DNA from: a virus
Length of the DNA: 64,000 bases
Reading direction: 5' to 3' (one strand)
IMG/VR virus record: IMGVR_UViG_3300045988_179183
The position numbers and the translations under genes were made by a program. Under the pieces are notes generated by a model. It was not told where the DNA came from and did not search any database. It worked only from the letters and a program-made list of their open reading frames with translations. The stretch's first letter is position 1, and every line of letters starts with the position of its first letter. This document shows positions 1 to 64,000 of this stretch, piece by piece.

Positions 1-469
1 ATTTTTTTTGGCTTATATTAACTCTTCTCCTCAGTATCGTACGATTCTTATCACCCCACTCTGTGAAAGAGCCTTCCGACAAATAATAACCTAAAAATTC
101 ACAAAACAAATTGGTGTCATATTTTTTATTATCAATGACTATAAAGGGGGTATCAATGCCCTTCCATGAAGGAATATGCGAGAGGAATGAAAAATTATCC
201 TTGATATCACTTTCGTTCACCAATGAAATGTGTTTTTGCCCATGTTTCCTACCTACATGAACATGGTTCGGCGTGTTGGCGAGATCGAAACATTTTGATT
301 TCCGGTACACCATATCACCTTCATAATACTGATTAATCCACGCCACCGCCGGAACGTATTCTCCTTCTCCTGTTTCAGGATTAATTGATAAAAATAGTTC
401 GGTTTTATCCAAATCCTTAAAAAATTTCCACCCCTTATTCGTTAACACCTCGACTTTATCATCGTAGCA
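1..469 (-). mobile_element. Intein (N-terminal part, continues off-window) in minor head protein
   Basis: Begins at Cys codon 469-467. CYDDKVEVLTNKGWKFFKDL (block A), LANTPNHVHV (block B TxxH), FLGYYLSEGS (LAGLIDADG-type motif). Confidence 0.6.
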
Positions 470-1264
470 GAACGGATGAACTGCCGTGATGATCGTCGGT
501 TTCCAATCAGCCACCCTTCTACCGATATTCGTTCCGTTGCCAATTAACTCCTCGGCTGTGAATAATTTAGGCTCGCTTCCTATTCCAGCCGTCAAATATA
601 ATCTTATACAATGACGACATGCGGCTGGGTATACGTCGAAGTAAATCAATGTGTTAGACCCATCTCCTTCTCTCATATAAGATTGAACCCTACCCATATT
701 AAACACACCCTGATATTCGGTCTCCACGATTCGATTCCAATCCCTCGACCAATCATTTAGTTGATTGCTTATCTTGGCAGCTATCAACTTGGTCGTATCC
801 CTCTCAACAATTCCTCTTTTAACACCTTCTTTAATGGTGCGTTCCTGTTCCATCCTCATCCTAAGTTCAGAATCCGAGATATAACTGGAGATATCTTTTT
901 TCATCTTATCACCCAACCCCTTTAAATAGCCGTAAGTTCGATTACAGGCCATCTCATATTCCTCGATTTCCCTCTTGGAAGGCGTTTCATATTGTCTTCT
1001 AGCGAGGTAATCAAGAAGATCCTTGTAAGATATTTGTTTGGTCTGATAATCGCTTAATTTACCGGATAAAAGACCAAACATCCAATTCGCCCAGTACGGC
1101 GGTATCTTTTTAACGAGTGAACCGGGATCTATACCGTGTTTTTTCAAATTCTCTTTATCCTGAGATGTTAGGTGACTTGGCCCGAATATTTTCCAGACCA
1201 AGTCAGCAAACCTGAAATCCACCAATGACAATATTTCCTGTATCTGCTCGTTATTGAAAATCAT
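1..1264 (-). CDS. Minor head / head-morphogenesis protein (Mu F / SPP1 gp7-like); 3' end off-window; intein-interrupted
   Basis: ATG at 1264. My manual translation (MIFNNEQIQEILSLVDF...) stays open to nt 1. ...YPAACRHCIRLYL... and ...TAVHPF|C resemble the Cys/HPxC end of Mu F-like domains. Lies in the portal/head block. Confidence 0.55.
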   Translation of the reverse strand, partial: MIFNNEQIQEILSLVDFRFADLVWKIFGPSHLTSQDKENLKKHGIDPGSLVKKIPPYWANWMFGLLSGKLSDYQTKQISYKDLLDYLARRQYETPSKREIEEYEMACNRTYGYLKGLGDKMKKDISSYISDSELRMRMEQERTIKEGVKRGIVERDTTKLIAAKISNQLNDWSRDWNRIVETEYQGVFNMGRVQSYMREGDGSNTLIYFDVYPAACRHCIRLYLTAGIGSEPKLFTAEELIGNGTNIGRRVADWKPTIITAVHPFCYDDKVEVLTNKGWKFFKDLDKTELFLSINPETGEGEYVPAVAWINQYYEGDMVYRKSKCFDLANTPNHVHVGRKHGQKHISLVNESDIKDNFSFLSHIPSWKGIDTPFIVIDNKKYDTNLFCEFLGYYLSEGSFTEWGDKNRTILRRRVNISQKK

Positions 1265-1279
1265 AATTCTTTTTAACGA

Positions 1280-1483
1280 TTATTTTGGTTTAATAATATC
1301 AACCATTTTCTTAACAATATCAGCGAATAGAATGTTTAGCTCCTCGTTAAATATTTTCTTGGTTTCATTCTCGTATCCGTTTATAACATCAGGGAAACGA
1401 ACGGGATCTTTAACCCCCATTCGTTCCTTTTTGACAACCGGCCTAACCGTTTTTATATCTATACCGGATACCTTCTTTTCCAC
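1280..1483 (-). CDS. Hypothetical 67-aa protein, paralog of 2295..2501
   Basis: About 75% aa identity with 2295..2501 (GIDIKTVRP.VKKER.GVKDPVRFPDVINGYENETK). Tightly packed after 1492..2292. Confidence 0.6.
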   Translation of the reverse strand: MEKKVSGIDIKTVRPVVKKERMGVKDPVRFPDVINGYENETKKIFNEELNILFADIVKKMVDIIKPK

Positions 1484-1491
1484 GATCAGGT

Positions 1492-2292
1492 TTATTTTTT
1501 ATTCAACAATATTCTTGCGAAATCTTCTGCCTCGGACTTGCTATCAAATACATGACGTTTCGAATCATCAGTGATATATTTATAGTTCTCATCCCAAACT
1601 TTCACCTCGAATTTACCATCACCTTCTGAAATTTGAGCACCACCCTTTCCCGGGATTTCCAATTCAAATTTACCACCGCCCTTATCTTCAAATTTAAAAT
1701 GCTTATTATCCTTTCTTCCCCAAGAATCAGTTAGATTCTTATAATCATCACTACCAACTTTCACGGTATCCGTCCAATTCTTCTCGCCCTTTCTTCGATA
1801 CTCAACAATCAAATCACCGTTAGGTTTCGTGTCAATGATCCGACCCTCGTTACCTCCGAATAACGGTACGAATTTATCTTCCCGTGCGTTACCAGTAATC
1901 GGTGTTGCGTACATCATGTTTCCCACCTTCGTCTTTGACCCAGTTGGAGTTGTCTCACCTTCCTTGGCGAATTTCATTTCAATGCCGTTCTGAAACCGAC
2001 CATCCTTACTAATCCGTGTAAGAATCATTTCCTTCCCGGCATACATAATATGATCACCAACTTTAAGTTTATCCGTAACATTTTTAGGTGTCGTTTTCTC
2101 CGGTTTTATAACAGGGTTACCTTTCGGTGTTGTCTCTTTCGTTTCGCTTTCTTTATATCCTTTCGGTTTCGGTCTCCAACCTTTCGGAGTTTTGACGTAC
2201 TCTTTTCCTCCCCAAACACGGATTTCGCCAATAGCCGCTCCCTTACCGGCTTTCTCGATCGTTTCAAGTGCCTTTATGTTAATATCTTCCAT
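1492..2292 (-). CDS. Hypothetical protein sharing an N-terminal module with 2498..3028
   Basis: Shared motif GEIRVWGGKEYVKTPKGWRPKPKGYKE; divergent Lys/Gly-rich C-terminus. Confidence 0.6.
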   Translation of the reverse strand: MEDINIKALETIEKAGKGAAIGEIRVWGGKEYVKTPKGWRPKPKGYKESETKETTPKGNPVIKPEKTTPKNVTDKLKVGDHIMYAGKEMILTRISKDGRFQNGIEMKFAKEGETTPTGSKTKVGNMMYATPITGNAREDKFVPLFGGNEGRIIDTKPNGDLIVEYRRKGEKNWTDTVKVGSDDYKNLTDSWGRKDNKHFKFEDKGGGKFELEIPGKGGAQISEGDGKFEVKVWDENYKYITDDSKRHVFDSKSEAEDFARILLNKK

Positions 2293-2294
2293 AA

Positions 2295-2501
2295 CTATTT
2301 TTCTTTAACCATCTCAACCATCTTCTTCACAAGGTCTCCGAATAGAAGGTTGAGATTTTCATTAAACATTCGTTTCGTTTCGTTTTCATAGCCGTTTATG
2401 ACATCAGGAAAACGAACAGGGTCTTTAACACCTGCTCGTTCCTTCTTGACGATCGGTCTGACCGTCTTTATATCAATTCCAGCCACTTTCCTTTCCATCA
2501 C
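2295..2501 (-). CDS. Hypothetical 68-aa protein, paralog of 1280..1483
   Basis: See 1280..1483. Start overlaps the stop of 2498..3028 by 4 nt. Confidence 0.6.
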   Translation of the reverse strand: MMERKVAGIDIKTVRPIVKKERAGVKDPVRFPDVINGYENETKRMFNENLNLLFGDLVKKMVEMVKEK

Positions 2502-3028
2502 CTGCCTGATTTTTGATGTTTCTTTTCATTCCACATTTTATCGGAAAGTAAATCATAAAACTTTTCAATGAATGCATTTGATTTATCTGTTGATGAATCA
2601 AATGTCATTTTATCTAAGCCATCCCAAATCCGTTTTGTCGCACCCTCACCCAAATATTTATCAACAAACGCGGTGATTTTCCCCGGTGTTGTTTTTCGAT
2701 TAAAAAATATCTCCGAAAATTCATCGGTAATTGACTCGGCTGTCCGGCTACCGGTAGACGATCCACCCTCACTACCAACATGTTCCTTATCTTTATTCTC
2801 CACTTCACTTTTTGCACCCTCTTTATAGCCTTTCGGCTTCGGACGCCATCCTTTCGGCGTCTTTATGTATTCCTTTCCTCGCCATGTTCTCACCTCGCCC
2901 ATAACAGCACGACGTCCCATGGCCTTTTCAATTTCTTCAAGATAATTTTCATCCGTGAATTCCTGACCCATGGATTTAGCTATAAACGCTTTTCTTTTTA
3001 TTTCTTCTACAAGGGCTTCGTATAACAT
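2498..3028 (-). CDS. Hypothetical protein sharing an N-terminal module with 1492..2292
   Basis: GEVRTWRGKEYIKTPKGWRPKPKGYKE motif. Promoter box 26 nt upstream of ATG 3028. Confidence 0.6.
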   Translation of the reverse strand: MLYEALVEEIKRKAFIAKSMGQEFTDENYLEEIEKAMGRRAVMGEVRTWRGKEYIKTPKGWRPKPKGYKEGAKSEVENKDKEHVGSEGGSSTGSRTAESITDEFSEIFFNRKTTPGKITAFVDKYLGEGATKRIWDGLDKMTFDSSTDKSNAFIEKFYDLLSDKMWNEKKHQKSGR

Positions 3029-3054
3029 AACCTTCTTTATTTATTTTGTTCATC

Positions 3055-3086
3055 TAAAGGTACGAAATAGGCACCTATTCACCAAC
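3055..3086 (-). promoter_or_regulatory. Promoter, variant -7 box (TACCTTTA)
   Basis: Minus-strand reading: TTGG-N19-TACCTTTA, 26 nt upstream of ATG 3028. Confidence 0.4.
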
Positions 3087-3502
3087 TATTTCGCGATAAA
3101 AAATCCTGTCAAAAAACTAACACCCACGCCAATCCAGAATAATCGTTTTCGGCGTTTTATCTTGTCTTCTAGCGCGGCTTTGTTTTTTTGATATTCTAGG
3201 TTTACTGCCATCTCGTTCTCAAGCCTAAAACGATAATCGACGTTTAATTTCAAGAGGCTATCGATCTGAATATTCTTAATCTGAATAAACTTCGTTAAAT
3301 CCAAGTAGCGTACCCGCAACGTATCATTCTCCTCCATGAGGAACCTCCGGTGAAGTAGGCGGTGGTTGATAACCTTGACTTGCGGCATCGTTATGATAAC
3401 GCAGGTATCGCCACCCACTTCAATCTTCCTTGGATAGTTCTTCTGACAGAAGCCGCACGTGCTCGTCATCAGTAAGATTGCTAAGATTGCGAAGTTTTTC
3501 AT
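3086..3502 (-). CDS. Secreted/lipoprotein-like protein with a C-terminal TM segment (u-/o-spanin-like architecture)
   Basis: N-terminal MKNFAILAILLMTSTCGFC signal with Cys. C-terminal hydrophobic LFWIGVGVSFLTGFFIA. Start is embedded out-of-frame in the 3' end of 3420..3767. Confidence 0.5.
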   Translation of the reverse strand: MKNFAILAILLMTSTCGFCQKNYPRKIEVGGDTCVIITMPQVKVINHRLLHRRFLMEENDTLRVRYLDLTKFIQIKNIQIDSLLKLNVDYRFRLENEMAVNLEYQKNKAALEDKIKRRKRLFWIGVGVSFLTGFFIAK

Positions 3503-3767
3503 CGTATTCTTTTTTTAACCGCTCGGTTTCCCGTTTAAACTTATCAAATGATTCCGCCTCTCTCCTCTTCTGCTCCTCTATCACGCGGACCAACTCGCCA
3601 CCCACGTTGTTCAAAGAATCCAACAATTTCCTGTTCTGAAAATCCTTCTCCTTCAAAAGCTCGGTGTTATCATCCTTCTGATCCCGGTTCACGTAAATGA
3701 ATAACGCTATCAGAATAAAGGTCAGTACAATGACCAACCCTTTATAACTTTTTCGCTTGGTCGTCAT
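3420..3767 (-). CDS. N-terminal TM, coiled-coil protein (i-spanin-like architecture)
   Basis: KGLVIVLTFILIALFIYV TM segment followed by a charged helical region. ATGA overlap with the portal stop. Confidence 0.5.
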   Translation of the reverse strand: MTTKRKSYKGLVIVLTFILIALFIYVNRDQKDDNTELLKEKDFQNRKLLDSLNNVGGELVRVIEEQKRREAESFDKFKRETERLKKEYDEKLRNLSNLTDDEHVRLLSEELSKED

Positions 3768-6700
3768 TCTTGAAAACTTTTATCTATGAATTCACATGCA
3801 CGTTCAAAAATGGGGTTACCTTTCATGCTTTTCTCCACTTCCTCGAACGGATTCGGAACACCCGCTTCAGGTTCACCCGTTTCATCATCCACGATCTGAT
3901 TCATACCCTCACCCCCGAACATGGAGGCCTGTTTCTGGGTTTGGTAAACCTGATTAAGGATGATATCCTTGTTCTCATCAAACTCCCTGCCGGAATACTT
4001 ACGGAACATATCCTGCATCGAAACCATACCGGCGGACAATTTTTCACTATCAAGTTTCACCTGTTTTTCTTCGTCTTCAACCTCGATACCCGTAAACGCG
4101 AACTCCATTTCTTCGTCTAACTCAGAAATCAAGAACTTATTTATGATATCCTGCAGGAAGATTAACAGGGGGTATAAACCTTTTTGCTTACTATGATCCA
4201 ATCTCTCTCGCTGACCTTGTTGCCCGAATAAATTCGCCGCTTCCCTGAATTGGAATCCCAGCTCGCTCGGATCGATTCGGTACACGGAACATAGTAGCAC
4301 GATCAAAAACTTGGTCCAGTTATCAAATTCCATGTCACGGTTTCCCTTCTGCAAATCCACCCACTCTAGATCAAGACCTGCGAAAATTGGGATTTTATGC
4401 GAGTTATGAGTAAGCATTCCATTTACGATAAATTGATGCTTATTATCATATATTTCGACATCATACATTGGAATTTCCTCATCAAAGGACGACAGTTCAA
4501 CTATAGGGGAGAACCAAAATTCACTAAACTCATCATGAAGTTTATATCCAATTCTCTCCGCGATACCGGTCAATCGCTGGTACGAACATTTATCTTTTCC
4601 AATCGATATCCTGTGTAAATCCGTCGTTAATCGCTGATCGCCAACACAACCACTTTCACCAAAAACCCATCTCCGATAAAGTTCAACTCTCATCTTTTTC
4701 GCTTCGAGTTTACCCATTTCGGGGTGTAATGAAAACATAGTTGAGTAATTTTTTTTATAATCATACCCCAACTGTTTATGTGGTTGAAGGAATCCGATTC
4801 TCTCATAAAATTCTCGTCTATCTTTCACTAAAAGATGAATTCCCTTCTTATCGGACTTACGTAACCTCGTTTTTGAATGATATTCCTCAATTGAACATTG
4901 TATTCCTTCCGATATCAATAACATCCTTGTTTGATATCGTAATAGATCGGATGAAATTGTAATCCTAACTCCCAACCCTTCACTCACAACACTACCATCC
5001 GCGGAGAAAAATCCTCTTAAAAACGCGCACCTTGATTCCGAATCAATATCATGTATCATAGGTGGGATAACCTTTCCTACATGGCTACAGGTAAATCCAA
5101 TACCAATTAGAAATTCATAAAAATCAGCATCAAATATACCTATTTTACAATATTTATCCGCCACAGATTTGAACCCATACACCTTTTTACAGGATTCTAT
5201 CTGATCGAATGATCTACAATAATCCTGCGATTTTGCATTTATGCCATATCGATTTAATACACATAGATGCTGCTCCCTTATATGTAATTCCTTTTCACTG
5301 TGATAGAATAATTCCATTCTTTTACGACGACTCTCACCGTTATCAATATAGCCATCACCGGTCAACCAGCCAAGAATCTCAAAAAGATCGTTCTCGACCA
5401 CCTTGCCCTTATAATAAAATTTTCGTGTACCTTCCACAGGTTTTTTATTACAAAGAACAAAATCTCCCACTTTAAGATCTTTTCTCTCCTTCCACTCTAT
5501 AATTCCTGAATCCGACACAACCTTAAACTTATGATTATCCGATGAAGTAATGGATAATCCATTTGCCAGGGTTAATGTACATTTCTTTTTAAGACCTGTC
5601 CTATACACACGGCCATACTCAAAGTTTTTCCCAGTCCAAATGATCGCCTCTTTTTCTTGTGATCCATTTAAAAAATCTTCAATGGACGTTACCCCGATAT
5701 TCTTTAATACCAATAACGAATCACCTGCTAAACAGTTATCCACTCCGGTAAGCATCTGACGCCACTTCTGTTTGAAATCATTTAACTGGGTTTGGTTCGT
5801 ATTTGGTCCGTTCATTTTTATGAACCCCTTCGGATTCGAGCCATTCTTGAAGAAATTACCGTTATATTGAACACCATTAAGGATATACGTGATAATCTCA
5901 ATTAACGATTCCAACTCACTTCTCCCGTATCCATTTTGCCAAATATCAGTTCCCACATTCCTTATCCCGAACCCAAGTTCCCACGGATAATACATGACAT
6001 AAGTGTTCAACTGTTTGTTGAACACAATCTGCTGATCAAAAACTTGACAATATTTGGGTAGGTACCCTTTATACCTGTATTGATCGAATTGATGTGCGTA
6101 ATTAGGGTCGACCGTGTCGAGAAAACGAATCATACTTCCATCAATCGCTTTGAATTGATGAAGTTCCTGTCCCCGGGTTCTTGTTATTTCAAAAGCGAGT
6201 TGATCTATCGAAAGTGAATCCTGCATGATCTTTCTCACAAATGTCACGAATGAATCGGGCATTTCCCATTTATCCGTTTCACCCCCATCTTCTAGAAATC
6301 TAACGATCCTTTCAACCCTTTTCTGTTCAGCCTTCGTCATCTCCTTCATATCCTCCTTGCTGTTAAACAAGGATCTTTTCCGTCGAATGGTGAACCCTTC
6401 TTTCTGTTCATCGGTTGAAAATTTCAAAAACCGCGTGATCTGTTCAATTCGAGTTGAGATAACATTCTTCACACAATACAGGTTACCCATTCTCTGCAGG
6501 GTCTGAAATGAGATTCTACTTAGAGTCTCCTTGTACCCTCTACCCGAATACGCTATACTATCAGGTAGGAAGAAAATGGATTTATTCTGCTCGGCGGATC
6601 GAATTCTCTGCTTTTCAACATACAAACCCGCTTCAATCGCCTTTTCAATATCATCCGATGCTAATGAAGCCTGTAATTTCGAATTCAAGATGGTGGGGAT

Positions 6701-6817
6701 TGCTTCACCCAGAGAACCCAATTCGCTGAATGACATGTTAGCGATACTCTTTATAACGCGATCATAATCGTTCGCGCTCTGACGCGATGCCGCTATTTTT
6801 CTTCCCTTTCTACTCAT
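3764..6817 (-). CDS. Portal protein, interrupted by one intein
   Basis: Exteins (361 + 212 aa) carry the portal-type motif FKQKWRQMLTGVDN|SHKIPIFAGLDLEWVDL. The spliced product would be 573 aa. Confidence 0.8.
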   Translation of the reverse strand: MSRKGRKIAASRQSANDYDRVIKSIANMSFSELGSLGEAIPTILNSKLQASLASDDIEKAIEAGLYVEKQRIRSAEQNKSIFFLPDSIAYSGRGYKETLSRISFQTLQRMGNLYCVKNVISTRIEQITRFLKFSTDEQKEGFTIRRKRSLFNSKEDMKEMTKAEQKRVERIVRFLEDGGETDKWEMPDSFVTFVRKIMQDSLSIDQLAFEITRTRGQELHQFKAIDGSMIRFLDTVDPNYAHQFDQYRYKGYLPKYCQVFDQQIVFNKQLNTYVMYYPWELGFGIRNVGTDIWQNGYGRSELESLIEIITYILNGVQYNGNFFKNGSNPKGFIKMNGPNTNQTQLNDFKQKWRQMLTGVDNCLAGDSLLVLKNIGVTSIEDFLNGSQEKEAIIWTGKNFEYGRVYRTGLKKKCTLTLANGLSITSSDNHKFKVVSDSGIIEWKERKDLKVGDFVLCNKKPVEGTRKFYYKGKVVENDLFEILGWLTGDGYIDNGESRRKRMELFYHSEKELHIREQHLCVLNRYGINAKSQDYCRSFDQIESCKKVYGFKSVADKYCKIGIFDADFYEFLIGIGFTCSHVGKVIPPMIHDIDSESRCAFLRGFFSADGSVVSEGLGVRITISSDLLRYQTRMLLISEGIQCSIEEYHSKTRLRKSDKKGIHLLVKDRREFYERIGFLQPHKQLGYDYKKNYSTMFSLHPEMGKLEAKKMRVELYRRWVFGESGCVGDQRLTTDLHRISIGKDKCSYQRLTGIAERIGYKLHDEFSEFWFSPIVELSSFDEEIPMYDVEIYDNKHQFIVNGMLTHNSHKIPIFAGLDLEWVDLQKGNRDMEFDNWTKFLIVLLCSVYRIDPSELGFQFREAANLFGQQGQRERLDHSKQKGLYPLLIFLQDIINKFLISELDEEMEFAFTGIEVEDEEKQVKLDSEKLSAGMVSMQDMFRKYSGREFDENKDIILNQVYQTQKQASMFGGEGMNQIVDDETGEPEAGVPNPFEEVEKSMKGNPIFERACEFIDKSFQE
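4403..5734 (-). mobile_element. Intein (444 aa) with LAGLIDADG homing endonuclease, in portal
   Basis: CLAGDSLLVL... (block A), TSSDNH (block B), LGWLTGDGYID and FLRGFFSADGSV (LAGLIDADG x2), ...FIVNGMLTHN|S. Confidence 0.85.
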
Positions 6818-6825
6818 CTTTCTAT

Positions 6826-6870
6826 TTATTGAATAAAACGGGTCTAACCTGTCATCGAGAAAGTTAGACC
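6826..6870 (-). terminator. Hairpin terminator candidate after 6880..7701
   Basis: gggtctaac/gttagaccc 9-bp stem (6839-6847 / 6862-6870), followed on the minus strand by GTTTTATT. Confidence 0.45.
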
Positions 6871-6879
6871 CTGAATATG

Positions 6880-7701
6880 TTACGCAACTGTGAACTCACG
6901 AGAAGGTACGATCACCATGGATGAGTTACCGATATTTGCCATCACCATCCATTTATACTTAACCCCCGTTGCGAGAGCGATTGATAATTGGTTAGATGTT
7001 GTCTTGTTAAATTCATTCGGAATGAAATCTTTCGTTGCTTCTACGACGTACACGGAGTAATCAGTCGCACCATCAACGGCATCCCATTCAAGATTAACCG
7101 GTGATGCCACCCCCGTGGCTGCAGCAGCGGGTGTCGCATTAACAACGGGTGCTTTTGATTCGAATGATAATACTTGACTTTTCTTAGTTGAACCGTCCTC
7201 CATCGTTACAAAGAAGAAGAAGTTTAACTTACCCGGAAGGAATGTGTTTTTCATTGAAACGGGCATGTCAACAACCGTTAATGTCGGTGAAGTGTAATTA
7301 ACAGGTTTCGTTTCTGGGTACACGAAGATCTCATAGAATGATGCATTCTCAATCGCTTCCCAATCAAATTCGATATCATCACCGTATTCAACAGGATCTG
7401 TGGGCGAGATAATTTCCATGTTTTCATCCTCAGGTACACTAACCAACGTACCCAGGAATGTATTGTCCGACCATTTTTCCAAGGTTAGCTGTGCGATTTT
7501 AGCCATGTTGATGAAATCAACTTCATTGTACATGCCAACTTCGATATTTATACCAGCCTGTACAATTTCAGGTGATACCTCTCTTAACTCGGTTACATAG
7601 AACTGACGTAATGATTTCAGTTCATTTACATCGTAAAAAGCATCCGTTATATATTTAGCTGATGCCGTTTTATCACCGTTCAAAAATTTATAAAGTATCA
7701 T
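6880..7701 (-). CDS. Structural protein with FN3/Ig-like repeats
   Basis: DIEFDWEAIENASFYEIFVY and VNLEWDAVDGATDYSVYVV are FN3-like signatures. Own promoter, and directly upstream of portal. Confidence 0.5.
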   Translation of the reverse strand: MILYKFLNGDKTASAKYITDAFYDVNELKSLRQFYVTELREVSPEIVQAGINIEVGMYNEVDFINMAKIAQLTLEKWSDNTFLGTLVSVPEDENMEIISPTDPVEYGDDIEFDWEAIENASFYEIFVYPETKPVNYTSPTLTVVDMPVSMKNTFLPGKLNFFFFVTMEDGSTKKSQVLSFESKAPVVNATPAAAATGVASPVNLEWDAVDGATDYSVYVVEATKDFIPNEFNKTTSNQLSIALATGVKYKWMVMANIGNSSMVIVPSREFTVA

Positions 7702-7754
7702 ACTACCGTTTTTTAATTCTAATTTCTCATTCTTATTGAGTGATATAAGCGTGA

Positions 7755-7785
7755 TAAAGATACGGATTAATTTTAATAACTCAAA
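7755..7785 (-). promoter_or_regulatory. Promoter (-33 TTTG / -7 TATCTTTA)
   Basis: Minus-strand reading: TTTG-N19-TATCTTTA, 53 nt upstream of ATG 7701. Confidence 0.6.
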
Positions 7786-7981
7786 AATTTTGATTAGTAT
7801 TAATCAATCACCTATTCCTTCCTTCTTTTTACAAGGGTTATATTTGAATGTTTCCCTTTTCCTATTACCCGGATACCAGAGGTGAAAGCCCGTTTACGGG
7901 CCAATATCTTTACAATATTAGATATGGATTTTAATTTATTAAAATCCTATATGTCTTTATAAATACCTATATTATCTTTAT

Positions 7982-8091
7982 TCCCCCTCTTTTTTACCCC
8001 ATTTGCCCGCTCTTTTTTACCCCATTTGCCCGCTCTTTTTTACCCCATTTCTCCATGTACAAAAAGTTGCCCGCTCTTTTTTACCCCATTT
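7982..8091. repeat. Four direct 23-bp repeats (iteron-like)
   Basis: gcccgctcttttttaccccattt at 8005-8027, 8028-8050 and 8069-8091. A degenerate copy lies at 7982-8004. Located in the divergent intergenic region. Confidence 0.9.
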
Positions 8092-8154
8092 GATTTACAA
8101 CCTATTTTAGACCGTATCGAACCTCTATTTTATAAAATAAACTTTGTTTATTTG

Positions 8155-8185
8155 TTTGGAATAAGATAAATAAGATGTATCTTTA
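8155..8185 (+). promoter_or_regulatory. Promoter (-33 TTTG / -7 TATCTTTA) for the plus-strand island
   Basis: TTTG (8155-8158)-N19-TATCTTTA (8178-8185), 108 nt upstream of ATG 8294. Confidence 0.55.
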
Positions 8186-8293
8186 CACAGCGAAACGATA
8201 AATCCGATTTTGTGGTTTTTCATAATATTATACCCCTGATTAATCGGATTTATCCTTTCAATAAATCAGTTTTTTAATTTTAAAATTAATATT

Positions 8294-8875
8294 ATGGATA
8301 AAAACATCCTCATATATAATTATGATTATTCAATACTGGGGCTCACCCTTGAAGGAGAGTTTTTCATATCATCAATATTGGTCTTTCAAACATATATCAA
8401 ATCAAAAAGCAAAAGGGACTTTTTACTCCAATACGAAAAAACAGCACCTTATTCATTATCTCAAATAAAACTTCTAATAAAAAAATATGCAACTATAATT
8501 TATTGGGATGGTGACTTAAAGAGATTTCGAATGGAAAATAAGAAATGGGCTCTGAGAAAATCTTTAATTGAAAGGAATGGTTTCATGCACCTAATTGTAC
8601 CACCGTGGCTATTCAACATCATGAATATTTTTAAATTAAATTTCACCCAGCTATATATCATGGCGCTTGTTCTGTCCTATTTTTATGATAAAAAGAAATT
8701 TAACTGGGCGAACGAAACCATCGCTCGTAAACTAGATATGGTAAGTGGTTATTCCATAACGAAAAATATCAATAAATTACAAAACTTAGGTTTGATTGAG
8801 ATAATAAGAACGAATAGAACGAATATTTTAAATGTAACTGATAAATTTTTATTTTATGAAAACAAATCTAACTGA
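8294..8875 (+). CDS. Winged-HTH DNA-binding protein (replication-initiator or regulator-like)
   Basis: C-terminal NETIARKLDMVSGYSITKNINKLQNLGLIEI looks like a wHTH. First gene after the 23-bp repeat array. Confidence 0.5.
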   Translation: MDKNILIYNYDYSILGLTLEGEFFISSILVFQTYIKSKSKRDFLLQYEKTAPYSLSQIKLLIKKYATIIYWDGDLKRFRMENKKWALRKSLIERNGFMHLIVPPWLFNIMNIFKLNFTQLYIMALVLSYFYDKKKFNWANETIARKLDMVSGYSITKNINKLQNLGLIEIIRTNRTNILNVTDKFLFYENKSN

Positions 8876-9167
8876 AGAAGAAAAGCTTAAATTACAGGAG
8901 AAACTCGGTAAAAAAATCAAGCAGTATGAAACCTTGGTCGAGATGGTTCATGACCTCGGCATCGAAACCGCTGAACTTGATAATAGTAAGGAAACAGTCG
9001 CGCTCAGAAACGCATATAACGAACGAAAAAAAGAGATAGCCGGGATGCGTGCCCAGATTAAAACATTTGCTCTTCAAGCGAAAGCGATCAAGAATGAGAT
9101 CGATGAAATCCAAGAGATATTAATCGGCCCCCGTCGAAAAAATCGAAGAAAATCCGAGGAAAATTGA
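8856..9167 (+). CDS. Coiled-coil hypothetical protein
   Basis: Charged heptad-like sequence. Overlaps the previous gene by 20 nt. Confidence 0.5.
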   Translation: MKTNLTEEEKLKLQEKLGKKIKQYETLVEMVHDLGIETAELDNSKETVALRNAYNERKKEIAGMRAQIKTFALQAKAIKNEIDEIQEILIGPRRKNRRKSEEN

Positions 9168-9186
9168 TACACTTTGTGTATCTTTA
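9160..9186 (+). promoter_or_regulatory. Promoter-like -7 box with a perfect inverted repeat
   Basis: GATACACTTTGTGTATC (9166-9182) overlapping TATCTTTA (9179-9186). Weak -33. 43 nt upstream of ATG 9230. Confidence 0.45.
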
Positions 9187-9229
9187 CTGTTGAAAGAAAC
9201 TGAGTTATTAACTGAAATTTTAAAGGAAT

Positions 9230-9706
9230 ATGAGAACGAAAATTTTTCTATTATTAATCACGATCACCCTTGTTGGGTGTAACAATAAAATGAAAATCTC
9301 TCCGGGAACATACGAAGCGGTTGCCATGGGAGGTACCCACCCTGTTAAACAGGATAGTAGTTACAGTTACAAGGCGTCCTTCGCCAAGAGCACTATAAAA
9401 CTCATGGATCTTCCTAACGGAAGACAACGTGCGCTTCTTTCCACGACGCTTGATATCTCTGACGGTAACTGGCTTGAGGAGGGTTATTTCGACGGACACG
9501 GTAATTTCGTGATTGGCATCTTCAACAAGGAAACTCTTGAACAGAAAAATGACACTTGTTTTTACAAGGTGAAGAAAGGTTACCTTCTACTCGAAGATAA
9601 AAAGAAAGTACTCCTACTTTCCGATTTTAGTAGAAGATTTAACGAAAAGTTCAAACCGAGTGAGGCAGGTTATATCACTGTCTATTTGTTTAAGATAAAT
9701 CAATGA
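9230..9706 (+). CDS. Lipoprotein
   Basis: MRTKIFLLLITITLVGC: signal peptide plus lipobox-like LVGC. Confidence 0.6.
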   Translation: MRTKIFLLLITITLVGCNNKMKISPGTYEAVAMGGTHPVKQDSSYSYKASFAKSTIKLMDLPNGRQRALLSTTLDISDGNWLEEGYFDGHGNFVIGIFNKETLEQKNDTCFYKVKKGYLLLEDKKKVLLLSDFSRRFNEKFKPSEAGYITVYLFKINQ

Positions 9707-9710
9707 GATC

Positions 9711-9872
9711 ATGAGTCAAATAACAACAACAGGGTATTATGGTAGTGGCTGGTGGTGGTACTGCCCTTTAGGTGGCAAAATCACATCGGTGAGTAATGAA
9801 GGAAATTTGATAACAGTGAACCTGTGTATTTCAAATGTTTCGATGACGGGTAATGGACGAGTTTTTATTTAG
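9711..9872 (+). CDS. Small Trp/Gly-rich ORF (53 aa, below the ORF-track cutoff)
   Basis: My translation: MSQITTTGYYGSGWWWYCPLGGKITSV... Fills the gap between 9706 and 9889. Confidence 0.3.
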   Translation: MSQITTTGYYGSGWWWYCPLGGKITSVSNEGNLITVNLCISNVSMTGNGRVFI

Positions 9873-9888
9873 AAAAGGAGGATTAAAT

Positions 9889-10233
9889 ATGAAAGTTAAA
9901 GATTTAAGCATATCAACGAAAATTTATAGTGTTAACGAGGATGAGATAATATCAGTAAGTATTGATGCAATCAATAAAATAAATAATAAAATTAAAATAA
10001 CAATTGACGATTATTGTTATGATACAAATAAAGATGCGGAGGTAATTAAAACAATAAATGATAATTTATTCCTTAATTTTAATCAGGCGCAAGAAGAACA
10101 ATCAAGATTACGGAAGAAAATAATCGAATCTAGATTTGAGGACATGTCCAAAGCTATCACCAATTATAATGCTGCTGTATTGAAGTATTTTAACAAACCA
10201 TTATCAACATTAAAAGAATCATGTACAGATTAG
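9889..10233 (+). CDS. Hypothetical protein
   Basis: Track ORF 9853..10233 trimmed to ATG 9889, which is preceded by AAAGGAGGA (SD-like) about 7 nt upstream. Confidence 0.5.
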   Translation: MKVKDLSISTKIYSVNEDEIISVSIDAINKINNKIKITIDDYCYDTNKDAEVIKTINDNLFLNFNQAQEEQSRLRKKIIESRFEDMSKAITNYNAAVLKYFNKPLSTLKESCTD

Positions 10234-10568
10234 AAGACTTGAACCTCGGCGACAAGGTAACACTAGATGGTGGTGAAACAGGCATAGTGGCATGTATAAT
10301 GACCGACGATTACAAGGATGAACTAGACGTGTTTGGTAACATTGTTATTCGAAAATGTGTGTGTCCACACGGGATGAATCCATATTTATCCATTGAAATT
10401 GATAGTATTGTAAAAGTAGAAAAGAGCATGGAAAACTTAATCAGAAATTTGATTTCGGCTCTAAATGGAGAAGCCTATGAAGAAGCAAAGGCCATTACGG
10501 ATCAGATAATCGCCACCGGAGATGAAGAGTTAATTAAACAAGCAGAGTATATTAACTCTGTTTTGTAA
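10221..10568 (+). CDS. Hypothetical protein
   Basis: ORF in an operon-like tight array. No motif recognised. Confidence 0.5.
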   Translation: MYRLEDLNLGDKVTLDGGETGIVACIMTDDYKDELDVFGNIVIRKCVCPHGMNPYLSIEIDSIVKVEKSMENLIRNLISALNGEAYEEAKAITDQIIATGDEELIKQAEYINSVL

Positions 10569-10587
10569 GAAACTTAATTATAACATT

Positions 10588-10971
10588 ATGAAACCATTTG
10601 ATTTAGAATTAGCGAAACAAGGTAAATCTGTGTGTAACGGATACGGGATGGATGTTCGAATCCTTTGTTATGACTTGAAAGACGATAAATACCCGATTGC
10701 CGGAGCGATCACTGATCCAGAAACTAACAGAGAAACGTTACAGAAATACACCCTCGATGGTTACGTTATCGGTGATGGAGCTAACAATAACGGTGATCTA
10801 TTCATGAAGCCGGAGAAGAAAGAAGGGTGGATAAACGTGTTTATAAACGCTTCTTATTTCGGTTCTAAAACAGCCGGCACAATATACCCAACAAAAGAGG
10901 AGGCGTTAAAAGATGTTGATACAAAAAGTCCACATTATATCGACACTGTTAAAATAGAATGGGAGGAATGA
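10588..10971 (+). CDS. Hypothetical protein
   Basis: ORF in the array. No motif recognised. Confidence 0.5.
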   Translation: MKPFDLELAKQGKSVCNGYGMDVRILCYDLKDDKYPIAGAITDPETNRETLQKYTLDGYVIGDGANNNGDLFMKPEKKEGWINVFINASYFGSKTAGTIYPTKEEALKDVDTKSPHYIDTVKIEWEE

Positions 10972-10973
10972 TC

Positions 10974-11333
10974 ATGACACAGAAAGAATTTCAGGAAAAA
11001 CTAACCGAATTTCACTCTCAGTGCACTATTACATCAAACGGAAGACTTTACAGAGTGCCTGAATCACTGAAAAACGAGTTTTATCGCGTTTTGGACGAAA
11101 GATTACGGGATATCGAACGTAATTCTTCATGCCTGATTATTCGGGGTGGTAGAAAACCACTAAGACGCGTTCATATAATCAACGTTTCAGGTCTTTCGTT
11201 CACCGGCGTGTTCTTCGTGAAAGTCAAAGATGAGAGCGGTCTGGTAACCACATCCTCGACGTTTAACATCTGGGTGGATGATAAAACCCTTCTATCTGAT
11301 CTCATGAAATGGAAAGGTCCGGGAAAGAAATGA
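10974..11333 (+). CDS. Hypothetical protein
   Basis: Track ORF 10959..11333. ATG 10974 is preferred because GGAGGA lies 6 nt upstream. Confidence 0.45.
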   Translation: MTQKEFQEKLTEFHSQCTITSNGRLYRVPESLKNEFYRVLDERLRDIERNSSCLIIRGGRKPLRRVHIINVSGLSFTGVFFVKVKDESGLVTTSSTFNIWVDDKTLLSDLMKWKGPGKK

Positions 11334-11346
11334 TCAATCCCGGACC
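11316..11346. terminator. Hairpin at the convergent gene junction
   Basis: ggtccggga/tcccggacc 9-bp stem, 13-nt loop, between the plus-strand island and the minus-strand block. Confidence 0.4.
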
Positions 11347-11380
11347 CGAAACAAACAACTCACATAAAGACAAGAAGAGA

Positions 11381-11824
11381 TCATTTAAGTTTCTTCCACC
11401 ATCCGAATATCTCGTAATTATTCGATAAATTATCAGGTTCCCACCAAGTTTCCTCGATATAATTAGCCTGACGTTCGAATCCAACACGGAGATACGCGTC
11501 ATAACTTTTATACCCCTTGCACCTCCAATACAGGTACTCGATCCCGTAAATGATGTAATAAAGGATGAACGGGATGATGATAAGCGACAACATCCACCAT
11601 GATGTGACATCATAAAGAAAGCATGGAAGGAAAATGAGCACAGAGATTGCGAAGCCTAGCTGAACGATATCCCAGTACTGTTTTATATGGGTACCTTCGT
11701 GAGATATCGTTCTCCCACCCAACTTCTCCCGTTCGGTTATAACGACACCGAAAAACATCATCGTGGTAAAACCATCAAGAAAGGTGAGGATTTTCGCCAA
11801 TTTAGATTTGTAATAAATTTTCAT
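11381..11824 (-). CDS. Multi-pass membrane protein with an HExxH motif
   Basis: ISHEGTHIKQ (HExxH) plus several hydrophobic segments. Trimmed from a TTG at 11884 to ATG 11824. Confidence 0.45.
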   Translation of the reverse strand: MKIYYKSKLAKILTFLDGFTTMMFFGVVITEREKLGGRTISHEGTHIKQYWDIVQLGFAISVLIFLPCFLYDVTSWWMLSLIIIPFILYYIIYGIEYLYWRCKGYKSYDAYLRVGFERQANYIEETWWEPDNLSNNYEIFGWWKKLK

Positions 11825-11849
11825 AGATTCCGTTTTTAAAAATTCATAT

Positions 11850-12416
11850 TCACGATGGATCGACCCATGTGGGCTTTCCTCCAACTATTTTCAATATCTG
11901 ACCTTCGGTTCCATTATTAAAAGGTAACGTAGGGCCATATTGACCGTTATCTAACAAACATTTATCCCCGTCACCACTATGATCAAAAGATTGAGATGAT
12001 GATTTCACGGTAACCGCGTGTACACCGTTCTCGGACTCAACGGAAATATCATATTCTATCGATGTGAGGGTTAACGCGGTGCCAGTATCAAAGGTGTGAT
12101 CCGCACGGAGACTCAAAATATCTTCCGATACCTTTACATCATTAATGATTCGAAGATACGTGTTTGATCCTATCATAACGATGTTACGGGCGTTGATCGC
12201 GGCTAACAAACCATTGTATTGTTCATCGGTAACACTCTCCGTTTTCTCGTTAATAAAATCACAAAAGAAAACTTCGTTTTTTGAAATGTGGTCACGGAGT
12301 GTTTCGATATCAACCTTGTAATTATAAAAACCTTCCTGAACCACGAAATTCTCCCTCCCCGTGAAACTCTGCAGGGAGGGAAATTGACTTATTTTTATAC
12401 CGTTAATCTCTTCCAT
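11850..12416 (-). CDS. Tail fibre-like protein (short)
   Basis: N-terminal KISQFPSLQSFTGRENFVVQEGFYNYKVDIETL parallels the N-terminus of 13045..14439. C-terminal GTEGQILKIVGGKPTWV. Confidence 0.5.
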   Translation of the reverse strand: MEEINGIKISQFPSLQSFTGRENFVVQEGFYNYKVDIETLRDHISKNEVFFCDFINEKTESVTDEQYNGLLAAINARNIVMIGSNTYLRIINDVKVSEDILSLRADHTFDTGTALTLTSIEYDISVESENGVHAVTVKSSSQSFDHSGDGDKCLLDNGQYGPTLPFNNGTEGQILKIVGGKPTWVDPS

Positions 12417-12489
12417 GTTTATTTTTTAATTATATGTCTGACTGCAAAATTTTAGTGGCACTATTTTGCAGTACCACTGTTAAAAATTG

Positions 12490-12852
12490 TTAAACATAAG
12501 AAGCTAAGTCTCGTTTCACCCTCTCCTTTATAGAGACCACTTCACGAAGGTAGCCTTCGTACTCCTCAACGATACTCTCATCCGTTATGATACCTGCCTT
12601 GTAAGCGTTGTACTTGTTGATCATGGCGAACTCCTCGTCCGCAGTGTAAGTCTCTCGGATGACTGCTTCCACGCACTTCCCGTACCCTGGTTCCCCTTTA
12701 ACGGTAGTCTCCTTGCAAGACCATTGAACTGTAGGCTCCACGCCTTCTTCTCTCTCAACTGTTTCTTCTTGAATGTCCCAACGGTAAAGGTAGTTACCGT
12801 TTCCCACGGCCTCAAATACTGAAGGCTCATGATCGTAATAAGCATTTGTCAT
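12490..12852 (-). CDS. Hypothetical protein (tail block)
   Basis: ORF between the two fibre-like genes. Acidic. Confidence 0.5.
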   Translation of the reverse strand: MTNAYYDHEPSVFEAVGNGNYLYRWDIQEETVEREEGVEPTVQWSCKETTVKGEPGYGKCVEAVIRETYTADEEFAMINKYNAYKAGIITDESIVEEYEGYLREVVSIKERVKRDLASYV

Positions 12853-12863
12853 AAAACTGTGGT

Positions 12864-12998
12864 TTAATTATAGTTCTTAACAAGTTCCGTGAGTCGCTGT
12901 ACTTCACCCAGCCTAACCAACCGCATACTCCTGCTGTTTTCATCACGCTTGATGTTCAGGAAACTTAAACTTCCATCATCTTCTGTCACTTTATCCAT
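12864..12998 (-). CDS. Small ORF (44 aa, below the ORF-track cutoff)
   Basis: My translation: MDKVTEDDGSLSFLNIKRDENSRSMRLVRLGEVQRLTELVKNYN. Fills an intergenic gap. Confidence 0.3.
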   Translation of the reverse strand: MDKVTEDDGSLSFLNIKRDENSRSMRLVRLGEVQRLTELVKNYN

Positions 12999-13044
12999 CT
13001 TTTTAGTACTTTAAGTTTAACGTGTTATTCGTGCGTGTAGGCGT

Positions 13045-14439
13045 TTATTCGGGTATAAAGCAAAGCCGAGAGCTTGTTCTCGAACTCCCCTGCGCGGGGT
13101 TGAAAACCGAGGAAGAGTAAACGAGACCCGCAGAACCCCCGTCTTTTACGTCCCCACTGCACAAGACACCATTTAGCTGTTCTATTGTCAGTATATCGGT
13201 GTAATGATAATCACAGAAATAAGTAGTTGATCCTCCACCAACCGTTTCAGCCATTATTTCTCCACCTTCACCGAACAAGACAGACTTAACAAACCCACTG
13301 ATTCTCCCCTCGTTGCCTATGTACCTATACCCTTCACAGTTAGAGTCGTTAAACAGACTAGGATCGTCTGTCACGAACACTTTACTGAGGTTATCACCTC
13401 CTTTCTCCTCAGTAGGAGAGATTCTAACATTAACCCCGTCCGTCCATGTCGAAGTATGACCGAAAGGATTCTCCACTCCCCTGTACCGAGGCACTTGCAC
13501 AGTCTTTTGAACTTCTCCCGTCTCGTTCATCATGTTGTAGTTCACGTACCCTGTCTTGTTACCTAACGAATCAGTATGACCGCAAGGCACGAAAGGGTAG
13601 TAACCGTTGTAGTTATTCCACTCATCTTGACTGAGTGTTGTCACCCCGAGACCGAGTCCGCCTTGAGCGAAACCGTTAGAATCTTTCTCTGAGTTGAAGG
13701 TCGCCTGAGAGTTCAAGTTAGCGTACTCGATTGCGAACAACCAGAAGAGGTCTTTCTGAATGTCGTAAGTCATGCAGTTCCACTCATTGGAGCCTTCTTT
13801 CCTCTTCCTTGCGTAGGTACGGAAATTGGTACGTGAAATGGCAGTTGCAGGTCTTCCAAGTACAGAGCGGTATGTGTTGTCCCAAACAGCTTGATTATTT
13901 CCACCCCTGTAATCAGGGTCCTCGTTCACTACGGAGCAAAGAGTAGTAGTAGACCTTTGCACGGACGCTTCATAGGCGGAAACGTACTTCTTCTTCACGA
14001 GGTGATACCCGGGGAGTGCCATCTCGGAGATTCTCACCCGCCTCTTCGTACCTTCCGTCTCAAACTTGCGGTAATAAGAAGGTATTTCTACCATGACCTG
14101 ACCTTGAGAACCGTCCCTAGTCTCGTTCACCCAAGTGCTAGGGTCTAGGTACTTCTGTACCGTCCCACCATCGGAAAGTAGACATCCCTTCATCTTCGAG
14201 TGGATCGGTAAAGACCTGTGATAGTTGAAGTTACCGATCCTAGTACACTGAGGTGAAGACACCGTGGTATCGTACTCTATACCGTAACTCAGTTGGTCTT
14301 CCATCTGAGAAACTTTGTTGAGGAGAGTCTCCACGGTGACCCCGTAGTTGTCACCTCCTTTTGCGACTACCAATTTCTCGTCACCAGAAAGAGTGTCTAA
14401 CACGTCTAACTGGCTTATTTTCTTTCCTGCCATAATCAA
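13045..14439 (-). CDS. Tail fibre / receptor-binding protein
   Basis: N-terminal KISQLDVLDTLSGDEKLVVAKGGDNYGVTVETL is a typical fibre/spike N-terminus. 464 aa, in the tail/lysis block. Confidence 0.6.
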   Translation of the reverse strand: MIMAGKKISQLDVLDTLSGDEKLVVAKGGDNYGVTVETLLNKVSQMEDQLSYGIEYDTTVSSPQCTRIGNFNYHRSLPIHSKMKGCLLSDGGTVQKYLDPSTWVNETRDGSQGQVMVEIPSYYRKFETEGTKRRVRISEMALPGYHLVKKKYVSAYEASVQRSTTTLCSVVNEDPDYRGGNNQAVWDNTYRSVLGRPATAISRTNFRTYARKRKEGSNEWNCMTYDIQKDLFWLFAIEYANLNSQATFNSEKDSNGFAQGGLGLGVTTLSQDEWNNYNGYYPFVPCGHTDSLGNKTGYVNYNMMNETGEVQKTVQVPRYRGVENPFGHTSTWTDGVNVRISPTEEKGGDNLSKVFVTDDPSLFNDSNCEGYRYIGNEGRISGFVKSVLFGEGGEIMAETVGGGSTTYFCDYHYTDILTIEQLNGVLCSGDVKDGGSAGLVYSSSVFNPAQGSSRTSSRLCFIPE

Positions 14440-14591
14440 TCTTGTTTTTCAAGTAAAATCACCTCGTCATCTTCCAATAACAAATCCTCGCTGTCTTCCA
14501 ATAGAAGGACTTGTTCATCTCCCGGCTCCGGGGCTCCGTTACCTCGGTTCACTCGGAGACCGATTCCGAATCCAATTCCGATTGATGTCAT
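14436..14591 (-). CDS. Small acidic protein (51 aa)
   Basis: Track ORF 14436..14711 trimmed to the internal ATG 14591 (ATGA overlap with the stop of 14588..14890). Ends LLLEDSEDLLLEDDEVILLEKQD. Confidence 0.35.
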   Translation of the reverse strand: MTSIGIGFGIGLRVNRGNGAPEPGDEQVLLLEDSEDLLLEDDEVILLEKQD

Positions 14592-14890
14592 AATCCAATT
14601 ATTATATCGGATGTCGCGACAACTTTCCTTACCTGAATAGGGAGGAAAGAGCCGATGTTCGCCGAAATCAAAGCGGCCGGCAAAACAACATCCTCGTTTT
14701 GGTTCAGGCATCTCACCGTTAACGTACCCTCACTCAAAGGACAGATATAAAAATAAGGCAGGTCCACGTCTTTCGCCTCAACAGTTCCGTTTACCGTTTT
14801 CAGGTACGATACAGCAAATGAATGTACCCCCCCTACCACGCTGACATTTCCAGACCGTGGCACGCTTTTATCCAAGTTTTTCATCTCCAA
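14588..14890 (-). CDS. Hypothetical protein
   Basis: ORF in a tight array. No motif recognised. Confidence 0.5.
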   Translation of the reverse strand: MEMKNLDKSVPRSGNVSVVGGVHSFAVSYLKTVNGTVEAKDVDLPYFYICPLSEGTLTVRCLNQNEDVVLPAALISANIGSFLPIQVRKVVATSDIIIGL

Positions 14891-15053
14891 AAATTTCCTT
14901 TATTAAAACACTAATCGTATCCGGGTTCACTTTCTCGTTCTCCCAGTATTCAATGACTTCCTCTTTAGTCCAGCCATTTCGCTCGAATTCCGCCTTCATG
15001 TAAGCGGCATCCATCTGTTCACCGTCTTTCGGTAATGTGAAAGGTTTCGCCAT
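14868..15053 (-). CDS. Hypothetical protein
   Basis: ORF following the holin-like gene. Confidence 0.45.
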   Translation of the reverse strand: MAKPFTLPKDGEQMDAAYMKAEFERNGWTKEEVIEYWENEKVNPDTISVLIKEIFGDEKLG

Positions 15054-15054
15054 A

Positions 15055-15270
15055 TCATCTAATCCAATGTTGGAAAATGGTTAGAACGAACCCTCCACCG
15101 AAACCGATGGTGTTATAGAGGTCAAACCGTTTCGCGTAAAGCATGTCGCAAACCCACATGATAACGGTCGCAACCAGTCCGGTGAAAGTTCCCAGGAAGG
15201 AACAGATCATGAAGGTGATCAGCATACAGAGAAAACCTTCACTTTTTAAGAAATCGATAATATACGTCAT
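15055..15270 (-). CDS. Holin-like small membrane protein
   Basis: 71 aa with two hydrophobic segments. A 4-nt overlap places it directly downstream of the endolysin. Confidence 0.5.
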   Translation of the reverse strand: MTYIIDFLKSEGFLCMLITFMICSFLGTFTGLVATVIMWVCDMLYAKRFDLYNTIGFGGGFVLTIFQHWIR

Positions 15271-15743
15271 TTCACAAATCTTTTATAGTTAGCCTTATAT
15301 TCCTCTTCGGTTCCCTTTCCGAGAACCGTGTTATAATACTTTTTCCAATACGCTGCCTGCCCGTCAAGACTGGCGGGGATCGAAGCCGGTTTTCTCAAGT
15401 AATGAACCCTCGCCATACAGATGGCAAGACGATCATTATTCTCAAGATCCTTCGCGTTGAATTCTCTCACACCCGCTATCTCGAGAATCTTCTCTTTCAA
15501 GGGGATTCTGTTATTGAGATAATTCGCGACAATATCATTGAACGTGGCGGGTTCCATCTGAAAGATTCCCAGCGCGGGGCCACCACCTATCTGTTTCCTG
15601 TACTTACCGAGATGACTTTCTTGCGCGCAAGTACCCATCAACAACTCGATGGCCTCCTCTCGGTTCACGGTCGGATAGTTCGGTAAAGATGCAATCTTCC
15701 CTAACGTGTCAGTTATAATCTCTCTTAATTCATTCGAATTCAT
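15267..15743 (-). CDS. Endolysin, lytic transglycosylase (SLT-like)
   Basis: GTCAQESHLGKYRKQIGGGPALGIFQMEP matches the SLT catalytic E-S ... G(L/I)(M/F)Q pattern. Confidence 0.75.
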   Translation of the reverse strand: MNSNELREIITDTLGKIASLPNYPTVNREEAIELLMGTCAQESHLGKYRKQIGGGPALGIFQMEPATFNDIVANYLNNRIPLKEKILEIAGVREFNAKDLENNDRLAICMARVHYLRKPASIPASLDGQAAYWKKYYNTVLGKGTEEEYKANYKRFVK

Positions 15744-15794
15744 GTTCCATGTTTTTATTAATTCACGGGAAAGTTAAGTATAAACTTTCAATTA

Positions 15795-15827
15795 TCAAAT
15801 AAAAAGTGAACCTTTTGAGGGTTCACT
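15795..15827 (-). terminator. Rho-independent terminator
   Basis: agtgaacc/ggttcact 8-bp stem (15805-15812 / 15820-15827), followed on the minus strand by TTTTTATTT. Confidence 0.6.
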
Positions 15828-15929
15828 TTGAAAGAACTGAAGTTAAAAGCCTTTTGGGTGGGGGATTGAAAAAGTGTTGAGGAAATGTGTGGAATACCCA
15901 CCCGCAAATATATGAACGCAAATTTTAAT
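15795..15929 (-). ncRNA. Candidate short transcript / leader between promoter 15936-15966 and terminator 15795-15827
   Basis: A good promoter is followed about 100 nt later by a terminator, with an internal GGGUGGG...CCCACCC stem. No ORF. Confidence 0.3.
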
Positions 15930-15935
15930 ACACCG

Positions 15936-15966
15936 TAAAGATATTGAAAATCGGGGTTAAATCAAA
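15936..15966 (-). promoter_or_regulatory. Promoter (-33 TTTG / -7 TATCTTTA)
   Basis: Minus-strand reading: TTTG-N19-TATCTTTA. 192 nt upstream of the endolysin ATG, with a terminator in between. Confidence 0.55.
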
Positions 15967-16164
15967 ATAAAAAGGGAAGATTTTTCCTCCCTTTCATGCT
16001 AACTGATTCACATCAGGTCACACCTTTTTATCATGAATACTGAAAACCAACTCTTTGACGTCGTAAAGATAAGAGTTTTATATCAAACAAACACGGGTTC
16101 TCACCTCCTAGCGTAGAATTCGACCCCTCAAAATGATATTTTCCATGATATTATATTTTAATAC

Positions 16165-16209
16165 CATGATTAACATAAACGGGCGAAAAGAAATAAATCC
16201 CGCCCGTTT
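16165..16209 (-). terminator. Hairpin terminator candidate after 16246..16671
   Basis: aaacgggcg/cgcccgttt 9-bp stem (16177-16185 / 16201-16209), then TTTATGTT on the minus strand. Confidence 0.45.
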
Positions 16210-16245
16210 ACGTTGTAATTTTCAATTATCAGAAAGATATCACTC

Positions 16246-16671
16246 TCACTCTTTGTATTCAAGAACCTCTCGGATAGGTGATTCTTTGACCATGATTATA
16301 TCCCAATCAAGAACACATTCCTTCCACTCCTCCTGTATGATCGAAATGGCGCCATCAGGGTTCTGGCTCCCAACGAGATAGTAGCGTTTGTAATTCTTCC
16401 TCTTCCCGCTATCGATCTCCTCGGAATACACAACGGTTACGTTGAAGAATTTCACCTCATCACTATCGGCATCACTTTTGATGACCTCGTTAACTTTCGA
16501 ACGTGCGATAGAAATGACCCCGTAATCACTGGCATACACCTTCGCATGTTCAATTATCCGGGCTTCCGCCTCCGTGAAGGACATCGAGTCGATGAGAAAA
16601 GTGCGGGTAACACACTTTTCCTTGCCGATCTCATCCACCTCCAATGTCTTGATTTTAACTTCGTAATACAT
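16246..16671 (-). CDS. Hypothetical protein
   Basis: 141-aa ORF. No motif recognised. Confidence 0.5.
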   Translation of the reverse strand: MYYEVKIKTLEVDEIGKEKCVTRTFLIDSMSFTEAEARIIEHAKVYASDYGVISIARSKVNEVIKSDADSDEVKFFNVTVVYSEEIDSGKRKNYKRYYLVGSQNPDGAISIIQEEWKECVLDWDIIMVKESPIREVLEYKE

Positions 16672-16679
16672 AATCCGGG

Positions 16680-16985
16680 TTATTTTTTAGGTTTCATACC
16701 CTCTCTTTTCTCTTCCTCCTTGACATCAATGCCGTACTTCTCAGCATCTTTTTTCGTTTCATCGATCTCCTCCTCGAGGGGTGTCTGTTTCAATTGTTGT
16801 TCCAATACCGTGTTAATGATCACATCCTTGAACTGGGCGAAATTGAACTGAGATTCAAGCACCGCCCTCTTCTCCGTTACAACTTGGTTGATGATCATGT
16901 TTTTAGCGAACTCGAATCCCAGGCCGATATAATTCTCGTTACCCTGCAATTCAGCTTTTAAGCGATCTAACTCTGCTTTTTTCAT
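16680..16985 (-). CDS. Hypothetical coiled-coil protein
   Basis: 101-aa charged helical ORF. Confidence 0.5.
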   Translation of the reverse strand: MKKAELDRLKAELQGNENYIGLGFEFAKNMIINQVVTEKRAVLESQFNFAQFKDVIINTVLEQQLKQTPLEEEIDETKKDAEKYGIDVKEEEKREGMKPKK

Positions 16986-17005
16986 AATTCTCTTTGTTTT
17001 ATGTG

Positions 17006-17161
17006 TTAATTATTAAGTTCATCTTCGTGAACCTTTGAAATACTGTTCTCATCTTTTCCCACCGTTGAAGGTGGGCGGTTATTCTCATCGACGATACCCT
17101 GGCCTTCGCATAAAGGACATTCATCATCGTTACCACCGCATCGCGGACATGTTTTATACAT
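17006..17161 (-). CDS. Small zinc-ribbon protein (51 aa, below the ORF-track cutoff)
   Basis: My translation: MYKTCPRCGGNDDECPLCEGQGIVDE... (CxxCxG ... CxxCxGxG). Start overlaps the stop of 17154..17759. Confidence 0.45.
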   Translation of the reverse strand: MYKTCPRCGGNDDECPLCEGQGIVDENNRPPSTVGKDENSISKVHEDELNN

Positions 17162-17759
17162 ACCGTTCACTTCTCAGAAACGATTCCAGATCCCTGAGTG
17201 ATTTCATAACCGCGTCAATCTTGGAAATGAATTTCTCAGTCAGTGCCATTCCTTCACTTTCTACCCCCGGTTGTGTTGAAATAAATCTTTCTTTGAACTC
17301 ACTGAAAGAAAGGATAGTGTACCCGGGTTTAAGACAGTAGGCTGGATAAAGGTTGCCGTTTTGTAAATTGAAGAAAGGAATTTCCTCGAGAAATCTCGAA
17401 TTTCTTATTTTCTGGCCCGTTACAGTTTGAAAATAATCTATACACGTGTCAACGTCGGATTGACTCTCGCATTGAACGCAAACCGTGTCACCCACATCCG
17501 CTTTCATGGTGCTCGTTATCACATCGATCATGGATAAAAAATCTTTCACATCCATGTTTAGAGGTCTGTCTTTCACATCTTCCATGGTGAGAACCTTGGC
17601 GTCCTTCACCGAGAAGAAAAACGGGTATTGACCGTTACACGTATACTGCTTCTTAACCGGGTAACCAACTTTTTTAGCACCCAGAACCACGTTCTGTAAA
17701 TCTTTAGGTTCACGTAGGATTATCACCCCGCCCTGATCTACGAATTCTTTTAAACTCAT
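17154..17759 (-). CDS. Hypothetical protein
   Basis: 201-aa ORF. No motif recognised. Confidence 0.5.
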   Translation of the reverse strand: MSLKEFVDQGGVIILREPKDLQNVVLGAKKVGYPVKKQYTCNGQYPFFFSVKDAKVLTMEDVKDRPLNMDVKDFLSMIDVITSTMKADVGDTVCVQCESQSDVDTCIDYFQTVTGQKIRNSRFLEEIPFFNLQNGNLYPAYCLKPGYTILSFSEFKERFISTQPGVESEGMALTEKFISKIDAVMKSLRDLESFLRSERYV

Positions 17760-17767
17760 CTTTTTAT

Positions 17768-17995
17768 TTATTCTATGTTAAAAACTAAAATATCATCTAT
17801 ACCTTTCAATATCGTCTCTGCTTCCGCCTTGTTCTTCACAGGGACGAGAAAAGAAGTTCGTGAAGTTACGATTTTTATTTTATATCTCTCGCTTTCGTTT
17901 GAGATATGTGAGTATTCCACCAAGCTGTAAGAATTAATGGTCGAGATTCGAACTCTTGTATCGCCGACCTTGATAAAATAAGAATTACCTTTCAT
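17768..17995 (-). CDS. Hypothetical protein
   Basis: 75-aa ORF. Confidence 0.45.
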   Translation of the reverse strand: MKGNSYFIKVGDTRVRISTINSYSLVEYSHISNESERYKIKIVTSRTSFLVPVKNKAEAETILKGIDDILVFNIE

Positions 17996-18028
17996 TTCAC
18001 TTTATTTTATGGATTAAAATTTCTATGA

Positions 18029-18190
18029 TCATAACGATGTTTTCCGATTCACGAAAAACCCCACGCCCAGGAAGAAAAATGTCAATGCCAACCACCAAAA
18101 TTCATAACGAGGTTCCTCGTAAAACATAGGTCTCACACATTGAAAACAGGCGTAAAATGACGCCAAGCTGAGAAAAATTTTTGTCTTCAT
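18029..18190 (-). CDS. Small membrane protein
   Basis: Track ORF 18029..18247 trimmed to ATG 18190 (MKTKIFLSLASFY...), because the promoter 18218-18248 lies inside the longer version. Confidence 0.45.
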   Translation of the reverse strand: MKTKIFLSLASFYACFQCVRPMFYEEPRYEFWWLALTFFFLGVGFFVNRKTSL

Positions 18191-18217
18191 AATTTTCAGT
18201 TCTTTATTTTGTTCATC

Positions 18218-18248
18218 TAAAGATACATAAACAAAGTGTATTCTCAAA
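18218..18248 (-). promoter_or_regulatory. Promoter (-33 TTTG / -7 TATCTTTA)
   Basis: Minus-strand reading: TTTG-N19-TATCTTTA, 27 nt upstream of ATG 18190. Confidence 0.55.
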
Positions 18249-18263
18249 CTTTTTCATGAGAAA

Positions 18264-18614
18264 TTATTCAAGAATTTCGTACCCGGCGAGCTTCAATGAA
18301 GTCACGGAGATGTACCATTCATTCTCGGAAGGTACGCGGATAACACCGTTTGAATCCTGGGTGGCGAGAAGTATTTTACCGTCAAAATCTCTCCTAAGCT
18401 GGTAATATCTCGTCTTCGATTCATTTTCTTCTTGATGGTCTACCCGAAATTCAGCCCTTAATTCATCTTCATTCAATGACGAGATATAACGCGTCAGTTC
18501 GTTAACCCTTGATTTAAGGATGGCGTTCTCCGCCTCCAACTCCTCGCATCGATTTCGTAAACGTGAAAGTTCACCGTATTCCTTCAATGTCGCCATCTTT
18601 TCCCTCCTTTTCAA
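18264..18614 (-). CDS. Hypothetical coiled-coil protein
   Basis: 116-aa ORF with an N-terminal heptad-like region. Confidence 0.5.
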   Translation of the reverse strand: MKRREKMATLKEYGELSRLRNRCEELEAENAILKSRVNELTRYISSLNEDELRAEFRVDHQEENESKTRYYQLRRDFDGKILLATQDSNGVIRVPSENEWYISVTSLKLAGYEILE

Positions 18615-18807
18615 TTATCCTGATGATCGCATCCTGTCTGTATTTCATGTACAATGACTCCCATATCAGAACGATTAACAGGGAGGCGGGGAACCAATCG
18701 ATTATACCGATAATTACGTCGATGATAAACAAAATGATCAATACGATCATCCACGGTATCGTCTCGAAGAAACAGCTTCGAGATATATCATTTCTTTTCA
18801 TGTTCAT
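18571..18807 (-). CDS. Small membrane protein
   Basis: Two hydrophobic segments (IPWMIVLIILFIIDVIIGIIDWFPASLLIVLIW). Confidence 0.45.
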   Translation of the reverse strand: MNMKRNDISRSCFFETIPWMIVLIILFIIDVIIGIIDWFPASLLIVLIWESLYMKYRQDAIIRIIEKEGKDGDIEGIR

Positions 18808-18810
18808 TTT

Positions 18811-19023
18811 TCAATATTGATCAATTAACTTAAACACAACATTCTTCCCATCCTTTCGAAGCATCGCTTCGCAGTGACCAATATGTCTCATAACACGAAC
18901 ACATTCCGAGTACGATTTATCTTTCAGGAAACATTCTTTACACCCATCTTTCTCAATACAAACTAGGTGGAGTCTCTTCCGTCCGAAGAGGAATTTCTCA
19001 CCGATCTTTTTCTCGTTTTCCAT
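18811..19023 (-). CDS. Cys-rich small protein, family member 1 of 3
   Basis: KIGEKFLFGRKRLHLVCIEKDGCKECF...C...C...DGKNVVF. Paralogous to 24320..24550 and 24543..24755. Confidence 0.55.
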   Translation of the reverse strand: MENEKKIGEKFLFGRKRLHLVCIEKDGCKECFLKDKSYSECVRVMRHIGHCEAMLRKDGKNVVFKLIDQY

Positions 19024-19041
19024 GACATTCTATTTTTGGAT

Positions 19042-19077
19042 GAATGTTATTATATATTATAATATATAATAACATTC
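19042..19077. repeat. 36-bp perfect AT-rich palindrome
   Basis: gaatgttattatatatta|taatatataataacattc; checked base by base. Lies 18 nt upstream of ATG 19023. Confidence 0.95.
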
Positions 19078-19096
19078 AAGGGTTTCATCCTAATAA

Positions 19097-19342
19097 TCAA
19101 AATTCGACCAGAATCAGTCTCTTCTTAGATATCTTACCATCGATTTTCTCATGTACCCACATGTGGTGGGCACCGAACCCCCACTCGAAGTAGATTTTAT
19201 ACCAATCCACTTTCTTACCCGAAAATGCATCTCTCAATTCACTCTCGTTCTCGCAAGCGTTGATGCGGTTCAATATGCTGATTAACACTTCTAATTTCTC
19301 TAATTCCGTGTAACTGATTCTGCTTTCAACTTGTGCTTTCAT
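19097..19342 (-). CDS. Hypothetical protein
   Basis: 81-aa ORF behind promoter 19387-19418 and the conserved leader. Confidence 0.5.
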   Translation of the reverse strand: MKAQVESRISYTELEKLEVLISILNRINACENESELRDAFSGKKVDWYKIYFEWGFGAHHMWVHEKIDGKISKKRLILVEF

Positions 19343-19386
19343 ATATCTTCCATTTTTGGTTTGTTATCTCATTATTTTCAACACTA

Positions 19387-19418
19387 TAAAGATACACAAT
19401 GTTTATCTATTCTCCAAA
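19387..19418 (-). promoter_or_regulatory. Promoter (-33 TTTG / -7 TATCTTTA) with extended cassette
   Basis: TTTG-N20-TATCTTTA. GATACACAATGTTTATC imperfect inverted repeat. An upstream TCATGTAACATGA inverted repeat lies at 19436-19448. Confidence 0.65.
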
Positions 19419-19453
19419 TGTTTTCACGGAAAAGTTCATGTAACATGAGAAAA

Positions 19454-19984
19454 TTATTTCACGTAATCATCCGGCCGGTATTCCTTATCGTTATACACCA
19501 TCTTCCATCCACTTTGTTTCATCGTACACCCGATAGAATAGGGTTGAACGCCATGGGTGTCGACACTCATTTCCCTGGCGAAGGAAAGAGTGAAAGGAAA
19601 CGCTTTCAAGTCATTCTCAGCCAATATCTTGAATCCGTGTTCAAGGATAGCACGAACCTCGTCCCTGGTTTTCTCCTCACCCATAACCATGTACAACCTA
19701 CCGGAATGAATGAAATTGTGGCAGTAATGGCATAGAGGGACGATATCCGTGACGGTTCCCACCCCGTTCTCATAATCAAACTGCCACATCTCATGAGCTT
19801 CCAACCTTCCCGTTTCCGTCATGAAAGCGGGTCTCCCGCATGCGATACAGCAATTTCCACTCGATTGATACGCCGCCTGCCGTTTCATGTTCCACCACGA
19901 TTCGCCGAAAACAACCCGGGGTGCCATCCCGTGTAAGGGAGTTGGAACGTTAGGCTGGCATAATATTTCAGGCTTCAGTTTCAT
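19454..19984 (-). CDS. HNH-type nuclease-like protein
   Basis: CIACGRP...LEAHEMW...VPLCHYCHNFIH (CxxC ... H ... CxxCHxxxH) arrangement. Confidence 0.45.
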   Translation of the reverse strand: MKLKPEILCQPNVPTPLHGMAPRVVFGESWWNMKRQAAYQSSGNCCIACGRPAFMTETGRLEAHEMWQFDYENGVGTVTDIVPLCHYCHNFIHSGRLYMVMGEEKTRDEVRAILEHGFKILAENDLKAFPFTLSFAREMSVDTHGVQPYSIGCTMKQSGWKMVYNDKEYRPDDYVK

Positions 19985-20151
19985 AATTTACCGAGTTTAT
20001 CGTAGAATTTGTCGATAAAATCAAACGGAGCCACCTCGCTCTCATCGCCCAGAATGATGTAACTGAATGCGGGTATGATAAGACTGAGTATAAACACGAT
20101 AGGTGATAGAATAACCCCCAGAAATCTAAGAAAAATAACAAGACATCTCAT
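19981..20151 (-). CDS. Small membrane protein (56 aa, below the ORF-track cutoff)
   Basis: My translation: MRCLVIFLRFLGVILSPIVFILSLIIPAFSYIILG... ATGA overlap with the next gene. Confidence 0.4.
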   Translation of the reverse strand: MRCLVIFLRFLGVILSPIVFILSLIIPAFSYIILGDESEVAPFDFIDKFYDKLGKL

Positions 20152-20162
20152 ATCATCTAAAA

Positions 20163-21098
20163 TTAAAAAGGTAAATCTTCATTGTCGGGGACGATCTCTT
20201 TCCTCATTTTATAGTTTTCAAACGTTTTAGCGAGGAGTTTATGATCCCGGTTAAGAATGTTAAACAATTCAAACTCGGCGCATTCAACACAATCCCCGAC
20301 AGGTAAAATACTGGGATTATCGTTGCCGAAATCTTTTCCCCTCTCATCCACGAAATAAGTCCTCGAGGGTCGGTGAAGGTAATAGTACATGTTTTTAGTC
20401 GAAGGTCGTGTACCTATATAGTGGAATGTATGACCGAAATCGAGGTACCTCTCACCTTCCTGCCATAACTCACATACCTCGTCAACCGAATCTTTTTTGC
20501 ATTCACCCACGGAGATGTGATGCGTTTCCCTTTTCACCCGGTCCGCGTACACCTCGTCATTATCCATGTCATAGAAATAATACAATTTCAATTTCTTCTC
20601 TTCTTTGAGGGGGATATCCAACTCATACCCGTTCTGATTCTTGTAAGATGCGAGGTAATCAGCCACGTTATTGCCGAGAACGATTTCGTTATCCAAGTTA
20701 TCTTGGTGCCCTTTCACATGAACATACGACTTTAACACCTTTTCCGTTCGGTTCAATTCCGTGAGAACTTTTTCCCAGAGATCCCGGTTCTTCACCGGCC
20801 CGGCGTAACCCATCCAATTATTCTCCAACCATGAGGGCATGTATTCTAAGACGCTTTTCATGACGTACTCCGAATCCATGTAGAAGGTGGCGGAAATCGG
20901 TTCGTTCTCCAAGTGTTGGAGTGCTAGGAGAAAGGCGTGAATCTCGGCCCTGCCGGTTTTCGTGTTCTCCCACCCTTTCGATAACATCAATTCCCGGCCG
21001 TCATCCCACACCATGTACACACCGCTACCACCCAGTTTATTATCCTTGAGGGTGGCAGAGCCATCCGTCCATATTTTAACGCTTTTCATCTCTTTCAA
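20163..21098 (-). CDS. rnhA: RNase HI fused to a ~150-aa C-terminal domain of unknown function
   Basis: VKIWTDGS ... RAEIHAFLLAL ... YMDSEYV ... VKGHQDN..N..AD follows the RNase HI D-E-D-D pattern. The C-terminus has two similar YY...Y.D...VG(E/D)C segments. Confidence 0.8.
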   Translation of the reverse strand: MKEMKSVKIWTDGSATLKDNKLGGSGVYMVWDDGRELMLSKGWENTKTGRAEIHAFLLALQHLENEPISATFYMDSEYVMKSVLEYMPSWLENNWMGYAGPVKNRDLWEKVLTELNRTEKVLKSYVHVKGHQDNLDNEIVLGNNVADYLASYKNQNGYELDIPLKEEKKLKLYYFYDMDNDEVYADRVKRETHHISVGECKKDSVDEVCELWQEGERYLDFGHTFHYIGTRPSTKNMYYYLHRPSRTYFVDERGKDFGNDNPSILPVGDCVECAEFELFNILNRDHKLLAKTFENYKMRKEIVPDNEDLPF

Positions 21099-21315
21099 AA
21101 TTTAGATTGCAATCCTCGCAATGATAATATTCCATGTATTTGATCTTCGATGTTCTATCACTCTTACATCTCGGACACCGAGGGTGACGTTTCCGAAAAA
21201 CCTCGATCACGTAACAGTAGGCGATAACTAAGATCACCCATAATGTAAACGCGACTGTTATCACGATGTGAACTATTTTGGAGGGATCGACATCAACCAT
21301 TTTGCCTTCCATCAT
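21076..21315 (-). CDS. TM plus zinc-ribbon small protein
   Basis: Hydrophobic IVITVAFTLWVILVIAYCYVI followed by CPRC...CEDC. Confidence 0.5.
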   Translation of the reverse strand: MMEGKMVDVDPSKIVHIVITVAFTLWVILVIAYCYVIEVFRKRHPRCPRCKSDRTSKIKYMEYYHCEDCNLNFERDEKR

Positions 21316-21698
21316 TTAAAATTTTTAGGGTCAACGAAATAGAGGTCCTTATCGTATATACAATCGGCGAGAAACCGGGCCTCATCACCTTTAACTTTTT
21401 CGAGAATCACAGTCGGACAGAGGGTGAGACCGGTTCCTCGACTTTCATGTGCCTCGTGAATGACGGCGATGACCCTGAAAAATTCAACCTCGCGAACGTA
21501 ATCCCTGCCATCCTCCGTTTGTTCGTTACATCCCTCTTCGTCTTGGTAGAATTCGAGTGTATCCTGGGAGATAATCTCACCGACTCTCGGTGTGAAGTTC
21601 ACATGTCTCTCATCCATCTCTTCACGCGAGATGATGTTACCTTTACTATCTCGCTCTATCAGAGCCAGATAAACCTCTTGAAGAAAGCTTCCTGCCAT
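21312..21698 (-). CDS. Hypothetical protein
   Basis: Track ORF 21312..21752 trimmed. ATG 21752 lies inside the promoter box. ATG 21698 (MAGSFLQ...) gives the usual ~43-nt leader; ATG 21728 is an alternative. Confidence 0.45.
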   Translation of the reverse strand: MAGSFLQEVYLALIERDSKGNIISREEMDERHVNFTPRVGEIISQDTLEFYQDEEGCNEQTEDGRDYVREVEFFRVIAVIHEAHESRGTGLTLCPTVILEKVKGDEARFLADCIYDKDLYFVDPKNFK

Positions 21699-21741
21699 TT
21701 TCTTTGTTTTTAAGTTGTTATTCTTCATTGTTTCAACACCA

Positions 21742-21776
21742 TAAAGATACACAATGTTTATCTATTCTCCAACAAA
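21742..21776 (-). promoter_or_regulatory. Promoter (-33 / -7 TATCTTTA) with extended cassette
   Basis: Same cassette as 19387 and 26281 (caacaccataaagatacacaatgtttatctattctccaa). Confidence 0.6.
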
Positions 21777-21790
21777 AATCAGGAAAAAGT

Positions 21791-22035
21791 TCATGTAACA
21801 TGTCATTTTATCATGTCTTCATTTCTCATGATTCTGGTAAGTGTCATGTTTTCATGTTCACCCTCTTTTGGGTGAGACAAAACCCCGGTGGAAAATTTGA
21901 CTCGCCCCTTCATAATCAACAAGTTAATTTTTCTCATGTTTTCGCGATAAATACATTGTTCATCCCGAAATTTTAAACTTCGTTACCCATTACTGGTGTT
22001 ACCCTGCGTGAAAGCCGATTTATATCAGTTCATGT
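21791..22035. repeat. Cluster of TCATGT hexamers in a non-coding region
   Basis: TCATGT at 21791, 21811, 21844, 21852, 21933 and 22030, plus ACATGT at 21798 and TCATGA at 21826. Confidence 0.85.
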
Positions 22036-22066
22036 ACCGTGATTGAATTACCCGTTTTAACCAGGG

Positions 22067-22102
22067 ATGATGTATTATATTATATATAATATAATACATC
22101 AT
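22067..22102. repeat. 36-bp perfect AT-rich palindrome
   Basis: atgatgtattatattata|tataatataatacatcat; checked base by base. Followed by ttcatcc, as is the 19042 palindrome. Confidence 0.95.
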
Positions 22103-22110
22103 TTTCATCC

Positions 22111-22142
22111 AAATAAAAATGAGAGGGCGGGGAAGCCCTCTC
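22111..22142 (-). terminator. Rho-independent terminator after 22240..22512
   Basis: gagagggc/gccctctc 8-bp stem, 6-nt loop, then ATTTTTATTT on the minus strand. Confidence 0.65.
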
Positions 22143-22239
22143 ACTGTCAAAATTAGCGCTATGATAATCATACACGTCTCACGACGATACCAGTATGATA
22201 GACACTCTAAACATATCTATATAATAGAAAAGAAAATAA

Positions 22240-22512
22240 TTAACTAACAGCATTCTTTATATAACTGATAATATCGTCAATATCAATCATCTCACTGACG
22301 TGTTCATGGTTCAACTCCGCCTTCAATCTAGTGAAGAACGCCTGACCCAGTTCATCATCATCCCCGAACGTGAACCTACACGGTTTCGGCAAATGTTTCA
22401 TGTACACTAGAACCTCGCACTGGGTGTACCCGTTGAACCACCTTTTCTTCCTCGATGGGTTCATCTCGATCCCGTAAATATCTGATTTTCTGATCATTAT
22501 CTTCTTCGTCAT
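22240..22512 (-). CDS. Hypothetical protein
   Basis: 90-aa ORF. Confidence 0.5.
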   Translation of the reverse strand: MTKKIMIRKSDIYGIEMNPSRKKRWFNGYTQCEVLVYMKHLPKPCRFTFGDDDELGQAFFTRLKAELNHEHVSEMIDIDDIISYIKNAVS

Positions 22513-22581
22513 ACCTTGTACCCGTTAAATTTCGTTAAAATACGTAATCGTTCATCCACTTGGCCCGTTCCGTGAACCCTC

Positions 22582-22779
22582 CTATCTCTCAACGGTTAAT
22601 CCCACGCTCCTCATCTTATCCACCAACACACCTTCCACGGTTTCCCTCATGTTGAACAGGGTTTCGAATTCCCATCCCTTACCCATCCGGGTGGCCCTGT
22701 CCATTCTCTCTTTCAGATAATCCATGATGGCTTTCAGATCACTGATCGATTTCACCTGTAATTTCTCTTCCAGCTTCAT
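22582..22779 (-). CDS. Hypothetical protein
   Basis: 65-aa ORF, 30 nt downstream of promoter 22810. Confidence 0.5.
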   Translation of the reverse strand: MKLEEKLQVKSISDLKAIMDYLKERMDRATRMGKGWEFETLFNMRETVEGVLVDKMRSVGLTVER

Positions 22780-22809
22780 AATTTTCTTCCTTTTCGTTCT
22801 TTCAATGTC

Positions 22810-22841
22810 TAAAGATACACAATGTTTATTTATTCTCCAAA
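22810..22841 (-). promoter_or_regulatory. Promoter (-33 TTTG / -7 TATCTTTA)
   Basis: TTTG-N20-TATCTTTA; the inverted repeat is GATACACAATGTTTATT. Confidence 0.6.
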
Positions 22842-22968
22842 TTTTTCTCTGAGAAAATAACGTAAAATTTGATTTTTCTCGTTTTATCCTGTCTTTCCCT
22901 TCTTTCCACCGATATTCTGATAGAATTACTCGATCGTTGACTCTTCCCTTTTCAAAGACGAGATAAAA

Positions 22969-24246
22969 CTACTTATCATTACTTTCCTCGCCGTCCTTTT
23001 TCTTTCCTTTCATCTTGTGATACCGTTGTCTTCGATACTCCCTCATCTTCGCGGTCTTCTCATCTTCCGGACCCCTTTCCACCTTTCTCTGACGGTAAAC
23101 CCTTTTCGTGATATCGTTCACGGAAGTTATCTCCTTTTTATCCGCGTCAATTTCTTCCTTCGAGGGGCCCTTTTTCAGAAGTTCCAGTAGCTTGGATCTA
23201 CCCTCTTCGACTTTTACCACCTCCCTCTCTTCCACGACGATAGCGTCCTCGATGGGTGATATTTCGTTGGATTGCGTCATCACCCTTCCCGCCAGTTCAT
23301 CCCACGATGTGTTCCGGATTATGTCACCCGGTAGTTGGATATCCTTGCCGTCGAGGAAATTCGCGTTATATCCGTTATGATCCTTGTAGTAGGAGGATGC
23401 CAGCTGCCCTATGATCGTTGCCGGGTTGATTCCCGCCTTCGCCGCGACTAACCCTATCACTATCATGTTAATAGGGAGTTTCTGGAGGGCCTCCGCCACG
23501 TTATCCTGACCGTGAATCATGGCGTTTATATCGATCTTCCCATCGACCGTTAAAAACAGCTGTTCACCCTTACACTCTTTCCGAGCCTGCTCCAGAACTT
23601 TTCGTATCTCCGTTGAATACGAGATCTTCTCCTCTTGGCTGAACTTCATCCTCCATGTGAGAAGTAACTCGTTGAGGACCTGTAATCTACCCGTTTCCGT
23701 CGCTATGAAGAAATCCTTCTTCGAATCTATGAATTTCAGCTTTCTCCTCTCTATCGTTTCCCGGTTATCTTGGTAGAATACTTTCAACAAAGTCGGTGAT
23801 ACCGAGTATCCTTTCTTCACTTTCAGGACGTTAATGATATCATTAACGGTGTAGAACTGGGCGAACAAATCGATGATTTCATCCGCGTGTTCCACGATTG
23901 CCGGGCTGTATTTCGTTCCGAACAGACCTTTGATCTTACCTTTATGAGCGCTCATCCTTCGTATGATAGGAAGGGCGTAAGTGTTCCTATGTTGTACCGC
24001 GGCTTCCGCCTGCTCATCGGTTCCGCCCTGTTTCTTGACGGATAATCTCACGTTCACTGTGTTAGTGTCGACCGAGCACTCCACCCCCTGCCGGTTTGTG
24101 AAATGGAAGTACCGTTCCGGGAACGTTTCCCAGTACCGTTTCAGAAGCTCATATTCGATGTAATGTTCTTGGATTTCATCCTTCTGACCTTTTATGTAAT
24201 CAGGGAGGTTCTCCCTAATCGTCTCTCTTAATTCTTGTATCTCCAT
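22969..24246 (-). CDS. Hypothetical 425-aa protein with a possible HTH and a highly charged C-terminus
   Basis: Long ORF with its own promoter. FYTVNDIINVLKVKKGYSVSPTLLKVF is HTH-like. No firm family call. Confidence 0.5.
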   Translation of the reverse strand: MEIQELRETIRENLPDYIKGQKDEIQEHYIEYELLKRYWETFPERYFHFTNRQGVECSVDTNTVNVRLSVKKQGGTDEQAEAAVQHRNTYALPIIRRMSAHKGKIKGLFGTKYSPAIVEHADEIIDLFAQFYTVNDIINVLKVKKGYSVSPTLLKVFYQDNRETIERRKLKFIDSKKDFFIATETGRLQVLNELLLTWRMKFSQEEKISYSTEIRKVLEQARKECKGEQLFLTVDGKIDINAMIHGQDNVAEALQKLPINMIVIGLVAAKAGINPATIIGQLASSYYKDHNGYNANFLDGKDIQLPGDIIRNTSWDELAGRVMTQSNEISPIEDAIVVEEREVVKVEEGRSKLLELLKKGPSKEEIDADKKEITSVNDITKRVYRQRKVERGPEDEKTAKMREYRRQRYHKMKGKKKDGEESNDK

Positions 24247-24272
24247 ATGGTGTGTTACTCTGATTTAATAAG

Positions 24273-24304
24273 TAAAGATACACTTTTTACACTAACTCCC
24301 CCAA
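24273..24304 (-). promoter_or_regulatory. Promoter (-7 TATCTTTA, weaker -33)
   Basis: TTGG-N21-TATCTTTA, 26 nt upstream of ATG 24246. Confidence 0.5.
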
Positions 24305-24319
24305 TAATCCGTCGAATTT

Positions 24320-24550
24320 TCACGAATCCTCCTCGCTGTTATCACACACCTCTCCCACTTTTTCAAAGAAGACATGTTCACGATCATCTCTTTCCACGCC
24401 ACTGCATGCCCCCACCATTTCTGACGTGAACACAGTGCAGGAAGATCCTTTATCAAAAAAATAACATTTCGTACAATCACTTCCTTTTGTACACCTTAAC
24501 AACACCCGACCTAGCTCGAATATCGTACCCACTTTGAATTCTTTAACCAT
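24320..24550 (-). CDS. Cys-rich small protein, family member 2 of 3
   Basis: FKVGTIFELGRVLLRCTKGSDCTKCYF...C...C...REHVFF. Confidence 0.55.
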   Translation of the reverse strand: MVKEFKVGTIFELGRVLLRCTKGSDCTKCYFFDKGSSCTVFTSEMVGACSGVERDDREHVFFEKVGEVCDNSEEDS

Positions 24551-24755
24551 TGTTCTCTTCTTTTAATTCAATAAATATCACGTTCTTGTGATCCGATCTT
24601 TTATTCCAATTACATTCTCCAATACATGATATGCAATACGCAAAGCTTAATAAGAAACATCCAGTACAATCGCTTGGAGCTTCCACGCATTTCAGTTTAA
24701 TTTTCCCGAATTGGAACACTTCGCCTACTTTATATTCTTCCATTTTTAATATCAA
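24543..24755 (-). CDS. Cys-rich small protein, family member 3 of 3
   Basis: YKVGEVFQFGKIKLKCVEAPSDCTGCFL...C..C..C...HKNVIF. Confidence 0.55.
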   Translation of the reverse strand: MILKMEEYKVGEVFQFGKIKLKCVEAPSDCTGCFLLSFAYCISCIGECNWNKRSDHKNVIFIELKEENNG

Positions 24756-24984
24756 TTACTAATCTTTTAAATTCTTCTTCGGTATCGCAAATAGTGAACT
24801 CATTTGCATCATCATCTGTATCATAACGAAGGCCATCACTATACATTACCATTTCTCCATTACAATTAGGATACGGGGCGGTCAGTCCTTGACGTTCGCA
24901 ATCTGGGTAAGTTTCAGGGATCAGTCCTTGACTTTTTAACCATTCTCTCAGTTCGGGAGTGTTCTCGTTAAAATATGCTTCCAT
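24730..24984 (-). CDS. Hypothetical protein
   Basis: 84-aa ORF in a tight array. Confidence 0.45.
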   Translation of the reverse strand: MEAYFNENTPELREWLKSQGLIPETYPDCERQGLTAPYPNCNGEMVMYSDGLRYDTDDDANEFTICDTEEEFKRLVIDIKNGRI

Positions 24985-24986
24985 GA

Positions 24987-25220
24987 TTATTTTGATTTAA
25001 GTGAACTCCAATCCCTGTTATCCTTGGATGGAAATATCAAACATTCTCCGTTGGTGTTGTACGCGCCATCCTTATTTAACACCATTCTATCATGGCTGTC
25101 ACTGATGATTATTTTACCGTATACTTCATCAAGATAAACAATACATCCACCGAATATTGGAGACCAACCCTCGAATACTCCCAATTCTTTTATTCTATCA
25201 TATACTGTCATAATTAGCAT
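24987..25220 (-). CDS. Hypothetical protein
   Basis: 77-aa ORF. Confidence 0.45.
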   Translation of the reverse strand: MLIMTVYDRIKELGVFEGWSPIFGGCIVYLDEVYGKIIISDSHDRMVLNKDGAYNTNGECLIFPSKDNRDWSSLKSK

Positions 25221-25257
25221 CCTTTAATATTCGATAAAACCTTTAGGAAAATGTTCT

Positions 25258-25455
25258 TTATTTTAACTTCTCTTTGAGTGGTGCTTCTAATTTCTTTGCC
25301 TTTTCTCTCATTGACATCCCGATCTCATCTATGTAATGTATGATCAATTGTGCGTCATCGGTAGAATACACGCTCCAATCGCAATTATTAACCATCTCGT
25401 CAACGAGACTGGCAAAATAATTGTAAGCTATTGATTTCGCCTTTCTCTTATTCAT
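25258..25455 (-). CDS. Hypothetical protein
   Basis: 65-aa ORF. Confidence 0.45.
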   Translation of the reverse strand: MNKRKAKSIAYNYFASLVDEMVNNCDWSVYSTDDAQLIIHYIDEIGMSMREKAKKLEAPLKEKLK

Positions 25456-25459
25456 AAAG

Positions 25460-25681
25460 TCAGTTTTTATTTCTCTTGATTTTACGTTGTTTCCTACTTA
25501 TTTTCTTCTTACCCATATAGGGTTTAACCATTTTCCCGGCCTTTATCTCACCACTTTGATTATCCTTATAATTAACGTTGGCATCATTAAACACAGGTTT
25601 CGTGATGTCGAAAGGATTCCTTTGGGCTTCACAGGCTGTCATCAACATGAATACACCCAGCGATCCTAATAAATTAGCCAT
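25460..25681 (-). CDS. Small secreted/lipoprotein-like protein
   Basis: MANLLGSLGVFMLMTACEAQ signal-like N-terminus with Cys. Basic C-terminal tail. Confidence 0.45.
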   Translation of the reverse strand: MANLLGSLGVFMLMTACEAQRNPFDITKPVFNDANVNYKDNQSGEIKAGKMVKPYMGKKKISRKQRKIKRNKN

Positions 25682-25919
25682 GATTATATTTCTTTTTAAG
25701 AACGGCCGATCTCCTTGATTTACCCAACTTGCCGAAATAGAAAGACTCTAGTTTCTGATATTCCAGCCACCTAGCTTTTCTTTCTTGTTCCCTCCTTTCA
25801 CGACGTCTTTCACGACCGCTTCTGAAGTCACGGGGCACCAAACCCTCATCACCTTTATACCTCCTATTATTTTCCATCTTTCGTAAGATTTGTTTTTGAA
25901 TACATTCCAGATATAACAC
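25674..25919 (-). CDS. Small highly basic protein
   Basis: RSGRERRRERREQERKARW. The start may be the internal ATG at 25877. Confidence 0.4.
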   Translation of the reverse strand: MLYLECIQKQILRKMENNRRYKGDEGLVPRDFRSGRERRRERREQERKARWLEYQKLESFYFGKLGKSRRSAVLKKKYNHG

Positions 25920-26061
25920 TCTTTATCTCCCGGTATGATCTCTCCTTCAATCTCTCTTCTAATTCATGCCGACTACCATTTCGACGCAAGTTTAATATGC
26001 GGGCAGCTTCTTCCAATAAAGGCCGCGTGAACAACCACGTTCTGATTAAATAATCTTTCAT
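25867..26061 (-). CDS. SAP-motif-like small protein
   Basis: LLEEAARILNLRRNGSRHELEERLKE resembles a SAP DNA-binding motif. Confidence 0.45.
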   Translation of the reverse strand: MKDYLIRTWLFTRPLLEEAARILNLRRNGSRHELEERLKERSYREIKSVISGMYSKTNLTKDGK

Positions 26062-26185
26062 ACCACCCCCTCGACTTCACTGGTGAACATTTATCAGAAC
26101 TAACACTTAACACATGGATCTCTGTTGGATCTTTAACCAACGGGATCGTGAAATGTGAATAATCAATTTTCGGTAACTGCCTCAT
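25973..26185 (-). CDS. Hypothetical ORF overlapping both neighbours out of frame
   Basis: 70-aa ORF. Its last 89 nt overlap 25867..26061. See the finding on stacked ORFs. Confidence 0.3.
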   Translation of the reverse strand: MRQLPKIDYSHFTIPLVKDPTEIHVLSVSSDKCSPVKSRGWYERLFNQNVVVHAAFIGRSCPHIKLASKW

Positions 26186-26280
26186 AACTTTTAAATTTTG
26201 AAATTATTTCGTTTTTTCTTTCGGCGTTCGTTTTCATATCTTCTTATTTTTAGTTTGTTAACTCATTATTTTCAACACTA

Positions 26281-26312
26281 TAAAGATACACAATGTTTAT
26301 CTATTCTCCAAA
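26281..26312 (-). promoter_or_regulatory. Promoter (-33 TTTG / -7 TATCTTTA)
   Basis: TTTG-N20-TATCTTTA. The conserved leader then reaches ATG 26237 (24-codon ORF). Confidence 0.65.
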
Positions 26313-26340
26313 TATTTTCACGGAAAAGTTCATGTAAAAA

Positions 26341-26369
26341 GATAAAAAAGAGGAGGGAAATTCCTCCTC
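26341..26369 (-). terminator. Rho-independent terminator after the RNR gene
   Basis: gaggagg/cctcctc stem (26350-26356 / 26363-26369), followed on the minus strand by TTTTTTATCTTTTT. Confidence 0.7.
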
Positions 26370-26410
26370 GGTATTAAACTAAAAAAATTAAAATATATGA
26401 AAGCTGAAAA

Positions 26411-28756
26411 TCATTTCAATTCACAGGAACCCCCCGAACACGCTTGCGCGATGGTCGATCCCGCGTCAACCCATTCTTCGTCCCAGTCCGTTATCGAGGA
26501 CCAATCGATATGTTTCATATCCTTCAACTTCTGCCAACGATGAAATAATGAAACATGTTTCAAGCAGAACTCGGTCTTGGTGAGATCCCCTCCCAGGTAT
26601 TTCCCGGCGAATTTCTTGAACCTGCGAACCCAATCAATTTTCTTATCCACGAGGGATCGTAGGTGAGAGGATATCGCGTTAACATCACTAATCATCACTC
26701 CGTTCACTTCGACAAGTAACTTCCCATTCTTTAGATGGGAAAGAATGAAATCGGTTATATCCTGATCCGTGAGAGTTAGGTGATGTAGGTTTCTACCCAT
26801 CGCGACATCACAGGCCAGCCAGAGATCATCGTTAAACACGGCCAGCCCGTCAACGATTAAACCACCGGCGAGTATCGCACCCGCACCGTATCTTTCTGCC
26901 AACTCTTTTTCATCCAAAACACTGGTATAAGGAGCTTGCGGGTATAAAAGGTCACCCCCCTTAGGAAGGAAACTTATACCTGAGAACACATTCCTGTTAT
27001 TCCACACGTACTCCCTCACCTCGTCCCACTCATCATCTTTGACCGTGCAGGTGTTTGACACGTTCATGCGAAGTGATTTCAATTCCGGATGTTCCTTGTA
27101 GAAGGGATGTTCCAGATTCGTTCCCTCCTCGATCCAACATTGTTTCGTTAACTTAACAAGCTGAAGGAAGCTGATCGCGCTAGAGGACTCACTCGTTAAA
27201 ACATTCTCACTCAGTTCCACCGGGAAAGATATGACACTTTCGTCTTCCTTGTTATAGGAGGAAGGTCTCACCATGACGGGATTGATTTTCTCAACCCATT
27301 TCAACGCCTGTTCGGTGTTGGACGCTTGAATATTCCGGATGAATCTTCTGAACGGGAACTTATGAATACCCGAACTAGTACACCCGAGTAACTGACTTGA
27401 ATTACCTGACGGTTTTATAACTGTCGTTCTTGCCGCGTGATTTATGCCAATCAGATCGGCGATAAGAGCGTTCGTCTCTTTCACGATACGGGCACCCGCT
27501 CTCTGTATCTCGGGGTTGAAAAATATCTCGGGATTCTCACACATACCCGTTATACCCACGCCTATCAGAGCATCCCTCTCTGCTATTTTCCTTGAAATAG
27601 GTGAAAGAATCTTGAAATCAGTATACGACGCTTGGATTGTTCCGAGAATGGCAGCCGCCCGGCACGCGTTGAAGAACTCTTCCTTCGTTTTTATCTTGGC
27701 ACCGTTAATCTCGGTTAAATTACAGAATGAGAAACCCGATTCTTTCTCTCCCGTTTCAGGATTTCTAAACTGAGGATAGGTTCCTACCTCACAACACGGA
27801 TTGTACACGATATCTCTATGCGTTAAAAAAATAAGACCCGGTTCCCCGAATTCCTTTATCGATTCAAACAACGCGTCATAAACTTCCTTCGGCGTTGAAG
27901 GCAGAATGACAGCGCTATTATTCGCCCTTGCGAGTTCCGGATACTCACTGAACCAATTGCCCGTCTTACAAGTTAGCATCTCCCGGTCATCCGCGTCAAA
28001 CTGACACAGAAGGGCTGAACGTCGGATACCGCCCGATATAACCGCGTCGGCAATGATGCAAGCCAGTCGATGCAATTCAAACGGGGTTGCTTTTCTCCCC
28101 TTTATCTTACGAAGTACCTTGTCAAGTTTCTCCACGCACCTTTTCAAAGGTTCGGGCCCGGGAGCTTTGAAGCCACCCGTGATGAATGATCCTTTCGGTC
28201 GTATCTTGGAATAATCAAAAGCGATCTCCGCCAATCCCAGATAATGAGCCCTCACAACCTCGTTAACGGCGAACGCCCATCCCTCTATCGAATCCTCCAC
28301 CACGAATTCGATCGGTTCGTGCCGGGTATCTATCCCCTTGACTTTGGGTAACTTTTCTATATGAACTCTCTGAACGGAATACCCGACACCCGCACCGCAA
28401 AGAAGAAGATGCATCAATTCGTGAAAGAATTCGATTCTATCAACGTGGGATGCCGAACAGTTAAAATTTCTCGCGTGATTTTTTAATAGCGAGTCACCCC
28501 CGTATTGAAGCGCACGCTGAGCGCCGAGAATTAGCTGGCCCCTGTAACACCCTTCCGCGAACGCCATTTCTTTCGATAAAACACCCCATGCTGACTCGGG
28601 GATCGCCATATCATTCGCGAGATGTTTCCGGTGCATCCGCATCACGCGGTCGATACTTTCGTCCCACGTTTCCTTCTTCCCGTTCACCGTTCTGGCGTAC
28701 TTGCTGACAAAGATGTAGTCTCCGATCTCTTTTCTACTGTTTACAATATTCTCCAT
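26411..28756 (-). CDS. nrdJ: Ribonucleotide reductase, class II (B12-dependent, NrdJ-like)
   Basis: N-terminal FVSKYARTVNGKKETWDESIDRVMRMH; active-site-like YNPCCEVG and SFCNLTEIN; C-terminal Cys pair ACSGGSCELK. Confidence 0.75.
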   Translation of the reverse strand: MENIVNSRKEIGDYIFVSKYARTVNGKKETWDESIDRVMRMHRKHLANDMAIPESAWGVLSKEMAFAEGCYRGQLILGAQRALQYGGDSLLKNHARNFNCSASHVDRIEFFHELMHLLLCGAGVGYSVQRVHIEKLPKVKGIDTRHEPIEFVVEDSIEGWAFAVNEVVRAHYLGLAEIAFDYSKIRPKGSFITGGFKAPGPEPLKRCVEKLDKVLRKIKGRKATPFELHRLACIIADAVISGGIRRSALLCQFDADDREMLTCKTGNWFSEYPELARANNSAVILPSTPKEVYDALFESIKEFGEPGLIFLTHRDIVYNPCCEVGTYPQFRNPETGEKESGFSFCNLTEINGAKIKTKEEFFNACRAAAILGTIQASYTDFKILSPISRKIAERDALIGVGITGMCENPEIFFNPEIQRAGARIVKETNALIADLIGINHAARTTVIKPSGNSSQLLGCTSSGIHKFPFRRFIRNIQASNTEQALKWVEKINPVMVRPSSYNKEDESVISFPVELSENVLTSESSSAISFLQLVKLTKQCWIEEGTNLEHPFYKEHPELKSLRMNVSNTCTVKDDEWDEVREYVWNNRNVFSGISFLPKGGDLLYPQAPYTSVLDEKELAERYGAGAILAGGLIVDGLAVFNDDLWLACDVAMGRNLHHLTLTDQDITDFILSHLKNGKLLVEVNGVMISDVNAISSHLRSLVDKKIDWVRRFKKFAGKYLGGDLTKTEFCLKHVSLFHRWQKLKDMKHIDWSSITDWDEEWVDAGSTIAQACSGGSCELK

Positions 28757-28773
28757 ATATCAAATGTTAAAAA

Positions 28774-29106
28774 CTATATCTCATTCTCGTCACGAGGTAC
28801 GACACGACAGATCGGTAGGTTACCCGATTGAACTATTAAATTGATATAATCGAGTGATTTAACCCGCCCGCCCTTGCGTGCCAGTTCTCGCAAAACAGAA
28901 TTAAAGATACCATTTTCTAACACGATAACCAAGGGTTTCGGGTGCCTATTTTTATCCAATTCACAGGCCCTTCTCTCGTAAATCATATGATTTTGAAGTT
29001 TCTTTAAATCAGGTAAATAAGGTTCCAAGACAGGTATTTTATTGGCACAAACCAATGTTATCGCGTGTTTAACACCCGTCTCAATGTACAATTTCGGTTT
29101 TTTCAT
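28774..29106 (-). CDS. Hypothetical protein
   Basis: 110-aa ORF overlapping the helicase stop. Confidence 0.5.
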   Translation of the reverse strand: MKKPKLYIETGVKHAITLVCANKIPVLEPYLPDLKKLQNHMIYERRACELDKNRHPKPLVIVLENGIFNSVLRELARKGGRVKSLDYINLIVQSGNLPICRVVPRDENEI

Positions 29107-30565
29107 TTTTCTCTTTATATGGTAAAAAAATTAATGTATTCTTCGCCCGTGTAACCGCTACAAATTGGAGACATCTTTCTCCGTAAAGTGCGAGTTCGGT
29201 TGTGGCGTATTTACTCGGGATCAATTCATGAAAGCCCAAAATAAATACCCTGTCAGCCTCTAACCCCTTGCTCTTATGAATCGTTGACAGGAGAATCTTA
29301 TCCTTCGATTCATCACCGAAAATATCGGTTAAGACTTTTTTGACCTCCTGAAAAGACCCGTATCTTCTATTAAGAAGTAATAATATCTGAACCTTTTCAA
29401 GAAGGACAACATAAGATTCATTCACCGAAAAGTTTTTGATACCCCGTTCAATGAGTTCATCTTTCTTTTCCCGCAACAATTCCAAAAGACCTCTCTCTGA
29501 TTCGACACGATTTAAAAGCAAAAGGATGCTCTCACCGTAATCTTTTCCGAGTATCACTGATTTCTTCCCCTCACCCAGTAATTTGATGAAAGTTTCAACC
29601 AAGGGAAGATTATTCCTGCATATTATATAATCGCCGTTACGAACTTCGTCCAACGACCCCTCTCTCACCTCACCTTCGTTAGCATCCTCCTTCGCTTCTA
29701 TGTCCGGCGAATATTTCCGGGCAACATCGACTATACGTTTGGCACATCTATACGTTAAATTCAAGGGTAATGAGATTGTGTTCGGTCTCATTTCAAACGC
29801 TTTGAATGAATCAACTGAACAACCTTGAAACCCATAAATCGCCTGCATTTCGTCGCCTACAGTGATTAACCGCCCGTTTTCTTTGAGCATTCTCAATATC
29901 AACTCTCTCTGCAAGACATTCAGATCTTGCGCCTCGTCACAGAAAATAACATCGTATTTCGGGTATAATTCCGCGGGAACATACTTGTACGCTAGGTATA
30001 GTTGGTCCGTGAAGTCAATATCTAACTTATTAACCCTTAAATGATTCGTTTCCTCGTCAATCGCTTCAATGAATTTTCTCATATCCTTGTAATAGGAGGG
30101 GTCAAAGTCAACATCCCATCTCGCACAAACACTTTCCAACGTCTCGAAATCATCAATATCTATCAGATTCATTCTCATGAATTGGTAGATCCTCGATATG
30201 TTCATAATCCTAGAATTCTCATATTTTGGATCAATACTCCATGTGGGTGAAAGATATTTTTTGCAAATCGAATAATCCCTCCATTTTGAAAGTTTAAACG
30301 TACACTTTTTGTTTTTCAATAACGTCGAATACGCTTTACTGTGTATCGTTTTAACCTCGGCCCTTCCCAAGCATTTTCTCTCTAATTCTTCAACAATACT
30401 CCTATTGAATGCCAAAAACAAGCAATCCTTGTAGGAGGGCGTGATATTTAGGAGGTGAAGGAGTAATGAAGTCTTACCTGCACCCGCACTTGCATTAACA
30501 AAAATATTTTTATTCGATCGTAAGTACTCATCTGCGATCGCCTGTTTGTATTTATCAAGTTTCAT
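29081..30565 (-). CDS. UvrD/PcrA-like SF1 DNA helicase
   Basis: NASAGAGKTS (Walker A), IFCDEAQDLN (motif II), VGDEMQAIYGFQG, TIHKSKGLEADRVFI, VAVTRAKNTL. Confidence 0.85.
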   Translation of the reverse strand: MKLDKYKQAIADEYLRSNKNIFVNASAGAGKTSLLLHLLNITPSYKDCLFLAFNRSIVEELERKCLGRAEVKTIHSKAYSTLLKNKKCTFKLSKWRDYSICKKYLSPTWSIDPKYENSRIMNISRIYQFMRMNLIDIDDFETLESVCARWDVDFDPSYYKDMRKFIEAIDEETNHLRVNKLDIDFTDQLYLAYKYVPAELYPKYDVIFCDEAQDLNVLQRELILRMLKENGRLITVGDEMQAIYGFQGCSVDSFKAFEMRPNTISLPLNLTYRCAKRIVDVARKYSPDIEAKEDANEGEVREGSLDEVRNGDYIICRNNLPLVETFIKLLGEGKKSVILGKDYGESILLLLNRVESERGLLELLREKKDELIERGIKNFSVNESYVVLLEKVQILLLLNRRYGSFQEVKKVLTDIFGDESKDKILLSTIHKSKGLEADRVFILGFHELIPSKYATTELALYGERCLQFVAVTRAKNTLIFLPYKEKNEKTEIVH

Positions 30566-30569
30566 GATA

Positions 30570-30773
30570 TTATTTAATGTATACTTTTTTAATACAGTAT
30601 TCAGGTTCCCAGTTTGCCTCGTCTAGCAACTTGGATATCTCTTCCTCCGCGGCCTCGTAGGTTTCATAATCACACCCAACTTTACGTGTTGCAATGCAAT
30701 TAGTGTATCTATCTACTTCGATACTCTGATCGAAAGCTCTTATTATTTCATAAATTTGAAAAACTGTTTTCAT
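30570..30773 (-). CDS. Hypothetical protein
   Basis: 67-aa ORF behind promoter 30812 and the conserved leader. Confidence 0.5.
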   Translation of the reverse strand: MKTVFQIYEIIRAFDQSIEVDRYTNCIATRKVGCDYETYEAAEEEISKLLDEANWEPEYCIKKVYIK

Positions 30774-30800
30774 ATCTTCTTACCTTTAGTTCTTTTATTA

Positions 30801-30860
30801 TTTCAACACCATAAAGATACACAAAGTGTATCGAATTATCAACAAAAACAGAGATTATTT
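30801..30860 (-). repeat. Promoter cassette variant, copy A (near-identical to 51899-51958)
   Basis: caacaccataaagatacacaaagtgtatcgaattatcaacaaaaacagagattatt is shared. It contains the perfect inverted repeat GATACACAAAGTGTATC (30816-30832). Confidence 0.9.
30812..30846 (-). promoter_or_regulatory. Promoter (-7 TATCTTTA) with a perfect 7-3-7 inverted repeat
   Basis: 38 nt upstream of ATG 30773. A TTTG/TTGA -33 candidate lies 20-23 nt upstream of the -7 box. Confidence 0.6.
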
Positions 30861-32540
30861 CCCCGAATCACTCAATCTTTTCATCACCATGAAATTAATA
30901 TCCATCTCACTGACATCAACGTCCACCCCCTTATTTATAGCATCCGTGACTTTTTTCTTACCTTCAACCAGTTCCGCCATGTACGTGTCGATGGTATCCG
31001 GGCAGAGAAGGTAAAACACATTTATGTTATTTTTCTGACCCATTCTCTCCAATCGGGAATTTGTCTGATCCAATGTTGTGAACTTATCCGGCAATTCTAT
31101 ATACACGAGGTTACTGCAGCAATCCTGCAATCCATCGACACCTGTTCCCACCGCGTCTATATTCGCGAATAAAAACTGTTCGCCGCTCGTTCTATAAGTT
31201 TGAACAGTGTTAAATTTATCTTTCGCGGTCATACCACCCTGAATAATCGGACTTCGATACTTCTCGGCAAGTTTTTTCAAAGGCTCTCTTCTAACACCGA
31301 ATATTAATAGCTTTTCTTCTGAAATCTCCCTCCATTCATTAAGAAACACTTCTATATCCTTCATCTTTCCCTTCAAAGACAATTCTTTCAACGTGCTTAA
31401 CTTTACAAGATGGGGCGCGTTCTCTGCCTTCTCGGCACGTTCAATATCAATCTTACTCAGATAATCGATCAGGCTATTCTCCGCCCTTTTATACTCTTTC
31501 ATATTACTGATATGAACGGGAACGACGTTCTCAATCAACGGAGGTAACTCTGTGAGAACGTCCCTCTTCTCCTTTCTAAAATAGCATGAATTCGATATGA
31601 TTTTATTTAATTCCAACGTATTGCTCGCGCAAGAAATATCCCAGCCGTAGGATTGGCCCCTCACACACCTTTTCTTTCCATTACAATACCTGTAAACAAA
31701 TGAAGTCCAATCGTTAAACAGTTCTTTGAACCACCCCGTTAATTCGAGTATATTAATCAATTCTGCGGGTCTGTTCATAACCAACGTACCCGTTAGGGGG
31801 TAAATGAACTGCGATTTCTTCGCCACTTTCCTAACCCATTCACTTCGGAGGCTCTTTTTGTTTTTACACATATGCGCTTCATCCAAGAACATTGATTCCC
31901 ACTCCATTTCCAATAATTCGGGGAATCTAATTTGAATACCATTTTCCTTATCCTTCTTATACAATATGTCATAATTTAGAACGTAAACATCTTGGTGAGG
32001 TTTCCATTTGTCCTTGCTTTCAAGTACTTGAACTTTTCTCTTTCTCATATCAACCCATTTCTGCCACTCAGCCTTCCACCCATACTTTACCGACGCGGGA
32101 GTTACGACGAGACATGGAAATAATTGAAGTGCTTCAACTAAAACGATTGACACACCCGTTTTTCCCAATCCCGGTGAACACCCGTTTATAGCGTTAGGGT
32201 GATTTGCAAGGTAATGAATACATTCAATCTGATAATCACGTAAATTTCTTTTCAGATGGAGATCATTTATCAATTCCTTTATATTTTCCAACGAAATAAT
32301 CTCCTCGTATTCTGGGAGAGTGAGATTATCCAATGAAGGTTGAGGTCTCTTGTTTACAAAATCATTCTGTTCAAGGAATCGTTCTATCAGTTTACCCTTA
32401 TCCAACGAGATCTCACGGTACCATTCCTTCGTTTGGGGATTATAGAAGAAACCACCGATTTGCTTGAGCATGGATACAAGTGATGGGTCATATTTGAAAC
32501 CCACATAGATGTATGTCTTCTCCAAATAAAAATACCGCAT
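30855..32540 (-). CDS. SNF2-family helicase/translocase
   Basis: LRDYQIECIHYL, SPGLGKTG (motif I), LDEAHMCKN (DEAH), LTGTLVMNRPAELINIL; C-terminal helicase lobe. Confidence 0.85.
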   Translation of the reverse strand: MRYFYLEKTYIYVGFKYDPSLVSMLKQIGGFFYNPQTKEWYREISLDKGKLIERFLEQNDFVNKRPQPSLDNLTLPEYEEIISLENIKELINDLHLKRNLRDYQIECIHYLANHPNAINGCSPGLGKTGVSIVLVEALQLFPCLVVTPASVKYGWKAEWQKWVDMRKRKVQVLESKDKWKPHQDVYVLNYDILYKKDKENGIQIRFPELLEMEWESMFLDEAHMCKNKKSLRSEWVRKVAKKSQFIYPLTGTLVMNRPAELINILELTGWFKELFNDWTSFVYRYCNGKKRCVRGQSYGWDISCASNTLELNKIISNSCYFRKEKRDVLTELPPLIENVVPVHISNMKEYKRAENSLIDYLSKIDIERAEKAENAPHLVKLSTLKELSLKGKMKDIEVFLNEWREISEEKLLIFGVRREPLKKLAEKYRSPIIQGGMTAKDKFNTVQTYRTSGEQFLFANIDAVGTGVDGLQDCCSNLVYIELPDKFTTLDQTNSRLERMGQKNNINVFYLLCPDTIDTYMAELVEGKKKVTDAINKGVDVDVSEMDINFMVMKRLSDSGK

Positions 32541-32542
32541 AA

Positions 32543-34498
32543 CTACCCGTTAATTTTCGACAAAATACCCTCCCTGTCATCGATCGATAAAATATCAACA
32601 CCGAGTTCCTTCGCTTTATTAATCTTTGAGGAATTCCCGTTCACATCCTTGACGATCAGAATATCCGTGTTTTTACTAACCCCCGATACTATTTTATGAC
32701 CCCTCCCCTCTAATTCACTTTCAAGCGATTTATCCCTCACACCAGAAAAACATATTGAGTAAGATTTACCCTGGCACTCAGTTCTCTTTTTTCGAATATA
32801 CGTTTTAAATTTATCCAAGGGTATCATGTCCTTGTCTAATTCAATCATGCTTGATAGAAATTTTGATGCCACAATGGCACCGATCCCTTTGATTTCCCGT
32901 AGACGGTTTTCAAGGTCGAACCGGCGATGTTCCGGGGAAGGCATCTTCCTCCATATCTCATCAAACTCAACATCATCAATGTTATCGAAAATTAACTGGC
33001 ATGTTTTCTCACCGAACGCACCACCGAAAACGTTACACGCGGTTAAAAGTCTCGCGAGGGGTATCTCGGTGAACAACCCGATCTTCTCTATCTGTAAAAA
33101 GATCTTATCATAATTCGCCACGCCAAGTCCCTCTATCTTGGTCCAAGCCTCTTTTGACATTGATAATATGTCCTTGATCGTTTTATAACCGTTTTCGTAT
33201 AATTTCTTAACCGTTGGTTCACCTATCTCCTCGATACCCATCGTGACAAAGAAAAACAGGTTTCTCGCGATGATCTTTTCCTTGCAATCTCGGTTGACAC
33301 AAACAAGTTCGACAAGGTTCTTATCCCAGCGTAACGGTCTCCCACAACTCGGACATATAATCATATCATCACGCATCTTTTCATAATCCGGTGCATCGTA
33401 CATTATCGTTTTATCATGCTTCGGTATGACATCGCCGGATCTCCTAACCTTGATGTTCGCTCCCTCGCAAATACAATTATCCACGATATATGCCGCGTTA
33501 TGTCCTGTAACATTTGTCACAGTCGCACCGGCCAGCTCAACGGGTTCTATGTTAATCACCGGTTTTGAGAGACCGTCCTTGCTGATCTTCCACGTGATAC
33601 CTGTTACCTTCGTTAGCTTACTATCATTCCATTCAGGAAATTTCACTGCCACGGCATATCGTGGGTTTCCATTTGGCAATCTTCCCAACTCCTTTCTAAG
33701 ATCGACGGAACTAATCTCCATGACGATACCGTCAATGTTATAAACATCGCCCCACTCGTCGTATAGCTGCTGGAAGATATCGGGATTATCCAATATTTCA
33801 TGAACAGTGGTAACCTCGTACTTGATATCACTAACCTGTTTCAGTTCGGCCATCTGGATCGATTTATCGAGATCAAGATCACAACCGTAAATAACGTAGT
33901 CAATTTTTGTCATAATATCAGCTCGCCATTTATCACCGTTAAACTGACCGGCAACCATGTTTCGAGCCGTTTTGTACTCGCCACTTTCAAGATACGGTTT
34001 GAATTCATCCTTTCTCATGATAGCCTCTCCCCAACAGTAATGCGCGCCAATCTCTCTCAAATGGATCATACCACGGCGCCTGTACCATAAAAGTTTGAAC
34101 CTTTCCGAACTCTCCTGACCTTCATCACCATCACCTCTTGTCCAAGCCTTCCCGTAAAGATCCGTCTCCGTGAGGAGGGAAATGCCGTCATATTTAGGTG
34201 TCAAAACCAATTTTGTTTCCCCGGGGAACGTTTTTAACCACTTTAACCACGAGATAACCTCATCCATCGTTTTAACTTTTTCCAAGCTAAACATCGGTAG
34301 AGGGAGTTTACTCACTCGATCCTTACCTTTTACCGACTCGATAACGCTTCTCGTCAACAGCATATGGTCGGGTTCTATCTCCCGTAAGTCGTCGATCAAT
34401 GAATCGTACTCCGCGTCCGTCATAATGGGAGACCCCTTTCTGTATAAATTATTCGCGTTCAGTATTTTTTCAACTAAAATCTCAACATCAGTTCTCAT
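32543..34498 (-). CDS. ligA: NAD-dependent DNA ligase
   Basis: N-terminal YRKGSPIMTDAEYDSL, adenylation TPKYDGIS (KxDG), Zn finger CPSCGRPL...CVNRDC, HhH region, C-terminal BRCT-like ICFSGVRD. Confidence 0.9.
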   Translation of the reverse strand: MRTDVEILVEKILNANNLYRKGSPIMTDAEYDSLIDDLREIEPDHMLLTRSVIESVKGKDRVSKLPLPMFSLEKVKTMDEVISWLKWLKTFPGETKLVLTPKYDGISLLTETDLYGKAWTRGDGDEGQESSERFKLLWYRRRGMIHLREIGAHYCWGEAIMRKDEFKPYLESGEYKTARNMVAGQFNGDKWRADIMTKIDYVIYGCDLDLDKSIQMAELKQVSDIKYEVTTVHEILDNPDIFQQLYDEWGDVYNIDGIVMEISSVDLRKELGRLPNGNPRYAVAVKFPEWNDSKLTKVTGITWKISKDGLSKPVINIEPVELAGATVTNVTGHNAAYIVDNCICEGANIKVRRSGDVIPKHDKTIMYDAPDYEKMRDDMIICPSCGRPLRWDKNLVELVCVNRDCKEKIIARNLFFFVTMGIEEIGEPTVKKLYENGYKTIKDILSMSKEAWTKIEGLGVANYDKIFLQIEKIGLFTEIPLARLLTACNVFGGAFGEKTCQLIFDNIDDVEFDEIWRKMPSPEHRRFDLENRLREIKGIGAIVASKFLSSMIELDKDMIPLDKFKTYIRKKRTECQGKSYSICFSGVRDKSLESELEGRGHKIVSGVSKNTDILIVKDVNGNSSKINKAKELGVDILSIDDREGILSKING

Positions 34499-35060
34499 AA
34501 TCAGTTTTTCTATATTGTTTCAACACTTCTTGGAATTCATTCGTTTTATCATACCCGCACCCCTCCATCTCCGGGCAAAAACCTCTGTATACACAGGACG
34601 GTACGCACTTATCCGCCATCACAGGATCTATCTCCCTCACCGCGTCTATAACTTGACGCCACGCCCTTCTCGTTTCTTTCGATGCCTTCATGCAGAGACG
34701 AACCTTCGATATATTTATTAACGCTTGTGCGTTAGCAGTCATATCCATGTCATTCAGTGAACCTTGTTCGAGTTTATCCCGGGGTACAATCAAATTCCTC
34801 CGATCCTCTCTCTGGGAATGAATAAATTTCTCACATCCCTCATGATGTCTCACTAGATGAACAGTGATCCATTGTTTTATATCCTGCCACGTCCATTCGA
34901 ATTCAACCAACCGAATCGGGCTATGCTCTGCCAGTAGCATTTTCGCTTCCCATGATTTTGAAGGCTCCCTGTCTAAAGGTCGTTTGCCAACCGTTCTTCT
35001 CGCTGCATTAAGAGCCCTCCCCCATGAGGTAACCCTTTCCATTCTAATTATTTTACTCAC
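34488..35060 (-). CDS. ThyX-like (flavin-dependent thymidylate synthase family?) divergent protein
   Basis: HLVRHHEGCEKFIHSQRED loosely resembles the ThyX RHRxxSxxxxSxR motif, with one extra residue and the second R replaced by H. GTG start at 35060; alternative ATG at 35042. Confidence 0.35.
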   Translation of the reverse strand: MSKIIRMERVTSWGRALNAARRTVGKRPLDREPSKSWEAKMLLAEHSPIRLVEFEWTWQDIKQWITVHLVRHHEGCEKFIHSQREDRRNLIVPRDKLEQGSLNDMDMTANAQALINISKVRLCMKASKETRRAWRQVIDAVREIDPVMADKCVPSCVYRGFCPEMEGCGYDKTNEFQEVLKQYRKTDYEN

Positions 35061-35100
35061 AATCGTATTTATTGAATCTTGTTCTTATCTTTCAACACCA

Positions 35101-35132
35101 TAAAGATACACAATATTTATCTATTCTCCAAA
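35101..35132 (-). promoter_or_regulatory. Promoter (-33 TTTG / -7 TATCTTTA)
   Basis: TTTG-N20-TATCTTTA, 40 nt upstream of GTG 35060. Confidence 0.65.
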
Positions 35133-35160
35133 TGTTTTCACGGAAAAGTTCATGTAAAAA

Positions 35161-35188
35161 GATAAAAAGAGGAGGAAAATTCCTCCTC
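35161..35188 (-). terminator. Rho-independent terminator after 35195..35500
   Basis: gaggagg/cctcctc stem (35169-35175 / 35182-35188), then a T-run on the minus strand. Confidence 0.7.
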
Positions 35189-35194
35189 GCATGG

Positions 35195-35500
35195 TTACTC
35201 AACATTTAAGACCCAGATATAATTATCGTGCCCAAACTTCATTGTTACCCGTTTCACCCCCTGCGCCTGCTCCAACAAGGATTTTCCACTCGGTGAATAA
35301 AACGCTTGATGAGATAAATACTGTGTGACATCTTTCCCGGTCAACTCATTGTAGCTTTGACCGATACCTTTTGTTGAAAAACTGTCAACGATCCAGAAAC
35401 TCAACTCCCCGAAATTCTCAAGGACCATGAGCTGAACTCCCTGATGTTTGACAATACCCAAACAAACTTCCCAGATATTGTTTGTTAATAACTCCGCCAT
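35195..35500 (-). CDS. Hypothetical protein
   Basis: 101-aa ORF. Confidence 0.5.
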   Translation of the reverse strand: MAELLTNNIWEVCLGIVKHQGVQLMVLENFGELSFWIVDSFSTKGIGQSYNELTGKDVTQYLSHQAFYSPSGKSLLEQAQGVKRVTMKFGHDNYIWVLNVE

Positions 35501-35501
35501 A

Positions 35502-35822
35502 TTAATCTAAATTTGTACCGAGAATCTTCTTTTCATAGAATCGCTTCATCTCGGCATCGTGTTTTCGAACCTTTTTATTTCTCTCCATTATCCATCTCTT
35601 TTTATCATCATTGGAGAGAGAATCGAACCGTGCGAGATTAAACCCCACACCCCCTTCATTTTTCACATTCACCATCTCAACTTCTTGGTTACAATGATCG
35701 CAAACAAGCCGCTCCTTTGGTGTGAGATGTCCATCCCGAATCACGTAACTGACCGAATTAAAATGAATTTCTTCATTGTACTTGTCGCATTTCTCATTTC
35801 GACAATAAAATTTCGTCGCCAT
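35502..35822 (-). CDS. Zinc-ribbon protein
   Basis: CRNEKCDKY ... CDHCNQ (two CxxC pairs). Basic C-terminus. Confidence 0.5.
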   Translation of the reverse strand: MATKFYCRNEKCDKYNEEIHFNSVSYVIRDGHLTPKERLVCDHCNQEVEMVNVKNEGGVGFNLARFDSLSNDDKKRWIMERNKKVRKHDAEMKRFYEKKILGTNLD

Positions 35823-35823
35823 A

Positions 35824-36357
35824 TCAAAAATTTTTACGTTTTAAGTACATCGCGATGAGCAAACTATCGCATTTATTATCATCCATCTTCGTTGATCTTT
35901 CAGTTCTTCTAAGATCAACGGTGGGGAATAATTTCTTGCAGGCCTTGATAGAGGTTGCCTTCGTATCAGTTACCTCGGTCTTCCCGGACGATGATTTCTT
36001 CTTAATCAAACCCACGCCCTCCCACATAACCTTTTGCCATTCCTTCGGCTGTGGGTTAACAATGGTGATGCCTTTTGCCGCGACGAGACCGTTCAGCACC
36101 CCGGTTATATAACCGAAGTTAAACGTACTACCTGCCGACGCACCGAATAATGCATGAACCGATTCAATACCAACGATAATATCCATACCCTCAAACCGAG
36201 TGAATATACCCTCAATAACACCCCTAATGTGCCACAGATCGAATTCCGCTTTCGGATCTTTTTGAATCGGTATAAATTCAATCTCTTCATACGGTGGCAA
36301 GATACATATAAAACCCGCTTTTCCGGGATCAATTCCAATATAAACCTTCTCTTTCAT
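35824..36357 (-). CDS. RuvC-like Holliday junction resolvase
   Basis: N-terminal VYIGIDPGKAGF, GIESV, and C-terminal DDNKCDSLLIAMY fit the RuvC D-E-D-D layout. Confidence 0.7.
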   Translation of the reverse strand: MKEKVYIGIDPGKAGFICILPPYEEIEFIPIQKDPKAEFDLWHIRGVIEGIFTRFEGMDIIVGIESVHALFGASAGSTFNFGYITGVLNGLVAAKGITIVNPQPKEWQKVMWEGVGLIKKKSSSGKTEVTDTKATSIKACKKLFPTVDLRRTERSTKMDDNKCDSLLIAMYLKRKNF

Positions 36358-38354
36358 TATTCTATCCTACTTATGTCGTTTTCCTTGATAACCTTCAAAA
36401 CCTTACTTCCAACCGCTTGGTTCACAACGTGAGTCGTTATCAGTATGGGAAATGAAAATTGATTCAATGATTTCACGAGGGATTTTAAACCCAGCGCATC
36501 GATTCCTTCCGCTATCTCATCCGTGAACAAAAAATTCAAACCGTTATGTTTACTTGAATTATTGATCATTTTCTGTTGTGCGAGTACCATCGCGTATTCC
36601 AATCTACCCCTCTCACCCCCTGAAAAAGAATTGAACGGCATCGCTTCATCCCTTATGATTGTCGGTGTGATCTCCTCCTTGATTGTACCATCGGCCTTTC
36701 TTTTGAAACCGTCAATACTAACTCGCAAATCGGACCCCATATCTTTCAACATCTCATTACAATTATATTGTATCTCCTTGATACTGATATTCGCAAGGTA
36801 CATTCTGAATTCTTTATATTGAATGAGCCAAACCCTCATATTTTCAATCTCCGACTCAACCTCTTTTAAAAGGTTATCGATATCTTTTAGAGTTACCTGG
36901 GCCTCGTATAAATCTGTCCTTCTTCTCGTTATTTCCTCGTTCCATGAATCACTCGGATCTTTCTCACTTATTTTTTTAATACATTCTTCCCATTTCGTTA
37001 TCTCATCCCTGCTATCGAGTATACTTTTTTCCTCCAATTTAATACGTCTATTATTGTTTTCAATCATCGATTGATTTTTATCGATGTCTTCTTCAATTTG
37101 AAGAATATTTTTCCTTAAAGACGATAATTCACGGGAAAAAGATATCTCGATCTCCCTTTCCGATTTTAATGAGTTCGTTGATTCGCAGCTTTCGTCCTCC
37201 AATCGCGATAAATCGTTCCTTAACGATTGGATGGATTTTTCAATCTCTTTTTTCAACGAAAGAATTTCCACCTTCTTCGATTCCTCTTCGTCAACATCCG
37301 AATCCTCATCAACGAGGAATCTATGGCCGCACTTGGGGCAGGTAATAACACCCGCGAGTTTCTTGTTTATCTCACCAAGCGCCATTTCAATTTCACGTTC
37401 AGTATCAACCGCGTCCTTTACTGCTGAATTCAATTCAATCTCTCTCTCTCGATAACCCTTCAAGCTCGCTTCGATATCACCGATTTTTCTATTTATCAAT
37501 GAATGTTCATCAACTTTTCGTGAGAGCGAATCGGTGTATTCCTTTAATTTCTTATTAACGGATACCAACTCCCCTTTAATATCCTCGTTTTCAGTCGAAA
37601 GACGGTCAATCGTTTTTCTACTCAATTCGATTGAATTTTCATAATTATCTATCTCATCCCTGTACTTTGATATCGCCTCCTCTTTCGCTTTCTCAAACTT
37701 CTCAAGAGAACATTCATTAATCTGTTCTTCGAGAACCGAAATTTTTCCTTGAATAAATGATTTTTTTTCAAGAATGTCCGCCCTTTCATGTTCCTTCGTT
37801 GATATCCCGACTTTGATATCATTATCAATATCATCAAGAAAACCTACGTTACTAAATCGGGCCATCAACTGAAGTTTTTGCGAATTTGATGATGAGAAGA
37901 AAGATGCAAAACGCTCCTTGTTCACTATATAATAATTACTCAGATCCTCCTTTGTGATACCGATCCATTCGATGATTCGATTATTCCCATCGTTCACTGT
38001 GGCGAATTGAATTGGTTCATCATTGATATAGAGTTCAAGTTTGTTACCCTTTCTCGTTAAAACCCTTTTGATGTGAAGAACTTGATCTCTTACCGCGCAA
38101 TAAATCCATGATTCGATAACCGATTCATTTTGGCCCCTTCTAATTAAATCGATGTCTCGGACATTCTTTCTAGAAGTATAATCGAGCCAACATTTCTCTA
38201 TCGCGGATTGAATCGCAGTCTTCCCACTTCCATTACTCTCCTGACCCTCATCGGATCTATTCTCACCAACCAGAAGCACCGGTCCTTCCTCGAAATCATA
38301 CTCAAGTTCCTTGAACGAAAGAAAATTCGTTAACTTTAATTTTATCGGTTGCAT
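36357..38354 (-). CDS. Rad50/SbcC-like ATPase (gp46-like)
   Basis: N-terminal Walker A ESNGSGKTA, long coiled coil with a CPKC zinc hook, signature FSGGERGR, Walker B LLFTDE. Confidence 0.8.
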   Translation of the reverse strand: MQPIKLKLTNFLSFKELEYDFEEGPVLLVGENRSDEGQESNGSGKTAIQSAIEKCWLDYTSRKNVRDIDLIRRGQNESVIESWIYCAVRDQVLHIKRVLTRKGNKLELYINDEPIQFATVNDGNNRIIEWIGITKEDLSNYYIVNKERFASFFSSSNSQKLQLMARFSNVGFLDDIDNDIKVGISTKEHERADILEKKSFIQGKISVLEEQINECSLEKFEKAKEEAISKYRDEIDNYENSIELSRKTIDRLSTENEDIKGELVSVNKKLKEYTDSLSRKVDEHSLINRKIGDIEASLKGYREREIELNSAVKDAVDTEREIEMALGEINKKLAGVITCPKCGHRFLVDEDSDVDEEESKKVEILSLKKEIEKSIQSLRNDLSRLEDESCESTNSLKSEREIEISFSRELSSLRKNILQIEEDIDKNQSMIENNNRRIKLEEKSILDSRDEITKWEECIKKISEKDPSDSWNEEITRRRTDLYEAQVTLKDIDNLLKEVESEIENMRVWLIQYKEFRMYLANISIKEIQYNCNEMLKDMGSDLRVSIDGFKRKADGTIKEEITPTIIRDEAMPFNSFSGGERGRLEYAMVLAQQKMINNSSKHNGLNFLFTDEIAEGIDALGLKSLVKSLNQFSFPILITTHVVNQAVGSKVLKVIKENDISRIE

Positions 38355-38355
38355 G

Positions 38356-40356
38356 TTAATCCAATTTTATCTGTTTACGTATTTCCTCCAATAATTCCGG
38401 GTTGTCGGATAGTACTGTTTTAACATTCACCTCTCCTTGACCCAGACTCGTTCCATTATAGGAGAACCAACTTCCGTTCTTCTTGATGATACCCTGCTCG
38501 ATCGATAAATCTAATATTTCTTGCATGATATCGATCCCCTTACCGAAAGCGATTGAAATCTCCGCCTGCTTAAACGGGGGTGCTATTTTGTTTTTTTTAA
38601 CGGTGACCTTGCTCCGAATAGCGGTGACATCGTCACCCTCTTTTTTATTACCCATCCTGCAAATCTCGATACGCTGGGATGCGTAAAATTTCATCGCGTT
38701 TCCTCCGGGTGTTGTGTTCGCCGCACCCATAAATCCGATATTACTTCGGTATTGATTTATGAATATAACCAACGTCTTATTCTTCTTTGCCTTCTGCGCT
38801 ATAAGGGGTAACTCCGCGCTCATCAACCGAGCGACTAATGCGATCACGGCATCACCGACCTCACCATCTATCCTCGCCTTGGGTACTAACGCGGCGATGG
38901 AGTCAAGGATAATTATACCAATATCCGGGCAATCCAACATCCTCCTCATGATGGAAAGGGCCATCTCTGCCGAATCTGCCTGACTTAACACAAACTTTTC
39001 CGGGCTCAAATCAACCCCGAGTGCCCTCATATAATCAGGATCCATTGCTTGCTCGGTATCGATATAACCCGCCGAGCGACCCATATCCTGTACTTCCCTG
39101 CACGCGTGAATGGCGAGGGAAGTATTATGTGTTATAACATGATCCTCAAGCAAATATGAATGATCGGGTGAATCTATGCTAATACAAGTACATTCGCCTG
39201 CATCAACCTCATCTATTGCGACAACCTTTCTATGACACCCCCTTCCTGTGAGAAGAGCGGCTTTACTATGCTTTCTTTTGCAACTAAATGGATTGAACGT
39301 CACCCTCAACGAAATAGAGTAATAGGAAAAACCTTTCGTGTTATGACATAATTTAACCGGGGACGTATATCCACCTAAACTTTGAACAAGATAAATGATA
39401 TCGTTTATAAGTTGAAGTGATGCGCTTGTATATGATACAACACTTGCCGAAACGCAACCATCCGTATCCATTAATCCCGCCAACAGATCCCTTCTTTGCG
39501 AAATAGAACCGTTGAGATAGTTTTTTGGTATAAACTTATCGGACGAAGGAACTCGAATACCTAATCGATCAAGTTCAGAAATATATTCATTTTCACGACT
39601 ATAAATATCCTTTACAATTCGATATTGAGAACAATTTTTCTGATTTCTACAAACAGTTATCCTGTAACCATCATTTAATTCTAATTTAACTCGATCGATA
39701 ATATCGGAATCAGTGTTTCCTATCGCCATAGTGGGATAACAATGGAGGCATCCATCGCCAAGAAGAACCCCCAAAATATAAGGAGAGATAAAACAATCAA
39801 TAGGTTCTCTCTCTAAAGGTTTGCATAAAGGAATCTCCCATCTATAATTAGGCTTTGTTATGCCCCTCCTATAATCACTCGGAACGCGATTTCTTAAAAC
39901 GCCTTTTTCTATCATTGATTTAAGCGTTCTGGGTGCATATTTTCGAATATGAGGGTTACCCATATCTTTTGCGAACCAAATATGGTCCTCCGAGCATATT
40001 TTTTCAACACCATCAATAAACCGAACCTTATATAATCGTTTTATTCCTTGAGGATAAACACCGGTTACAGGATAAAGGTTTCCATCCGACGCGTAAACCT
40101 TATCCCCTATTCTTAAACTCTCAATAGGCGTGAGACCTTGTTCCGTAAATATCTTTGTACCATTCTTTAGGGCTTTGCCACTCGATTCATGTCCGAATAT
40201 CTCAACCAGCCTACCCAGTCCGTAACCACCACCTAGCGCTCTATCTAGAATCAACGAACCCGATGGCACTCTCTCAACATCTATGTAACTACCACATATT
40301 GCTTCCTTGCCGAACTCTTTCTCAATTCCGGCAATCATACTTTTTAAATCCATCAC
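38356..40356 (-). CDS. recA: RecA recombinase, interrupted by one intein in the P-loop
   Basis: The exteins align along their whole length with bacterial RecA: GRLVEIFGHESSGK|TSLAIHA, IDTEQAMDPDY, ILDSIAALVPKA, IFINQYR, GGNAMKFYASQR, KNKIAPPFKQAE. Confidence 0.9.
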   Translation of the reverse strand: MMDLKSMIAGIEKEFGKEAICGSYIDVERVPSGSLILDRALGGGYGLGRLVEIFGHESSGKALKNGTKIFTEQGLTPIESLRIGDKVYASDGNLYPVTGVYPQGIKRLYKVRFIDGVEKICSEDHIWFAKDMGNPHIRKYAPRTLKSMIEKGVLRNRVPSDYRRGITKPNYRWEIPLCKPLEREPIDCFISPYILGVLLGDGCLHCYPTMAIGNTDSDIIDRVKLELNDGYRITVCRNQKNCSQYRIVKDIYSRENEYISELDRLGIRVPSSDKFIPKNYLNGSISQRRDLLAGLMDTDGCVSASVVSYTSASLQLINDIIYLVQSLGGYTSPVKLCHNTKGFSYYSISLRVTFNPFSCKRKHSKAALLTGRGCHRKVVAIDEVDAGECTCISIDSPDHSYLLEDHVITHNTSLAIHACREVQDMGRSAGYIDTEQAMDPDYMRALGVDLSPEKFVLSQADSAEMALSIMRRMLDCPDIGIIILDSIAALVPKARIDGEVGDAVIALVARLMSAELPLIAQKAKKNKTLVIFINQYRSNIGFMGAANTTPGGNAMKFYASQRIEICRMGNKKEGDDVTAIRSKVTVKKNKIAPPFKQAEISIAFGKGIDIMQEILDLSIEQGIIKKNGSWFSYNGTSLGQGEVNVKTVLSDNPELLEEIRKQIKLD
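39124..40173 (-). mobile_element. Intein (350 aa), Ala-1, class-3-like (WCT) with LAGLIDADG endonuclease, in RecA
   Basis: Begins ALKNGTKIFTEQG (Ala, not Cys/Ser). Block B SEDHIW, block F ECTCISID..DHSY, ends VITHN|T. ILGVLLGDGCL and LLAGLMDTDGCV are the LAGLIDADG motifs. Confidence 0.8.
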
Positions 40357-41411
40357 TCAACGTATTTTTTCAGGAAATTATATCCCGCGTTAAAATCATA
40401 TTTTTTCTCGTCACAGAATTTTTTAAACACATCTTTCATACTTGCCCTCGACACCGGATTATTTTCTTCCCCGTTAACGGGAGCAACATCACACTCTATA
40501 TCCTTTCTCCGCTTCTTCACAACAATACCCTTCTCCGTGAAAATTTCATCAGCAAGTGATTTAAGTTTACTTTCAGATCCGATAAATTCAATTTTCACGT
40601 TTGAATTCGATGTGTCTTGCTCTTCAGCGAGCTTAACTAGCTCTGATTTCGATATGTTATCTAGGTCAACCTTGAATGAACGGTATTCCCTGAATCGTGC
40701 CTTCTCAAAAATCACCTCGCCGTCATCACATAGCAACCAAAAGCCTTTTTCCGGATCCTCGCCGAAATTATTCTGCCTTATCGAAGATAGGTGATATATT
40801 CCCTGTGATACTTCTTGAGCGTTGTGATAGTGGCCGAGATAAACTCTCGTGAAGGTTTCTTTCAATAACTTGGGTGTGATCTTGCTTATGACTTTTGAGC
40901 CGTCATTGTTGACACTCCCCGTTAACGCGGTATGACTCAACAATACCTTGGGTGCCGATGCCGCGATACCGTTCTCGGAGATCTTTCTCCTCAACTTCTC
41001 ATACCTCTCCAACCATATTTCAGTGTCATAAAACGGTATAACACCCACCGCTAGATCTTGAATTGATATTAATTCCTCGGTTCTGTGAAGGTGAAATGCC
41101 GGGTGATGATAAAACGGATCCAAAAAACTACTATCACTTTTATAATCAGTCTTATCATGGTTTCCGGGAATACAACTCAGACCCATGTGATTCTCCCTGA
41201 TCATGTCAAGTATCGCCGTGAACGCATTCAAAACTTCCTCTCTCTGTGAAATCCTACTATCGAACACATCTCCCAAACAGAGCAATGTCTTGCAATCATG
41301 TTGTTGTGCAAGTTTGATCTGCTGATCGATAAGATCTTTCACGATAGCTATATTAGATTGTTGTAGATGCCAATCCGTTGAGATGACACCTATGACTCTA
41401 TCCTTATCCAT
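40353..41411 (-). CDS. Mre11/SbcD-like nuclease (gp47-like)
   Basis: Calcineurin-like phosphoesterase motifs: STDWHL, LGDVFD, PGNHD, LSHTAL, LGHYHN. Confidence 0.85.
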   Translation of the reverse strand: MDKDRVIGVISTDWHLQQSNIAIVKDLIDQQIKLAQQHDCKTLLCLGDVFDSRISQREEVLNAFTAILDMIRENHMGLSCIPGNHDKTDYKSDSSFLDPFYHHPAFHLHRTEELISIQDLAVGVIPFYDTEIWLERYEKLRRKISENGIAASAPKVLLSHTALTGSVNNDGSKVISKITPKLLKETFTRVYLGHYHNAQEVSQGIYHLSSIRQNNFGEDPEKGFWLLCDDGEVIFEKARFREYRSFKVDLDNISKSELVKLAEEQDTSNSNVKIEFIGSESKLKSLADEIFTEKGIVVKKRRKDIECDVAPVNGEENNPVSRASMKDVFKKFCDEKKYDFNAGYNFLKKYVE

Positions 41412-41426
41412 ATTTCATATTGATAA

Positions 41427-41450
41427 AAGAAAGGGTGTTACCCCTTTCTT
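41427..41450 (-). terminator. Hairpin at the stop of 41449..42759
   Basis: aagaaaggg/ccctttctt 9-bp stem, 6-nt loop, with T-rich flanks on both strands. Confidence 0.4.
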
Positions 41451-42759
41451 ATTTTTTTCGATTAAGAATGTTTCTTAAAGAAGCTTTCACATCTTTCGGA
41501 TCGTGAACCTTAACACCTGTATCCTCCTGTTTTACCTCTCTTTTTTCGGTTACCGGTGATGCATTGGGCACTTCATCCATGACTCCGGGTTCATCCCCCT
41601 CTATTTCATCAAACGGTAATTCTTCCCCCTCCATCGCGAGTTGATACCACTTAACAAGATCCTCTTTCGATAAATTCGGTAAGGTATACCCTTCGTCGGA
41701 ATAATTGGATGCTATATACTCACGAAGCATTTTTTTCATCTTCAGTGGTGTCACTTCATTCGATTCTTCTTTTTTAAATGCCTGCTCGACCTCATCCTCG
41801 GCAACTTGTTTCGGTTCCGGAACGATTTCATATAACTTACTTACAAGTTCTTCAAAATCTGGATCACGCAACACGTCGAACTCCGGGTGTTGCGCTTCGA
41901 GATTCTTCAACCCCTCTAACGCAAGATTCAAATCACGAGTTGTGTAGCAGTCAACGTATAATTCTTTCAAGGATGGCTGACCTACCAATCTTTCTAATTC
42001 CGAATCGGAGATCTTACATTTTTCAAAGAAATCTTCCCATGATTGTCCAACCGTGGGTTTTCCCGCCTCAACATCGTAATAAACTCTTTCCTTTCCGTTC
42101 TGCGTTTTAGTTCCCTTCACAATAATCAACGGGAAACCATCGTCAGGTGATGAGAACATATCCAAGGATACTTTATTGCACTCTTCCGCCAATTCGATTG
42201 ATTTCTTGTGCAATAAATTGAACCAATTTGTTCTCAATTCGAGACGATACAAATCCCTTTTTGCATCCTGCACGTAGCAGACCCAGGTTGATTGAGGAAT
42301 ACACCCAGGTTTCCAATTCTTTCCCGATCCCCCACCCTGTATCGGAAATAAGAATTTCTTCTTATCATTCTCATCCTGAAAATCTTCCGCTTTTTCAAAC
42401 ACCTTTTGGATGTAGAACTCAACGGGATCCTGAAGACCTGATTCCTTAACCGCGTCACAGTGGGTTGTTGCGATGAAAATTTTCTTATTCTTCATCACTT
42501 TCCGCCCTGTTTTCTCACCGTTTTCCCATTCGTCATCTAAAACGGGTAACTGCGTTGTACGCATCGCGACGTACGCCGCCGTTTCCGGGTCTGATGATGG
42601 TAGCACGCGGAGCCAATTTCGTCCGTCGCTGATTGTGTAAAAGGGAGCTCGTCGTCCATCGGTTTGATAAAATGTTTTATTCGTTTCCTTCTGTTTCTGT
42701 TCCTCTTTCTGAATAGTCTCAAAACTTGATGCTTTAAATCTACTTCTGTCAAATGCCAT
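41449..42759 (-). CDS. Possible ssDNA-binding protein (gp32-like)
   Basis: N-terminal ...DGRNWLRVLPSSDPE recalls the gp32 ...IRFLPS segment. Acidic EGEELPFDEIEGDE region. Sits in the replication/recombination block. Weak call. Confidence 0.35.
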   Translation of the reverse strand: MAFDRSRFKASSFETIQKEEQKQKETNKTFYQTDGRRAPFYTISDGRNWLRVLPSSDPETAAYVAMRTTQLPVLDDEWENGEKTGRKVMKNKKIFIATTHCDAVKESGLQDPVEFYIQKVFEKAEDFQDENDKKKFLFPIQGGGSGKNWKPGCIPQSTWVCYVQDAKRDLYRLELRTNWFNLLHKKSIELAEECNKVSLDMFSSPDDGFPLIIVKGTKTQNGKERVYYDVEAGKPTVGQSWEDFFEKCKISDSELERLVGQPSLKELYVDCYTTRDLNLALEGLKNLEAQHPEFDVLRDPDFEELVSKLYEIVPEPKQVAEDEVEQAFKKEESNEVTPLKMKKMLREYIASNYSDEGYTLPNLSKEDLVKWYQLAMEGEELPFDEIEGDEPGVMDEVPNASPVTEKREVKQEDTGVKVHDPKDVKASLRNILNRKK

Positions 42760-42779
42760 AACTTTACGTTTTAAATTGT

Positions 42780-43055
42780 TTAATTAATCTTTTTACTTAA
42801 CTCTGATAATCTACTTAAAAATTCGTCCTTCAATAAATGATATTTATTTAACAATGAACTTAAATCACTAGCCGTATCAAATGACACTCTCTCAACTGCG
42901 AGAGATATCGCCCTTTCTAAAGTGACACCGTATGCTAAATCTTTCGAATATGATTCCTTGATTTTCTCGCCGCTTCTTATTTCGAACACGTCATATCTAC
43001 CAAGGGTACCCGGGCAGGGTTTGATCTCAATATTCTCAATTATTAATGAATCCAT
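42780..43055 (-). CDS. Hypothetical protein
   Basis: 91-aa ORF. Confidence 0.5.
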   Translation of the reverse strand: MDSLIIENIEIKPCPGTLGRYDVFEIRSGEKIKESYSKDLAYGVTLERAISLAVERVSFDTASDLSSLLNKYHLLKDEFLSRLSELSKKIN

Positions 43056-43056
43056 G

Positions 43057-43623
43057 CTATAATCCTTTCTTGATTAAAAATGTGTTTACTTTTGCTTCAA
43101 CTAATTCGGATAAAAATTCCTCCGGTGATACGGGTCGAACTATCGAACTTAACTTCTTACTTTTATCATTGATCGCCCAGAACCAAGAATCCAAAATATT
43201 CAACATTCTCTGATTCTCAATCATATCATCCTTCAACGCCTGAAATTCAGTGTCAGTATAGATAGCTTCATCAACTGATTTCTCCGTTAATTTGATATAA
43301 TCATCACCGAATTTAAACTTTCCTTGATTTTTATTCGCTTCGATACGGATATCCTTGCGAAAATTCGCCTCGTAAATATCACATTTCAATTTACTCCTAT
43401 TGTATAGCGCCTCTGCTTCCGCCTTCCAGATCCCCACCTTGTTCAACAATGCTGAAACGGTCACTATCTCGCCGTACAAATTTCCATGATCGATCCTGCA
43501 CAAAGCGTCAATATCTATTTCATCTTCCGAATCCTCCGATATCAGCACAACAGGCCTATTTCCTATATGAACAACAGTATTCATCTCTTCTTGTTTTCGT
43601 TTACGTCGTTTAAAGATACCCAT
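43057..43623 (-). CDS. Hypothetical protein
   Basis: 188-aa ORF between the SSB-like gene and dnaE. Confidence 0.5.
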   Translation of the reverse strand: MGIFKRRKRKQEEMNTVVHIGNRPVVLISEDSEDEIDIDALCRIDHGNLYGEIVTVSALLNKVGIWKAEAEALYNRSKLKCDIYEANFRKDIRIEANKNQGKFKFGDDYIKLTEKSVDEAIYTDTEFQALKDDMIENQRMLNILDSWFWAINDKSKKLSSIVRPVSPEEFLSELVEAKVNTFLIKKGL

Positions 43624-43656
43624 TCAAAAATCAAATCACAACAACCAAAATAACCG

Positions 43657-45624
43657 TTACGTTAGTATCAACACCTCCGTGTTTTCATTCGCGTAAATAG
43701 CCATTTGTTGATTTCTCTCGTCCCAGTTTGTTCGACCGTTCATAAACAGGATCGTATCCTTACAGTTTTTCAAAATATTTTCGAACGATTCATATTCATT
43801 GGACCAGAAAACAACCGTTCGAAACTGGTAATTCTGCTCAAGCGTGATGATGGCGTAATCACCCTTTCGTCCAGTTTTTATTGCGATTTCATACACATAA
43901 CCCCCAGCCGTTAAATTATAACTTTTCGTTTCCAAGGGATCGTCCACTATTTCCGAAAAATCTTTGAAAGGATACTCCGAATCACCAACCATCTCCTTGA
44001 AATAATCCAAGTATAATTTTGAGTAATTGAAAAACGCCAAACCACACAATTTCTTCTGCCTCAAATTATGCCACCACTCTAGTTTCACCTTATCGGGATT
44101 CAACTCAAACACATCTTTTTCCTTATCGATTTTTACCTTATTAACGGTTCTGTATCGTTTTATAAGTTTTATCCTGTCTATAACGTTTGATATTGATTCT
44201 AGCTTATCGAAAGCACCACATGAAATCAAATTTTCTATAACACTTTTATTAACGGCACTTCCTTTCTGTGAATGACGGTCTAAAAATTCATCAAAACCAA
44301 AGTAGGGGCCGTTCTCGGATCTTTCCTTCATGATCTCCGCTTGTGCCTTCTCGCCGACCTGTTTCACTGATGAGATTGACCACACCAAACTTTTATCAGT
44401 GAAATCTGTCTTGATCTTATCCGTCGATTCATTAATATCAGGGGGGGTCACCTTGATATTTCCTATTTCATTTATCTCGTGTAGATAAACGGGGAAATCA
44501 TCATCATCAGCGTAGGAGAACGCAACGGACCAGAAAGCTAACGGATAATTTACTTTTAACCACTGACACGCGTATCCTGTGTTTGCATACGCGACCGCGT
44601 GGGATTTATTGAACTGATAATCAGCCATATTCTCAATTTCCTTCCATGTCTCTTCCGCGTATTTTTGATCAACACCGAAATTCTCGATATAATTTTTCAA
44701 AAATCTTTCCCTGAAGGGTTGAAGTTTCTCCACGTTCTTCTTACCAATCGCACGGCGTGCGCCATCCGCGTCAACAAGATTAAACCCTCCTAACACTTGG
44801 AACATTTTCATTGTCTGCTCCTGCCATATCATGATATACCGGCTACTTTGAAGTATTTCTCCCGCCCCTTTTCTAAATGATACTTCCCTCTCACCCTTTT
44901 TACGAAGGATATACTCGTTATGGAAATTTCCCTCCATAACCCCCGGTCGATATAACCCAATACAGTTTACAAGCTCTGTTATGTTATCGGGCTTTAACAT
45001 CTTACAATATCCGGTTAACCCTTTCGCGCCAAAATGAAATACATCACCATTCCACCCCCTTTGAAAATACGAGTAAACTTTCGGATCATCAAGAGGTAAT
45101 TCATAGAGGTTGATTTCTTCACCAGTATCATCTTTGATTAATTTCAATATATCACCGAACTTACTTAACTGCAAGATTCCCAGAATATCCTCTTTCAAAA
45201 AACCCGCGGTGTCAAGTTCACCACCCTCCCACTCACTGATCAACATATCACCCTGCCGGCGAATCGGATTCCAATGATACATATCCTTTTCATCCGGGTA
45301 AATCATCATGGCACATGCGTGAATCGATTTCGCCTTAGGTTGACCCTGTATCAAGCCGACCATCTCGATGATCTCCGGGTTTCTGTTAATGAAATTCGCG
45401 ACATCTTTTTTCTGACAGGCGATTCTGAATAAATCATCAAAATCCTTCACACCATCTATTTTAGAAGTAAATGAGTTTACCTCTGCGACGGGGACACCTT
45501 TCAACCTACATAGATCCTTGACGGCGGCCTTGACTTGAAGAGTCGTGTAGGTTCCCACGGAGCAAACTTGATCGGCACCGTAACGCTCCTCCATGTATCT
45601 TTTAACTTCCGGTCTTCTCGCCAT
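43657..45624 (-). CDS. dnaE: DNA polymerase III alpha (DnaE), C-terminal segment
   Basis: RRPEVKRYMEERYGADQVCSVGTYTTLQVKAAVKDLCR matches the DnaE palm/fingers. The frame is open upstream to 45693 and encodes ...RLRDIDTDFE (catalytic Asp motif) before the first ATG. Confidence 0.85.
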   Translation of the reverse strand: MARRPEVKRYMEERYGADQVCSVGTYTTLQVKAAVKDLCRLKGVPVAEVNSFTSKIDGVKDFDDLFRIACQKKDVANFINRNPEIIEMVGLIQGQPKAKSIHACAMMIYPDEKDMYHWNPIRRQGDMLISEWEGGELDTAGFLKEDILGILQLSKFGDILKLIKDDTGEEINLYELPLDDPKVYSYFQRGWNGDVFHFGAKGLTGYCKMLKPDNITELVNCIGLYRPGVMEGNFHNEYILRKKGEREVSFRKGAGEILQSSRYIMIWQEQTMKMFQVLGGFNLVDADGARRAIGKKNVEKLQPFRERFLKNYIENFGVDQKYAEETWKEIENMADYQFNKSHAVAYANTGYACQWLKVNYPLAFWSVAFSYADDDDFPVYLHEINEIGNIKVTPPDINESTDKIKTDFTDKSLVWSISSVKQVGEKAQAEIMKERSENGPYFGFDEFLDRHSQKGSAVNKSVIENLISCGAFDKLESISNVIDRIKLIKRYRTVNKVKIDKEKDVFELNPDKVKLEWWHNLRQKKLCGLAFFNYSKLYLDYFKEMVGDSEYPFKDFSEIVDDPLETKSYNLTAGGYVYEIAIKTGRKGDYAIITLEQNYQFRTVVFWSNEYESFENILKNCKDTILFMNGRTNWDERNQQMAIYANENTEVLILT

Positions 45625-45657
45625 CTCGAAATCAGTATCGATGTCCCTTAGTCTGGC

Positions 45658-46643
45658 AGCGAACCGTGCTTGATTCGCTGCCGCTTTTCTAATTTAATTG
45701 ATTTAACTATATATTCCATTTCAAATTTTGTTTTATCTGTTTTACAAATCTAGATTTTTCAATAAAAGACATCACCTTTCTCCTTATATCTGTTTCTCTT
45801 AAATACACCTCCGTATATAAAGGAACCCATTTCCTTTCGAATAGCTTGCCTTTCTGAAGAAAAGTAAGTAATGTATCATGATTACCACTCGGTGATAATG
45901 TTTTTTGTGCGTCATAAGCAGATAGAAATTTATGTACCTCTAAAGTATAAATATTTATCATCACAATCGGTTTCGCATTCGGATTAAGACTCCCTTTCGC
46001 AACACCCCGGTCTTTTCGGATTACTGAGATATGATCCTTCATTTCCTGGGACCATTTATTCCCATAATTACCATTTTTCCCACCCACTCGTCTCGGCGGC
46101 TTAATACCGCCAATTTTTAAATTTAGTGTTCGTCGATCTCTCACCCACTGATGATCAACTACACGTTTTTCCTGAATCAATGCATCATCTACGGTATTAA
46201 AATACAACAAATTCACTCTCTTAAACGCACCAACCCCGTACAATCTCACGCAATTACCTAATGGCATTGGTAAAGGGTCCTTGTAATCTTTTAAACCGGT
46301 GGAGTAATCCGTCTTGATTCCGCCACCAATATAAGAATCTTCCACTGTTTTTGATGAATGAACCCCAACATATACTTTTCCGTTTACCATACAGGTTGTT
46401 TTATACAAAATATTATAAAGGTTATTGTCACCCTTAAACGGATTCTTTTGTCCGTTCGAGCATTTTGCTAATATCTCCTGATCCGACACTAACGATTCTA
46501 TCTCCATCTTTTAAATCTTGAGCTTTTACATCTAATTTTTCTCCCGATCTAAAAATACACACTTTATCATCAAAATCCAACTCTATATCTAAATTATTAT
46601 CGAATGTGATTTTTACAACGTCCACTTCAACTTGTTGACCGAT
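45658..46643 (-). mobile_element. ~1-kb insertion splitting dnaE: GIY-YIG endonuclease cassette, possibly a group I intron (boundaries approximate)
   Basis: DnaE homology stops after FERFLNKGR (codon at 46646-46644) and resumes at ARLRDIDTDF (from ~45657). The endonuclease ORF fills most of the gap. Confidence 0.45.
45707..46507 (-). CDS. GIY-YIG homing endonuclease
   Basis: NILYKTTCMVNGKVYVGVH (GIY...YVG), later GGKNGNYGNKWSQEMKDHIS and NPNAKPIV repeats typical of I-TevI-like enzymes. Confidence 0.75.
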   Translation of the reverse strand: MEIESLVSDQEILAKCSNGQKNPFKGDNNLYNILYKTTCMVNGKVYVGVHSSKTVEDSYIGGGIKTDYSTGLKDYKDPLPMPLGNCVRLYGVGAFKRVNLLYFNTVDDALIQEKRVVDHQWVRDRRTLNLKIGGIKPPRRVGGKNGNYGNKWSQEMKDHISVIRKDRGVAKGSLNPNAKPIVMINIYTLEVHKFLSAYDAQKTLSPSGNHDTLLTFLQKGKLFERKWVPLYTEVYLRETDIRRKVMSFIEKSRFVKQIKQNLKWNI

Positions 46644-48056
46644 ACGACCTTTATTCAGAAAACGTTCGAATAGCAAATCGTAATCAAACGGGTTAATGTG
46701 CGTCAGACCCAATAAATAGGCGACGAGGGAGCCACAAGCTGATCCACGGCCGAACCCTACGAGTATACCTTGACGTTTACACCATTGGGTGATATCCCAA
46801 AGTATCAAGAAATAATCAACAACATCTCCGTATTTAATTACATCTATCTCAGTTTCAAGTCTATCAAGATACTTCTCTTGTTCATCAACATCACTTATCC
46901 CCATGCTATTAAACCCATCCGCGACCAAGGATATAAGCATATCAACTTTTGATCCATCATATTTCTTGAACTCCTCCTCGGTCATTTTATATTTAGGAAG
47001 ATGACGTTGTGATAGATCGACCTTGAAATTACTACACCTTTCAGCGATATCATTTGTGTTCTCGATCGCGAATCCGATGATATCAAGCATAATATCTTGG
47101 TCATTATCAGAGAATAACTCCCTAATCTCCATCAAATATTCTTCGTTACATTTGAAGTATTGATTTTTTGAAAAATCGTTACTTATACCCGCGGATGAAT
47201 TCAACGCTTTTTTCAGATAGAAATATTCTTGGTCCAAATAATACGCATCACAGATATTTGTGGGCAACATGGAACTTGAGAAATATTCCTGAAGATTCAA
47301 AAGATATACCCTATCTCTTTCATTTGAATCAAACTTAACTGAATCAAGTTGATAGTATGTGTTCATCAATTCTTTCGGCACATCTTTAAATTGCAGGCTC
47401 TTCGGGTCAATCACGATAATTAATCCCTCTCTCAATGACAGAAACTTTCCTTCATCGATCCTCACATTATTATCAACGTTAATTTCCTTGTTGATAGAAA
47501 GAAGGTTCATCCACCCTGTTTCATCCACGACGTAAACCTTCACATCGTACAGAAGATCTTTCTTTTGATTGAACACGGTAACGGTTTCACCGATCACCGG
47601 TTTCAAACCGTGTTTCTGGCATTCCAACTGAAATTTAAGCACACCCGCAAGTGTGTTTTTCTCACAGATACCCAAAATACTCACACCGAAAAAATTCGCT
47701 TTTCGACACCAATCTCCATAATCTCCGGTTCCGTTCAATAATTCAAACGGACCTCTCACTCCCAGAAATGATTCGGTCGGTAAATCACTATCAACCTTAC
47801 CGATATATTTCAAGAGTTTCAACTTCACTTTCGATTCATTACCCTTTCTCAAAGTGTAATACAGACGGCCGAACTTATAGATGTAATTATTCGCAGTGAT
47901 GGGTGTTCCTATGTAATTAAACCCTCGATCAAACAGAAGTCCGTCGACATTGGGCCCTGATAATTCATATGTATCACCATCCATTGTGATAATACCCAGG
48001 TCGGAAATATCATATATAAATCCATTGCGATCGAGATACGATAACAGTTCTTTCAT
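46434..48056 (-). CDS. dnaE: DNA polymerase III alpha (DnaE), N-terminal segment (PHP-like domain plus start of palm)
   Basis: GFGRGSACGSLVAYLLGLTHINPFDYDLLFERFLNKGR is the DnaE signature. The last 69 codons (46437-46643) have no DnaE counterpart. Confidence 0.85.
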   Translation of the reverse strand: MKELLSYLDRNGFIYDISDLGIITMDGDTYELSGPNVDGLLFDRGFNYIGTPITANNYIYKFGRLYYTLRKGNESKVKLKLLKYIGKVDSDLPTESFLGVRGPFELLNGTGDYGDWCRKANFFGVSILGICEKNTLAGVLKFQLECQKHGLKPVIGETVTVFNQKKDLLYDVKVYVVDETGWMNLLSINKEINVDNNVRIDEGKFLSLREGLIIVIDPKSLQFKDVPKELMNTYYQLDSVKFDSNERDRVYLLNLQEYFSSSMLPTNICDAYYLDQEYFYLKKALNSSAGISNDFSKNQYFKCNEEYLMEIRELFSDNDQDIMLDIIGFAIENTNDIAERCSNFKVDLSQRHLPKYKMTEEEFKKYDGSKVDMLISLVADGFNSMGISDVDEQEKYLDRLETEIDVIKYGDVVDYFLILWDITQWCKRQGILVGFGRGSACGSLVAYLLGLTHINPFDYDLLFERFLNKGRIGQQVEVDVVKITFDNNLDIELDFDDKVCIFRSGEKLDVKAQDLKDGDRIVSVGSGDISKMLERTKESV

Positions 48057-48079
48057 ATTTTAAATATAATGGGAACCCT

Positions 48080-48097
48080 TTTACGGGGCCCCGTAAA
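48080..48097 (-). terminator. 18-bp GC-cored perfect palindrome (hairpin) between genes
   Basis: tttacggggccccgtaaa. No clear U-tract, so terminator function is uncertain. Confidence 0.3.
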
Positions 48098-48104
48098 TTC
48101 AAAT

Positions 48105-48701
48105 TTATATCTCGCCCTGGCTGGAATCACAACTCGATGCCTCAATTGCCTTAACACACTTGTAAATATACACGTTGCTTTTTCCAAGAATGGTTGCTAT
48201 TTCAGCTTTTTTCTTTCCCTCAGAGAGAAGTTGTTTGATTTGAGGTAATAGTGGGTTACTGAGAGAGATCACACCGTTTCTCTTCCCGGTCACTGACTGT
48301 TTCTTCGCCTTCTTCTCAGCCGGTTTTTCATCCACACTTTTATCCGTTTCAACTGTGTGCTTCCTGAAATCATCCGGGTTGAAATTTTCACGGAATGAAA
48401 GGATCGCATCCAACTCACTCTCTTCAAGATCCTTCATATCGCGATCATCAACAATCGCGTCAACCCTGGCGTATAAATCGCATGCGCCAAACGCCGCCAG
48501 TTGATCGTAAAATTCGGTTGCCTGATCGCACTTGCTCTTTACATCCTGACCCAGTTGATCCGCAACCGAATTCTTTCGAGCCTCATATTCTTCCAATGTC
48601 TCAACTAATTTTAAATTAGACATTGTGATATAATTTTTAATTCCACGAATTGATGCTTCTTTACGAAGTTCCTCACGGGTCATTTCACTAAACTTTTTCA
48701 T
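48105..48701 (-). CDS. Putative DNA-binding protein (SAP-like N-terminus, HTH-like C-terminus)
   Basis: MTREELRKEASIRGIKNYITMSNLKLVETLEE (SAP-like); KKKAEIATILGKSNVYIYKCVKAIE (HTH-like). Confidence 0.45.
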   Translation of the reverse strand: MKKFSEMTREELRKEASIRGIKNYITMSNLKLVETLEEYEARKNSVADQLGQDVKSKCDQATEFYDQLAAFGACDLYARVDAIVDDRDMKDLEESELDAILSFRENFNPDDFRKHTVETDKSVDEKPAEKKAKKQSVTGKRNGVISLSNPLLPQIKQLLSEGKKKAEIATILGKSNVYIYKCVKAIEASSCDSSQGEI

Positions 48702-48745
48702 AATCTCTTGTTTTTAAGTTGTTACTGTTTCATTGTTTCAATGTC

Positions 48746-48776
48746 TAAAGATACACAATGTTTATTTATTTACCAA
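48746..48776 (-). promoter_or_regulatory. Promoter (-7 TATCTTTA)
   Basis: TTGG-N20/21-TATCTTTA, 44 nt upstream of ATG 48701. Abuts the stop of 48766..49569. Confidence 0.55.
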
Positions 48777-49569
48777 CGAATCCAGCAAAAAATCGGTACT
48801 TTTCAATATTAAATTTTATGTCATTCCATTGAGATTGTTGTACATCGATACCCACCATCTTATGAAGCATCACGGGAATTTTTTCTTCAAGTCCGCTATC
48901 CGTATATCTTACACCGTGTAAACCATGAATAACTGGATTAGATGTATCGATACTTCTGATAAAGTGATACTTATCCTCGTTATATTGGCAAACTTCTTGC
49001 GGTAATACTGTGCCCAGTAAATGCAACGGCTTTTCACAATCCATAACACCGTGATTGATGAGCTGGTCAATGAACATTTTTCTTCCTCTACAATATGCCT
49101 TCGATGTATTCTCATCAGCCGCGAGACTTAAATAAATGGGTAAGTTGAAAGGTAGCGCAACCATATCACAGCATTCGACCATGCATTTATAGCATTCGAC
49201 AAGTTCATTCCAACTTATCCCCTGAACAACACCGATTGAATAGCTGCACGATATTTTCTCCCACGTTCTCGCCATTCTCATCGTTTCTTTCGCATTTCTC
49301 AAAACATCGGGTAAAACGTAATAAGTTGGCTTCAGTGCCTTAATCCATGAACGAAATCTATTTGCGTCAAATGCCGACCCCAATTCGAACACTGAATTGT
49401 CAAGAATTACCTCGCGTCCCTTGTTAACAAGCGCATCCATGAAAAATTCGAAATAATCGCCACCTATATCGGGATCTTCAAACAAGTGAACAAGTGCGTA
49501 ATCATAATCAGTCATCGATTGAACCTTGTTCATAATCGATAACGGTGCTTCATGCGCTATCTTAATCAT
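48766..49569 (-). CDS. Uncharacterised protein, possibly a second TGT/DpdA-fold paralog
   Basis: REVILDNSVFELG vs DpdA DRIWLDSGGFTLF; GVVQGISWNE vs SIGGLAQGRE; PLHLLGT vs YVHLLGC. An 8-nt overlap with the queC stop suggests coupling. Confidence 0.4.
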   Translation of the reverse strand: MIKIAHEAPLSIMNKVQSMTDYDYALVHLFEDPDIGGDYFEFFMDALVNKGREVILDNSVFELGSAFDANRFRSWIKALKPTYYVLPDVLRNAKETMRMARTWEKISCSYSIGVVQGISWNELVECYKCMVECCDMVALPFNLPIYLSLAADENTSKAYCRGRKMFIDQLINHGVMDCEKPLHLLGTVLPQEVCQYNEDKYHFIRSIDTSNPVIHGLHGVRYTDSGLEEKIPVMLHKMVGIDVQQSQWNDIKFNIEKYRFFAGFVGK

Positions 49570-51292
49570 TGTGTTGATATTTTATGGGATCCGTCATTCC
49601 GTTTAATTCAAACGCTTCGAGCCGCTCGGTACAATTATGCACCAAATATCCCTCACAAATAAATGAACCAGCACTAGTCTTAATATCATATACATGTGCC
49701 TCCTTAACTGGTTCATCTATTTTATTTACCACCACTTGGTCTAAAAGCCTTATTGAATTATATGTGCCTAACTTTTCAAGCATCGACGCACGTTTTCCCG
49801 CACCGTACTTTAATGTAATTATGTACGGTCTTGTTACTCTCCAAGTTTGCATAAGGGTACCGCCCTCTTTAAAACCGGGCGTAACGGATTGCGACCTGTC
49901 ACACTTAATCCCCAACAATGATAATGCTTTATCGATTTGAATACACTTTTCTTTATTCACAATCACTGCTTGGCTTATAGAAAAACCGAATGATCCATTT
50001 GATTTATTATGACAAGCACACCCATCAGCTATCAACATTCCGTTTAAATACCCGCGCAAATACTCAGGGTGTTCATTAAATTTTGTCTTCTCAAGAAACA
50101 CAGGACCATAACCGCCACCAGCACGGTGCATGTTGGTATCCTCCCTGTAAGTGATTTTTACATCACATGGCTTGATATATTTATCATAAAGAGACCAAAA
50201 TTCTTCCAATACATCGAACTCCTTTTGAAATGTATGAACACCCCGTGTGTCAATGGATCCATCACCATCAGCAAATCCACGTAAATAACCCAGGGCGAAT
50301 TTTTCATCATCAACCTCTTTTCTTGTATTTGATACTGGCCAAAATTTCACCATATAAGTAGCATCCTTTCTCTTCATCTCCTCGTACTTTCTATATCTTG
50401 GCCTTAACTTCATATTTGAAGCATACACATAATGATCCTTCGTTAAAAGAAGACCCGCCATATCATATACCGGTTGAATACCATTATCAAACTTATCCAA
50501 TACCTTCGCCACACAAATTTTCTTCGTGTTTTCATCCACGGACCACACTTCGTCTCCAATACAAATATCCTTAATTTGCTTCCATGTATTATCACTCATC
50601 AGTACTTTCTGCGATTCTTCTATACACGACCCACACCTTCCACACGATCTTCCTTCTGGATCGGGATTATAGCACGTGTGAGTGTTACCCAGAACCAAAT
50701 TAATTTCATAATCATTGAACCCGAGGATCGTCATCGCACGTAACCCTTCGGCAAGTACACCGCCCTTATCCATGTGATTGAACGGAGCTTCGTATCCCAC
50801 TCTTTCACTACCCCAATTCGATACTTTAAACGCGTGCTCACAAGCGATTCGAGATTCCTCGGATGTATCAGGATAACAGCAATGATCGCCGCTATGTAGG
50901 CCTAAAAACACATCAACATTACTCTCCGTTTTATTCGCCCATGAAAGTGCCTTCCCATAAATGATAGCGGAAAAGATCACGTTTCTATTTTCAATAACCG
51001 TTGATTTCATATTTTCGGACGCGTAATGACCTTCCGGTATAGGTTCACCACCTACATGAAGGGACGAATTACTGTCACTGAAACAATCCCTCAGATCGAT
51101 AATCTGGTGTGATAACTTAAACCTCTTACCTTGCAAGAACTCAATATTTCTTTTCACCTTCTCCAATTCAACCTGATGCTTCTGACCGTATTGAAAAGAA
51201 TAAGCCTTAACTTCGTAATCATGAGCAAGTAAATACATGAGCAAGCACGTACTATCCAATCCGCCCGATAAACTTAAAATCGCCTTTTTCAT
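49562..51292 (-). CDS. queC: 7-cyano-7-deazaguanine (preQ0) synthase QueC, interrupted by one intein
   Basis: MKKAILSLSGGLDST (PP-loop), Zn-site Cys cluster SCGRCGS[intein]CTERLEAF. Start trimmed from 51349 to ATG 51292, 1 nt after the upstream stop. Confidence 0.85.
   Translation of the reverse strand: MKKAILSLSGGLDSTCLLMYLLAHDYEVKAYSFQYGQKHQVELEKVKRNIEFLQGKRFKLSHQIIDLRDCFSDSNSSLHVGGEPIPEGHYASENMKSTVIENRNVIFSAIIYGKALSWANKTESNVDVFLGLHSGDHCCYPDTSEESRIACEHAFKVSNWGSERVGYEAPFNHMDKGGVLAEGLRAMTILGFNDYEINLVLGNTHTCYNPDPEGRSCGRCGSCIEESQKVLMSDNTWKQIKDICIGDEVWSVDENTKKICVAKVLDKFDNGIQPVYDMAGLLLTKDHYVYASNMKLRPRYRKYEEMKRKDATYMVKFWPVSNTRKEVDDEKFALGYLRGFADGDGSIDTRGVHTFQKEFDVLEEFWSLYDKYIKPCDVKITYREDTNMHRAGGGYGPVFLEKTKFNEHPEYLRGYLNGMLIADGCACHNKSNGSFGFSISQAVIVNKEKCIQIDKALSLLGIKCDRSQSVTPGFKEGGTLMQTWRVTRPYIITLKYGAGKRASMLEKLGTYNSIRLLDQVVVNKIDEPVKEAHVYDIKTSAGSFICEGYLVHNCTERLEAFELNGMTDPIKYQHND
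49634..50626 (-). mobile_element. Intein (331 aa) with LAGLIDADG endonuclease, in QueC
   Basis: CIEESQKVLMSDNTWKQIKDICIGDEVWSV (block A), LLLTKDHYV (block B), LGYLRGFADGDGS and LRGYLNGMLIADGCA, ends EGYLVHN|C. Confidence 0.8.
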
Positions 51293-51293
51293 T

Positions 51294-51878
51294 TTATAAT
51301 CTGTAATTAAATTCCATAATATCCAATACCTGGGAAACTCTTTCGTCAATACTTCCGCTCACATAGTGTATCCCTCGTGGTGCGAAGTCTTGTAACATAC
51401 GCGCGTTTTTCTCAAATAAACGATCGATTTCCTTTTGAAATACTTCATCAGTTGACCGAACTCCGTCGTCCACGATTTTAAACTCCGGCCTCAGTACAAT
51501 GTGATGGCTGTAAAGGGGCTCTATATGAAATAGAAGTTGGGTGACCGTGTCAACCATTTCATCCCAGAGAGGCCTATCCTCGCTCGATGACCTGTCCCGG
51601 TTATACTCCGTGTAGCATAGAACATCTAATAAACATCTATCGGAAATAATATGATCATGCGCTGACATCGCTGACTCGATAATTTCTTTCACATACGAAG
51701 TTGCGATCCAAAGTTGATCATAAATACCCGCTTCCTTATTAATCTTTATGCCGCGATCATTACCTTTCCTTGAAGGAGATCCCATAAAGAGAGATCCCTT
51801 CAAACACTCCTCCTTTTTCAACGCCTCAATTAACGTTGTCTTACCTGTGCATTGAGCACCTGAAATTGATATAATCAT
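51294..51878 (-). CDS. P-loop nucleoside/nucleotide kinase-like protein
   Basis: MIISISGAQCTGKTTLIEAL (Walker A at the extreme N-terminus), later ISDRCLLD (kinase-like DR motif). Confidence 0.5.
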   Translation of the reverse strand: MIISISGAQCTGKTTLIEALKKEECLKGSLFMGSPSRKGNDRGIKINKEAGIYDQLWIATSYVKEIIESAMSAHDHIISDRCLLDVLCYTEYNRDRSSSEDRPLWDEMVDTVTQLLFHIEPLYSHHIVLRPEFKIVDDGVRSTDEVFQKEIDRLFEKNARMLQDFAPRGIHYVSGSIDERVSQVLDIMEFNYRL

Positions 51879-51898
51879 TTTTAAACAATTAATTTATT

Positions 51899-51958
51899 TC
51901 TAACACCATAAAGATACACAAAGTGTATCGAATTATCAACAAAAACAGAGATTATTTT
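51899..51958 (-). repeat. Promoter cassette variant, copy B
   Basis: Near-identical to 30801-30860. Perfect inverted repeat GATACACAAAGTGTATC at 51913-51929. Confidence 0.9.
51909..51943 (-). promoter_or_regulatory. Promoter (-7 TATCTTTA) with a perfect 7-3-7 inverted repeat
   Basis: 30 nt upstream of ATG 51878. An internal promoter inside the deazaguanine cluster. Confidence 0.6.
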
Positions 51959-52452
51959 CTCTGTTTGTCGTTTTGATATTGGCCGTTATATAAATCTTCC
52001 TCGTTTACATCCGTGCAATCATAACAGTAGAACTGGGCCACGCGGGCGTTCTTCTCGATCGTGATTGTGTGAAACACTTCCATGAACGTACCCATCGAAT
52101 CAGTGTGAAAACCCGCGTCGAAAATCGATGAATAAATCCAAGCACCGCACCGGGCAACTGAACTTCGCTGTACTATCCGACCCATTTTGTTTTTGGGTAT
52201 GTTACAACCTTCAATGAAATCAACCATGTAATACCCCGGAGGTAGATGCCAAACTTCGTTTCCATTTATATCAGGAAAACATCGAACTTCTTCGTATGAG
52301 GGTAACATTGTTTTGCCCTCGCGGGGTATGAATCCATGACCTTTCACAACACTTACCTTTCTCAACCGAATATCACATCCGTGCTGGGTTAGATTCTCTT
52401 CTAAATGATTAACGATAACACCTTCTCCGTGTAATTCCTTTCCGTTTAACAT
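51952..52452 (-). CDS. dCTP deaminase / dUTPase-superfamily protein
   Basis: GRIVQRSSVARCGAWIYSSIFDAGFHTDSMGTFMEVF...ARVAQF matches the RSS.aR.G...DpGf.G pattern of Dcd/Dut trimeric enzymes. Confidence 0.65.
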   Translation of the reverse strand: MLNGKELHGEGVIVNHLEENLTQHGCDIRLRKVSVVKGHGFIPREGKTMLPSYEEVRCFPDINGNEVWHLPPGYYMVDFIEGCNIPKNKMGRIVQRSSVARCGAWIYSSIFDAGFHTDSMGTFMEVFHTITIEKNARVAQFYCYDCTDVNEEDLYNGQYQNDKQRK

Positions 52453-52476
52453 AATCTCTAATTTATTAAAATTTAA

Positions 52477-53373
52477 CTATTCAATTATTTCATCATTCTG
52501 TTTTTCATACAAGAACTCTCTCGCTCTCGCGTCAGCGAACGCGTACAAAACTATATCTCGACTCAGATAATGATACGGTATCCTGCCAGATAGATCGGGG
52601 CCGGCACTCCCATACGCATCTTGCCCCGGTACGAGGGTTCCCTCTGCCACTTTCTTCAAAAAATTATTACGTGCCTTCTCAATATTGATGGCGTACCTGA
52701 AAATAGAGAAATCGACCGAATCCGGCATGACAAACCGGGTTGTTTCAACGTTTGAACATCCCAGGAGATGAACGTATTTCCCTTTATCGCGAGCGTACTT
52801 CATCATCTTTCCCAGTTCATCCCTGTACACATGCCATTCCCTACCCTGAGCCAGACCTCCTATCGAAAGGATGGGGTAGAGGGGCGAGTCACAGAGATCC
52901 TTCCAGTATTGAAAACCCTGATGCATTTTAAATACCGGTGCGGGATAGTACCCTGTTATTTCCTTGATCTCGTCTCTCAGATAATTTTTAGGTGATAACA
53001 GGTTATCATCTTTTCTAAAATACTCGTTATCAAGTTCAAAACACATTTTAAACGGATACATTTTAAGAAACCGAAGAAACTTTTTCTTCATTTTCTCGCA
53101 TTCATTCCAAAAATCAGGGTTGTTTTCACCCAGTTTCTTCTGTTTTTTGAATAATGTGAAACCACCGGAATCCAACCATATTCGATCGCCTCCAACAACG
53201 GTTTGAATAAATTTAATATACCCGGCGGTCATATCAACGGTTGAAATTAGATAGTCGTTATCATGTGCAAGCAAAAGTTTTTCCAAGACCTTATCGGACC
53301 TACAACTACACACCAGACCACCACCCAATCCCATCACAAGCCTTTTTTTAGGTTTTTCAAACATATCAATCAA
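52477..53373 (-). CDS. dpdA: DpdA-type (TGT-family) DNA 7-deazaguanine transglycosylase
   Basis: WLDSGGFTLF (TGT DSGGFQ motif), LSIGGLAQG (GGLAVGE), VHLLG (YLMGVG). Embedded among preQ0 synthesis genes. Confidence 0.7.
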   Translation of the reverse strand: MIDMFEKPKKRLVMGLGGGLVCSCRSDKVLEKLLLAHDNDYLISTVDMTAGYIKFIQTVVGGDRIWLDSGGFTLFKKQKKLGENNPDFWNECEKMKKKFLRFLKMYPFKMCFELDNEYFRKDDNLLSPKNYLRDEIKEITGYYPAPVFKMHQGFQYWKDLCDSPLYPILSIGGLAQGREWHVYRDELGKMMKYARDKGKYVHLLGCSNVETTRFVMPDSVDFSIFRYAINIEKARNNFLKKVAEGTLVPGQDAYGSAGPDLSGRIPYHYLSRDIVLYAFADARAREFLYEKQNDEIIE

Positions 53374-53803
53374 TACCAGCTATTAATTTATCAAGTTCAT
53401 CTTTGTTATCTTGAAGGGTTGTGATACCGATTTCTTTCATCGCATCCTTGTTGCCTGATTTTTCAACAAGACGTTGAAGGCCTGTATAATTCCATGAGGA
53501 ATACTCACCAACTTTATTATCAGCGACCAAAAAACCAACCTTTTCCTCGTCCGTTAAACCACTAACGACTAAAACATCAAACTCTTCAACGCCAAGTAGC
53601 TGTAACGCTTTGAATCTCGTGTTTCCCGCAAGTATCGTTCCTTCTTCATCAACAACAATAGGATTGATATATCCATATTCTTGGATGCTTTTTGCAACAA
53701 TTTTCGCGGATTTCGAATTTTTTCGAGGATTCAATGGGTGGCAGCGTATGTCACCCACGCTCACCCATTTAATTTCCTTCCGTATTTTCTTTATCGCCGA
53801 CAT
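53366..53803 (-). CDS. ParB N-terminal-domain (ParB-like nuclease/NTPase) protein
   Basis: VGDIRCHPLNPRKN ... INPIVVDEEGTILAGNTRFKALQLLG is the ParBc box pattern. 8-nt overlap with the dpdA start. Confidence 0.7.
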   Translation of the reverse strand: MSAIKKIRKEIKWVSVGDIRCHPLNPRKNSKSAKIVAKSIQEYGYINPIVVDEEGTILAGNTRFKALQLLGVEEFDVLVVSGLTDEEKVGFLVADNKVGEYSSWNYTGLQRLVEKSGNKDAMKEIGITTLQDNKDELDKLIAGID

Positions 53804-53806
53804 ATT

Positions 53807-54448
53807 TTATTTTCTCCCGAGTTTATAAATCTGTATCGCTCTTAAAAACTCATCTCGGCTATTCATCTCATTTGTTAAAAACGCCCCCGAACAATAGTGG
53901 GTTGTCATCGTACTATTATCTTCCGCGCCCCGCATACTCACGCACATATGTTCCGCCTCAATATAAACTGCGATACCCAGCACTGTGTCGCCGAATATGT
54001 TAACCAAATAATCATGAATCTGACGAGTTAATTGTTCTTGTAATTGAGGCCGTTTGGCGAACCAGTGAACTATTCTGTTTAGTTTCGAAAGACCAATAAC
54101 TTGGCCACTTTCCTTGCTGATATACGCCAAACTACAGAATCCTGTGAACGGAAGTAAATGGTGTGAACACAATGAATTCACCTCGATCCCATGTTCAATT
54201 ACCATACCTGAGTATCCTGAACTTGGGAATACCGCCAATTTCGGAGGTGCAGAATACGCACCTGACGTGATTTCATTGACAAACATTTTCGCAACCCTGT
54301 ACGGTGTTTTTATCATGTTAGGGTCATTCTTCCAATCATACCCCAGGGCCTCCAAGAACTTACCGTACGCCTCGGTGGCCCTTGCCAACATCTCGTTTCT
54401 ATCATCATCGGAAAGAACGACGTTCCCTCCTGCCATTATTTTTTTCAT
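53807..54448 (-). CDS. folE: GTP cyclohydrolase I
   Basis: SLCSHHLLPFTGFCSLAYI and RPQLQEQLTRQI match FolE CEHHLLPF / QERLT motifs. Confidence 0.9.
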   Translation of the reverse strand: MKKIMAGGNVVLSDDDRNEMLARATEAYGKFLEALGYDWKNDPNMIKTPYRVAKMFVNEITSGAYSAPPKLAVFPSSGYSGMVIEHGIEVNSLCSHHLLPFTGFCSLAYISKESGQVIGLSKLNRIVHWFAKRPQLQEQLTRQIHDYLVNIFGDTVLGIAVYIEAEHMCVSMRGAEDNSTMTTHYCSGAFLTNEMNSRDEFLRAIQIYKLGRK

Positions 54449-54473
54449 ATTTCGTGTTTTATCTCGTTTTTAA

Positions 54474-55238
54474 CTAAGCATCTCTCTTATCTCCGAAGAT
54501 TATTATATGTAAGCGGTCAGAGTAGAAGTAGCCCAAATCTATACATCTCTGTGCCAACCATTTTCTTTTCTCTGCCAGTTTCTCCTCGGTATCCCCCTCC
54601 GGCATCAGATAGACTATTACAGGCCAGAAGGGGTCCAGTTTAGATACCTCCTTCTTAATTTTCCGAACTTGTCTCTCGACTTCCTTTATATCATCCTCCG
54701 AGGACACCACATATTTCAACTGCGAGAATTTCGATTCCATGATCCATGACACTATAGCGGGGATATTCTCCCTCGTTTTCGCGTGTTTCTCCGCGAATTC
54801 GCCCGAACTCGGAATTGAACTCTTCAATTTAGGTGAGATTGATACGACGTCTACGTACGTATCCTCATCCAGTACATCACCTCTCGCGATGGTTCCGTTC
54901 GTTTCCATGCTCACACTCAACTTATGTCTCCGACCTATCTCGATCAACGATCTCAACAATTCGGGATGAAGGGTCGGTTCTCCCCCGGTAATAAGCATGC
55001 ATTTTATCTGAGGGTTCATGATTATGATATCGACGACATCGTTCAATGAATATTTACCCTTTTCCGGGTTCCACGAGCTGTAGGCCGTGTCACATATACT
55101 CCCTTTAAAAGTACATCTCAGGTTACACCCAGATGTTCTTATAAGAATATGGGGGACCCCCACCTTCATACCCTCTCCCTGTATACAGGTGTGCAAATCA
55201 ATAATCGGTTGAATTTCTGAATAATCCATTTTTAACAT
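54474..55238 (-). CDS. queE: 7-carboxy-7-deazaguanine synthase QueE (radical SAM)
   Basis: IQGEGMKVGVPHILIRTSGCNLRCTFKGSICDT: QueE-type radical-SAM Cys cluster; LITGGEPTLH. Confidence 0.85.
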   Translation of the reverse strand: MLKMDYSEIQPIIDLHTCIQGEGMKVGVPHILIRTSGCNLRCTFKGSICDTAYSSWNPEKGKYSLNDVVDIIIMNPQIKCMLITGGEPTLHPELLRSLIEIGRRHKLSVSMETNGTIARGDVLDEDTYVDVVSISPKLKSSIPSSGEFAEKHAKTRENIPAIVSWIMESKFSQLKYVVSSEDDIKEVERQVRKIKKEVSKLDPFWPVIVYLMPEGDTEEKLAEKRKWLAQRCIDLGYFYSDRLHIIIFGDKRDA

Positions 55239-55465
55239 AAATAAGCGTTATACAATTCTATAAACTCGGCGAGATCCAGTTCTGAGAATCTCCGTTCTTT
55301 CGCAATCTCTTTAATAAGATCAAGTTGATTTTCATAAAGCTCGTCCGCCATCTCACCATACCCGCTCACCCTTAAATCAATCACAGGCAATGAAAGTTCA
55401 AATGCCAGACTTTCATCAAACCCATAGCGATCAACAAGATCATTTAGTTCCTTTTTCGTTATCAT
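55232..55465 (-). CDS. Small acidic protein of unknown function, coupled between queD and queE
   Basis: 77-aa ORF. Overlaps the queD stop (4 nt) and the queE start (7 nt). Confidence 0.5.
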   Translation of the reverse strand: MITKKELNDLVDRYGFDESLAFELSLPVIDLRVSGYGEMADELYENQLDLIKEIAKERRFSELDLAEFIELYNAYLC

Positions 55466-56037
55466 AACTTCACTTGTAGTTCAACCTTTGGGTTCACGAA
55501 TTTAATCCCTCGAAAAAGTTTATGATAAATCTCAGTTTTTGCCAGTGAAGGGCTAACTTCTATTTCTTCGGGATACATTTCCAAGTATCTATCATAATCA
55601 TTTCGATCCGATTCGGCATAACCAGTATCTGTTTCATGAACTCGCACTGATTGCACAACCACGTTACCCTCACCATTGTTAAATTCTGTTTTTTCCAATA
55701 TCGATTCAAAACAAGCGAAAAACATGGATGAGAGTAATTCAGCGGAGGGATTGCAAGGTAAAATTATCCACCTATCATTCATCGCCTGTATAAAATTTTT
55801 GTAAACCTCGTTATCCTTCGCCCACAATAAATGAGTATGATCGAATAAATCAACGACTTCTTTAAAATTACCAAGAAGACCGAAATCGACGACCATCCCT
55901 GCGTTATCCAAACGATCCGAGGTCAAAAATAACTCAACTTTATAGCTGTGTCCGTGAATTGAATGTGAACATCTGTCCGATGTACAATTTCTCACAATAT
56001 GGCTTCCCTCAAACTTAAACAATTTTCTAATTATCAT
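55462..56037 (-). CDS. queD: 6-carboxy-5,6,7,8-tetrahydropterin synthase QueD
   Basis: FKFEGSHIVRNCTSDRCSHSIHGHSYKVELFL: the QueD/PTPS Cys plus HGH motif. Confidence 0.85.
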   Translation of the reverse strand: MIIRKLFKFEGSHIVRNCTSDRCSHSIHGHSYKVELFLTSDRLDNAGMVVDFGLLGNFKEVVDLFDHTHLLWAKDNEVYKNFIQAMNDRWIILPCNPSAELLSSMFFACFESILEKTEFNNGEGNVVVQSVRVHETDTGYAESDRNDYDRYLEMYPEEIEVSPSLAKTEIYHKLFRGIKFVNPKVELQVKL

Positions 56038-56064
56038 ACTATCAATATTTTTAAATCAACACCA

Positions 56065-56096
56065 TAAAGATACACAATGTTTATCAGATAAACAAA
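56065..56096 (-). promoter_or_regulatory. Promoter (-33 TTTG / -7 TATCTTTA) for the deazaguanine operon
   Basis: TTTG-N20-TATCTTTA, 27 nt upstream of queD ATG 56037. Confidence 0.6.
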
Positions 56097-56554
56097 TCTT
56101 CAACCAACAATTCTACGTCTATATAGCGTAATGGTATACTTTCTCCTTTCGGTGTTGTGACGATTATTTTTTCCCAATTAGGATTATTCTCCTTCACAAC
56201 ACACACTTCACCCTGATACCTTACCTTTCTCCCTGATTTAAATGCGTAAAATCTATCATATATCACCGGACTGTTTTTTAAAGGGTCATATTTCAAACTC
56301 GGCATCCCGTACGGTTGAAGGAACACATCCTTCAACATGCGATGGTATTCTTGACTATCCTTGAAAATACTACGCAGTTGGTATTGATGCGAGATTTTCA
56401 TTATCTTAGCCTTTTTCTTCTCGCAAATATCATTACACATTTTAATAAAACAAGGTTCCTCGTACACCAAGGCCCTGAATAAATATGAGAAATATTCCAA
56501 CTCCAATTGTTCAAAATATTCCCTTACCGTTAATTTTCCGTTCTGAGGTATCAT
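56084..56554 (-). CDS. Hypothetical protein
   Basis: 156-aa ORF after the primase gene. Confidence 0.5.
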   Translation of the reverse strand: MIPQNGKLTVREYFEQLELEYFSYLFRALVYEEPCFIKMCNDICEKKKAKIMKISHQYQLRSIFKDSQEYHRMLKDVFLQPYGMPSLKYDPLKNSPVIYDRFYAFKSGRKVRYQGEVCVVKENNPNWEKIIVTTPKGESIPLRYIDVELLVEDLFI

Positions 56555-57566
56555 ATATCGTTTTATCTAGGTTATTTAAATAAAAATTCAAAGGATCCTG
56601 CATATCGATCAGAACTCGTTGTAAATATTGCATCGTCATATTTCCGGGATCAACATCTTTATCCTTTATCCGACAAACTTTCACATTGAAAAATTTACTC
56701 AAATGGAGTGCTGTTTCCTTGCTTTCCCTTAAAGCGTCCTCATCGTACATTAAGATCACCGTTTTGACGTTCGTTTTTCTTAATTGATTCAATTGACCCG
56801 GACTTATCTTCTTGCCAAATGTGAAGCAACATGCGATTTCTTGGTTAAATCCCAGGTTAATCAGATAATCAACGTTCACCTTATCAAACAAACCCTCAAC
56901 CAATATCACCGTTTCTGTTTCCGGCCCGATAAAATTATACCCACCCAGAATATGAGAAAAACCATCCTGACTGTTCATGTATCGTAGAACCATTTTGCCA
57001 ATACCTTCCTTGAATAACGTTCTATTATTATCATGCCACGTTTTATTGTATCGTGACCTTGCCAGCCACGCGACAACCCTATCTCCTTCCTTAATCTTGA
57101 AGATAATGTAATTATGCTTGGCTAACGTCTCCTCCAAAACTGATTTAGTGTATGATGGTTCAAATTCTTCATAGTGTTCCTTTAAAAAATGCCTGCTCTC
57201 CAGATACGGATCGTTGACCAAAGGTTTCAACCCAATGGGGAGTCTTGTGTTTGATTGAACATTCTCTTCAATATCATCCTCTTCTTTGATTAAAGGTGTT
57301 AATTTAGTATTTTTTTTCGACATTTGGTAATCATTTCTTATCAAATCTTTTCGGTCCATTTTGATAAGATAATTACGAATACTTGTTTTCGTTCCGCATT
57401 TAAAACAATGGAATACTGCCGAATGTCCATCGTCCGTGAAAATTAATGCATTCTTCCCATCTTTCCCACAAAACGGGCACGGTTCTTTCGAACTTAACCA
57501 ACCTTTTTGGCCGAAGGGCTTGAGGTTTAATTCGGCGATTATCTCATCCTTATCAATAATCATCAC
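56511..57566 (-). CDS. dnaG: DNA primase (zinc finger plus TOPRIM)
   Basis: CPFCGKDGKNALIF...FHCFKCG zinc finger; VILVEGLFDKVN and VILMYDEDA TOPRIM acidic motifs. Confidence 0.8.
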   Translation of the reverse strand: MMIIDKDEIIAELNLKPFGQKGWLSSKEPCPFCGKDGKNALIFTDDGHSAVFHCFKCGTKTSIRNYLIKMDRKDLIRNDYQMSKKNTKLTPLIKEEDDIEENVQSNTRLPIGLKPLVNDPYLESRHFLKEHYEEFEPSYTKSVLEETLAKHNYIIFKIKEGDRVVAWLARSRYNKTWHDNNRTLFKEGIGKMVLRYMNSQDGFSHILGGYNFIGPETETVILVEGLFDKVNVDYLINLGFNQEIACCFTFGKKISPGQLNQLRKTNVKTVILMYDEDALRESKETALHLSKFFNVKVCRIKDKDVDPGNMTMQYLQRVLIDMQDPLNFYLNNLDKTIYDTSERKINGKGIF

Positions 57567-58981
57567 ACAACCCTCCCTTTCTGTTCGTTTGAATTAGATC
57601 TTGTTCGTTTTCTCCCACCACCATGTGTGTGTGTAATTTTTAAATCATAGAATTCCTCTAGGGTTCTCTTTCTATCATAGAACCGTCCGGCGTTATAATT
57701 CGTTGCCACTTTAAAAACAGGATCGATATTTTCATAATCACGGACCTTATCCTTGAAAATCCTACAAGTTTTATGTTTCACCTCCTCTAATGTTTGATTA
57801 ATAGAAAATACCCAACTAAAAGGTTGAACAACAGTTCTATCACCTTCCGCGTAGCTTCGATCTATAACTTTTTCTTCGTCATTCCAAACTTCAAAAGGAA
57901 CATCACCCGTCTGAATCGCGGTTACACAGGACATACTGAATTCCTCACACATATTTTTCAATCTTTTTCCACACTCCTGAAACTTATATTTTGGTCGGGG
58001 GTCATTATCAAAACTCGGTATACCCGTTCTTATCAGGTTAAATGAATCTATGATTAAAATCCTAGGAAACTTACCCACTAATTTCTTATATTCGAGGCAT
58101 ATCGTCCTCACATCAAGAATGGTCGCATCACCAAATTTCTTGAAACTGTAAATTTTAATATCATTCGCATAGGATTCTATATCCTTCAATGTCTTATGTA
58201 AATCATCAAGCTCATCCTGGGTGAAATTATCCTCCTTCAAATCGGTATACGTCTTAAAGGTCCACATCTGGGAATATTTCATATGTATTTTCTCTTTCGC
58301 CTCCTCACATTGGATATGAAGAACGTCTGCCCCGGTAAGTGCGGATGTTAACCCCCTCCATCGTAACACTGTTGACTTTCCCACCCCGGATCTGGCCAAC
58401 CATAACTCAGTGTCGCCCACATCAATTCCCCCGTATTTATCATCAAGTGCATCTATTCCGAATGCAACAGGAGGCTGCTGCTCTGTTTTTTCGGCCCAAT
58501 CTTTCCGGCATTTATCAAAATCACTAAACACCCCTAAAAACATCTCCGACTGAGCCCTTAATGAAAATTCCAAAATCCTCGTACTTTCCTCCTTGCTTAA
58601 CCTCATCGCCTCTTCTTTTTTTCCTTCACCATAAAGATCAACGATGGCCTTGTTAAGGAGAAGAAATTCACTGTCACGAATATAGCTTTCAAGTTGATTT
58701 AAAAGGACTTCGTCATCAACAATTTGAGATTCCTTTATCTGATCAACCGCGAGTTGAACAGACTCCATGTCACTATATTTTTGGGAGATAACCCCCAGTG
58801 AAGGTATTTTATCATATTGGTGAAACTGTTCTTTCGCATCCTTCAAAATAAATTTATACCCCACTTCCTCTTTAGGAATAAATTTAAAATCAAGGTGTCT
58901 GTCAACAATAAACATCATTTCCTTGCTTAGAAACATTTTCCGAAACAGTTCACCTAAAAAATTTGCGTTTATTTTTTCCAT
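57563..58981 (-). CDS. DnaB-like replicative helicase
   Basis: LWLARSGVGKST (Walker A), RILIIDSFNL (Walker B), RecA-like C-terminal domain. Trimmed to ATG 58981, 1 nt after the terL stop. Confidence 0.8.
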   Translation of the reverse strand: MEKINANFLGELFRKMFLSKEMMFIVDRHLDFKFIPKEEVGYKFILKDAKEQFHQYDKIPSLGVISQKYSDMESVQLAVDQIKESQIVDDEVLLNQLESYIRDSEFLLLNKAIVDLYGEGKKEEAMRLSKEESTRILEFSLRAQSEMFLGVFSDFDKCRKDWAEKTEQQPPVAFGIDALDDKYGGIDVGDTELWLARSGVGKSTVLRWRGLTSALTGADVLHIQCEEAKEKIHMKYSQMWTFKTYTDLKEDNFTQDELDDLHKTLKDIESYANDIKIYSFKKFGDATILDVRTICLEYKKLVGKFPRILIIDSFNLIRTGIPSFDNDPRPKYKFQECGKRLKNMCEEFSMSCVTAIQTGDVPFEVWNDEEKVIDRSYAEGDRTVVQPFSWVFSINQTLEEVKHKTCRIFKDKVRDYENIDPVFKVATNYNAGRFYDRKRTLEEFYDLKITHTHGGGRKRTRSNSNEQKGRVV

Positions 58982-58982
58982 A

Positions 58983-61900
58983 TCAATCCAAATCAACAAA
59001 ATCAATCATTGCCTGTACGTTGTTTTCCCTCAAATCTTGTATTGCCATGAACGATGACATACATATATCATCATGTCCACAAACTGATTCAAGAGTCCCT
59101 TTCTTTGAGTTAAACGCGATTGAATTAAATTCACCAAACATCGTATCAACCAACTTTCGTGTGTTTTCATCTCCGTAAGGCACCCTCAAACGTGCACTTT
59201 CAAAAAACGCTGATAGTGAGGGTAGACCTGATTTCAGATCCTTTTTATTCCCTTCAGTTGTGATAAATTCCTCGACATTAACTAATCCCCTCTCTTTCGC
59301 CATACCCGCAAGAATTCTTTGAAATCCATTCGACTCACACACGGATTTGTTCGGTTTATATCTCGCGTTAAATTCAATAAGTTTATTCACTTGAAGATCA
59401 TGGCTCGCACCCTGCTCTCTAAATATATTTATAAGATATATCAATCCGTGTGCATCCATACCCCATACAGTGTATACTGTATAATCGGCACCCACATTAC
59501 CCGATATCGCAAAATCACATCCCACGACAACCCTGACTAACTTTATGGGGTAACTTTCTATATCATTTGCGAAACTGATATGTTCCATCCCACGTATCGA
59601 TCTTTTCAGAAATTCATACGGGAAAATCGTTGACGTGTCCGCGATCGGCACAACTAGATATTCTCGGTTGAAAACTAACGTTCCAAGTGATTTCCGTTCC
59701 TCCGTTAACCTTTTAAACGTAAGACGATCAGGTGCTAACAGTTGACCATTTGGGAAAACCGCCGGGTATTCAAATACCTTGAATCGGCCATCTTTTTTTA
59801 AATCCCCGTAAATATCCGTTGCCGAATACGGTGTGTTGTGTGATATTATCCCATTCGAAATAAACCGATGAGAAATTGGGATTTTGAAATCAACGGTGTA
59901 AGACTCACTCTCAATTATCGATTTTATCGGTGCGAAATGATACTTCAAATTCATATTACTCAAAATAATCTGAACATCAGGATCATTTTGAGGTAAAGAT
60001 AAAATCCATTTTTTTATCGGTCCGTTCATTCTTTTAAAAGAATGAACTTTCGTATAAAAATCCCCCGATCTCATACCGTAAAATTTCATCTTATCATTAC
60101 CCAACGGATATTTTGATCGAATCTTTCTTAATATCACCGATTGAAACGGTATTCCTTTATCAATGCAAGAGGATTCTCTCCTAGTTTCTCGCGGAACCTT
60201 CCCTTTTCCTGAATAAGTGAACCCGATTTTCTCCATGAATAGTTTCACGCTCGAATTTTTGCTTATAACCAAATTGTATCCTGTTCGGTTTGATTTAACT
60301 AATTCGGTTGATTGGCATTTTTTCTTCTCAATACGTGAATCAATCCCCATGTTAAGAAGAAGTATTTGAATCTGCTGGATTAAACGAAAGCTCGTTGAAA
60401 AATAGCTTACATTTATTCCTTTATCTGAACGATGTCCGTGATAGCAGCATCCATCGCCATCAAAACACCCTCGAAGAAACCATATAACATCCTCCTCGGA
60501 CGCACTCATGATTTTATCAGGAATTGTCTTGGTATGCGAATACATCCCTTTTCGATACCCTAAACTCAACCACGTGGAGATTTTCTCCTTGCTATTAAAC
60601 GACATCCCTATGTGATTTTTCTTAGGGTGATACCCCCTCTCATTAATCAGAAAATTTCTTATACCGGGATTCTTTTTTGTTATCGTGACCCTATTTCCAT
60701 AACCACTTAAATCCAACGTACCGTCCGCTATACAAAGCCCGATTTCATAAAGCTCCTCCCCTTCTATACCAAGAGAACGACCCCAAATATTTGACCCCAT
60801 CTTAAACGCGACAAAATCTCCTTCATACAAATCTTTCGCGTTAACCCATTCGAATAAGCCCGTTTCCGAATTACATCTAAGTAAAGGATGAATGAAACTT
60901 GTTTCAATCTCCAATCCGTTTGAAAGGGTTATGATTTTTGTGGGGGTTTTTCCGTTTACGTAATAGTCTGTCGCGTTAACAAATCCCTCACCATCATGAA
61001 TGTTCATATCAAGAGGGAAAAACCCCTTCTCTCTTTCAATATTAACAGGAGATAATTTGCCAATTTCAGTTAAACCGTTTTCGGTAAACACGTACGTATC
61101 TGGTCTCACACAACCGAGTACACATAAATAGCCGAACGGTTCCACGATCGGAGTGATTGACCCGTAAAAAACTTCATGAAGCTTCTCCCTTTGCTCTTGT
61201 GAATACAACGAACTTTCATCAGGCAGGTCGTCGCATACGACGGCACCAACGTGAAGACCTCGAATCATGGAATCTTTCGATCTCAAATGGAGGATTGAAT
61301 CTGTTTCAGTCGTGATTGATGTCGCGGCTAACTTAGCTTTTCCGTTGCGATTCAATTTCTCCCGAAGAATATCATTTTGCTCTATCTCGGAAATAATCAT
61401 CGCGATGTGTTTCTTGCCGAGTGTTTCATTATTCGTAATCATACACGTTTCCTTACGATTCTTATTGTCGATACTATCCCTAAGAAACGTGGTTGGTCGG
61501 TCATAAGAATATAACCTCCATAAAATGAATGCAAAACACCCCTCGTAACTATTATGTACAACGGTCCCATCTTTCAAGAGAAAAAGGTGATCTCCGTCAC
61601 AAGAAAAACCAACATAATCGCCATCACCGATACATTCAACCTTGAGAGAGGTTGATAAATTATCCTGCACCGTGATTTTTGAAGGTATCTTCTTTCTTTC
61701 TATTTTCACAGGAATTTCATCAACATCTCCCGAAATTGTTATCCTGTAATGAGTATAATCATGAAGGATGTTTTCACCCTTTAATGTTTTCACCTTTACA
61801 TCTGCCGTCCGAGTTATAATCGAATTACATCTGAATCCCAATGATTGAGCAAGTCTTTGCGTTTGCTCTATTAAATTCCTGTCCTTAAACCCAATTTCAA

Positions 61901-62996
61901 AAGCATATTTACTTCGAGGATTTCCTTTTTTATACTGGGATGAACCGTCAGTATCAATTAACCCGGCTAAAAGTTTCAACCGTTGTTCCCTTGATCCAAG
62001 AAGATAAATTTCAGGTATATGCTTATTACCAAGAACCCCTAAATCTTTAAGAGCGGTTTTTAGGCGGTTTTTGAATAACCTTTCTTTTTCAATAATTCGA
62101 TATGAATATTTATTTGAATTATGTTTTGACAAAATAAAACCGTTTTTCTCACAAAATTCATTTAAATATTCAATTATTTCATGATCAATAGTTGTCACTA
62201 CGGGTTCCGTGTATAAACCATCACCCAACCACAACCCCAATAAATACGGATCAACAGGAAGGTCTTTTTCAGGAAGGTCCCACCCCTTCGTTCTATACCC
62301 CATTATTTTTCTCTGAGTGTACCCTGGCATAGAGGGGATCTCCTCAACGGGAATATTAAAGGTTTTCCAGCGCATATCTTTCCCAATACGTTTTTCATAT
62401 CGAGATGGAACCTTCTTTTTGCAACAAACAATATGACCCTCGTTTACAACGTAATCAATACCCCATGTTTGTTTCACTTTCCACATTCTCGATCTACCTT
62501 TGTGTAAAGATAAAACGGTTCTTGGTTTTGAATCGGGCCCCATAACTTGATCTCCGATCGAAACATCCTTTATCTTGCGAATCGTTCCATCAGCCATCAC
62601 TATTTCTGTCTCGGGAGATAAACACTTTCCCGATGAGCGGCTCGCTAAAATGCAGTTATACAAATATAACTGGAATAGGTTACCCCATTCAAGGTTTCTC
62701 CATCCCTGTCGAAACGTTGGAAGACAAACAGTTTTAAAATAATTATAACTCTGCTTACGTAGCGAGAGGTCCATGCTCTTCTCCACGTTGGCGAGATATT
62801 CCAGTTTTTCCATGTCAAGAGTTCTATCCATGTGGGTAACGATGCATGTTTGTTCTCTCATCACGGATAGAAGCCGATCCAAATCATTTTCATAACCTGA
62901 AAGTAACTCTTGGATCGCCTTCGGTGGTAAACTCGATATTATCTCCCTGACGTAGTTATCTATATAGCTTTCTTGTACGGGAGATAATAACATCAT
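58983..62996 (-). CDS. terL: Terminase large subunit, interrupted by two inteins
   Basis: Exteins (124 + 146 + 283 aa): Walker A ASRSSGK|S, Walker B AVVCDDLPDE, VLG|TPYS coupling motif, nuclease VGCDFAISGNVGADYTV ... GHDDICMS. Confidence 0.85.
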   Translation of the reverse strand: MMLLSPVQESYIDNYVREIISSLPPKAIQELLSGYENDLDRLLSVMREQTCIVTHMDRTLDMEKLEYLANVEKSMDLSLRKQSYNYFKTVCLPTFRQGWRNLEWGNLFQLYLYNCILASRSSGKCLSPETEIVMADGTIRKIKDVSIGDQVMGPDSKPRTVLSLHKGRSRMWKVKQTWGIDYVVNEGHIVCCKKKVPSRYEKRIGKDMRWKTFNIPVEEIPSMPGYTQRKIMGYRTKGWDLPEKDLPVDPYLLGLWLGDGLYTEPVVTTIDHEIIEYLNEFCEKNGFILSKHNSNKYSYRIIEKERLFKNRLKTALKDLGVLGNKHIPEIYLLGSREQRLKLLAGLIDTDGSSQYKKGNPRSKYAFEIGFKDRNLIEQTQRLAQSLGFRCNSIITRTADVKVKTLKGENILHDYTHYRITISGDVDEIPVKIERKKIPSKITVQDNLSTSLKVECIGDGDYVGFSCDGDHLFLLKDGTVVHNSYEGCFAFILWRLYSYDRPTTFLRDSIDNKNRKETCMITNNETLGKKHIAMIISEIEQNDILREKLNRNGKAKLAATSITTETDSILHLRSKDSMIRGLHVGAVVCDDLPDESSLYSQEQREKLHEVFYGSITPIVEPFGYLCVLGCVRPDTYVFTENGLTEIGKLSPVNIEREKGFFPLDMNIHDGEGFVNATDYYVNGKTPTKIITLSNGLEIETSFIHPLLRCNSETGLFEWVNAKDLYEGDFVAFKMGSNIWGRSLGIEGEELYEIGLCIADGTLDLSGYGNRVTITKKNPGIRNFLINERGYHPKKNHIGMSFNSKEKISTWLSLGYRKGMYSHTKTIPDKIMSASEEDVIWFLRGCFDGDGCCYHGHRSDKGINVSYFSTSFRLIQQIQILLLNMGIDSRIEKKKCQSTELVKSNRTGYNLVISKNSSVKLFMEKIGFTYSGKGKVPRETRRESSCIDKGIPFQSVILRKIRSKYPLGNDKMKFYGMRSGDFYTKVHSFKRMNGPIKKWILSLPQNDPDVQIILSNMNLKYHFAPIKSIIESESYTVDFKIPISHRFISNGIISHNTPYSATDIYGDLKKDGRFKVFEYPAVFPNGQLLAPDRLTFKRLTEERKSLGTLVFNREYLVVPIADTSTIFPYEFLKRSIRGMEHISFANDIESYPIKLVRVVVGCDFAISGNVGADYTVYTVWGMDAHGLIYLINIFREQGASHDLQVNKLIEFNARYKPNKSVCESNGFQRILAGMAKERGLVNVEEFITTEGNKKDLKSGLPSLSAFFESARLRVPYGDENTRKLVDTMFGEFNSIAFNSKKGTLESVCGHDDICMSSFMAIQDLRENNVQAMIDFVDLD
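59835..61112 (-). mobile_element. Intein 2 (426 aa) with LAGLIDADG endonuclease, in terL
   Basis: CVRPDTYVFTENGLTEIGKL (block A), ETSFIHPLL (block B), IGLCIADGTLD and FLRGCFDGDGCC, ends NGIISHN|T. Confidence 0.85.
61551..62624 (-). mobile_element. Intein 1 (358 aa) with LAGLIDADG endonuclease, in the terL P-loop
   Basis: CLSPETEIVMADGTIRKIKDVSIGDQV (block A), LLGLWLGDGLY and LLAGLIDTDGSS, ends KDGTVVHN|S. Confidence 0.85.
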
Positions 62997-63655
62997 GATG
63001 GTATCTGAAATTTAAATTGTTCCCTGAAAGATCCCTCACCGTTTGATTGGGATGCTACACCTTCTCCTCTCAATTTTTTGATATACGTGATAAAAAGCTG
63101 AGCGTTCGATCTTGTATCATAGATCGCCCTGTGGGCCCCCACCAAGGCTATATCGTTATTACTACAACATGTCGCAAGCTTATAATCCTGCTGTTCAAGA
63201 GATGAGTAATAAGCTAATTTCTGCGTGTCCTCAACCCATTTCACATATTTCCACACATCATCACCGTAATATTTGAATAATTCGATCGTGAAAGGGTGGT
63301 CAAACCCCGTGAAATTATGTCCGCATACAATTGCTCCCTGACGCGGATTCTTATATTTCACATACAAATCTTTTATCTCCTTGTAAATGATTTTCGGATC
63401 TTTTCCTTGTTCGTCCAACATATCAAGTGTGAGACCGTTCACCTCCAGCGCTTTAGGTGCGTAGACAAGACCATCTTTGTAATGAGGCTTAAATAATGAT
63501 TGGTACTCTTCAATCACCTCCAACTTTTCCATATCAACGACAACGCACGCCACCTCGCATAACGCTATATCAATGAACGGTTGATGGTCTTTATCGGGTA
63601 ATCCCCCGGTCTCATAATCTTGAACGATTACATATTTTACACTACTTTTCGCCAT
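62993..63655 (-). CDS. dnaQ: DnaQ-like 3'-5' exonuclease (DEDDh)
   Basis: VIVQDYETGGL (Exo I), VCGHNFTGFDHPF (Exo II), GAHRAIYDTRSNAQL (Exo III, H-x4-D). Confidence 0.85.
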   Translation of the reverse strand: MAKSSVKYVIVQDYETGGLPDKDHQPFIDIALCEVACVVVDMEKLEVIEEYQSLFKPHYKDGLVYAPKALEVNGLTLDMLDEQGKDPKIIYKEIKDLYVKYKNPRQGAIVCGHNFTGFDHPFTIELFKYYGDDVWKYVKWVEDTQKLAYYSSLEQQDYKLATCCSNNDIALVGAHRAIYDTRSNAQLFITYIKKLRGEGVASQSNGEGSFREQFKFQIPS

Positions 63656-63899
63656 TTTCTTTCAATAAATTATACGTTTTTATTCTTGGATCTTTTTTTG
63701 AGATCACCTTTTCAATCCTATTTCCTCCCAAATACTTAGGTAGACGGCCCCTATTGCAATACGCTTTCACATCGTGAATAGTGAATTCCTTCGCTACACC
63801 CGACCCTTCCGTGGAAACGGGGGTTTTCATTTTATTCTCATTTAACCAATCTCTCAATGTTGAAAGAGTAACTCCCTCCAAAACAAACTTATTATCCAT
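63642..63899 (-). CDS. Hypothetical protein
   Basis: 85-aa ORF. No motif recognised. Confidence 0.45.
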   Translation of the reverse strand: MDNKFVLEGVTLSTLRDWLNENKMKTPVSTEGSGVAKEFTIHDVKAYCNRGRLPKYLGGNRIEKVISKKDPRIKTYNLLKENGEK

Positions 63900-64000
63900 T
63901 CTTTCTTCTTACTATTAAATCAAAATCATCATCACGGTCGTGTTCATCCGTATACGATAATACGGTGTTGTAAATTAACGGTCGACGCGTGACGTCCAAA
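63892..64000 (-). CDS. 3' end of an ORF entering from beyond the window
   Basis: My translation: ...LDVTRRPLIYNTVLSYTDEHDRDDDFDLIVRRKNG*. The stop overlaps ATG 63899. Confidence 0.3.
   Translation of the reverse strand, partial: LDVTRRPLIYNTVLSYTDEHDRDDDFDLIVRRKNG

Follow-up and report, generated by a model that had tools for sequence, protein, structure and literature searches.

The locus lies in a 64,000-nucleotide stretch of viral DNA (IMG/VR record IMGVR_UViG_3300045988_179183), referred to here as the window. Positions 49562-51292 of the minus strand translate, without internal stops, into a protein of 576 amino acids. This protein is a QueC (7-cyano-7-deazaguanine synthase) homologue whose C-terminal zinc-binding cysteine cluster is interrupted by a 331-residue insert. 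The host part of the gene comprises the following features.

49562..51292, minus strand: QueC precursor gene, an uninterrupted open reading frame of 576 codons plus stop, made up of N-extein, intein and C-extein
50627..51292, minus strand: N-extein, residues 1-222, assigned from the 2pg3/3bl5 alignment and the motif list of PMC13329287
51251..51268, minus strand: PP-loop SGGLDS, residues 9-14, in the N-extein
50627..50674, minus strand: zinc ligands C207, C217 and C220, in the N-extein
49562..49633, minus strand: C-extein, 23 amino acids plus stop, beginning with Cys+1
49631..49633, minus strand: Cys+1, assigned as splicing nucleophile and fourth zinc ligand at once

The QueC gene and its neighborhood

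Identification of the host protein as QueC was backed by Pfam, PHROG and PDB matches. The Pfam QueC family matched residues 3-225 with an E-value of 4.3e-36 (124.8 bits against a cutoff of 22), and the precursor matched the QueC-like family phrog_1550 at 1.2e-39. The N-extein contains SGGLDS, YGQKHQVE, RN and YPDT, of which the first two conform to the SGGxDS and YxQxHxxE motifs by which canonical QueC is recognized. The spliced sequence shares SGGxDS, YxQxHxxE, RN, YPD and the four-Cys motif with the canonical enzymes (3bl5 from B. subtilis, 2pg3 from Pectobacterium and QueC of E. coli). Unlike these enzymes, the window protein carries an intein, has C(x)9 rather than C(x)8 in its zinc motif, reads IENRN in place of VPxRN (RN kept) and YPDT in place of YPDC (Tyr kept, Cys replaced by Thr), and scores 114 bits against the NCBIfam equivalog TIGR00364, under the cutoff of 150. 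The motif definitions, including the C(x)8CxxCxxC zinc motif, VPxRN and YPDC, are those of PMC13329287, where R99 and Y131 were shown to be essential. As judged from these sequence comparisons, the extein is a divergent QueC.

Within the zinc motif, C(x)9CxxCxx^C in this protein, the insert separates the third Cys from the fourth, and the motif is complete only once the intein is removed. When the 245-residue QueC obtained by in silico splicing was aligned with the solved structures 2pg3 and 3bl5, the alignment ran gap-free through the junction and the zinc cysteines coincided with C195, C198 and C201 of 3bl5. The position assigned to the insert in an earlier, sequence-only reading of this DNA, at the C-terminal CxxCxxC zinc site, was thereby confirmed.

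FolE, QueD and QueE are encoded with queC in one compact operon, which makes up a complete FolE/QueD/QueE/QueC set, and a TGT-like TIM-barrel protein is encoded nearby. Given this set and the TIM-barrel protein, the locus points to, without proving, use of preQ0 by the phage for DNA rather than for tRNA. PADLOC, Pfam and PDB sequence searches returned nothing for the two neighboring DpdA candidates, for which the evidence of transglycosylase function consists of PHROG and a similarity in fold to tRNA-guanine transglycosylase (E 2.4e-4). Elsewhere in the window, a split dnaE region holds a free-standing endonuclease open reading frame.

The bearer of this gene is an uncultured gut phage of roughly 100 kb. 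The same 576-residue protein recurred on independent contigs of several origins, well over 100 in number and many of them 100-103 kb long, and on 8 IMG/VR contigs. A megablast search of GenBank phages with the gene gave no match, and hence this phage is absent from the deposited phage records.

Anatomy and fold of the insert

The insert is very probably a canonical class-1 intein, 993 nt in length, in which a two-motif LAGLIDADG homing endonuclease (HEN) is embedded in the Hint domain. Its features were assigned as follows.

49634..50626, minus strand: intein, 331 amino acids, 993 nt, codons 223-553; the mobile unit, absent as DNA from the empty-site alleles L004/L005
50588..50626, minus strand: block A (CIEESQKVLMSDN), with a Cys1 common to all site-b homologues
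50624..50626, minus strand: putative nucleophile Cys1, first residue of the intein and of block A
50432..50443, minus strand: block B, T62-K-D-H65 (TxxH), from alignments A1 and A2
49757..50329, minus strand: LAGLIDADG homing endonuclease domain, approximately intein residues 100-290, from Pfam LAGLIDADG_3 and Foldseek
50258..50290, minus strand: LAGLIDADG motif 1, GYLRGFADGDG, acidic residue conserved
50021..50053, minus strand: LAGLIDADG motif 2, GYLNGMLIADG, acidic residue conserved
49634..49693, minus strand: blocks F and G (VYDIKTSAGSFICEGYLVHN), ending in His330-Asn331, with D314, T317, F322, H330 and N331 invariant

The translation of 49634-50626 begins with CIEESQKVLMSDNTW and ends with EGYLVHN; it is flanked by ...SCGRCGS on the N-terminal side and by the C-extein sequence CTERLEAF on the C-terminal side. 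Alignments A1 and A2 show no variation at H65 of block B and at least 90% conservation at T62. HMM alignment matched blocks F and G with the C-termini of the Spl DnaX, PI-MtuI and NrdJ-1 inteins. Cys occupies the +1 position in all site-b homologues, and Cys1, TxxH, VYD...HN and Cys+1 are kept across homologues that are just 35-73% identical. The acidic residue of each LAGLIDADG motif is retained in every full-length homologue, and the limits of the endonuclease domain match a natural deletion in the mini-intein P0149. An N-terminal nucleophile, TxxH, His-Asn with a +1 Cys, the Hint fold and gap-free, in-frame insertion, all expected of a class-1 intein, are present together. A bacterial intein-like (BIL) domain was considered and ruled out by the +1 nucleophile, the His-Asn pair and the existence of intein-free alleles.

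Family searches with the insert gave a match to Pfam LAGLIDADG_3 above the gathering threshold (E 5.9e-7, 30.1 bits against 22.5). Matches to Intein_splicing (PF14890; E 9.7e-6, 25.9 bits) and Hint (PF01079; E 5e-3, 16.8 bits) fell below their gathering thresholds of 35.8 and 29.7, respectively; these E-values are suggestive only, and the intein family appears to be divergent in sequence. A phmmer search of PDB sequences with the single intein returned no match, and a family profile was therefore required. The matches of this profile (A2) in the PDB were solely inteins or Hint domains and LAGLIDADG enzymes, with a best E-value of 1.3e-7, and included Spl DnaX, DnaB, PI-MtuI and PI-SceI. The NCBIfam model NF038136, the "intein-containing Rv2578c family radical SAM protein," matched the intein region (positions 72-338, E 1.9e-10), but at 40 bits against a cutoff of 700, so the window protein is not a member of that family.

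An AlphaFold2 model of the intein was obtained with a pLDDT of 92.7 and a pTM of 0.90. In Foldseek searches with this model, the best match was the TliVMA intein (3.9e-14), followed by PI-SceI and PhoVMA; I-Tsp061I (2.1e-7) and I-DmoI (∼1e-6) were also matched, with a target TM of 0.6. These matches indicate that the modeled endonuclease part would adopt the two-fold alpha-beta-beta-alpha-beta-beta-alpha LAGLIDADG fold. Given that the family profile matched only inteins and their relatives in the PDB and that the fold matched endonuclease-bearing inteins at 3.9e-14, the identity of the insert as an intein is far beyond chance. The proposal from sequence of a 331-residue Hint plus double-LAGLIDADG element is therefore borne out by motif conservation, profile A2, AlphaFold2 and Foldseek alike.

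Empty sites, spread and selection

The boundaries of the element were established by comparison with the intein-free alleles L004 and L005 of a related phage. BLAST similarity between the window and these alleles stops at 50625 and resumes at 49633, which places the extra DNA at exactly 49634-50626. The coordinates first read from the sequence are thus exact to the base, with the gene on the minus strand, and the junctions SCGRCGS/...EGYLVHN/CTERLEAF agree with both the translation and the gap-free empty-site alignment. The empty site in L004 reads ...TGCGGAAGATGCGGCTCA/TGCACCGAGCGATTGGAAGCG..., also given as ...GGTCGATCATGCGGAAGATGCGGCTCA/TGCACCGAGCGATTGGAAGCGTTC.... Empty-site alleles encode 245 residues (222 + 23) on contigs of 99-102 kb from the same phage group; occupied alleles match their exteins at identities reaching 99.6%. 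Two further phage lineages pair empty and occupied QueC proteins, of 240 versus 570 and 233 versus 563 amino acids.

Between the window and L001, the intein is 99.9% identical at the nucleotide level, whereas identity drops to 66% in the N-extein, 75% in the C-extein and 66% in the downstream DNA. The tract of identity starts 3 nt before the intein and ends 14 nt after it. The converse was seen in P0050, where the N-extein is 94% identical but the intein only 72.5%. Phages with unrelated backbones also carry the intein, among them one of the T4-like type (∼173 kb) and another of 78-109 kb. On the basis of this population comparison, we are confident that the intein has recently moved between phages, and homing is the mechanism that we infer for this movement. 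Above 96% extein identity to the window, by contrast, every allele carries the element, which looks fixed in this exact sub-lineage as far as the sampled sequences indicate.

Across metagenomic phage lineages, QueC inteins were found at three sites (GDH^, YPD^C and CxxCxx^C); they are common in metagenomic phages and polymorphic for presence and absence. At the same QueC site as in the window, a 143-residue, HEN-deleted mini-intein (P0149) was found. A free-standing derivative also exists, and in the decayed version P0160, which has lost Cys1 and the His-Asn pair, the reading frame is bounded by a start and a stop codon of its own. A tblastn search of GenBank phages matched 221 QueC records, of which 0 covered the insert. 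In GTDB species-representative genomes, a search with one C-terminal peptide pattern recovered distant archaeal and bacterial inteins only and no QueC-b intein, which suggests, insofar as one narrow peptide pattern can, that the element is phage-restricted.

Given that synonymous sites were saturated, selection is expressed here as pN/pS rather than dN/dS. Values of ∼0.23-0.29 were obtained across the Hint and HEN parts of the intein (HEN ∼0.29 versus L003), and ∼0.045 for the exteins, indicative of strong purifying selection on the latter.

Proposed splicing and homing, and competing explanations

The conserved residues suggest the following route of splicing. An N-S acyl shift at Cys1 of the 65-kDa precursor would be followed by trans-thioesterification by Cys+1, cyclization of Asn331 helped by His330 and an S-N shift that finishes the peptide bond. 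The predicted products are QueC of 27.5 kDa and an intein of 37.8 kDa, from a precursor with a calculated mass of 65.3 kDa. The sequence-only reading had anticipated ∼38 kDa for the intein, which stands, and ∼29 kDa for spliced QueC, which is too high. Splicing would rebuild the zinc motif C207-x9-C217-x2-C220-x2-C223. The fourth zinc ligand, which is also the +1 nucleophile, would become available only once the intein is spliced out, so that mature QueC would arise only via splicing. Enzyme activity, and with it any modification of the phage DNA with 7-deazaguanines, would therefore depend on this step; the earlier proposal that DNA modification hinges on protein splicing is sound in this respect. 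The free intein would then act as a homing endonuclease that, during co-infection, cuts intein-less queC at the coding sequence of the conserved CGxCGS/CTER, and repair of the cut gene off an intein-bearing copy would copy the element in. The basis for homing is the population comparison, namely the 99.9% identity of the intein against 66% in its flanks, together with the empty-site alleles, from which the mechanism was deduced.

Several alternatives to this model of a splicing and homing element were weighed. A splicing-competent intein with a dead endonuclease, passed on by vertical descent and transferred between co-infecting phages by general recombination alone, as at a late stage of the homing cycle, appears improbable. 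The apparent fixation in the sub-lineage of the window would fit such an element, as would the mini-intein P0149, which demonstrates that HEN loss occurs in the family, and ordinary recombination, unaided by an endonuclease, might in principle generate a sharp tract of identity such as that shared with L001. However, both catalytic acidic residues are kept in all full-length members, the pN/pS of the HEN part is ∼0.29 rather than ∼1, the near-identical L001 copy sits in flanks of 66% identity and the tract of identity stops 3 and 14 nt beyond its borders, and presence and absence are polymorphic among exteins that are 99% identical. A non-splicing insertion, either a decayed intein that has turned queC into an inactive pseudogene or a permanent fusion of QueC with the endonuclease, is more doubtful still and is given very little weight. 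The sub-gathering scores for Hint and Intein_splicing and the divergence of the extein are what might be expected of it, but the splicing residues are all intact and conserved, the extein pN/pS of ∼0.045 points to strong purifying selection, the gene is part of the compact FolE/QueD/QueE operon, and decayed versions such as P0160 look different. An assembly chimera, or an RNA-level intron with a homing endonuclease reading frame, is effectively refuted by the occurrence of the identical protein on well over 100 independent contigs and 8 IMG/VR contigs, the continuous frame, the Hint fold and the lack of an Rfam intron match; beyond the free-standing endonuclease frame in the split dnaE region, these were general possibilities only. 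An RNA intron as such had been ruled out by the continuous reading frame together with the absence of any Rfam match in 43000..52000.

A different proposal is that of a conditional intein, which is compatible with splicing and homing and adds a regulatory layer. Here, the precursor would present a decoy site, C207-x9-C217-x2-C220-x2-Cys1, with the spacing of the mature motif, in which Zn2+ or a C220-Cys1 disulfide locks the splicing nucleophile; this is possible but unlikely. The corollary that metal or redox state gates QueC maturation, and with it preQ0 synthesis and anti-restriction 7-deazaguanine modification, is likewise tentative and not the expected outcome. The CxxCxxC1 geometry can be read directly in the sequence, and none of the 60-odd site-b alleles departs from it. 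Inteins in cysteine-cluster metalloenzymes include that of the NF038136 radical SAM family and that of Pyrococcus abyssi MoaA; in such inteins, as here, the intein abuts an extein Cys, and Cys1 and Cys-3 form a CxxC. The engineered CPGC redox trap of Callahan et al. 2011 is reportedly also a CxxC with the Cys at -3. Zinc is a reversible splicing inhibitor that coordinates active-site residues (review PMC7765530), and the same review, citing Callahan et al. 2011/2013, describes control of intein activity by an engineered disulfide with the N-terminal Cys. Against this, the CxxCxxC1 arrangement is forced by the host motif and the need for Cys+1, such that its conservation needs no regulatory cause, and in the anaerobic gut a disulfide trap is unlikely to matter. 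Of the two roles, parasite or regulator, that of a selfish parasite sheltered by an indispensable motif suits the QueC intein better.

Relation to known inteins

The closest structural counterparts of the window intein, PI-SceI, TliVMA and PhoVMA (Foldseek E-values from 3.9e-14 to 1e-10), likewise carry a two-motif LAGLIDADG endonuclease within the Hint domain, together with Cys1, TxxH, His-Asn and Cys+1, yet are only 10-14% identical to it in sequence. Their chains are longer (361-448 residues versus 331), and their host is V-ATPase subunit A rather than a PP-loop ATPase. Mobile inteins in critical motifs of phage genes, as in the window, are found in mycobacteriophages (PMC5050341) and in TerL of crAss-like phages (PMC7886860), and the latter share the patchy distribution among relatives. 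The hosts in those two cases are replication or packaging genes, whereas here the host is a preQ0 hypermodification enzyme; furthermore, the window phage has a DnaE-type polymerase, in contrast to the PolA or PolB of the crAss-like phages (PMC7886860).

The expectation that QueC had not been described as an intein host was upheld in the material covered. No report linking QueC, ExsB, queuosine or deazaguanine with an intein was found in the library of papers searched. No QueC intein is reported in Novikova 2016 (main text), Yutin 2021, Cui 2023 or Libby 2026, and a 2026 survey of PF06508 (the QueC family) does not mention inteins. QueC as an intein host is therefore in no report found; the element is otherwise an ordinary intein.

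Known intein hosts are mostly proteins of replication, repair and nucleotide metabolism, and QueC adds a nucleic acid hypermodification enzyme to this list. If the pathway is used as in characterized phages, anti-restriction DNA modification would hinge on protein splicing, and the homing endonuclease would need to recognize a G-rich target in DNA that possibly carries 7-deazaguanines. The alleles form a complete natural homing-cycle series in uncultured gut phages, from empty site and full intein to HEN-deleted mini-intein and free-standing derivative. With one transfer recent enough for its tract ends to be read within a few bases, they offer a good system for homing in natural phage populations. 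In practical terms, a compact 331-residue Cys/Cys intein and a natural 143-residue mini-intein beside a metal site may be of use, as far as their sequences allow this to be judged. Annotation pipelines label the intein-bearing proteins plainly as "7-cyano-7-deazaguanine synthase."

A zinc-site intein in QueC

The minus-strand ORF at 49562..51292 translates into 576 residues without a stop, and Pfam QueC matches residues 3-225 (E = 4.3e-36). All homologues begin at the equivalent of the ATG at 51292 (MKKAILSLSGG...), and an upstream TTG at 51349 was rejected as the start for this reason. Translation of 49634..50626 on the same strand gives 331 residues, CIEESQKVLMSDNTW...EGYLVHN, preceded by ...C207-YNPDPEGRS-C217-GR-C220-GS and followed by C-TERLEAF. 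When the two exteins were joined in silico, the resulting 245-residue protein aligned over its full length to the QueC structures 2pg3 (E = 1.4e-14) and 3bl5 (E = 6e-9), with no gap at the junction and with its four cysteines matching C186, C195, C198 and C201 of 3bl5. Given that the zinc site of QueC is the motif C(x)8CxxCxxC (PMC13329287), the intein separates zinc ligand 3 from ligand 4, and, as judged from this alignment, ligand 4 is the +1 residue of the intein.

The boundaries of the insert are set exactly by intein-free alleles. The 90%-identity cluster of the occupied allele P0043 includes nine proteins of 245 residues (222 + 23), encoded on contigs of 99-102 kb, that run ...CGRCGSCTERLEAF... 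at the junction. BLAST matches of the window to two intein-free loci (L004 and L005) stop at 50625 and restart at 49633 while the subject DNA is continuous; the empty site reads ...TGCGGCTCA^TGCACCGAG... (the caret marks the insertion point). Extein identity between occupied and intein-free alleles reaches 99.6%, and full and empty pairs were found in two further lineages (570 versus 240 and 563 versus 233 residues). The sequence-only reading, which had placed a 331-residue insert in the Cys cluster of QueC, is borne out by the translation, the structural alignment and these alleles.

Pfam analysis of the insert gave LAGLIDADG_3 above the gathering threshold (E = 5.9e-7) and, below it, Intein_splicing (E = 9.7e-6) and Hint (E = 5e-3); in NCBIfam, the intein region gave a sub-threshold match to a radical SAM family whose members contain an intein (E = 1.9e-10). 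Across 13 aligned family members, with identities of 35-73%, the conserved residues are Cys1, T62xxH65 (block B), D314, T317 and F322 (block F) and H330-N331 (block G). The two LAGLIDADG motifs, GYLRGFADGDG and GYLNGMLIADG, always retain the acidic residue before the last Gly, and Cys+1 is present in every allele. As a single sequence the intein had no match in the PDB. The family profile matched inteins and Hint domains (Spl DnaX at 1.3e-7, DnaB, NrdJ-1, PI-MtuI, PI-SceI and Prp8), more weakly LAGLIDADG enzymes, and nothing else; its N- and C-terminal parts gave separate matches, as expected if an endonuclease interrupts the Hint domain. An AlphaFold2 model (17 input sequences; pLDDT 92.7, pTM 0.90) was closest to the homing-endonuclease inteins TliVMA (3.9e-14), PI-SceI and PhoVMA, followed by the free-standing enzymes I-Tsp061I and I-DmoI. 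The limits of the endonuclease domain are marked by P0149, a 383-residue protein with a natural 143-residue mini-intein at the same zinc site, which lacks exactly residues ~105-295. No intron was found in an Rfam scan of 43000..52000. The assignment as a Hint plus double-LAGLIDADG element accordingly stands, the alignments pointing to a Hint domain rather than away from one; in its mechanism the element is a class-1 LAGLIDADG intein of the ordinary kind, and, as inteins usually do, it occupies a conserved motif of functional importance.

Distribution and mobility

When 1.84 billion representatives were scanned exhaustively with HMMER, 163 clusters matched at E <= 1e-3, and all 13 clusters at E <= 1e-30 were QueC proteins, fragments or free-standing derivatives; outside QueC, the nearest host protein is P0169, a glycosyltransferase (36% identity). 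The element is common in metagenomes: approximately 58 of the protein clusters retrieved carry an intein at the zinc site and ~57 at a second QueC site. IMG/VR contains eight near-identical copies and a 73%-identical copy (L003). GTDB species genomes, scanned with a narrow pattern, gave no intein at the zinc site of QueC. The backbones involved are unrelated: the ~100-kb DnaE phage of the window, a T4-like ~173-kb phage with RegA and a clamp loader (L007) and a 78-109 kb phage (L008). In the T4-like lineage the P0149 mini-intein occurs alongside full-length (570 residues) and empty (240 residues) alleles, so that the whole homing cycle is represented.

Nucleotide identity between the window and L001, a related phage
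N-extein, 66.2%
Intein, 99.9% (one mismatch in 993)
C-extein, 75.3%
DNA downstream, 66.0%

The perfect tract shared with L001 extends from 3 nt before the intein to 14 nt after it. The comparison with L003 gives the inverse pattern (N-extein 84.4%, intein 67.5%). At the protein level, the N-exteins of P0047-P0049 are 73-79% identical to that of the window, yet their inteins are 99.4-100% identical; P0050 has an N-extein identity of 94% and an intein identity of only 72.5%. The intein is also lower in GC than the N-extein (38.1 versus 42.5%; GC3, 34.7 versus 42.3%). These values indicate that the histories of intein and extein disagree, and that the intein is still mobile or was so until very recently. 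Synonymous sites are saturated in the comparison of the window with L003, and non-synonymous differences are still far below synonymous ones, with pN/pS of ~0.12 for Hint-N, ~0.29 for the endonuclease, ~0.25 for Hint-C and ~0.045 for the N-extein; purifying selection therefore acts on both domains of the intein.

In the literature searched, no paper links inteins to QueC, ExsB, queuosine or deazaguanine. QueC inteins are not mentioned in the main text of a 2015 intein survey, in a paper on inteins of crAss-like phages (PMC7886860), in a 2023 paper on phage 7-deazaguanines (PMC10516641) or in a survey of all of PF06508 from July 2026 (PMC13329287). The insert is also absent from all 221 QueC-bearing GenBank phage records. 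The suggestion that QueC had not been described as an intein host agrees with the literature found, and the host protein appears to be the new part.

The contig containing L007 (GCA_964322765.1, CAYDIL010000026.1; 235,716 bp) carries the queC-intein gene twice, inverted and with mirrored neighbours. Related contigs are ~173 kb, and the duplication probably reflects a fold-back in the assembly, not biology. Directly upstream, this phage encodes a second QueC-like paralogue, which carries no intein.

Splicing and the preQ0 pathway

Beyond the anatomy, exact boundaries, conservation, fold and population signature of transfer shown here, established intein chemistry suggests that the 65.3-kDa precursor (calculated masses throughout) would splice by the class-1 route: an N-S shift at Cys1, attack by Cys+1, cyclisation of Asn331 aided by His330 and an S-N shift. 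The products would be a 27.5-kDa QueC with its zinc site restored and a 37.8-kDa free intein. Under the homing model, the latter would cut empty queC alleles in co-infecting phages, and repair would copy the intein in. Given that zinc ligand 4 is the +1 residue, the unspliced precursor should be without the native site, and QueC activity would thus depend on splicing.

In the precursor, Cys1 completes C-x9-C-x2-C-x2-C1, with spacing equal to that of the mature zinc site, and forms a CxxC with C220. Zinc binding to active-site residues reversibly inhibits splicing, and an engineered disulfide with the N-terminal Cys traps inteins (reviewed in PMC7765530), so gating of QueC splicing by zinc or redox state is conceivable here; it is nevertheless considered unlikely, since the geometry of the precursor motif is already forced by the host motif.

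The window encodes a complete preQ0 pathway on one strand, comprising QueC and the following.

53807..54448, same strand as queC, FolE
54474..55238, same strand as queC, QueE
55462..56037, same strand as queC, QueD

An ORF at 52477..53373 (-) matches the PHROG 'queuine tRNA-ribosyltransferase' (1.6e-10) and has no match in Pfam, PADLOC or PDB sequences. Its model is a TIM barrel (pLDDT 91.4) whose best PDB matches are tRNA-guanine transglycosylases, weakly (E = 2.4e-4, TM 0.42-0.48), and the one relative found among GenBank phages, 47% identical, comes from a Campylobacter phage. The protein is a candidate divergent DpdA. Characterised phages with preQ0-pathway genes put 7-deazaguanines into DNA via DpdA-family transglycosylases (PMC10516641). 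Given the pathway, the candidate transglycosylase and this precedent, the earlier proposal that phage DNA modification would depend on QueC splicing is a reasonable inference.

Other QueC inteins and neighbouring genes

A second hot spot in QueC lies after GDH, just before the YPDC substrate motif (P0063-P0120; window site 50858..50893). Its intein family is unrelated to the zinc-site one, has mini (~155 residues) and full (~385 residues) forms and shows two junction types, ISN^S and HN^C; one 945-residue protein (P0046) carries both this intein and that of the window. In most alleles the site reads GDH-(A/V/S/E/T)(V/I)-YPDC; in the window, where it is empty, it reads GDH-CC-YPDT, which may represent an immune variant or the scar left by an earlier intein. 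At a third site, YPD^C, paralogues of the window's intein occur in P0052 (first insert), P0163 and P0165-P0168, the last two groups being 34-37% identical to it. In all of them Ala replaces Cys as the first residue (AVAKGS...LVHN^CSP) and block B is SxxH; these inteins may be inactive, or may use a class-2-like splicing route.

Free-standing ORFs homologous to the entire intein (P0160, L009 186..1202; P0162, L010 490..1470; 38-40% identical) have degraded splice junctions, and each has a start and a stop codon of its own. P0160 lies 3 nt beyond the stop codon of an intact queC that has no intein, which suggests an intein turned free-standing homing-endonuclease gene beside its old target.

An ORF at 48766..49569 (-), with no Pfam family and a match to the unknown-function PHROG 19058 (2e-46), accompanies queC in all related loci. 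In some relatives (P0111), QueC forms a fusion with the product of the upstream AAA_28 kinase-like gene (51294..51878 in the window). The Pol III alpha (DnaE) gene, 43657..48056 (-), is in two ORFs separated by a third.

46434..48056, minus strand, DnaE PHP and start of the NTPase domain
45707..46507, minus strand, 266-residue ORF, PHROG 'homing endonuclease' (6e-18)
43657..45624, minus strand, rest of DnaE with finger and HHH domains

The catalytic motif LPDLDTDF heads the C-terminal part of DnaE in L005; its remnant in the window, ...DIDTDFE, lies just upstream of the ATG of the second DnaE ORF and in frame with it. Rfam gave no intron in the split region, and the polymerase may be made by frameshifting, as two subunits or via an unrecognised intron. 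The C-terminal DnaE ORFs of relatives (L004 11820..15572 and L005 11820..14384) contain one or two inteins, such as NH^CISGYERIM...VVCN^SHAVAY and SARR^CLDENT...GYLVHN^CIGKKD, which are absent from the window; mobile-element content in this phage group varies gene by gene.
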